DNA of 4,242 nucleotides, from IMG/VR virus record IMGVR_UViG_2541047441_000007; one strand, written 5' to 3'. A model generated the notes under the pieces. The model did not search any database. It worked only from the letters and a program-made list of their open reading frames with translations, and was not told the DNA's origin. Positions within the stretch are counted from its first letter, which is position 1. The number at the start of each line of letters is the position of its first letter. The stretch is from a virus (taxonomy: Duplodnaviria; Heunggongvirae; Uroviricota; Caudoviricetes). This document shows positions 1-4,242 of the stretch, in pieces. The position numbers and the translations under genes were made by a program.

Positions 1-12
1 CAGGAATACGAG

Positions 13-38
13 CGCCGGAAGGCGGCTGGTTTTGTTTG
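13..38 (+). terminator. Possible weak intrinsic terminator for an upstream gene outside the window
   Basis: Short GC stem (CGCC 13-16 / GGCG 21-24, loop GGAA) followed by a T-rich tract (TGGTTTTGTTTG, 27-38). The stem is only 4-5 bp, so this is weak. Confidence 0.25.
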
Positions 39-72
39 AATCTGAGAAACGATTTTGTCGGAGGAAATTTTA

Positions 73-789
73 ATGGAAACCGTATCTGACGCACTGAAAG
101 CACTGAAAAGAGCCTCTTCACATGTGGTGGCAGCTCGCCTTGGAATTAGTCGTGAAGAGGCTGTCAACGAACTGTGGAAACTGAAACGCCGTGGAGAAGC
201 GGATAACAAGGGGGCGATATGGTGGCTGACTCAGGCTGGTGAAAGTGAACCGGTGTCACCGGTACCGAAAGTGACGGCGCAAATGCTGACAGAGGCGATT
301 GAACAACATGGCCCACAAACGGCGGATGAACTGGCATTGATGTTCGGAATTACCTCCCGCCGGGCGAATTCATCGCTGGCAATGGCAATCAGCAAAGGGT
401 GTCTGATTCGCGTGAATCAGGATGGTAAATTTCGTTACTGCATACCGGGCGTTGATTTACCGGCAGAGCCGAAAGCAGCATCCGTAGCTGAAACGGAGGG
501 TAAAGCCCTTCCTCAGCCAGCTGGTGTTGCGTTACCAGTCCAGGAAACGGCTGCACAGGAAGAAATTAAAACAGAAGCGGTGGAGGACATTGTGAAGTTG
601 CAGCAATCGTTCACTGAAGCGAAAGCAGATGACCTGATTCTACCATCGCTGCATGTGGCTAACCGCGAGCTGCGCCGGGCGAAAAGTAATGTTCAGAAGT
701 GGGAGCGAGTCTGTGCTGCGCTACGGGAACTGAACAAACACAGGGATATTCTCCGGGATATTACCGCCACCAGAGAGCAGCAGCGGTGA
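73..789 (+). CDS. Hypothetical prophage protein with two tandem winged-helix-like repeats and a charged, helical C-terminal region
   Basis: ATG at 73 preceded by GGAGGAA (59-65) at 7 nt spacing; the ORF-track start at 55 is a TTG without a better SD. Two similar segments (approx. aa 10-60 and 75-135 of the track ORF) each look like a wHTH: ...[21 protein letters not shown]... and ...[27 protein letters not shown].... TGA stop at 787-789 overlaps the next start. Confidence 0.7.
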
Positions 790-1103
790 GTGGCTGGAAG
801 AAGTGGCGCTGGGCTGAAATCCTGATACTCCGGCAGTGTGCGGGAACGATGAGAGTCGAAAGCATCGGTTATCTGATTGGCCGTAGTGAGTCAGCCGTCA
901 GGACGAAAGCGCGGGAACTGGGTATCAGCATGATGTTACGGGGTGATTATCACCAGTCAGCCAAATGTTCACAGCGTGATATTGAGCTGGCGTGGCAACT
1001 GCATCAGCGTGGTGTACCCCGACGGGAAATTGCCGAAAAGTTTGGGATGAAGTTGGGCGCAGTGAATAACTACGTTTATTTCGACAGGAGGGTTCAGGAG
1101 TGA
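786..1103 (+). CDS. Small protein with two HTH-like repeats (putative DNA-binding protein)
   Basis: GTG at 786 overlaps the upstream TGA (787-789), a coupling arrangement. An alternative ATG at 849 lacks a clear SD. Two internal repeats ([30 protein letters not shown] and [29 protein letters not shown]) are only both complete if translation starts at or near 786. Stop TGA at 1101-1103. Confidence 0.6.
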
Positions 1104-1402
1104 GGGTGAGGGTTTATATCGCCGGTCCGATGACGGGATATGAAAATTTTAACCGCGAGGCATTTCACAAAACGGAAGAGGTGCTGAAACGGGAAGGGCA
1201 TACCGTTTTAAACCCGGCAGTACTTCCGGACGGGCTGACTCAGCCACACTACATGGATATTTGCATGGCAATGCTCCGTTGCGTGGATGCGGTTTACATG
1301 CTGAAAGGCTGGCAGCAGTCGGCAGGTGCAGGGGCTGAGCTGGCACTGGAGGAGAAACCGGGCCATGCGGTGATTTTTCAGGAGGTGGGCAGTGAATATT
1401 GA
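1100..1402 (+). CDS. DUF4406 family protein (nucleoside 2-deoxyribosyltransferase-like fold)
   Basis: N-terminus (M/V)[39 protein letters not shown] matches the characteristic VYIAGPMTG...NF...F......L...GH.V.NP signature of DUF4406/deoxyribosyltransferase-like phage proteins (recognised from memory). GTG at 1100 overlaps the upstream stop; GTG at 1106 with AGGAG (1096-1100) is an equally plausible start. Confidence 0.8.
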   Translation: MRVRVYIAGPMTGYENFNREAFHKTEEVLKREGHTVLNPAVLPDGLTQPHYMDICMAMLRCVDAVYMLKGWQQSAGAGAELALEEKPGHAVIFQEVGSEY

Positions 1403-1709
1403 CCCGGCGATAACGATTGATATGGCCCTGAACGCCGGCCTGGCACTTCTTGGTTATTTCTACATTATGTTCTGCAGCGGACGATGGCTGTCACTGTTGT
1501 TCATGAAAAAATGGAATAAACGCCGTAAGCAGGAGCAACGCCAGAAGGCAATGGATGCATTTTTCGAAGCCTTCGGAATTGACGGCATGGAACCAGGGGA
1601 TCCAGCTCGCGCAATCAGCAGAGGGGGTGTAGTAATCCTTGTATATCGGAGTGAAGAGAAAAATGACGATCACAAAACAACGTGTAGAAGAAATCATATC
1701 CCGCATTGA
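1392..1709 (+). CDS. Hypothetical small membrane protein (one predicted TM helix followed by a basic stretch)
   Basis: GTG at 1392 preceded by GGAGGTG (1381-1387); overlaps the upstream gene by 11 nt. Hydrophobic segment ALNAGLALLGYFYIMFCSGRWLSLLFM followed by KKWNKRRKQEQRQK. The 3' end overlaps the next gene by 47 nt, so the true C-terminus and extent are uncertain. Confidence 0.5.
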   Translation: MNIDPAITIDMALNAGLALLGYFYIMFCSGRWLSLLFMKKWNKRRKQEQRQKAMDAFFEAFGIDGMEPGDPARAISRGGVVILVYRSEEKNDDHKTTCRRNHIPH

Positions 1710-1980
1710 AATGTATGGACATGGTGCAGGGTATATCGCAGACGAGGTTAATGATCTGGCTATACTGGCGCTGAATTTATCAAATATCGCGAACCTGAAG
1801 CGATACGAGCTTGATATGGGAGGTTGCGACTCGTGCGGTCAGGATTGTGGCGCTGATATGACTGAAGATCCTGATGGTGATTATGTCCTGTTTGATGACG
1901 TGGTTAAGTTGTTTGAATTTGATACAACCACTCAAAAGTTAGAAATCCCGGCAAAGGAGGCAGCCAGTGGGCAAGATTGA
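1663..1980 (+). CDS. Hypothetical acidic prophage protein with a Cys cluster (GGCDSCGQDCG)
   Basis: ATG at 1663 with GGAG/GAAGAG upstream (1648-1658). The track start at 1639 is TTG, and ATG 1711 is another possible start. The protein is strongly acidic with a C-x2-C-x3-C motif. Stop TGA at 1978-1980. Confidence 0.55.
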   Translation: MTITKQRVEEIISRIEMYGHGAGYIADEVNDLAILALNLSNIANLKRYELDMGGCDSCGQDCGADMTEDPDGDYVLFDDVVKLFEFDTTTQKLEIPAKEAASGQD

Positions 1981-2404
1981 CTATCAGGCACTGCGTGAGG
2001 CAGCACAAAACTATCAATCGACGCTGGCGTGGTATCAGGCTACCCCGGACAGCCCAAATGCTGAACGGGATTGTGATGCGGCTCTTGCTGCGTTTAAGCG
2101 TCACATCCGTCATCGGGAAGCGGATATTATCGCTGATTTGCTGGATGGACTGGAAGAAGCAAAATCACAACTCAACGAGCAGCGTGAGTATTACGAAGGC
2201 GTTATCTCTGATGGGAGCAAGCGTATTGCTGAACTGGAAGCGCGGGAAGTTCAATTACCGACTCGCTACGACCTTCGATATGGACACCCGATAAATGCAG
2301 ATGAGCGACATGTCATGATACCTAAAGAAAATGGCAGTTGGCTTTACCTGATTGACCTAGAACACGCATTACGCGTCGCTGGCATTCGCATCAAAGGAGA
2401 GTGA
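1967..2404 (+). CDS. Hypothetical prophage protein (helical N-terminal half; possibly ead/Ea22-like, unverified)
   Basis: GTG at 1967 preceded by AAGGAGG (1954-1960) at 6 nt spacing; overlaps the upstream gene end. This is the longest ORF in the region and outcompetes the alternative-frame ORF 1977-2294. Stop TGA at 2402-2404. Confidence 0.65.
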   Translation: MGKIDYQALREAAQNYQSTLAWYQATPDSPNAERDCDAALAAFKRHIRHREADIIADLLDGLEEAKSQLNEQREYYEGVISDGSKRIAELEAREVQLPTRYDLRYGHPINADERHVMIPKENGSWLYLIDLEHALRVAGIRIKGE

Positions 2405-2405
2405 G

Positions 2406-2597
2406 ATGAACGGACAAATATCAATTGTTCGACCAGGAGCATGTGACGATCGCGAAATACGAATGATTATTCGTCTGGCGATGGGGAAAACAATAACTGC
2501 TCTCATTACTCCAGAAAATCTCGCATTAGCATTAACAGGAAAGTCAGACATGCCAGTAGAGCTAAAGCTGCGAAATGTTGAGATTAAGGTGAAATAG
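2406..2597 (+). CDS. Hypothetical small protein (63 aa)
   Basis: ATG at 2406 one nt after the upstream stop, with GGAG at 2396-2399. Stop TAG at 2595-2597. Confidence 0.55.
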   Translation: MNGQISIVRPGACDDREIRMIIRLAMGKTITALITPENLALALTGKSDMPVELKLRNVEIKVK

Positions 2598-2599
2598 CT

Positions 2600-3157
2600 A
2601 TGACCACTATTACCAAAGATCGACTGCTGACAATCCAGCATTGGCGCGAAACATACGGACCGGGTAGCAACGTTGTGCTTCCAGCAGAAGAAGCGGAAGA
2701 GCTGGCACGGATTGCGCTGGCATCACTGGCAGCAGTATCGGATGAACGAGCAGCCTATGAATTATTTATGGAGAAGCGTTTCGGAGAATCTGTAGATCGC
2801 CGCAGAGCAAAAAATGGCGATAGAGATTACATGGTATGGGATATGGCGCTTGGCTGGATTATCTGGTGTCACCGCGCCGCCATGCTTCAGGCTGGAAACT
2901 TTCGGGAAAATAAGGGTTCGTCAACCAATAATTTTCGGATAATCTCGGAAACGTCAACCAACTCTCCGGCAATCCCTGATGAGGTGTTGTCCGCAATCCT
3001 GAAGGTCGCCAGGCTTCGTGCAGATTTCGATGCTTCTGAAGTGGACAGGCGAGGTATCGGTAGTTGTCTGGATGAGGCCGAGCAAGAACTTATCGTTACC
3101 ATTAACGAATACGCCAGTCAGATCGCAGTAGAAGCGACACAGGGGGAGAACCAATGA
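2600..3157 (+). CDS. Hypothetical prophage protein (185 aa; possibly ead/Ea22-like, unverified)
   Basis: ATG at 2600 preceded by AAGGTGA (2586-2592), 2 nt after the upstream stop. Stop TGA at 3155-3157 overlaps the next start (ATGA). Confidence 0.65.
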   Translation: MTTITKDRLLTIQHWRETYGPGSNVVLPAEEAEELARIALASLAAVSDERAAYELFMEKRFGESVDRRRAKNGDRDYMVWDMALGWIIWCHRAAMLQAGNFRENKGSSTNNFRIISETSTNSPAIPDEVLSAILKVARLRADFDASEVDRRGIGSCLDEAEQELIVTINEYASQIAVEATQGENQ

Positions 3158-3231
3158 GCCGGCCAGATGCATTTGCAGGCGTTGCTATAGCTATTGCTTT
3201 TCTAGTATATGTTATTTGTCGGTGGGGGTAA
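3154..3231 (+). CDS. Unannotated 25-aa hydrophobic mini-protein (MSRPDAFAGVAIAIAFLVYVICRWG), predicted single TM helix
   Basis: ATG 3154 overlaps the upstream TGA (ATGA). Strong SD AGGGGGAG (3141-3148) at 5 nt spacing. Hydrophobic core AFAGVAIAIAFLVYVI. TAA stop at 3229-3231. Absent from the ORF track because of the length cutoff. Confidence 0.5.
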   Translation: MSRPDAFAGVAIAIAFLVYVICRWG

Positions 3232-3266
3232 AAACGTTCGCCGGGATTCACACCAAAGGAGGGAAT

Positions 3267-3371
3267 ATGTCGGATGATATTTCACTGGCAATGGAAGGCG
3301 CTCTGGCTGTTATTGCTGTTGTGGGTGTTTACTGCCTGGTTGTGTTTTTGATGGAGCGCCTGGGGAACTGA
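3267..3371 (+). CDS. Unannotated 34-aa hydrophobic mini-protein (MSDDISLAMEGALAVIAVVGVYCLVVFLMERLGN), predicted single TM helix
   Basis: ATG 3267 preceded by a near-consensus SD AAGGAGGG (3256-3263). Acidic N-terminus, then a 20-residue hydrophobic stretch, then a charged tail. TGA stop at 3369-3371. Confidence 0.55.
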   Translation: MSDDISLAMEGALAVIAVVGVYCLVVFLMERLGN

Positions 3372-3381
3372 ATTCATTCCG

Positions 3382-3397
3382 TATGGGAATTCCCATA
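3382..3397. promoter_or_regulatory. Perfect 16-bp palindrome TATGGGAATTCCCATA; candidate operator or hairpin between the mini-protein genes and the hok promoter
   Basis: The sequence equals its own reverse complement. It lies 10 bp after the 34-aa ORF stop and 14 bp upstream of the predicted hok -35. As RNA it could form a 6-bp stem with an AAUU loop, but no U-tract follows. Confidence 0.4.
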
Positions 3398-3411
3398 TCG
3401 GGCAAAACGGT

Positions 3412-3439
3412 TTGCTGTAAAGCGAGAGTTAAGTAGAAT
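3412..3439 (+). promoter_or_regulatory. Predicted sigma70 promoter of the hok/mok mRNA
   Basis: -35 TTGCTG (3412-3417), 16-nt spacer, -10 TAGAAT (3434-3439). The predicted start (~3446, GGGUGCUUGAGG...) matches the conserved 5' end of hok-family mRNAs as I recall it from plasmid R1. Confidence 0.6.
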
Positions 3440-3491
3440 TGCTGCGGGTGCTTGAGGCTGTCTGCCTCGGGCATGCCACCGTAAGGCAGAC

Positions 3492-3566
3492 AGAGAAAAG
3501 CCCCAGTTAACATTACGCGTCCTGCAAGACGCTTAACATTAATCTGAGGCCCAATCTATGCTTCAC
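3492..3566 (-). ncRNA. sok: Sok-like antisense RNA (type I antitoxin), predicted
   Basis: Antisense to the hok mRNA leader and the mok start codon (3558-3560). On the minus strand an imperfect 16-bp hairpin (complement of 3506-3543) is followed by GGGGCUUUUCUCU. Position and layout parallel R1 Sok. The ends are approximate. Confidence 0.5.
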
Positions 3567-3770
3567 AAACGTAGGTTAGCCTCTTACGCGCCGAAAGGCA
3601 AGGAGAAGCAGGTTATGAAGCAGCAAAAGGCGATGTTAATCGCCCTGATCGTCATCTGTTTAACCGTCATAGTGACGGCACTGGTAACGAGGAAAGACCT
3701 CTGCGAGGTACGAATCCGAACCGGCCAGACGGAGGTCGCTGTCTTCGTAGACTACGAATCTGAGAAGTAA
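3558..3770 (+). CDS. mok: mok-like reading frame (modulator of killing) overlapping hok, here in frame with hok
   Basis: ATG at 3558 opens an ORF that continues in frame through hok. The leader sequence AGCCUCUUACGCGCCGAAAGGCAAGGAGAAGCAGGUUAUG resembles the R1 mok/hok junction. Whether it is translated as a separate product is unknown. Confidence 0.5.
   Translation: MLHKRRLASYAPKGKEKQVMKQQKAMLIALIVICLTVIVTALVTRKDLCEVRIRTGQTEVAVFVDYESEK
3573..3601 (-). promoter_or_regulatory. Predicted promoter of the Sok-like antisense RNA
   Basis: On the minus strand: -35 TTGCCT (plus 3601-3596), 17-nt spacer, -10 TAACCT (plus 3578-3573). This puts the start at ~3566-3565, inside the 5' end of mok, the same layout as R1 sok (TTGCGC / TATCCT from memory). 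Confidence 0.45.
3615..3770 (+). CDS. hok: Hok/Gef family type I toxin (51 aa, small membrane toxin)
   Basis: Translation MKQQKAMLIALIVICLTVIVTALVTRKDLCEVRIRTGQTEVAVFVDYESEK is near-identical to chromosomal Hok/Gef proteins as recalled (HokD/RelF, HokC/Gef). ATG 3615 with GGAG at 3602-3605; TAA stop at 3768-3770. Confidence 0.9.
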   Translation: MKQQKAMLIALIVICLTVIVTALVTRKDLCEVRIRTGQTEVAVFVDYESEK

Positions 3771-3819
3771 GAGACCAAGCGGGGGAGTAATCTCCCGCCA
3801 CCTCTGATGTGTCAGGCAT

Positions 3820-3834
3820 CCTCAACGCACCCGC
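3820..3834 (+). other. Fold-back-inhibition (fbi)-like 3' element of the hok mRNA
   Basis: CCUCAACGCACCCGC (3820-3834) is complementary to the predicted 5' end GCGGGUGCUUGAGG (3444-3457) with a single bulged C, as expected for 5'-3' pairing in hok mRNAs. A separate hairpin lies at 3779-3799. Confidence 0.55.
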
Positions 3835-3889
3835 GCTTTACCATACTGAAAATGCTGTTTGAATGTTCATCTCTGAAAGAGGACTATGA

Positions 3890-4234
3890 ATGAAAAAGGT
3901 ATTGATTGCAGCACTTATTTCTGGTGTGTCTTTTGGCGCTTTTGCACAGCAGGGCGGTTTCCAAGGGCCTGAAGCAGAGCGTTCAACAGTAGCGCAGGCA
4001 AAAGAACTGAAGGATGATGCATGGGTTATCCTTGAAGGGAGCATCGTTAAAAAAGTGGGTGATGAACGTTATGAGTTTCGTGACAATAGCGGGACAATTG
4101 TCACGGATATCGATGACAGCATATGGGCCGGTCAGAATGTTTCTCCGAAAGACAAAGTAAGAATTGAGGGTGAAATTGATAAAGACCTGAGCAGTGTTGA
4201 AGTGGATGTAAAGGCACTGAAATTATTAAAGTAA
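3890..4234 (+). CDS. YgiW/YdeI (BOF) family periplasmic OB-fold protein with N-terminal signal peptide
   Basis: ATG 3890 preceded by AAAGAGGA (3877-3884). Signal peptide MKKVLIAALISGVSFGAFA with a likely cleavage after AFA. The mature part (...AWVILEGSIVKKVGDERYEFRDNSGTIVTDIDD...VRIEGEIDKD...VEVDVKALKLLK) fits the BOF/YgiW pattern from memory. TAA stop at 4232-4234. Confidence 0.85.
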   Translation: MKKVLIAALISGVSFGAFAQQGGFQGPEAERSTVAQAKELKDDAWVILEGSIVKKVGDERYEFRDNSGTIVTDIDDSIWAGQNVSPKDKVRIEGEIDKDLSSVEVDVKALKLLK

Positions 4235-4242
4235 CCGTCCCT

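Follow-up and report, generated by a model that had tools for sequence, protein, structure and literature searches.

The 4,242-nucleotide stretch of Caudoviricetes DNA analysed here (the window) carries an intact prophage gene for a DUF4406 protein, and this protein is quite possibly a minimal (deoxy)nucleoside-5'-monophosphate N-glycosidase of about 95 residues, four-stranded and N-(deoxy)ribosyltransferase-like, a reading that we put forward tentatively and from sequence comparison. Its family and fold, the conservation of its key residues, the purifying selection acting on it and its operon context are matters of observation; its activity, substrate and biological role are what we infer. 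DUF4406 is a large and uncharacterised family, and the hydrolase prediction is cheap and directly testable. Our literature search found no functional study of DUF4406, PF14359 or DUF1937, or of a lambdoid or anti-defence deoxyribosyltransferase.

The gene and its setting in prophage Sp6

The gene is identical over 100% of its nucleotides to EDL933_RS08310 of E. coli O157:H7 EDL933, whose product, WP_001310212.1, carries the RefSeq label "DUF4406 domain-containing protein". As an accessory gene of the O157:H7 prophage Sp6 it is already known and annotated, and in that respect routine. Translation may begin at either of two in-frame GTG codons (Table 1). The first, at 1100, has AGGAGG 8 nt upstream (1086-1091), and the second, at 1106, has a Shine-Dalgarno sequence of its own, AGGAG (1096-1100), at a spacing of 5 nt; a start at 1106 gives MRVYIAGP, which is the usual family N-terminus M-x-x-YIAGP. 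Both GTGs are kept in 79 related prophage copies. Two minus-strand ORFs, 1149-1346 and 1208-1366, fall within the gene and were assumed to be by-products of the coding strand.

Table 1. Positions in the window of the DUF4406 gene, its neighbours and the codons discussed in the text
Feature	Coordinates	Strand	Description
HTH protein	786..1103	+	105 aa, GTG start (EDL933 annotation); upstream operon neighbour
DUF4406 translation-initiation region	1086..1108	+	read directly from the sequence
DUF4406 CDS	1100..1402	+	100 codons, GTG start, TGA stop (ORF list)
Y6-I-A-G-P-M-T-G13 codons	1115..1138	+	end of strand 1 and following loop
Cys55 codon (TGC)	1262..1264	+	position of the triad Asp/Asn
S74-A-G76-A-G-A-E80 codons	1319..1339	+	predicted phosphate-binding Ser-x-Gly and putative nucleophile Glu, N-terminus of helix 3
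E84-E-K-P87 codons	1349..1360	+	Ala84Glu and Leu87Pro, private to the O157 Sp6 allele
DUF4752 protein	1392..1709	+	GTG start; Pfam PF15944, E=7.5e-39; downstream operon neighbour

The gene lies in the tightly packed part of this lambdoid prophage that runs from the replication genes to hokD/DUF968/RusA/Q. In the EDL933 annotation of Sp6 it is preceded by DnaT-like and P replication genes, a DUF1627 gene and the HTH gene, and followed by DUF4752, Ead/Ea22, hokD, DUF968, RusA and the antiterminator, a gene order that bears out the prophage operon proposed in the earlier, sequence-only reading of this DNA. It overlaps its upstream neighbour by 4 nt, the TGA stop of the HTH gene (1101-1103) running into the first GTG as GTGA, and its downstream neighbour by 11 nt. 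The upstream protein gives weak Sigma70_r4_2 and HTH matches in Pfam and belongs to PHROG 323, "transcriptional regulator". DUF4752 is a frequent and not an obligatory neighbour, since DUF977 or DNA-binding genes come directly after other E. coli copies, and no conserved enzymatic neighbour was found in four contexts (E. coli, Vibrio, metagenomic prophages). Promoter and terminator scans stayed at background level. PADLOC gave no match for the DUF4406 protein or its eight neighbours, and no known anti-defence gene stands beside it in the window or in Sp6. The prophage is defective in places: an exonuclease gene close by is truncated and a TerB gene is a pseudogene.

Family and fold

The sequence-only reading had assigned the protein to DUF4406, and to the deoxyribosyltransferase-like superfamily, on the signature VYIAGPMTG...NF...F...L...GH.V.NP. 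The signature is present in the translation of the 1100-1402 ORF, and the Pfam HMM search places the protein in DUF4406 (PF14359) far beyond chance, scoring 115.1 bits where the gathering threshold is 22 bits (E=2e-33), with residues 4-92 lying on positions 2-90 of the 91-position profile. PHROG 355, "nucleoside 2-deoxyribosyltransferase" (NDT), is matched at E=4e-43; NCBIfam gave no match. The motifs YIAGPM(T/S)G, NR.AF, LNPA.LP.GL, YM.IC.AM and GW..S.GA..E...A are all found in the protein, except that in the O157 allele positions 84 and 87 hold Glu and Pro instead of Ala and Leu. Since the family has no assigned function, membership explains little.

The predicted structure and remote homology agree with the superfamily. 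The AF2 model (pLDDT 90.4, pTM 0.84) runs b1-a1-b2-a2-b3-a3-b4 and forms a three-layer alpha/beta fold with a parallel sheet, like the solved NDT, DNPH1 and MilB members, and the top Foldseek matches in the PDB are all NDT, DNPH1 or MilB. Against PDB sequences, a profile of 46 DUF4406 sequences found T. brucei NDT (7.9e-7), the CMP N-glycosidase 4jen (4.7e-4), BlsM (7.2e-4) and MilB (0.03). That diversity was needed: single-sequence and close-family profile searches of the same database gave chance matches only, and when hhalign set a shallow DUF4406 alignment against the DNPH1 and L. leichmannii NDT sequences one by one, the local matches made no sense. PF05014 (NDT) was not reached by the window protein at E<=0.01. 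Some actinophage DUF4406 proteins do score on it (1.8e-8), and at the level of sequence they bridge the two families. The modelled chain ends about 7 residues past strand 4, with no fifth strand or C-terminal helix; it has 100 aa, against 125-165 aa in the Foldseek targets, and it does not contain the C-terminal segment with which a partner subunit completes the active site in the homodimeric enzymes.

DUF4406 is widely distributed, with 9087 clusters at 50% identity (E<=1e-3), and copies in 521 sequenced phages (Arthrobacter, Vibrio, Gordonia, Mycobacterium, Pseudomonas and enterobacteria); roughly one complete E. coli genome in five has a copy too. The relatives listed by a second word-index search, made with the diverse alignment, were again gammaproteobacterial ones only. 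Among long homologues, 60 scanned together and 20 singly, there were no informative domain fusions; the scans showed DUF4406 alone or read-through fusions to adjoining phage genes (DUF4752, DUF551, HTH). Mycobacterium phage Aminay gp56 has 164 N-terminal residues that find no match in PHROGs, and the whole protein matches nothing but DUF4406 in Pfam. BFVD lists DUF4406-like domains in proteins named "dATP/dGTP diphosphohydrolase N-terminal domain-containing", known by their table names alone (entries A0A6J5LQ71 and A0A6J5S4N9 are candidates for a DUF5664-DUF4406 fusion), and no such fusion was among the 60 long homologues. A dNTPase-DUF4406 fusion would, like the DmtZ-DutZ fusion, take a dNTP to its dNMP and on to the free base. 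Phage homologues labelled "deoxycytidylate deaminase" or "MazG-like pyrophosphatase" in GenBank proved to be plain DUF4406 proteins. Many copies are probably mislabelled "nucleoside 2-deoxyribosyltransferase", "dCMP deaminase" or "MazG-like", and calling phage homologues NDTs, as is widely done, is probably over-annotation.

Predicted active site and alternative readings

By sequence alignment, three segments of the protein fall on the active site of the characterised enzymes. In the profile-to-PDB alignments YIAGP lies on the YIAGP of T. brucei NDT and the FLAGP of BlsM, and Y6-G13 corresponds to Y24-FCGSIRG of DNPH1 and F17-LGGPFR of MilB. In those enzymes this loop supplies a Tyr under the sugar, a hydrophobic contact to the base and a glycine-rich loop, and DNPH1 Y24, the counterpart of MilB F17, sets the preference for deoxyribose versus ribose (PMC10603095, PMC4081090). 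A Tyr or Phe ending strand 1 orients the Glu and senses the 2' position in the superfamily, and Y6 falls on this residue. Among 146 cluster representatives the loop reads Y122/F18 at position 6, G142 at 9, P129 at 10, M124 at 11, T93/S41 at 12 and G135 at 13.

The second segment, S74-x-G76-x-x-x-E80, aligns in the 46-sequence profile to S97-P-G99-T-H-V-E103 of MilB, to S-P-G-T-H-I/V-E of BlsM and the CMP N-glycosidase, and to D-C-G-T-A-F-E of T. brucei NDT. MilB S97 and G99 bind phosphate and the E103A mutant is catalytically inactive; in DNPH1, E104 is the nucleophile and S98 binds phosphate (PMC4081090, PMC10603095). S74 and G76, six and four residues ahead of E80, match the Ser/Thr-x-Gly phosphate turn of the 5'-monophosphate N-glycosidases, S74 corresponding to DNPH1 S98, and E80 stands where the nucleophile does, at the start of the helix after a G-x-x-x-E turn. 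Six residues before their nucleophile the NDTs compared here have an Asp (T. brucei DCGTAFE, L. leichmannii D92..E98); in the window protein that residue is the invariant Ser74. Every member of the diverse alignment, down to 34% identity, has G9, F22, S74, G76 and E80, and S74 and E80 occur together in 133 of 136 representatives, Glu being present at position 80 in 134. The site of a second phosphate ligand (R23 in MilB, R30 in DNPH1) is Thr12, T/S across the family. A conserved Arg19 (R121/K9) follows seven residues later, and our guess is that it might substitute.

The third segment departs from this pattern. Where the other enzymes place a triad Asp or Asn on the helix before strand 3 (D78 in MilB, D80 in DNPH1, D72 in L. 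leichmannii NDT, Asn in T. brucei NDT, N77 in DmtZ), the window protein has Cys55, as mapped by alignments to 4jen, 5vto, 4jel and 2a0k and, for DmtZ, by a low-probability alignment. The 8-residue spacing from this position to the Asp preceding strand 3 is common to DUF4406, NDT, DNPH1 and MilB, and the position of Cys55 predicted by alignment would put it in one pocket with Glu80. Position 55 is not conserved in the family (C97, D19, T8, A8, G6, S3, N2; 66% Cys, 13% Asp, 18% others), and the family counts contain no alternative conserved acid to replace the Asp. Asp53, considered as a relocated general acid, was rejected because only about half of the Cys55-type members have it. Against the sequence-only reading's own criterion, loss of the catalytic residues, the outcome is mixed. 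E80, Y6, S74 and G76 are present and nearly invariant; the triad Asp/Asn is replaced, and the protein has neither the C-terminal strand nor the partner-subunit lid seen in the characterised enzymes. Overall that reading is partly supported.

After the precedents of DNPH1/Rcl, MilB/BlsM and DmtZ, the protein would act as a hydrolase that splits a nucleoside 5'-monophosphate, probably of the 2'-deoxy kind, at its N-glycosidic bond. The Y6-IAGPM(T/S)G loop and the S74-x-G76 turn would grip the 5'-phosphate of the sugar and Met11 would stack against the base, while Glu80 would attack C1' to form a covalent (deoxy)ribosyl-5-phosphate-enzyme ester, from which water would then free (deoxy)ribose 5-phosphate. 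Cys55 would occupy the place of the Asp/Asn that helps the base leave in the other enzymes, so catalysis may go through the thiol or another residue, or the substrate may have an easily leaving base. The gene is presumably co-transcribed and translationally coupled with small accessory genes of an early-right, nin-like operon, which suggests that the protein acts in lytic growth, removing or recycling a pool nucleotide. The functions suggested earlier, namely counter-defence, pool manipulation, destruction of a signal nucleotide and DNA base modification, are speculation. Neither counter-defence nor DNA modification finds backing in a fusion, a conserved neighbour, a PADLOC match or a paper, and base modification has the least in its favour, the gene having no modification genes beside it. 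It would be a long shot to see in DUF4406 a very large phage class of minimal N-glycosidases with a Glu/Cys site in place of the canonical Tyr-Asp-Glu triad, devoted to early-operon counter-defence or toxic-nucleotide clearance; the targets might be an NAD-derived messenger, the dAMP or dIMP from which a dITP signal is made, or, for clearance, a host-made non-canonical nucleotide.

Might the protein not be an enzyme at all? Selection across the family is purifying (median pN/pS 0.10). Among 79 near-identical E. coli prophage copies, a set used for alleles and dN/dS and not for distant context, the O157 allele has four private amino-acid changes, Ala84Glu and Leu87Pro among them, and its pN/pS against the nearest alleles is 0.3-0.67, on few changes (4 non-synonymous, 4 synonymous). 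Of 136 representatives, 128 (94%) have Ala at position 84, which supplies the Ala in the E-x-x-x-A motif of the superfamily; the changes at 84 and 87 may mean that the O157 allele is weakened or impaired. Such an allele, in a partly defective prophage (the exonuclease and TerB lesions noted above), could be a decaying, functionless gene of a cryptic-prophage copy; and a very small protein with neither third triad residue nor lid could be a non-catalytic nucleotide-binding sponge or regulator, phage nucleotide sponges being typically small. We nevertheless think this unlikely, given that Glu80, Ser74 and Gly76 are conserved almost absolutely in more than 130 representatives, as expected of a catalytic site, that purifying selection is strong across the family, that the raised ratio rests on tiny counts, and that hundreds of O157 genomes carry this intact ORF without a difference.

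If the protein is catalytic, two other chemistries come into question. With Glu80 working alone, as in TIR-domain NADases, it could be a counter-defence glycohydrolase on a nucleotide whose cationic leaving group is intrinsically good, for instance NMN, NAD+ or a nucleotide immune signal, whether derived from ADP-ribose or not. This is quite improbable: the sequence links all lead to NDTs and CMP/dNMP glycosidases and none to TIR or SLOG, the PADLOC match and the anti-defence neighbour are both missing, NAD+ depletion would hurt the phage itself, and the Kongming-triggering dNMP kinase is generally missing from lambdoid phages. Similarly improbable is a genuine nucleoside 2-deoxyribosyltransferase (EC 2.4.2.6) that swaps bases between deoxynucleosides for salvage, even though PHROG 355 and many GenBank phage annotations carry that name, the best Foldseek and profile matches are NDTs, above all the T. 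brucei enzyme with its shared YIAGP and its Asn rather than Asp at the triad position, and phage NDTs with dA-specific transferase activity exist. The window protein stays outside PF05014 at E<=0.01, and its invariant Ser six positions before the nucleophile resembles the 5'-phosphate-binding hydrolases rather than the NDTs with their Asp; DmtZ likewise does without the Asp/Asn that stabilise the 5'-hydroxyl in NDTs. In the model, moreover, the C-terminal segment by which an NDT closes its partner's site and excludes water is absent, which favours hydrolysis over transfer. If the residue mapping is right, DUF4406 proteins are nucleotide hydrolases, not nucleoside transferases, and many database annotations would be corrected.

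Comparison with known systems

The closest known protein is the window protein itself: WP_001310212.1 (PF14359; RefSeq, O157:H7 prophage Sp6/CP-933 region) is exactly the same, with no sequence difference. PDB entry 1t1j, "hypothetical protein" APC5043, has 125 aa and is DUF1937-type in the region of the profile hit; it adds no functional information, because its function is unassigned and no DUF1937 paper was found. The NDTs (PF05014; L. leichmannii 1f8x, T. brucei 2a0k) share the fold, the nucleophile Glu and the Tyr with DUF4406, and the T. brucei YIAGP motif is identical. In contrast, their 5'-OH-binding Asp is Ser in DUF4406 and their C-terminal partner-site residues are absent.

DNPH1/Rcl, the 2'-deoxynucleoside 5'-phosphate N-hydrolase (4p5e, 8qhq, 2khz), has no detectable pairwise sequence similarity to the DUF4406 protein. 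Its core is about 145 aa long, against 100 aa; D80 stands where DUF4406 has Cys55; and its E55/H56 helical element, shielding loop, fifth strand and partner extension (S128') have no DUF4406 counterpart. The CMP and hydroxymethyl-CMP N-glycosidases of the MilB/BlsM/BcmB type (4jel, 4jem, 5vto, 4jen) differ at the residue of ribose preference, Phe in MilB and Tyr in DUF4406, as well as at MilB Asp78 (Cys55) and Arg23 (Thr12), and they belong to antibiotic biosynthesis, a context unrelated to the prophage setting of DUF4406.

DmtZ of the Z-genome actinophages (Gordonia phage Ghobes AOE44404.1) is likewise a phage-encoded enzyme of the NDT superfamily, stand-alone or fused. It acts specifically on dAMP, as an N-glycosidase and dR5P transferase, and its triad is Y6/N77/E103. 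As in DUF4406, its middle triad residue is not Asp, and its 5'-phosphate pocket is lined by small uncharged residues. Foldseek of the DUF4406 model against BFVD finds it at E=1.7e-3, and hhalign of the diverse DUF4406 alignment gives a topologically sensible alignment, though at a probability below 1%. DmtZ nevertheless belongs to another family, with no DUF4406 match and only a weak one to PF05014. At 161 aa it has a C-terminal lid (Trp124), whereas DUF4406 has no lid, and it goes together with PurZ0/DutZ and 2-aminoadenine genomes, whereas the window prophage has none of these. An NDT-like anti-Kongming factor was ruled out as a further parallel, the anti-Kongming factor being a phosphatase, T5 Dmp. 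Should the N-glycosidase reading hold, DUF4406 would join DmtZ and T5 Dmp as phage editors of the dNMP pool.

The DUF4406 gene and its prophage surroundings

The sequence-only reading had called this a DUF4406 gene and, from a VYIAGPMTG...NF...F...L...GH.V.NP signature, placed it in the deoxyribosyltransferase-like superfamily; signature, family and superfamily all hold. The translated open reading frame (ORF) carries the motif and gives a single full-length Pfam-A match, to DUF4406 (PF14359; 115.1 bits, cut-off 22, E=2e-33). In PHROGs it matches phrog_355, labeled "nucleoside 2-deoxyribosyltransferase" (4e-43); NCBIfam and PADLOC searches with the protein returned no match. The gene has 100% nucleotide identity to EDL933_RS08310, whose product, WP_001310212.1, RefSeq already names "DUF4406 domain-containing protein"; the annotation is already known, and the gene is a common prophage accessory gene. 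In the literature searched, no function is reported for DUF4406, PF14359 or DUF1937. The GTG start at 1100 overlaps the upstream gene's stop codon. Another GTG in the same frame, at 1106, is preceded at five bases by an AGGAG of its own and may be the start instead, giving a family-typical N terminus; both GTG codons are kept in 79 related copies.

Over positions 1-3842 the window matches, at 98.7% identity, the prophage Sp6 carried by E. coli O157:H7 Sakai, EDL933 and numerous other strains. The EDL933 order is integrase, excisionase, racR-type repressor, HTH, YdaT, DnaT-like, P, DUF1627, small HTH protein, DUF4406, DUF4752, hypothetical gene, Ead/Ea22, hypothetical gene, DUF551, hokD, DUF968, RusA, antiterminator and then lysis genes. 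By this order, the DUF4406 gene lies between replication and Q, in the counterpart of the lambda nin region, where small, dispensable accessory genes follow one another under the early-right promoter. In Sp6 (EDL933), pseudogenes lie near it. The eight genes of the window's accessory block are packed end to end: the first five junctions overlap by 4, 4, 11, 47 and 14 nt, and the last two leave gaps of 1 and 2 nt. These overlapping or abutting start and stop codons suggest translational coupling along the whole block. Counts of promoter-like and terminator-like elements in the window were at shuffle background.

The last 400 bases (3843-4242) are absent at the corresponding Sp6 place. The OB-fold gene there recurs with 100% identity at other sites in STEC genomes, by appearance in other lambdoid prophages, and the window is therefore a mosaic. 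None of the complete E. coli genomes searched contains it in one piece; the best covers 86% of it. The window-to-EDL933 alignment also splits into two pieces at the ORF standing in place of the EDL933 "DUF551 domain-containing protein," probably through mosaic replacement inside the gene; this ORF has no Pfam match and matches PHROG 14306 in its C-terminal half only. The DUF1627 protein has weak, sub-threshold matches to an AlkZ-like DNA glycosylase region in Pfam (E=1e-3) and, in PHROGs, to families of transcriptional regulators, MarR among them, and to a family of Ren-like exclusion proteins.

Features in the window and in other phage and prophage loci
Feature	Locus	Position	Strand	Remarks
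DUF4406 coding sequence	window	1100-1402	+	intact, 100 codons, GTG start, TGA stop
Private codons of the O157 allele	window	1173-1175, 1331-1333, 1349-1351, 1358-1360	+	
DUF1627 protein	window	55-789		E=7e-82
Accessory block	window	55-3157	+	eight consecutive genes
GTGA stop/start overlaps	window	786-789, 1100-1103		4 nt each
ORF at the DUF551 place	window	2600-3157		
hok/sok-type type I toxin-antitoxin locus	window	3446-3770		complete; hokD in the EDL933 annotation
sok antisense RNA	window	3446-3620		Rfam, 114.9 bits; adjoins hok/mok ORF
mok-like ORF	window	3558-3770		70 codons; start overlapped by sok RNA; C-terminal 51 residues are Hok/Gef toxin (Pfam E=1e-22)
End of Sp6 synteny	window	3842		
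YgiW/YdeI-type OB-fold gene	window	3890-4234		BOF, NirD/YgiW/YdeI family; secreted, stress-tolerance; 114 aa
Mycobacterium phage Aminay gp56	L092	2009-2803		264 aa
Anti-defense gene, Vibrio metschnikovii CP046822.1 prophage	L088	11389-11631		
Anti-defense gene, DUF4406-carrying prophage	L087	12143-12327		
Genes with doubtful product names	L002, L003, L004, L091	2980-3342, 3001-3537, 3004-3357, 12693-13178		one position per locus, in order

Fold and active site

The AlphaFold2 model, computed from an alignment of 38 sequences (mean pLDDT 90.4, pTM 0.84), has strands at residues 4-8, 35-37, 64-67 and 90-93 and helices at 15-31, 48-59 and 75-85. The deoxyribosyltransferase-like fold proposed earlier was recovered: essentially all top Foldseek matches in the PDB were the T. 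brucei nucleoside 2-deoxyribosyltransferase (NDT), other NDTs, human DNPH1 and MilB, with TM about 0.7. Predicted viral structures (BFVD) gave 42 matches at E<=1e-3, mostly labeled NDT or DUF4406, and the characterized DmtZ of Gordonia phage Ghobes was also matched (E=1.7e-3). The solved relatives have 125-165 residues, whereas the window protein ends about seven residues past the fourth strand; a fifth strand is missing, and so is the C-terminal segment that projects into the partner subunit's active site in NDT and DNPH1.

Searches of PDB sequences with a single sequence or a shallow profile gave no usable match. A profile of 46 diverse DUF4406 sequences, reaching 34% identity and invariant only at G9, F22, S74, G76 and E80, matched T. 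brucei NDT (7.9e-7), a CMP N-glycosidase (4.7e-4), BlsM (about 7e-4), MilB (0.03) and also L. mexicana NDT, and its alignments to the NDT and CMP-glycosidase targets were mutually consistent. YIAGP aligns with YIAGP of T. brucei NDT and FLAGP of BlsM, and S74-x-G76-x-x-x-E80 with S-P-G-T-H-V/I-E of the CMP glycosidases and D-C-G-T-A-F-E of NDT. Cys55 aligns with the Asp of RLD-HD (MilB D78), KLD-YD and PLD-QL, and with Asn in the T. brucei enzyme. MilB has Ser97 and Gly99 as 5'-phosphate ligands and Asp78 in contact with both ribose and base, and its E103A mutant is catalytically inactive (PMC4081090). In DNPH1, Y24, D80 and E104 form the triad; E104 is the covalent nucleophile, S98 (the equivalent of MilB S97) binds phosphate, and Y24 matches MilB F17, which sets the deoxyribose versus ribose preference (PMC10603095). 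The DNPH1 and L. leichmannii NDT sequences were checked against PDB chains. The DmtZ triad is Tyr6/Asn77/Glu103, and the authors of that work point to an Asn in the same position of T. brucei PDT, which independently supports the alignment of Cys55.

Residues were counted over 146 cluster representatives. Position 80 is Glu in 134 of 136, position 74 is Ser in 136 of 137, and position 6 is Tyr in 122 and Phe in 18; the conservation of the putative nucleophile, phosphate turn and aromatic residue is therefore that of catalytic residues. At position 55, the third of the triad, Cys prevails without being strictly conserved (C 97, D 19, T 8, A 8, G 6, S 3, N 2), and no more than about half of the members with Cys55 have Asp at position 53. 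Thus, the catalytic residues expected of this fold are present in part: Glu80, Ser74/Gly76 and Tyr6 are conserved, and the triad Asp/Asn is replaced by Cys55. Most, but not all, sequence features of the dNMP/NMP N-glycosidase group are found in the protein, and the defining features of NDT proper are missing.

Distribution, selection and the O157 allele

Among 1.84 billion cluster representatives, HMMER found 9087 clusters at E<=1e-3. Homologues occur by tblastn in 521 phage records, chiefly of Arthrobacter, Vibrio, Gordonia, Mycobacterium and Pseudomonas. Of 5426 complete E. coli genomes, 1115 carry one to four copies whose nucleotide identity is 80% or more. In the Vibrio prophages and metagenomic contig examined, the homologue again lies 3' of replication genes and 5' of DUF968, integrase or lysis genes, and no gene for an enzyme accompanies it consistently. 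No informative domain fusion was found among 60 long homologues; two BFVD proteins named "dATP/dGTP diphosphohydrolase N-terminal domain-containing" hint by their names at a possible dNTPase fusion. Aminay gp56 has a C-terminal DUF4406 domain (residues 164-255), and its 160-residue N-terminal part, which has no match in Pfam or PHROGs, may be an uncharacterized partner domain; similar longer forms occur in ZoeJ and MalagasyRose (per BFVD). DUF4406-carrying prophages also hold an Acb2/Tad1-hairpin gene (cyclic-nucleotide sponge family), beside lysis genes, and a Lar-like restriction-alleviation gene, neither adjoining the DUF4406 gene. Three phage GenBank product names look wrong, judged by domain content: "deoxycytidylate deaminase" (Arthrobacter phage Andrew gp55, Pseudomonas phage LESphi3 P31_11) and "MazG-like pyrophosphatase" (BaileyBlu gp28) have a DUF4406 domain only. 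Ghobes DmtZ, a characterized dAMP glycosidase, is still labeled "deoxyuridine triphosphatase."

The median pN/pS among 43 distinct E. coli prophage alleles is 0.10, and the family is therefore maintained by selection. The O157 allele, the copy in the window, has four private changes relative to the nearest prophage alleles (Ala25Thr, Arg78Gly, Ala84Glu and Leu87Pro), three of which cluster in the helix bearing the putative nucleophile; its pN/pS against its nearest relatives, computed from only a handful of changes, comes to 0.3-0.67. Of 136 representatives, 128 (94%) have Ala at position 84. Because this is the Ala of the E-x-x-x-A motif common to DNPH1 (ELGRA), MilB (EIGWA) and NDT (ELGYA), the O157 copy may be weakened and is perhaps not the best choice for testing activity.

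A putative nucleotide hydrolase

We tentatively read the protein as a putative hydrolase of the nucleoside 5'-monophosphate N-glycosidase class. The residue six before Glu80, which contacts the sugar 5' substituent, is Ser in the window protein, MilB, BlsM and DNPH1 and Asp in the aligned NDTs; with Ser and not Asp there, a nucleoside 5'-monophosphate would be the most likely ligand. Tyr6 suggests a preference for the 2'-deoxy sugar. Glu80 would form a covalent sugar-phosphate ester that water would then hydrolyze, hydrolysis being favored over transfer because the water-excluding C-terminal lid is absent. The missing general acid could be replaced by Cys55, by another residue or by a substrate with an easily leaving base.

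That the protein is a true NDT, as many records label it, is very improbable, being contradicted by Ser74, the lack of a PF05014 match and the missing C terminus. The missing Asp and a likeness to TIR domains would allow a Glu-only glycohydrolase acting on NMN, NAD-derived or other signal nucleotides in counter-defense; we consider this rather improbable, as no sequence link, defense-library match or gene context favors it. A non-catalytic binder, or a gene decaying in the O157 allele, is also unlikely: either would fit so short a protein carrying Ala84Glu and Leu87Pro, but the near-invariant Glu80, Ser74 and Gly76 and the low pN/pS oppose this reading for the family.

Nucleotide-pool manipulation, DNA base modification and degradation of signaling nucleotides, all raised by the sequence-only reading, were reasonable but unsupported ideas, base modification being the least likely. 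Since no partner gene is conserved, the simplest candidate role for the N-glycosidase we favor is some form of nucleotide-pool editing while the phage grows lytically. The sharper, testable prediction is of nucleotide hydrolysis at a Tyr/Cys/Glu site rather than nucleoside transfer. Two enzymes, neither of them in DUF4406, are recent phage precedents for the destruction of dNMPs: DmtZ of Z-genome phages eliminates dAMP and yields dZMP, and T5 Dmp, by eliminating dAMP, blocks the dITP signaling of Kongming.

Follow-up and report, generated by a model that had tools for sequence, protein, structure and literature searches.

AcrZ, MgtS, KdpF and CydX are small inner-membrane regulatory proteins of Escherichia coli, and T4 Imm, lambda and P22 SieB, and holin/antiholin are phage membrane proteins of exclusion or lysis. 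Hok, the toxin of the type I locus considered here, spans about 50 aa: an N-terminal TM helix is followed by a periplasmic C-terminal domain that carries a conserved Cys (LCE motif). The hokW-sokW locus of prophage Sp5, cloned by itself, functions as a toxin-antitoxin pair, and the sole mention of “upstream” in the paper describing it refers to the cloning flanks (PMC8621323). A text search of a Hok survey preprint gave no match for small ORFs, neighbours or synteny. Small membrane proteins are systematically under-annotated, and here we analyze two short frames, ORF1 and ORF2, that lie directly 5' of a hok locus in a 4,242-nt stretch of Caudoviricetes DNA (the window).

Organization of the locus

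An earlier, sequence-only reading of the window had placed two hydrophobic mini-proteins with strong ribosome-binding sites immediately upstream of the hok toxin module, the first of them coupled to the preceding gene by an ATGA overlap. Both frames are present at these positions and lengths (Table 1). The overlap reads ccaATGAgcc, and each peptide has a single uncharged stretch of 17–19 residues (best 15-residue Kyte-Doolittle mean 2.7–3.0), so that ORF1, ORF2 and Hok make three single-helix peptides in about 620 bp. We evaluated Shine-Dalgarno (SD) strength as the duplex energy with the 16S 3' end, ranked over 192 candidate starts on both strands: ORF2 is tied for the strongest and listed second, and ORF1 ranks eighth; the value for the hok start is -8.5 kcal/mol. 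Since the window contains 74 ORFs of at least 20 aa, ORF length alone is little evidence, and it is SD strength together with conservation and codon-position pattern that sets ORF1 and ORF2 above chance.

Table 1. Features of the window between the upstream early-region gene and hok
Feature	Position	Strand	Remarks
Upstream early-region gene	2600..3157	+	185 aa, mosaic; TGA stop overlaps ORF1 start
Shine-Dalgarno of ORF1, AGGGGGAG	3141..3148	+	5 nt 5' of ATG; duplex energy -9.4 kcal/mol
ORF1, MSRPDAFAGVAIAIAFLVYVICRWG	3154..3231	+	ATG start, 25 aa; apparent derived member of a 27-aa phage peptide family
Direct repeat, left copy, GGGTAAAAACG	3226..3236	+	ORF1 stop codon lies inside the repeat
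Segment with ORF2 and palindrome, 173 nt	3237..3409	+	175 nt in most haplotypes; missing from 933W-type loci
Shine-Dalgarno of ORF2, AAGGAGGG	3256..3263	+	3-4 nt 5' of ATG; duplex energy -12.1 kcal/mol
ORF2, MSDDISLAMEGALAVIAVVGVYCLVVFLMERLGN	3267..3371	+	ATG start, 34 aa, single TM helix; WP_001278460 / ECs_5710 / XECs145
Palindrome CCG(A)TATGGGAATTCCCATATCGG	3379..3401	none	Perfect 24-mer in most haplotypes; window copy lacks one A
Direct repeat, right degenerate copy, GGGCAAAACG	3400..3409	+	GGGTAAAAACG in most haplotypes
Putative hok promoter, TTGCTG / 16 nt / TAGAAT	3412..3439	+	Read by eye, just 5' of hok mRNA
hok mRNA leader / sok region	3446..3620	+	Rfam RF01794, 114.9 bits
mok, with hok	3558..3770	+	mok 70 aa; hok 3615-3770, 51 aa, PF01848, E 4e-23

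The Hok encoded in the window is identical to HokW of phage 933W. The putative hok promoter was not called by our promoter scan, and its position agrees with the start of the Rfam match. The upstream gene matches phrog_14306, phrog_660 and phrog_60 in PHROGs and has no Pfam match; its N-terminal ~110 aa match Sakai ECs_1518, with a different C-terminus.

Neither peptide had been recognized as a named small protein, and searches of ORF1, ORF2 and their relatives against Pfam-A, PHROGs v4, NCBIfam 20 and PADLOC 2.0 likewise gave no family match above threshold; the best sub-threshold hits, hydrophobic in character and obtained with single variants only, included phrog_38566 (E 0.0065) and PF00854 (E 0.0015; 17.9 bits against a cutoff of 27). 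The peptide strings occur in the main text of no paper found by literature text search, nor does either peptide appear in the EDL933 Ribo-seq supplements.

ORF2 is translated and under purifying selection

Both frames had been described as unannotated, which is correct for ORF1 in the RefSeq E. coli and phage records inspected, 933W and Sakai included, and incorrect for ORF2, a RefSeq hypothetical protein (WP_001278460.1 and relatives). In Sakai it is ECs_5710, an identity that we checked in prophage Sp6, where the copy differs by one residue (E30D). ORF2 is also XECs145, reported as a translated novel intergenic gene of E. coli O157 by Huecker et al. (2017, PLoS One, PMC5597208), with one TM helix and an inner-membrane location predicted. 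In the published Ribo-seq of growing Sakai, XECs145 has a transcriptome RPKM of 79.1, a translatome RPKM of 346.1, an RCV of 4.35 and a coverage of 0.99 in LB, and an RCV of 1.14 in BHI, values that may include reads common to several near-identical prophage copies and that refer to a start called further 5' (PMC5597208, S2 and S8 Tables). These data show that ORF2 is occupied by ribosomes and translated in growing lysogens. The same paper reports XECs145 without a function, family analysis or link to hok (PMC5597208).

In the published call the ORF is 162 nt long, and the 57 nt added at its 5' end overlap ORF1 (PMC5597208). We disfavor longer forms of 51–54 aa, which would start at this site or at a TTG at 3216, lack an SD and overlap ORF1, and prefer the 34-aa form because of its strong SD and ATG, the RefSeq annotation, and an indel of 1 nt in strain M18 by which the extension would be broken and the 34-aa form left intact. 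The promoter scan found no promoter for ORF2 on the + strand.

Haplotypes of ORF2 were collected with an anchor outside the ORF, and short peptide relatives were sought by degenerate DNA patterns and tblastn. ORF2 is intact in 31/31 unique haplotypes, with GTG in place of ATG in three. The ORF2 frame has a pN/pS of 0.19 (clade A) and 0.22 (clade B), as against 0.5–4.8 for the two alternative sense frames in either clade; among the antisense frames, evaluated in clade A only, the wobble-matched frame has a value of 0.35 and the others 1.1–3.2. Variable sites fall on codon positions 1, 2 and 3 as 3/2/9 in clade A and 12/2/18 in clade B. The conservation that was to be checked for this frame is thereby observed, and ORF2 is under purifying selection.

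Clade B peptides have 29–30 aa and about 45% identity to clade A, and their DNA is not alignable by blastn; in phage mEp460 and in Shigella pWR100 (pINV) they nevertheless occupy the position of clade A, ahead of the hok promoter. The family core consists of an invariant L..LA...YCL...LM followed by a C-terminal [ED][RH][LF][GS][ND], in peptides of 29–34 aa. ORF2 of the window, with hok following, agrees with every invariant column of the two-clade alignment. Family members are labelled as WP_001278460-type in RefSeq or as “membrane protein” (APJ77383-type). A genome-wide species scan placed ORF2 in Escherichia and Shigella and otherwise on one Collinsella MAG scaffold, which is probably contamination.

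The ORF2 segment and its linkage to hok

In 933W, a homolog of ORF1 lies directly against the hokW promoter and there is no ORF2; relative to this layout, the segment with ORF2 and the palindrome is extra in the window. The segment (173–175 nt) occurs in a minority of hokW-type loci only, and its flanking 11-nt direct repeat is compatible with insertion or with deletion by slippage. A mobile element such as a MITE or an integron cassette was considered as its origin; by eye, we saw neither terminal inverted repeats nor an attC-like core in the sequence.

This arrangement raises the question of whether ORF2 is a third component of the hokW locus, either as a membrane peptide with a tempering or potentiating effect on Hok, or as a translated upstream ORF that together with the palindrome shields the hok promoter and mRNA from transcription reading through from the early operon. 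The position of ORF2 speaks for such a role: both of its two old clades are found directly ahead of the hok promoter, the end of ORF2 is 40 nt from the hok -35 and is followed by the 24-nt palindrome, and a hok CDS follows ORF2 within 700 nt in 99 of the 113 evaluable loci (88%), and the three clade-A exceptions still have hok, interrupted by an insertion of ~1.1 kb. When hokW-type loci are sampled from the hok side (n = 77), however, ORF2 is found in only about 23% and neither peptide in 64%. ORF2 is missing from 933W, and tblastn and DNA searches did not find it in VT2-Sakai (Sp5) or any other Stx phage record; the Sp5 locus functions alone, and hok/sok does not need either peptide. In paa-linked hok loci only the last 15 nt of ORF2 are retained, and Shigella pINV has lost hok itself but keeps an intact clade-B ORF2 with its SD. 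The palindrome is not supported as an intrinsic terminator or as an unusually stable RNA structure, having no U-tract and folding no better than shuffled sequence (z = -0.9), and the linkage itself may reflect co-inheritance of adjacent mosaic modules. Taken together, a role of ORF2 as a component of the hokW locus appears unlikely.

A more specific proposal would be that, in a subset of hokW-type loci, the ORF2 peptide is translated constitutively, binds Hok or the target of Hok in the inner membrane and thereby sets the threshold for killing, and that the ORF1 family, which in 933W and Sp5 lies against the hokW promoter, represents new coupled phage membrane effectors during induction; we consider this combination quite unlikely.

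A type I toxin function is unlikely for either peptide

The sequence-only reading had compared both peptides with type I toxins and with phage membrane proteins of superinfection exclusion or lysis timing. Nothing in our analysis indicates either of the latter two roles for ORF1 or ORF2, nor does it support a toxin function. If ORF1, ORF2 or both were type I toxins in their own right, silenced by antisense RNA, the locus would hold three stacked toxin modules. In favor of this are the toxin-like size, hydrophobicity and single TM helix of both peptides, the proven type I locus that ORF2 adjoins, and the promoter-like sites of the scanned region, where four were found against 1.0 expected. Two of these are minus-strand sites, one at 3291-3264, facing the SD and start of ORF2, and the other at 3232-3204; their hexamers are only 9-of-12 matches and are not conserved between haplotypes, the A8V variant changing TTGCCA to TTACCA and the GTG-start variants changing CATATT to CACATT. 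In the scanned region, terminator-like sites were found on neither strand, and Rfam has no match across 3154-3371.

The homology searches point the same way. BLASTP found no similarity between ORF2 and Hok, and an hhalign comparison of the ORF2 family with a Hok alignment gave a probability of 3.9%, on which grounds we also rejected ORF2 as a degenerate hok duplicate. The HOK_GEF profile PF01848 did not match ORF1, ORF2 or their relatives in Pfam searches with E up to 1, nor was there similarity to other toxin models of Pfam or NCBIfam. Moreover, the probable coupling of ORF1 to an ordinary upstream operon gene is not type I architecture, and the efficient translation of ORF2 in exponentially growing lysogens (PMC5597208) is the opposite of what is seen for a repressed toxin and argues against a toxin function. 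We infer that ORF1 and ORF2 are not toxic, and regard either as a type I toxin as very unlikely.

ORF1 belongs to a widespread family of 27-aa phage peptides

Using tblastn with ORF1, we obtained full-length matches with 59–100% identity in 93–99 phage records, among them 933W, VT2-Sakai, VT1-Sakai, BP-4795 and Min27. The family has the form M[TN]WPEAF - TM - CRWG with 27 aa, and its members occur in 933W, Sp5, Sp15, BP-4795 and many other phages; in IMG/VR, a search anchored on the first 7 codons only gave 141 matches, of which 121 are exactly 27 aa long and nearly all have the CRWG end. Some relatives of 27 aa have GenBank entries as hypothetical proteins, and the exact 25-aa sequence was not found in a collection of 15 billion proteins. 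One 90% cluster, in which the 27-aa peptide is grouped together with DUF551 proteins of 121 aa, had suggested a natural DUF551-ORF1 fusion; we rejected this as a clustering artefact because those proteins end in ...PEPPQEVNQ, without the peptide. The 27 codons of ORF1 are below the shortest entries (93 nt) seen in the Ribo-seq gene table of PMC5597208.

A frame of at least 50 codons that ends in the TGA of the ATGA precedes the peptide in 80% of 86 unique family contexts, and an SD-like element is present in 81/86. SD and overlap persist although the C-terminal modules of the upstream genes are of at least four unrelated kinds, and the same combination is present in the window at 3141-3157. 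Over codons 8–27, the family has a pN/pS of 0.46 in the ORF1 frame and of 0.69 and 1.87 in the two remaining sense frames, and the minimum substitutions by codon position are 18/11/38. The wobble-matched antisense frame has the same value (0.46) and is open equally often, and the sense frame is preferred over it only on account of its fixed start, SD and stop. The openness of this antisense frame (83/91 family members) is expected from GC-rich hydrophobic codons on the sense strand; its representative in the window, an ORF at 3102-3251 (49 aa) that is open and has wobble positions in common with ORF1, was rejected as a gene, with no SD-like sequence seen upstream.

Relative to the family consensus, ORF1 of the window has the substitutions W3R and E5D and a 2-aa deletion that yields 25 aa, and it retains P4, A6, F7, the helix and CRWG. 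Its DNA aligns with that of the 27-aa copies, which makes it clearly homologous, and by sequence comparison it appears to be a slightly degenerate copy of the widespread family. This degeneracy raises the alternative that the window copy is a decaying remnant, or that the region is conserved at the nucleotide level, as a recombination boundary or as a regulatory element of ORF2 or hok, and encodes no protein. Within the hok-linked module constraint on ORF1 is indeed weak (pN/pS 0.56, near that of the other frames), the DNA of its 3' half and of the 35-nt spacer is nearly invariant, and the segment sits exactly at a mosaic junction. Disrupted copies exist, with a stop at codon 3 in haplotype L051, a 14-nt frameshifting deletion in L006, and termination 2 aa early in five loci of this module; and the window copy lacks W3 and two residues of the conserved N-terminal region.

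Against this, the DNA of the family is heavily diverged across phages (pS 0.35), yet length, start, stop and peptide motifs are retained, which is the conservation of the frame across homologous prophages that had been proposed as a check. The family is mostly found away from ORF2, and it occurs in contexts with neither hok nor ORF2, for example in one Vequintavirinae phage and, beside xis/int, in two Stx phages, Stx2a_WGPS2 and VT1-Sakai. The persistence of SD and overlap behind four unrelated gene ends is a further counterargument, and the 25-aa variant itself is stable, being present in 343 E. coli genome records with at least 99% DNA identity. ORF1 thus combines moderate constraint with strict length conservation, and a remnant or non-coding element in its place is very improbable.

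Discussion

Based on these observations, we consider it likely that ORF1 and ORF2 are both real genes for single-pass inner-membrane mini-proteins, ORF1 translationally coupled and ORF2 linked to hokW, each of which would bind a partner. They would form part of the early region of a lambdoid prophage similar to Sp6 and 933W, within its accessory, moron-like portion. The ATGA overlap with the preceding gene and an SD of its own suggest that ORF1 is most likely produced through translational coupling at any time that the early operon is active. ORF2, which is translated in growing lysogens, has a very strong ribosome-binding site of its own and moves together with hokW-type loci on the discrete ~175-nt segment between the 11-nt repeats. 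In both families conservation is concentrated at the termini and a few helix positions: MxWPEAF and CRWG in ORF1, and the YC motif and C-terminal LM[ED]R in ORF2. This pattern suggests that each peptide may act in the manner of small membrane-protein regulators, by binding one specific partner in the membrane, rather than as a general pore-forming toxin. The single Arg of ORF1 lies C-terminally, which predicts an N-out/C-in topology.

ORF2 is already annotated and has been reported as translated; the ORF1 family is absent from the family databases searched. In medically important Stx phages (933W, Sp5, Sp15, BP-4795), a 27-aa family whose length, start, stop and motifs are clearly conserved is thus missing from Pfam, PHROGs and NCBIfam as well as from the RefSeq annotation of 933W and Sakai. 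An ORF1 homolog lies directly against the hokW promoter, so deletions of hokW-sokW made there need to be checked for loss or change of the neighbouring peptide gene. ORF2 is a translated and conserved candidate whose presence/absence polymorphism of ~175 nt beside a type I toxin allows a clean test of whether a membrane peptide modulates Hok. If it does, a protein-level layer would be added to a system thought to be controlled by RNA only; even if both are ordinary accessory peptides, prophage annotation is improved.

Comparison with known systems

T4 Imm, SieB and holin/antiholin resemble ORF1 and ORF2 in being phage-encoded hydrophobic peptides of accessory regions, but they are longer, and most have two or more TM helices or a defined position in the lysis cassette; ORF1 and ORF2 are located outside the lysis cassette and have no match to such proteins in PHROGs.

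The members of the Hok/Gef family (PF01848; HokW of 933W) are likewise small single-TM peptides of lambdoid prophages, with ORF2 linked to hokW-type loci and ORF1 homologs placed against the hokW promoter in 933W. There is, however, no sequence or profile similarity. In contrast to Hok, ORF1 (25–27 aa) and ORF2 (29–34 aa) end a few residues past the helix, without the LCE domain, and neither has the mok-like overlapping leader ORF, the sok-like RNA match or the fold-back mRNA architecture of hok; ORF2, moreover, is translated during normal growth.

The functional analogy that we favor for both peptides is with the small inner-membrane regulators AcrZ, MgtS, KdpF and CydX. Features in common are a length of about 25–50 aa, a single TM helix, short conserved termini, and expression either within ordinary operons or from ribosome-binding sites of their own. 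There is no sequence relationship, and ORF1 and ORF2 reside on mobile prophage DNA and not in the core genome.

Two small coding sequences upstream of hok

The sequence-only reading described two short ORFs with strong Shine-Dalgarno (SD) elements, the first joined to the preceding gene by an ATGA overlap, and both were confirmed as described. The preceding gene is the one at 2600-3157, and its TGA shares bases with the ORF1 ATG. Among 192 candidate starts on both strands, the SD-anti-SD duplex of ORF2 (-12.1 kcal/mol) ties for the strongest and stands second in the list, and that of ORF1 (-9.4 kcal/mol) ranks eighth; the hok site (-8.5 kcal/mol) is weaker than either. With 74 ORFs of 20 aa or more in the window, length alone was given no weight, and the case was built on ribosome-binding sites and comparative data. 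Both ORFs are coding sequences with single apolar helices (one stretch of 17-19 residues in each peptide), which supports their reading as small membrane proteins. The description "unannotated" holds for ORF1, for which we found no annotation in RefSeq 933W, Sakai or the other E. coli genomes examined, but not for ORF2, called a hypothetical protein by PGAP in every E. coli record examined. Neither family matched Pfam, PHROGs, NCBIfam or PADLOC, and a literature text search found their peptide strings in no paper's main text.

The window is the early/accessory region of an O157-type lambdoid prophage of E. coli. Over bases 3100-3420 it shares 99.7% identity with E. coli O157:H7 TX 265-1, and 662 of 5426 complete E. 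coli genomes match these bases over at least 80% of their length. Gene order is that of prophage Sp6 of strain Sakai (DUF4406, DUF4752, Ead/Ea22-like, small gene, mosaic gene, hok), and the encoded Hok has the same sequence as HokW of phage 933W. No exact copy of the full window exists among the complete E. coli genomes searched; since the best match covers only 86% at 98.6% identity, the window is a mosaic variant. The 2600-3157 gene is itself mosaic: its first ~110 residues match Sakai ECs_1518 (L382 1760-2347), an unrelated module of ~75 residues replaces the DUF551 C-terminal domain of ECs_1518, and the junction with ORF1 (SD and ATGA) is preserved.

Features of the hok-proximal part of the window
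Feature	Position	Detail
ORF1	3154-3231	25 aa
11-nt direct repeat	3226-3236 and 3400-3409	GGGTAAAAACG; flanks ORF2 and palindrome; 175-nt spacing in most haplotypes
ORF2	3267-3371	34 aa
Palindrome	3379-3401	directly after ORF2 stop; perfect 24-mer CCGATATGGGAATTCCCATATCGG in most haplotypes, one A missing in window
hok mRNA leader/sok	3446-3620	Rfam 'sok' RF01794, 114.9 bits
mok	3558-3770	
hok	3615-3770	PF01848, E 4e-23
YgiW/YdeI OB-fold gene	3890-4234	after hok, as in 933W

ORF2 is a translated gene under purifying selection

ORF2 is a gene already on record (Sakai ECs_5710; RefSeq ids include WP_001278460.1, WP_001278459.1, WP_001278450.1 and WP_001278454.1). The protein collection contains the exact peptide, along with a similar 34-aa variant from the same cluster that is recorded on at least 1000 contigs. 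With the downstream palindrome as an anchor outside the ORF, we gathered 31 unique haplotypes, all of which keep ORF2 intact, three having GTG, likewise a start codon, in place of ATG. In this group (clade A) pN/pS is 0.19 in the ORF2 frame, 1.27 and 3.44 in the other two sense frames and 1.11, 0.35 and 3.20 in the antisense frames; nine of 14 variable sites fall at third codon positions. A tblastn search revealed a second clade, B, which is a new result ([MV]LVLKCALAIAAVMAIYCLAVVLMDRLSD, 29-30 aa, ~45% identity to clade A), usually starting with GTG after AGGAGG. Clade B independently gives a pN/pS of 0.22, with 12/2/18 variable sites by codon position, and eight columns (L7, L13, A14, Y22, C23, L24, L28 and M29) are invariant in both clades. 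ORF2 is thus under clear purifying selection.

ORF2 is also translated in growing lysogens, as published data show. The peptide MCYLSVGVKTFAGIHTKGGN-MSDDISLAMEGALAVIAVVGVYCLVVFLMDRLGN is that of XECs145, listed among the novel translated intergenic genes of Sakai and predicted to be an inner-membrane protein with one TM helix (Huecker et al. 2017, PMC5597208); its stop codon is that of ECs_5710 in Sp6, once the 144-nt difference in coordinates between genome versions is allowed for. Transcriptome RPKM, translatome RPKM, RCV and coverage were 79.1, 346.1, 4.35 and 0.99 in LB, 121.3, 150.1, 1.14 and 0.84 in the BHI control, and 73.3, 1.1, 0.01 and 0.37 under BHI stress (PMC5597208), values whose reads may be shared between several near-identical copies in Sakai. 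The ORF called for XECs145 is 57 nt longer than the 34-aa form (PMC5597208); we favor the latter because it has the SD and ATG, and because a 1-nt indel in strain M18 would break the extension.

When one genome per species was scanned with a degenerate pattern, the family occurred only in E. albertii, E. ruysiae, Shigella flexneri and a Collinsella sp. MAG scaffold of 3.3 kb (JAIHTM010000277.1), whose clade-B ORF2 is probably contamination.

ORF2 as a cassette beside hok

A hok coding sequence lies within 700 nt of ORF2 at 99 of 113 evaluable loci, and in phage mEp460 and its relatives clade B directly precedes the hok promoter. This position, conserved in two clades, keeps alive the view of ORF2 as a third component of the hok locus, which is weakened by its absence from most hok loci. 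Among 77 loci evaluated with the 5' end of the hok mRNA as anchor, ORF1 with clade-A ORF2 was found at 8, clade-B ORF2 at 10, an ORF1-family gene only at 10 (at 7 directly against the hok promoter) and neither gene at 49. Nor does hok/sok depend on ORF2: phage 933W is without it, neither DNA search nor tblastn found it in any Stx phage record, VT2-Sakai (Sp5) included, the cloned hokW-sokW of Sp5 behaves as a toxin-antitoxin pair (PMC8621323), and paa-linked hok loci keep only its last 15 nt. Clade B also occurs on Shigella/EIEC virulence plasmids in which hok itself is truncated. On pWR100 of Shigella flexneri M90T (L129), clade-B ORF2 (MLVLKGTLAIAAVMTIYCLIVVLMERFSD) is intact with SD and ATG at 1516-1605, followed by a hok mRNA leader remnant at ~1620-1720, the hok CDS being gone; both lie ~300 nt upstream of icsP, an arrangement shared by about 139 Shigella/EIEC plasmids.

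The cassette-like presence or absence of ORF2 beside hokW is a new result. Clade-A loci carry a 175-nt segment (173 nt in the window, 3237-3409) between two GGGTAAAAACG copies, containing the ORF2 SD, ORF2 and the 24-nt perfect palindrome; a single copy is found where an ORF1 homolog abuts the hok promoter. Phage 933W belongs to this ORF1-family-only class: 11 nt separate the end of its member MTWPEAFANVGTVMAVVLVVYSICRWR from the hokW -35, and the junction is uninterrupted (...TGGGGATAAAAACGGTTTGC...). Judged from this junction comparison, the window has the 933W-like ORF1-hokW-ygiW arrangement plus the ORF2 cassette, and the repeats look like the signature of an insertion, or of deletion between repeats. 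The palindrome lacks a U-tract, and its folding is no more stable than that of shuffled sequence (z = -0.9); it may serve as a site for protein binding or as a recombination or processing signal.

In the 933W reference (L383, NC_000924.1 complement 58826-58909) the 27-aa gene is unannotated and lies between ST933Wp77 and hokW; VT2-Sakai has a near-full-length homolog by tblastn. Published hokW-sokW deletion constructs may touch this gene, which is worth checking.

ORF1 belongs to a large uncatalogued family

Taken by itself, the hok-linked module offers weak evidence for ORF1 as a gene. The ORF1 frame gives a pN/pS of 0.56 there, and the other frames give 0.82 and 1.31; codon 3 is a stop in one haplotype, a 14-nt deletion in another joins the ORF1 start to the frame of ORF2, the ORF terminates two residues early at five loci, and an in-frame 6-nt indel is also found. 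Such weak local constraint and broken copies would fit a decaying or non-coding ORF, a reading opposed by family-wide conservation. The 27-aa variant gave full-length tblastn matches in 93-99 phage records (933W, VT2-Sakai, VT1-Sakai, BP-4795, Min27, ArgO145, Vequintavirinae phages and others). In every record examined, the ATG overlaps or abuts the preceding stop (mostly ATGA; TGATG in VT1-Sakai) behind a GGAGG-like SD, and the preceding gene is Ead/Ea22-like, EaA, DUF551 or of another type. The DNA has diverged strongly while the peptide is kept (MTWPEAFTTVGIAMAVALVVYSICRWG, MNWPEAFTAVGVAIAVAFILYSLFRWG, MTWPDAFAIVGVAMSIALIVFAICRWG). With only the first seven codons as anchor, 121 of 141 IMG/VR matches have exactly 27 codons, nearly all ending in CRWG, and codons 8-27, outside the anchor, have a pN/pS of 0.46 (other sense frames, 0.69 and 1.87). 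Of 86 unique contexts, 80% use the TGA of ATGA to close an upstream open frame of 50 codons or more, 81 have an SD-like element, and the upstream genes carry at least four unrelated kinds of C-terminal module. ORF1 is thus moderately constrained, strictly conserved in length and positioned for translational coupling; the family and its strict coupling architecture are new results.

The wobble-matched antisense frame equals the sense frame in pN/pS and in how often it is open (83 of 91 members); we favor the sense frame for the fixed positions of its start, SD and stop. In the window the antisense frame forms a 49-aa ORF (3102-3251, minus strand) covering all of ORF1, with no SD-like sequence seen upstream on inspection of the window; it looks like a by-product of the GC-rich hydrophobic codons of the sense strand.

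With W3R, E5D and a loss of two residues, the 25-aa ORF1 of the window is a derived variant, yet it is stable across O157 genomes. A few GenBank submissions list 27-aa members as hypothetical proteins. One 90%-identity protein cluster mixes the peptide with 121-aa DUF551 representatives that do not contain it, a clustering artefact that could mislead annotation transfer. A phage deposited as Actinobacillus phage vB_Apl-pPE4 (PP818812.1, 13106-13186) encodes an ORF1 peptide with 100% identity to that of the E. coli phages; contamination with E. coli prophage DNA or a wrongly assigned host seems to account for this copy and for the Collinsella scaffold.

Proposed mode of action

ORF1 would be made whenever the early operon is translated and would insert N-out/C-in, since it has an acidic N-terminus and no basic residue other than the C-terminal Arg; ORF2 would be a constitutively made inner-membrane peptide. 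A type I toxin is disfavored, since ORF2 is translated during growth, antisense hexamers are not conserved and neither peptide resembles any toxin family; for ORF2, the suggested roles in toxicity, exclusion or lysis timing are together somewhat disfavored. With modest confidence, we propose that the peptides bind a specific membrane partner, in the manner of small membrane-protein regulators, rather than damage membranes non-specifically, because the conserved residues lie mainly in the short termini and at a few positions of the helix, and because ORF2 is well translated with the host unharmed.

ORF1 and ORF2 are best classed with the phage-encoded small membrane proteins, a known kind. On the hok side, the three clade-A loci without a hok coding sequence within 700 nt have it split by a ~1.1-kb insertion just before the start codon, near window position 3604 (IMG/VR prophage contigs L041 ~625-1720, L073 ~7368-8464 and L117 ~1097-2193), resembling the IS-inactivated chromosomal hok loci of K-12.

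Follow-up and report, generated by a model that had tools for sequence, protein, structure and literature searches.

A palindrome upstream of a prophage hok/sok locus as a probable relic of a stem-loop conserved in KilA-N genes

Introduction

Stem-loops at the borders of exchanged gene modules have been described in T4-type phages, in which the conserved motifs named promoter-early stem-loops (PeSLs) lie where modules have been shuffled; PeSLs are composite motifs of promoter and terminator, present in many copies per genome and limited to the T4-like myoviruses (PMC2839356, PMC4122927). The PeSL cassettes are the nearest functional analogy to the palindrome analysed here, which lies upstream of hok in a stretch of phage DNA of 4,242 nucleotides (the window). 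Like a PeSL, it belongs to a short conserved stem-loop found repeatedly in mosaic genomes, both amid small early genes and where swapped modules meet, the same 22-mer having at least three upstream partners at hok and occurring at other junctions as well. Unlike a PeSL, it is a bare hairpin of 22-26 bp with neither promoter nor U-tract, it is usually present once per prophage region, and it is found mainly inside a KilA-N gene.

Few antirepressor-type genes are as common in phages and large DNA viruses as the KilA-N genes, and the KilA-N domain is a DNA-binding domain distantly related to APSES/Mbp1. To our knowledge, all known control elements of hok lie within the hok transcript. The palindrome adjoins a bona fide hok/mok/sok locus with such cis elements (tac, fbi, ucb/dcb, Sok target, mok; RF01794), but unlike them it lies outside the RF01794 match (from position 3446) and outside the conserved hok module (from 3404). 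Intercistronic mRNA-stabilising hairpins and REP/BIME elements resemble it in being palindromic, free of a U-tract and placed just past a stop codon inside an operon. REP elements, however, have another consensus, are about 35 bp long and imperfect, and number hundreds per enterobacterial chromosome, whereas the palindrome is restricted to phages and prophages, with 1-8 sites per E. coli genome (2-16 BLAST places, a palindromic site being counted on both strands). The OR/OL operators of lambda, 434 and P22 share its dyad symmetry and its nearness to a promoter. Lambdoid operators are grouped, overlap the promoter under their control and are accompanied by the repressor, whereas the palindrome is a single site at variable spacing, without a cognate protein and absent from most copies of the promoter. 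The palindrome belongs neither with the hok/sok cis elements nor with the intrinsic terminators, the REP/BIME elements or the operator sets.

Results

The genomic setting is a mosaic lambdoid nin region, and the features around the palindrome are as follows, with the strand given where one applies.

3267-3371, + strand: ORF34, encoding a hydrophobic peptide of 34 aa, at the end of the upstream operon, with its stop at 3369-3371
3369-3376: second small palindrome TGAATTCA, seen in the sequence, including the ORF34 stop TGA
3378-3402: full hairpin-forming element, with a 10-bp stem, one bulged U3398 (+ strand) and the loop AAUU
3382-3397: perfect 16-bp palindrome TATGGGAATTCCCATA, read from the sequence and found by a palindrome scan
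3404-3445, + strand: left end of the conserved hok module and its promoter, by homology to VT2-Sakai hokW and to locus L004
3412-3417 and 3434-3439, + strand: hok promoter hexamers, -35-like TTGCTG and -10 TAGAAT, read from the sequence
3446-3620, + strand: hok mRNA leader with the tac, ucb and Sok-target structures (Rfam RF01794 'sok', cmscan 114.9 bits, E = 1.4e-26)
3558-3770, + strand: mok frame, 70 aa, overlapping hok, annotated as hokD / Hok-Gef family and matched by tblastn
3615-3770, + strand: hok, 51 aa, overlapped by mok

ORF34 is annotated as a hypothetical protein (WP_001278460/WP_001278454), its differences between haplotypes being mostly synonymous, and a YgiW/BOF gene lies downstream of mok/hok. 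A consensus promoter scan did not call the hok promoter, of which the -35 matches 3/6 bases. The preliminary description of this DNA had placed a perfect 16-bp palindrome between the ORF34 stop (3371) and the hok -35 (3412), and both the palindrome and its placement are as it stated. The hairpin (3378) starts 6 nt and the perfect palindrome (3382) 10 nt past the ORF34 stop; the palindrome lies 44-68 nt upstream of the hok transcript start, with its centre about 57 nt upstream.

Within the whole window TATGGGAATTCCCATA is the sole palindrome with arms of at least 6 nt, and the runner-up has 10 bp. The earlier remark that such a palindrome is unlikely by chance in 4 kb holds only weakly: when the window was shuffled 3000 times with its dinucleotides preserved, a perfect palindrome of at least 16 bp arose in 5.6% of the shuffles. 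Therefore, the palindrome alone is weak evidence, and comparative data are stronger evidence than palindrome length by itself. The 25-nt hairpin at 3378-3402, with its one bulged U, folds at -12.8 kcal/mol on the + strand (z = -2.9), and the minus strand of the same segment folds at -12.6 kcal/mol (z about -3). No U-tract follows the stem on the 3′ side, the + strand continuing GGGCAAAACGG and the - strand CGGAATGAATTC, and a terminator scan of 3100-4242 returned 0 terminator-like sites; an intrinsic terminator was thus considered and rejected in spite of the stable stem. Of the hairpin option that had been raised, the structural hairpin fits the nature of the palindrome; an insulator of hok from read-through is conceivable, but neither a U-tract nor a detected terminator goes with it. 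An Rfam scan of the whole window gave the hok/sok leader only, with no family at the palindrome.

Prophages with the same ORF34-hok arrangement carry a 22-bp perfect form, CGATATGGGAATTCCCATATCG, and others carry longer ones. Homologous loci were sampled by their flanking sequences alone, blind to the state of the palindrome, which gave 125 loci. The 22-bp perfect form is found in 68/125, a 24-bp perfect form in 19/125 and the 26-bp perfect form TCCGATATGGGAATTCCCATATCGGA in 9/125, while 24/125 have a form with a one-base deletion, as in the window; rare variants in this sample have one loop change, or two C-to-T changes that leave G.U pairs (+ strand). Relative to the perfect forms of its relatives, which fold at -14.5 to -19.2 kcal/mol, the window copy lacks one left-arm A after G3381. 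Set against the element CGATATGGG-NNNN-CCCATATCG, the sister loci match at 22/22 positions, and the window copy is the same bar the one deleted base. The variants seen upstream of hok comprise the loops GATT, AATC and CATT, one bulge, and the two C-to-T changes giving G.U (+ strand). Among the four major haplotypes the 22-mer shows no substitution, whereas the spacer to the -35 varies at about 10/27 positions, and recombinant haplotypes change type across the 22-mer. The 22-mer is more conserved than a neutral relic would be expected to be, and this pattern may point to ongoing selection, gene conversion or self-templated correction. Away from the recognised hok-flank contexts, the 14-mer core had 84 matches, of which 30 are perfect palindromes of at least 22 bp, against 0.33 expected.

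Viral contigs scanned with the 14-mer core gave matches upstream of hok, in unrelated intergenic sites and inside ORFs. The ORFs with the core encode ...LSxDMGIPISELIQSFKGG...GTWVHP...AQWLSP... and are KilA-N domain proteins (PF04383, E = 1e-20 to 1e-28; PGAP annotation), within the genes of which an identical 22-24-mer overlaps the codons D-M-G-I-P-I-S. In E. coli FDAARGOS_448 (locus L127), hok and a KilA-N gene that contains the 24-mer are divergent neighbours.

The codon usage of this segment was followed in two samples of KilA-N genes, both chosen independently of the motif DNA. For the first, the anchor was the peptide [LM][SE]x[DNV]MGIPI, and all its distinct genes use ATG-GGR-ATY-CCC-ATA, with the proline as CCC in 38/38 (vs 15% for the other prolines of these ORFs) and the second isoleucine as ATA in 38/38 (vs 27% for their other isoleucines). 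Variation in the core codons is limited to two third-codon positions in the loop (AATT, GATT, AATC), and the outer codons co-vary in ways that lengthen the stem, D..S as CGAT/ATCG, V..T as CGTT/AACG and N..L as CAAT/ATTG. Additionally, in the second sample, anchored on the C-terminal GTW.../AI.LAQWL peptides, homologues with other motif residues have changes in both arms that preserve the hairpin and its codon register: the variant TACGGGAATTCCCGTA pairs M to T with I to V, the variant TGTGATGCCGGAATTCCGGCATCACA pairs M to A with I to A, and the variant CCGATACCG-AGATCA-CGGTATCGG comes from a contig of 24% GC. Counted over 34 distinct KilA-N sequences, which are phylogenetically related and in part ascertained on the 14-mer core, paired cells amount to 90.9%, vs at most 53% with slid partners; changes on both sides occur in 7/10 stem pairs, a number reached by 1/500 shuffles; and the covariation score is 0.217, vs 0.098 for shuffles (0/500) and at most 0.055 for slid controls.

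Judged by these alignments, the stem-loop, with a stem of 9-13 bp and a 4-nt loop, is a conserved nucleic-acid feature of KilA-N antirepressor-type phage genes, in which it stands at a fixed codon position and is maintained by compensatory changes that impose rare codons and, in some genes, a different amino acid. Symmetric co-variation would also be expected of a co-evolving dimeric binding site. Quasi-palindrome correction, an established mutational mechanism that works by intrastrand template switching, could likewise keep the arms complementary and be the source of some of the paired double changes without selection; however, it leaves unexplained that the left-arm sequence and the codon register are held across KilA-N genes of 22-63% GC, with the loop alone free. 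No literature on this sequence or on a conserved KilA-N hairpin was found, nor anything on the palindrome in work on hokW, which is absence of evidence only, as the searchable literature is incomplete, and the deeply conserved KilA-N stem-loop is apparently previously undescribed.

For the origin of the copy upstream of hok, the flanks beyond the 26-mer were compared with KilA-N genes in both orientations over 30 positions. On the side away from hok, the flank resembles the codons after the motif (ISELIQSFKGG) in reverse complement, with agreement at 19-20/30 positions in the hok loci of ORF6N type (p about 1e-5 to 1e-6), at 18/30 in locus L043, where the element lies between a cro-like and a cII-like gene, and at 14-15/30 in the window-type loci (ORF34, paa), with p about 3e-3 to 8e-3, uncorrected for about 35 related KilA-N sequences. 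The hok-proximal flank stays at the random level of 7-9/30 in all loci compared. In unanchored local alignment, the ORF6N-type loci and L043 gave z of about 3.3-3.4, and the window-type loci were not significant (z -0.9 to 0.1). The corresponding feature of the window is the following.

3355-3402, - strand: probable antisense KilA-N gene fragment, D-M-G-I-P-I followed by decayed codons ...SELIQSF..., the outer limit of about 3355 being approximate

The ORF34 stop and the stop of the ORF6N gene both fall inside the putative antisense KilA-N fragment, and so does TGAATTCA, which is conserved in all loci of window type and paa type. The window holds no KilA-N ORF: past the motif, the minus-strand reading runs into stops or is frameshifted. 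A tblastn match (E = 0.043) that would have extended the KilA-N remnant over the hok promoter and, in antisense, over ORF34 was rejected: its frame exists only in the deletion variant, and the match also runs into sequence common to all hok loci. By its sequence, the window copy appears to descend from a KilA-N gene, for which the flanks of the window type are suggestive.

The relation to hok was followed by BLAST of 3150-3800 against 5,426 complete E. coli genomes, in which the hok homology mostly begins at query positions 255-297 (window 3404 onward) and the palindrome region is covered in only 660 genomes. VT2-Sakai (Sp5 hokW-sokW) has 97% homology from window 3404 and no palindrome, a small ORF25-like peptide gene directly abutting the hokW promoter, and the homology of locus L004 to the window's hok module also begins at about 3404. 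The hokW-sokW pair of Sp5 is by experiment a working type I toxin-antitoxin system (PMC8621323). Of 120 loci drawn from IMG/VR with no other anchor than the hok promoter and tac sequence, 44 had the palindrome, and the others (63%) had no comparable hairpin, their best arms being 4-6 nt; a contig scan with the hok promoter gave 4 loci and nothing further.

The hok loci that bear the palindrome differ upstream of it, where ORF34, a paa adhesin gene or an ORF6N-domain gene is found. The distance from its centre to the transcript start (tac box) is 56-58 nt in the ORF34 and paa types and 75-77 nt in the ORF6N type, and the loss of about 20 nt between GGG runs is a plausible way for the longer spacing to have become the shorter; the stretch missing from the short-spacing loci (..CTGGGGAT) is part of the hok module in many loci without the palindrome. 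Extra half-sites ATGGGAAT / TATGGGAA are present neither in the window nor in 12.6 kb of the sister prophage L001. As judged from these boundaries, the palindrome is outside the hok/sok module, and it most likely does not regulate hok.

Copies also stand free elsewhere. The exact 22-mer without detectable KilA-N flanks occurs in L062, L088, L006/L053, L039 and Dhillonvirus copies, always intergenic and shortly after a stop codon, and free copies lie 1-62 nt past stop codons in co-directional arrays in L062, L020, L088, L039, L059, L043 and the Dhillonvirus 'rolling'. The solitary 22-mers are more readily understood as an autonomous element than as a passive scar. Dhillonvirus Teewinot has, by the helicase-primase gene, five tandem 53-bp units that keep TGGGAATTCCCATATCG with a left arm that is not complementary, which suggests that there the sequence rather than the structure is read; a KilA-N homologue was not detected in Teewinot. 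An HTH protein shared by the window and Dhillonvirus beside the palindrome was also considered and rejected, as the product of 786-1103 and Teewinot gp48 show no similarity.

Discussion

Based on the comparisons in this work, we propose that the palindrome upstream of hok is probably a relic at a recombination joint and at most a passive hairpin. A KilA-N gene fragment of about 40-50 bp would have survived, antisense to its neighbours, between the ORF34 and hok modules, and since the KilA-N homology ends at the hok-side edge of the palindrome, the element would mark a recombination or deletion joint, which seems to have formed at the hairpin. Any role at this place would be that of a hairpin and not of an operator. 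Transcripts of the upstream operon would carry a hairpin of -13 kcal/mol 6 nt past the ORF34 stop, which, once read out, could slow 3′ exonucleases or pause RNA polymerase, with no U-tract for termination. We infer that the window copy is functionally passive.

Instead of a relic, the hairpin might be a selected RNA element, a 3′-end protector, processing barrier or pause site in nin-operon read-through or in antisense transcripts, and may thereby keep transcription from upstream off the hok promoter and 5′ end. Its stability on both strands and its start so close to the ORF34 stop would suit such a role, as would the other free copies at 1-62 nt after the stops of co-directional genes and the variants upstream of hok, which spare the stem or leave G.U (+ strand) while the 22-mer varies less than the spacer beside it. 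We nonetheless regard it as unlikely: there is no U-tract and no terminator call, the hok-context sequences are too close for real covariation, a classical RNase III site would take more than 9-10 bp, and 63% of the hok loci with the same promoter are without the hairpin, and therefore hok needs no insulation. Distinctly unlikely, in our judgement, is an autonomous DNA-level element kept at module junctions, either a recognition site (e.g. for KilA-N-family proteins) or a recombination signal in hairpin or cruciform form that seeds the exchange of modules as PeSL cassettes do, which could affect the hok promoter 57 nt away, incidentally or deliberately. It would account for the identical 22-mer with unrelated flanks in at least six contexts, for KilA-N homology that breaks off right at the edge of the palindrome both in the hok lineage and in L043, for haplotypes that switch across the 22-mer, and for the Teewinot units that keep one arm without its complement; the KilA-N domain binds DNA, with weak PDB matches to APSES/Mbp1. 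Yet no second site or half-site is found in the window or the 12.6 kb of L001, most palindrome-bearing hok loci have no KilA-N gene and none was detected in Teewinot, and the outer stem varies yet stays complementary across KilA-N lineages, for which a structure is more economical than many co-evolving proteins; the searchable literature, incomplete as it is, holds no report of such an element. Targets of LAGLIDADG type or serine-recombinase type are palindromes of 22-26 bp, and no gene for an enzyme of either type was seen near the palindrome.

The preliminary description had proposed an operator through which a dimeric HTH protein encoded in the same operon would regulate hok, and the perfect dyad symmetry with a centre at about -57 from the hok transcript start would be in keeping with it. 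The two HTH-type proteins named there are weak candidates: ORF 73-789 encodes a DUF1627 protein, ORF 786-1103 has HTH-like matches below the Pfam thresholds only, neither protein co-varies with the palindrome across loci, and the HTH protein beside the Teewinot repeats is unrelated. The further half-site copies that such an operator might have in the prophage did not turn up in the window or in the 12.6 kb of L001, and among otherwise conserved homologous loci the palindrome is absent from most, the functional hokW-sokW included, which the preliminary description had itself named among the grounds for refutation. The operator is therefore unsupported, since the palindrome lies outside the module, is mostly absent, stands at variable spacing beside differing upstream gene sets (ORF34, paa, ORF6N), lacks additional half-sites and has weak candidate proteins, and we hold it to be very improbable. 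A chance palindrome without history or function, for which the 5.6% of shuffles with one as long would leave room, has practically no likelihood, being refuted by the relatives of 22-26 bp, by the excess of long forms among the 84 core matches (30 at 22 bp or more against 0.33) and by the identity of the sequence with the conserved KilA-N element. A nut/boxB-like role was considered because of the placement in L043 between cro-like and cII-like genes, but no boxA-like sequence was seen and the nin-region position in the window does not suit it.

For hok/sok the result is negative, as no sign of a protein regulator was seen and the classical, purely RNA-based control stands. Taken as a relic at a joint, the palindrome offers a concrete marker for tracing how lambdoid nin-region modules, hok cassettes included, were joined. 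If the stem-loop is functional in the KilA-N genes themselves, it would be a hidden layer of control or mobility for genes that are often toxic. A free-standing copy of the KilA-N stem-loop with a function of its own, as a site for KilA-N-family or replication proteins or as a hairpin of module exchange, is a possible though doubtful description of the palindrome. If true, it would explain why 22-50 nt of the element have survived together where phage modules meet, whether upstream of hok, following early genes or in the gap between cro-like and cII-like genes; it would also explain the identity of the element amid decaying flanks and the tandem amplification of the 53-bp units in Dhillonvirus.

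Mosaic structure and the hok-upstream region

The window (1-4242) is a mosaic, in which a joint at 3404 leads from nin-region genes into a hokW-ygiW module. The nin-region genes, which lie downstream of the replication gene P, comprise DUF1627, DUF4406, DUF4752, an ORF that is HTH-like and an Ead/Ea22-like gene; the hokW-ygiW module is 97% identical to one in the early-left region of the Stx phage VT2-Sakai. The features just upstream of hok are as follows:

3154-3231, small hydrophobic ORF of 25 aa (ORF25)
3267-3371, small hydrophobic ORF of 34 aa (ORF34), in tandem with ORF25
3291-3264, minus strand, promoter-like site antisense to the ORF34 start
3232-3204, minus strand, promoter-like site antisense to the ORF25 start

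Since the haplotype differences in ORF34 are mostly synonymous, this ORF is probably a real membrane peptide; in VT2-Sakai, an ORF25-like peptide directly abuts the hok promoter. The antisense placement of the promoter-like sites at the starts of both ORFs recalls the arrangement of type I toxin-antitoxin loci, with the promoter-like matches around the two ORFs numbering 3 against 1.6 expected, which is not a significant excess.

Additionally, in one E. coli prophage (L003, 451-1431) an IS5-like element, ISKpn26, is inserted just upstream of ORF34, and therefore the ORF34 junction region tolerates insertions. Two recombinant haplotypes, h9 (L162) and h8 (L158), carry a left flank of one type and a right flank of another, and the type switches at or beside the palindrome.

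At many hok loci the module runs further left with GCCGCTGGGGATAAA, the extension being located thus:

L300-L379, leftward extension, e.g. TTGCCGCTGGGGATAAAAACGG, preceding the hok -10 by approximately 20-45 nt

The sequence GCCGCTGGGGATAAA is similar to the type I-E CRISPR repeat of E. coli (GCCAGCGGGGATAAACCG) in its 3′ half, and this likeness may be a coincidence.

Stem-loops and palindromes in other phages

A stem-loop of 9-13 bp at the D-M-G-I-P-I-S codons is kept in KilA-N (PF04383) genes (L216-L295 and L380-L459) on contigs ranging from 22 to 63% GC; in the examples L453, L454 and L452 it precedes the GTW codons by approximately 40-80 nt. The rare codons CCC and ATA are fixed within it, and its compensatory changes alter amino acids. 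No description of this stem-loop was found in the searchable literature. In L452, a GVMAG contig of 24% GC, the hairpin-bearing KilA-N protein has a weak C-terminal match to a GIY-YIG nuclease (20.9 bits, below the cutoff), a combination that would be a homing-endonuclease-like architecture.

In Dhillonvirus coliphages, the 22-mer form of the palindrome lies 20 nt past the helicase-primase stop codon:

L126 (phage Teewinot), 37650-37900
L460 (phage 'rolling'), 2501-2523

In Teewinot it belongs to a 53-bp unit repeated five times in tandem, after which come clustered GCGGGACA repeats, and the repeat region resembles an origin of replication or a regulatory array.

In the phage locus L062 (10231-10275), the 26-bp form of the palindrome lies 1 nt past a stop codon. 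The ribosome-binding site and start of the following gene are overlapped by GGATATGG, with which the 3′ arm of the palindrome (CCATATC) can form an alternative pairing, and a possible translational switch in that phage is suggested.

Follow-up and report, generated by a model that had tools for sequence, protein, structure and literature searches.

The window analysed here comprises 4,242 nucleotides of a virus of the class Caudoviricetes (IMG/VR record IMGVR_UViG_2541047441_000007). Positions 3404 to 3842 of its plus strand hold a complete and intact hok/mok/sok type I toxin-antitoxin module. This confirms what an earlier sequence-only reading had claimed, namely a complete module of this type in a prophage: each of the elements that it had listed lies where it had been placed, and the region matches the Rfam family RF01794. 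The limits of the cassette are those of a homology block common to copies in differing genomic contexts. Homology to phage 933W begins at 3404, homology to Sakai Sp6 stops at 3842, and both of these positions are breakpoints in many loci from IMG/VR and from genomes.

The toxin gene hok (3615-3770, plus strand) encodes 51 amino acids and is preceded by the Shine-Dalgarno sequence GGAG at 3602-3605. The identification of Hok at the protein level, also made in the sequence-only reading, is backed by the Pfam family PF01848 (HOK_GEF), which matched over profile positions 1-42 of 42 with 81.1 bits (cut-off 22; E-value 4e-23). Moreover, the protein is the same as HokW of 933W at 51/51 residues (100% amino-acid identity). 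The NCBIfam Hok models also matched, yet their scores fell under the curated cut-offs (53.6 versus 73), so membership of the Hok family rests on Pfam and Rfam. In RefSeq the same protein family goes by the name HokD. The mok-like start that had been read at 3558 is an ATG that opens a frame of 70 codons in the ORF list, in frame with hok and ending at the hok stop codon (3558-3770, plus strand), with the length and layout of the annotated mokW. Of 41 homologues, 37 retain this ATG, and among 24 close copies the Shine-Dalgarno sequence of mok, GAGG (3546-3549), is invariant (entropy 0.0). The mok overlap, with its own Shine-Dalgarno sequence, suggests translational coupling to hok. A local hairpin around the TadA motif was no better than shuffles (z -0.8), and we therefore make no structural claim there.

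The genes upstream share the orientation of hok, and the terminator scan called nothing in the 260 nt that precede the cassette (3150-3403). In the closest annotated arrangements, the gene order is replication genes, DUF1627 and, further along, DUF551, a 34-aa ORF, hok, a ygiW-like gene, DUF968, RusA and the antiterminator Q. The module thus has the replication genes on one side and Q on the other, in the middle of a nin-like early region, and is not at the end of an operon as had been proposed. The gene directly downstream (3890-4234, plus strand), considered as context only, encodes a YgiW/YdeI-type OB-fold (BOF) protein (Pfam BOF, 113.7 bits; NCBIfam NF033674). It begins 55 nt past the last element of the cassette, the fold-back inhibitory element fbi, with no terminator called between the two. 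The same pairing of hok and ygiW is also found in 933W.

Promoters, leader and antisense RNA

The putative hok promoter (3412-3439, plus strand) consists of a -35 hexamer TTGCTG (3412-3417), a spacer of 16 nt and a -10 hexamer TAGAAT (3434-3439), the same sequence that the first reading had picked out. Across 44 non-redundant loci with differing upstream flanks, a TAnnAT -10 lies at a constant distance from a GGG(U/C)GC 5' end. Facing it on the minus strand is a candidate sok promoter (3573-3601), with a -35 TTGCCT (3601 to 3596), a 17-nt spacer and a -10 TAACCT (3578 to 3573). Both of its hexamers are conserved at fixed positions (alignment A2), and the -10 is that of sokW, the very hexamer that has been mutated experimentally (primer YO-421; PMC8621323). 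A simple sigma-70 consensus scan left the hok and sok promoters below threshold (8/12 and 7/12 matches), hence the promoter calls rest on positional conservation and on the mutated sokW -10.

The 5' end of the hok mRNA is most likely G3446, as suggested by homology with the R1-type locus and by the start of the Rfam model. This nucleotide sits 7 nt past the -10 hexamer, and the R1-type locus has the same geometry. The translational activator element tac (3446-3457) begins with this predicted 5' end, 3446 being position 1 of the Rfam model. In the nascent transcript, the small hairpin noticed from the sequence (GAGGC 3454-3458 / GCCTC 3464-3468) is lengthened by RNAfold to a predicted metastable hairpin of 11 bp at 3448-3474 (fold of 3446-3475: dG -18.8, z -5.0); the role of such a hairpin has been described for R1 (PMC9841398). 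The repeat search also returned the 10-bp inverted repeat seen before, CTGTCTGCCT (3458-3467) and AGGCAGACAG (3484-3493), which makes up a 5' stem (3458-3493) in both the full-length and the 3'-truncated fold. In this stem, 933W carries a compensatory change from G-C to A-U, and the corresponding alignment columns (15/47) hold AU in 24 sequences and GC in 11. Further along the leader are the predicted upstream complementary box ucb, an anti-Shine-Dalgarno AAGCCCC (3498-3504), and the downstream complementary box dcb, GCCUC (3579-3583). Another pair of candidates for ucb and dcb, CUCUU and AAGGAG, was dropped, as the element definitions in PMC9841398 point elsewhere.

The predicted Sok antisense RNA spans 71 nt on the minus strand (3496-3566). 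It would consist of a 5' tail complementary to the mok Shine-Dalgarno sequence and start codon, followed by a long hairpin and UUUU. The fold from 3566 to 3496 gave this hairpin with dG -33.2 and z -6.0, and the sequence features of the convergent promoter, hairpin and U-tract that had been proposed for the minus strand are all there. The offsets of Sok from the mok start are those of the annotated sokW in 933W. Meanwhile, the terminator scan of 3150-4242 called none for Sok. Although the Rfam family is called 'sok', its model describes the hok-sense leader, and the match, which is on the plus strand, is no direct evidence for the antisense RNA. In the hairpin helix of Sok (helix 3), six pairs covaried over the 41 sequences and wobble pairs were absent; a helix common to the sense leader and to Sok is expected to be of Watson-Crick pairs only if both strands must fold. 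The 5' tail differs from that of sokW at 4 of 21 positions, and the quantitative behaviour of the two antisense RNAs could differ, even though the changes in Sok and in its target go together. Among close copies, no part of the cassette varies more than the 22-nt segment of tail and target (3551-3572).

Predicted folding and its conservation

A covariance-model scan had been suggested as a check, with the lack of a match speaking against the module. RF01794 matched the leader on the plus strand (3446-3620) over the full model (1-157), with 114.9 bits (gathering score 59; E-value 1.4e-26), a higher score than that of the R1-type plasmid locus (87.2). Matches to the Rfam families sR2 and ceN48 were discarded as weak, chance-level hits to eukaryotic/archaeal families.

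Folding of the RNA, which had likewise been put forward as a check of the pairing of tac with fbi, yielded a minimum free energy structure of 3446-3840 that closes the molecule through its 5' and 3' ends. The fbi element CCUCAACGCACCCGC (3820-3834, plus strand) pairs with tac in both the minimum free energy and the centroid folds. In this full-length fold the mok Shine-Dalgarno region pairs with ucb, and none of 100 shuffles was as good (z -6.35). The sequence-only reading had reported complementarity between 3820-3834 and 3444-3457. This complementarity holds for CCTCAACGCACCCGC (3820-3834), with one bulged C (repeats I4 and I8), while the implied 5' boundary needs amending: with a transcript that starts more likely at 3446 than at 3444, positions 3444-3445 would fall outside the RNA. 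When the RNA was truncated at 3803, these pairings were replaced by tac with ucb and by the mok Shine-Dalgarno GAGGC (3546-3550) with dcb (z -7.25), the latter forming the Sok target hairpin and agreeing with the Rfam consensus hairpin. The positions of ucb are paired in the Rfam consensus as well. The mok Shine-Dalgarno sequence is therefore sequestered in both predicted folds, with different partners. This predicted exchange of partners after loss of the 3' end is the published conformational switch of R1 (PMC9841398), and the nascent, full-length and truncated predicted folds match the three R1 states described in the same work.

Towards the 3' end, a stem-loop GCGGGGGAG-UAAU-CUCCCGC (3779-3798, plus strand) is predicted to protect the processed mRNA, a role shown for R1 (PMC9841398). 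Its helix (helix 15) is paired in 97.7% of cases, and 4 of its 8 pairs covary. No intrinsic terminator was called after fbi in the scan of 3150-4242, and the transcript may run into the ygiW-like gene downstream.

The conservation of the structure was assessed among 41 non-redundant relatives from Escherichia, Kluyvera, Photorhabdus and Pantoea. In these homologues 89.5% of alignment cells were paired, compared with 39-45% when partners were slid, and 169 cells with double changes were counted against 66 +/- 9 in shuffles, distributed over 30 of 129 pairs. The covariation score was 0.149, compared with 0.112 +/- 0.002 in shuffles and 0.047-0.070 in slid controls. The tac/fbi helix (helix 1, 3821-3833 on the fbi side) comprises 12 pairs that are 92% paired in the 41 sequences, with a compensation from U-A to C-G in 11 of them. 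An alignment-free search for 5'/3' duplexes in 88 loci, with flanks of about 90 nt, found the core of tac/fbi in all of them. As the energies were dominated by long spurious extensions, the z-scores from this search carried no information, and the alignment-based pair count was used in their place. At the level of sequence, this covariation is the mark of purifying selection on structure in the hokW/hokD subfamily.

These data bear on the idea that only the Hok ORF is real, expressed as part of a phage early operon, and that the likeness of tac/fbi, Sok and promoters to known elements is incidental. Such an idea would fit the negative promoter and terminator scans, as well as a set of co-oriented upstream genes with no terminator before hok. 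Nevertheless, it is effectively refuted by an Rfam match of this significance in a non-coding leader and by a long-range pairing that is kept through compensatory changes, and the block that recurs in different contexts, bounded at 3404 and 3842, runs precisely from the promoter to fbi. We favour, with a probability of about 0.9, an autonomous cassette of the hokW/hokD subfamily that is inserted into a lambdoid prophage, within its nin-like early region, as judged from homology and structure prediction.

The working of the cassette can very probably be read from homology and predicted folding as follows. The weak, constitutive promoter at 3412-3439 would drive a hok mRNA of about 390 nt from near G3446, whose 5' end would be caught in the metastable hairpin (3448-3474) during transcription. 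In the finished RNA, tac would pair with fbi (3821-3833) and ucb would hold the mok Shine-Dalgarno sequence, making the molecule stable, untranslatable and blind to Sok. Slow trimming of the 3' end to the stem-loop at 3779-3798 would strip fbi, upon which tac would re-pair with ucb (3498-3504) and the Sok target hairpin would be formed by dcb (3579-3583) together with the mok Shine-Dalgarno and start region. If the unstable Sok is present, its pairing to the mok start region would give a duplex that is destroyed. If Sok is gone, mok would be translated and Hok produced by translational coupling, and this inner-membrane peptide of 51 aa would collapse the membrane potential. By analogy with hokW-sokW, which has an identical toxin, Hok would be toxic and would be neutralised by Sok through RNase III-assisted decay of the duplex.

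Relation to known hok loci

Cassettes of the hok/mok/sok kind are already known, hok/sok being a textbook type I toxin-antitoxin system, and the present one carries little weight as a discovery. The cassette is real, but it is ordinary because its toxin is also that of hokW-sokW, a locus of Shiga-toxin phages that has been studied by experiment. The view of the sequence-only reading that the system is known is borne out by the GenBank record of 933W (AF125520), in which mokW, hokW and sokW were annotated from the outset, and by the characterisation of this subfamily in Sp5 in 2021 (Takada et al. 2021, PMC8621323). In addition, hok genes in prophages have already been catalogued in a 2026 preprint.

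The 933W/Sp5 locus is 95% identical to the cassette at the DNA level over 3404-3842, and it has the same mok length (213 nt), the same Sok offsets and the same sok -10. In 933W the same ygiW-like gene lies directly downstream, with 97.4% identity over 3404-4241. The 24 substitutions in 439 nt that distinguish the 933W cassette include 4 in the 21-nt Sok 5' tail and mok start, and one compensated pair of the 5' stem. The two differ also in location: the 933W locus lies past the tail genes beside attR, and is downstream of int only once the genome has circularised, whereas ours is part of the nin-like region in the rightward early operon. Experiments on hokW-sokW showed that HokW is toxic and located at the inner membrane, and that a mutation of the -10 in sokW abolishes antitoxin activity and unleashes toxicity, which is rescued by sokW in trans (PMC8621323).

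The prophage Sakai Sp6 and its counterpart in EDL933, in which hok is annotated as 'MokC' or 'HokD', are 99.8% identical to the window over positions 1-2981 and carry a hok cassette at the same position of the nin-like region. This cassette is only 93% identical to ours, with a different Hok C-terminus and 8 nucleotide changes in the coding sequence. Unlike the copy described here, the one in Sakai Sp6 has a clear hairpin and T-run after fbi and lacks the ygiW-like gene downstream.

The paradigm of the family, hok/mok/sok (parB) of plasmid R1 and of IncF plasmids, has in common with the cassette its promoter geometry and the 5' end motif GG(G/C)(U/C)GCUUGAGGC. It also has the metastable hairpin, tac/fbi, ucb/dcb, the 3' stem-loop and a mok that starts in frame some 57 nt upstream of hok, as well as a convergent sok promoter, putative in our copy, that overlaps the hok Shine-Dalgarno region. 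A 'distant' blastn search from the module did not reach R1-type plasmid loci, and the R1-type locus was obtained through its Hok protein. The notion that mok of R1 is out of frame with hok was discarded: in the R1-type sequence it is in frame, 19 codons upstream, and an in-frame mok is therefore no difference between the two systems. The leader has diverged, and Hok of R1 is about 44% identical to HokW (PMC8621323). The R1-type locus also differs in belonging to a plasmid replicon, with plasmid addiction as its established role, and in having a hairpin and T-run after fbi.

The K-12 loci hokD (relF, in the Qin prophage) and hokC (gef), along with other hok loci, belong to the same Hok subfamily, and hokC-like loci (L017 and L024) align over the full mRNA and retain tac/fbi. 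Pedersen and Gerdes are said to have found in 1999 that most of the K-12 hok loci are either truncated or put out of action by IS elements. The copy in the window might be a similar relic, like several chromosomal loci of E. coli K-12, recognisable but decayed in killing and regulation. Chromosomal hokA, hokB and hokC have been reported as incapable of post-segregational killing (quoted in bioRxiv 10.1101/2025.08.07.668861), in three relatives (L016, L111 and L129) a foreign 3' end has taken the place of fbi, and the promoters described here are weak by consensus. We nonetheless regard decay as very improbable. Unlike the K-12 loci, our copy has all of the regulatory elements in foldable form and intact reading frames, with no IS-like replacement of fbi as in L016 and L129. 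Its Hok is identical to the experimentally toxic HokW and its sok -10 to the functional one of sokW, and the covariation points to purifying selection on the structure of the subfamily.

Role in the prophage

Based on its location in a prophage, the sequence-only reading had suggested that the module serves prophage maintenance or the exclusion of other phages. The prophage role has already been examined for a locus with the same toxin, and the role reported there, which may hold here by analogy, is not exclusion. In Sp5, sokW RNA was seen by Northern blot and disappears on induction, and hokW-sokW hastens lysis and doubles phage release on induction, with release halved by its deletion (PMC8621323). 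By analogy with this one study of one phage, we infer that prophage induction would lead to the loss of Sok and free the toxin, resulting in faster lysis and phage release. Further effects may include killing upon prophage loss and the exclusion of other phages.

It is also conceivable, if rather unlikely, that addiction through post-segregational killing or defence by abortive infection (for example against T4) is the main role of a functional module, in place of help with lysis. In the case of defence, infection by other phages would be aborted when host transcription stops and Sok decays. Both roles have been described for R1 hok/sok, including reduced plating of T4 (cited in PMC8621323); the logic of a stable mRNA with a labile antisense RNA holds for any copy, and prophages show an enrichment of hok genes of about fourfold (bioRxiv 10.1101/2025.08.07.668861). 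On the other hand, the only phenotype measured for hokW is faster lysis with twofold more phage release on induction, and hok is not enriched near defence systems (bioRxiv 10.1101/2025.08.07.668861). Addiction might in addition be weakened by redundancy: of 5426 complete E. coli genomes, 4725 (87%) carry copies, the median being 2 per genome and the maximum 10, and such similar copies might buffer the loss of a prophage if their Sok RNAs cross-react.

Returning to a role in lysis, we tentatively propose that the prophage location may supply the trigger and that the Sok tail may be diversifying, a joint reading that we hold to be doubtful. In the window, the cassette follows the early-right operon and has the same orientation. 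In 933W, it would come to lie downstream of the leftward early operon (cIII to xis and int) after circularisation across att. In both cases, antiterminated transcription upon induction could cross the cassette in the hok-sense direction and run head-on into the sok promoter, and thereby shut off or titrate Sok.

For the method, the value of this analysis is that of a positive control, in which a reading of the raw sequence rebuilt the full architecture to single-base coordinates. If the early operon does act as the trigger, this would explain both why sokW RNA is lost and why HokW emerges only on RecA-dependent induction. If the Sok tail is indeed diversifying, antisense specificity may diverge such that cross-protection is avoided among the 2-10 co-resident copies.

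The hok/mok/sok cassette and its relatives

A complete hok/mok/sok type I toxin-antitoxin module in a prophage was proposed by the sequence-only reading. The observation is confirmed and its interpretation supported, and every motif named was found in its place. The plus strand carries a hok promoter (-35 TTGCTG 3412-3417, a 16-nt spacer and -10 TAGAAT 3434-3439), the arms of a small 5' hairpin (GAGGC 3454-3458 / GCCTC 3464-3468) and a 10-bp inverted repeat (CTGTCTGCCT 3458-3467 / AGGCAGACAG 3484-3493). These are followed by mok (ATG 3558), a 70-codon ORF that shares its stop with the 51-codon ORF at 3615-3770. On the minus strand lies the sok promoter, TTGCCT (3601->3596) and TAACCT (3578->3573) separated by 17 nt. 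The region of the 3' end element fbi (CCTCAACGCACCCGC, 3820-3834, plus strand) is the reverse complement of 3444-3457 except for one extra C. The 51-aa Hok is, as had been claimed, clear at the protein level, matching the full Pfam profile PF01848 (Hok/Gef) with 81 bits. Four independent lines of evidence (protein family, RNA family, folding and comparison of homologues) show that the module is more than a chance arrangement.

By sequence similarity, the module belongs to the hokW/hokD subfamily of hok/sok. A megablast search against phages returned 79 records with Stx phages at the top. In the record of Stx2 phage 933W, mokW, hokW and a sokW antisense RNA of 71 nt are annotated with the relative offsets seen in the window; the 933W HokW is identical to the window Hok (51/51), and the 933W cassette shares 95% DNA identity. 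Of 5426 complete E. coli genomes, 4725 contain matches to the cassette, at a median of 2 and a maximum of 10 places per genome; it is also found on several hundred plasmids, mostly non-mobilizable and of ~90-100 kb. This kind of feature is already known, annotated and experimentally characterised, and is present in most E. coli genomes.

The promoter calls are based on conservation rather than consensus strength, and a simple sigma-70 scan called neither the hok nor the sok promoter. The hok -10 (TAnnAT) lies at a fixed distance from a GGG(U/C)GC start in 44 loci with differing upstream flanks, and the R1-type locus (R1 being the plasmid paradigm) has the same spacing from -10 to first G as the window. 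The sok -10, TAACCT, is identical to that of sokW, in which a mutated -10 (primer YO-421) abolishes antitoxin activity (PMC8621323).

Leader RNA, predicted folds and covariation

The Rfam covariance scan that the sequence-only reading had named matched RF01794 to the non-coding leader (3446-3620, plus strand) over the full model, with 114.9 bits against a gathering score of 59 (E 1.4e-26). Although it bears the name of the "sok" antitoxin, the family model follows the hok-sense strand and spans the stretch between the mRNA 5' end and the hok AUG. It also matches the sense strand of the R1-type IncFII plasmid locus (87.2 bits, L131 232-403, plus strand) and of the 933W, Photorhabdus, Pantoea and E. 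ruysiae loci. RF01794 is therefore in effect a model of the hok leader, and a match alone is no demonstration of an antisense RNA. The convergent promoter and the hairpin with U-tract are present on the minus strand, and in the predicted Sok (3566->3496, minus) a short unpaired 5' end precedes a long interrupted hairpin and UUUU.

The accepted R1 model comprises three RNA states (PMC9841398), all of which predicted folds of the window sequence reproduce. In the nascent transcript, a metastable hairpin is predicted at 3448-3474 (dG -18.8, z -5.0). For 3446-3840, RNAfold gives a molecule closed by the pairing of nt 1-12 with 3821-3833 (MFE -158.8 kcal/mol, z -6.35), which is exactly the pairing proposed between tac, the 5' end element (3446-3457), and fbi (3821-3833); here the mok Shine-Dalgarno (SD) region pairs with the region of the upstream complementary box (ucb) at ~3500-3505. 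In the fold of an mRNA cut behind the 3' stem-loop (3446-3803), tac changes its partner to ucb (3446-3453 / 3498-3504), and GAGGC 3546-3550 pairs with the downstream complementary box (dcb, GCCUC 3579-3583) in a hairpin with loop CUUCACAAA, the mok start lying in loop and stem. This hairpin is complementary to the Sok 5' tail. By homology to hokW-sokW and R1, the locus would be transcribed and processed, with Sok-mediated decay and a toxic product; our own analysis demonstrates its sequence elements, predicted folds, conservation and covariation.

For covariation, 130 related loci were collected and reduced to 41 non-redundant full-length mRNAs from Escherichia, Shigella, Kluyvera, Photorhabdus, Pantoea and viral contigs, on whose alignment the window's MFE pairs were counted. 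Paired cells amounted to 89.5%, against 39-45% when partners were slid by 1-3 columns. Double changes occurred in 30 of 129 pairs, and double-change cells numbered 169 versus 66 +/- 9 in shuffles. In the tac/fbi helix, 28 sequences have U-A where 11 have C-G, and four of the eight pairs of the 3' stem-loop covary. One helix (3506-3545, alignment columns 56-106) is common to the hok leader and the Sok terminator hairpin; it contains Watson-Crick pairs only, in 41/41 sequences, with 6 pairs double-changed and none with a one-sided G-U change; other helices are rich in G-U. Such a pattern is expected if both strands must fold, and agrees with selection acting on the fold of each.

In some copies fbi is gone: two (L016, L129) carry a common foreign sequence (...AACTTAAGGGTTGAACCATCTGAAG...) instead and a third (L111) another. 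Insertion or rearrangement seems to have caused these changes, which recall the K-12 hok loci inactivated by IS elements. In a Photorhabdus temperata locus (L030, 1356-2706), three tandem hok leader matches lie within 1.4 kb (at 1356, 1985 and 2603), which points to tandemly repeated cassettes in Photorhabdus.

The mok start and the variable Sok tail

In a comparison of 24 close copies, no part of the cassette varies nearly as much as 3551-3572, which holds the Sok 5' tail and the mok start codon with the first mok codons: column entropy averages 0.89 bit there and 0.0-0.4 elsewhere (mok SD 0.0, sok promoter 0.16, hok CDS 0.12). The mok ATG and SD do not vary, while Mok residues 2-5 change from copy to copy almost without exception. 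sokW differs from the window Sok at 4 of 21 tail positions and at only 1 of 50 hairpin positions. Since Sok and its target are two strands of one DNA they always match, so the tail could diversify in specificity. Its variability may reflect diversified antisense specificity among the 2-10 co-resident copies per genome. According to the R1 study, R1 hok is not silenced by any of the five chromosomal Sok RNAs (PMC9841398).

Of 41 homologues, 37 retain the mok start codon, but its frame relative to hok is not constant. In 30 of them the two frames agree, which yields a Hok lengthened at its N-terminus to 64-70 aa. One extra nucleotide (GGTCAAGG) creates a long +1-frame ORF and turns the sok -35 into TTGACC, and a leader shorter by 1 nt yields a 19-codon ORF ending at the hok start. 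This pattern suggests selection on ribosome traffic and not on the Mok protein.

Within hok, TACG at 3753-3756 (the Tyr47 codon TAC and the G of Glu48) is invariant in 41/41 homologues. This tetranucleotide is the motif at which A-to-I editing by TadA reportedly turns Tyr into Cys in hok mRNAs (bioRxiv 10.1101/2025.08.07.668861). The local fold places CUACGAA in a 7-nt loop, in a hairpin no better than shuffles.

Gene setting and role in the prophage

Upstream of the cassette runs a series of co-oriented small phage genes (DUF1627, DUF4406, Ead/Ea22-like and others). Directly before the cassette lie two short hydrophobic ORFs of 25 aa (3154-3231) and 34 aa (3267-3371), each with one predicted membrane-spanning stretch. 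Neither has a match in Pfam or NCBIfam; the latter is a "hypothetical protein" in RefSeq genomes (WP_001278450.1 / ECs_5710). The module had been placed at the end of a prophage operon, which does not hold: the closest annotated arrangement, that of E. coli 2012C-4227, reads repressor, cro-like, YdaT, replication genes, DUF1627, DUF977, DUF551, the 34-aa ORF, hok, ygiW-like, a hypothetical gene, DUF968, RusA and Q, so the cassette lies in the middle of the early-right region.

Window positions 1-2981 share 99.8% identity with the nin-like region of Sakai prophage Sp6 / EDL933, where another hok copy, more diverged (93%), occupies the same site. The DUF551 gene is divergent in its 3' part (2981-3168), and 3404-4241 is 97.4% identical to 933W. 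These identities make the window a mosaic. The block common to all contexts extends from 3404, 8 nt before the -35 hexamer, to 3842, 8 nt after fbi, and the cassette acts as a discrete mobile unit. Recombination breakpoints recur at its edges (3404, 3842) and between the hok -35 and -10 hexamers, where homology begins in many loci (~3423-3438).

A YgiW/YdeI-type OB-fold gene (3890-4234) starts 55 nt after fbi and accompanies hok at 96-97% identity in many Stx-phage contigs. No terminator-like hairpin with T-run follows fbi in the window copy (3835-3889) or in 933W, unlike in the R1-type locus; Sp6-type copies do have such a hairpin with T-run, CCCGCTTCGGCGGGTTTT, directly after the common block. 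As no terminator-like site follows fbi, the hok transcript may run on into this gene.

Hok is enriched in prophages (bioRxiv 10.1101/2025.08.07.668861). In 60 of 73 distinct contexts the longest upstream ORF points the same way as the cassette, and in 933W the cassette lies on the strand of the leftward early genes (from cIII to xis and int), immediately on the other side of att. Transcription that reads through from early operons on induction and runs into the sok promoter would be a plausible trigger. R1 hok/sok is documented to act in addiction and in excluding other phages, and both are possible roles here as well. In the Sakai prophage Sp5, HokW is toxic and located at the inner membrane, and sokW counteracts it in a partly RNase III- and Hfq-dependent manner (Takada et al., PMC8621323). 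Upon RecA-dependent prophage induction sokW RNA vanishes and HokW appears, and deletion of hokW-sokW delays growth arrest by ~40 min and halves phage release (PMC8621323). By analogy, the role of hokW-sokW in lysis and phage release is the best-supported one for the window copy.
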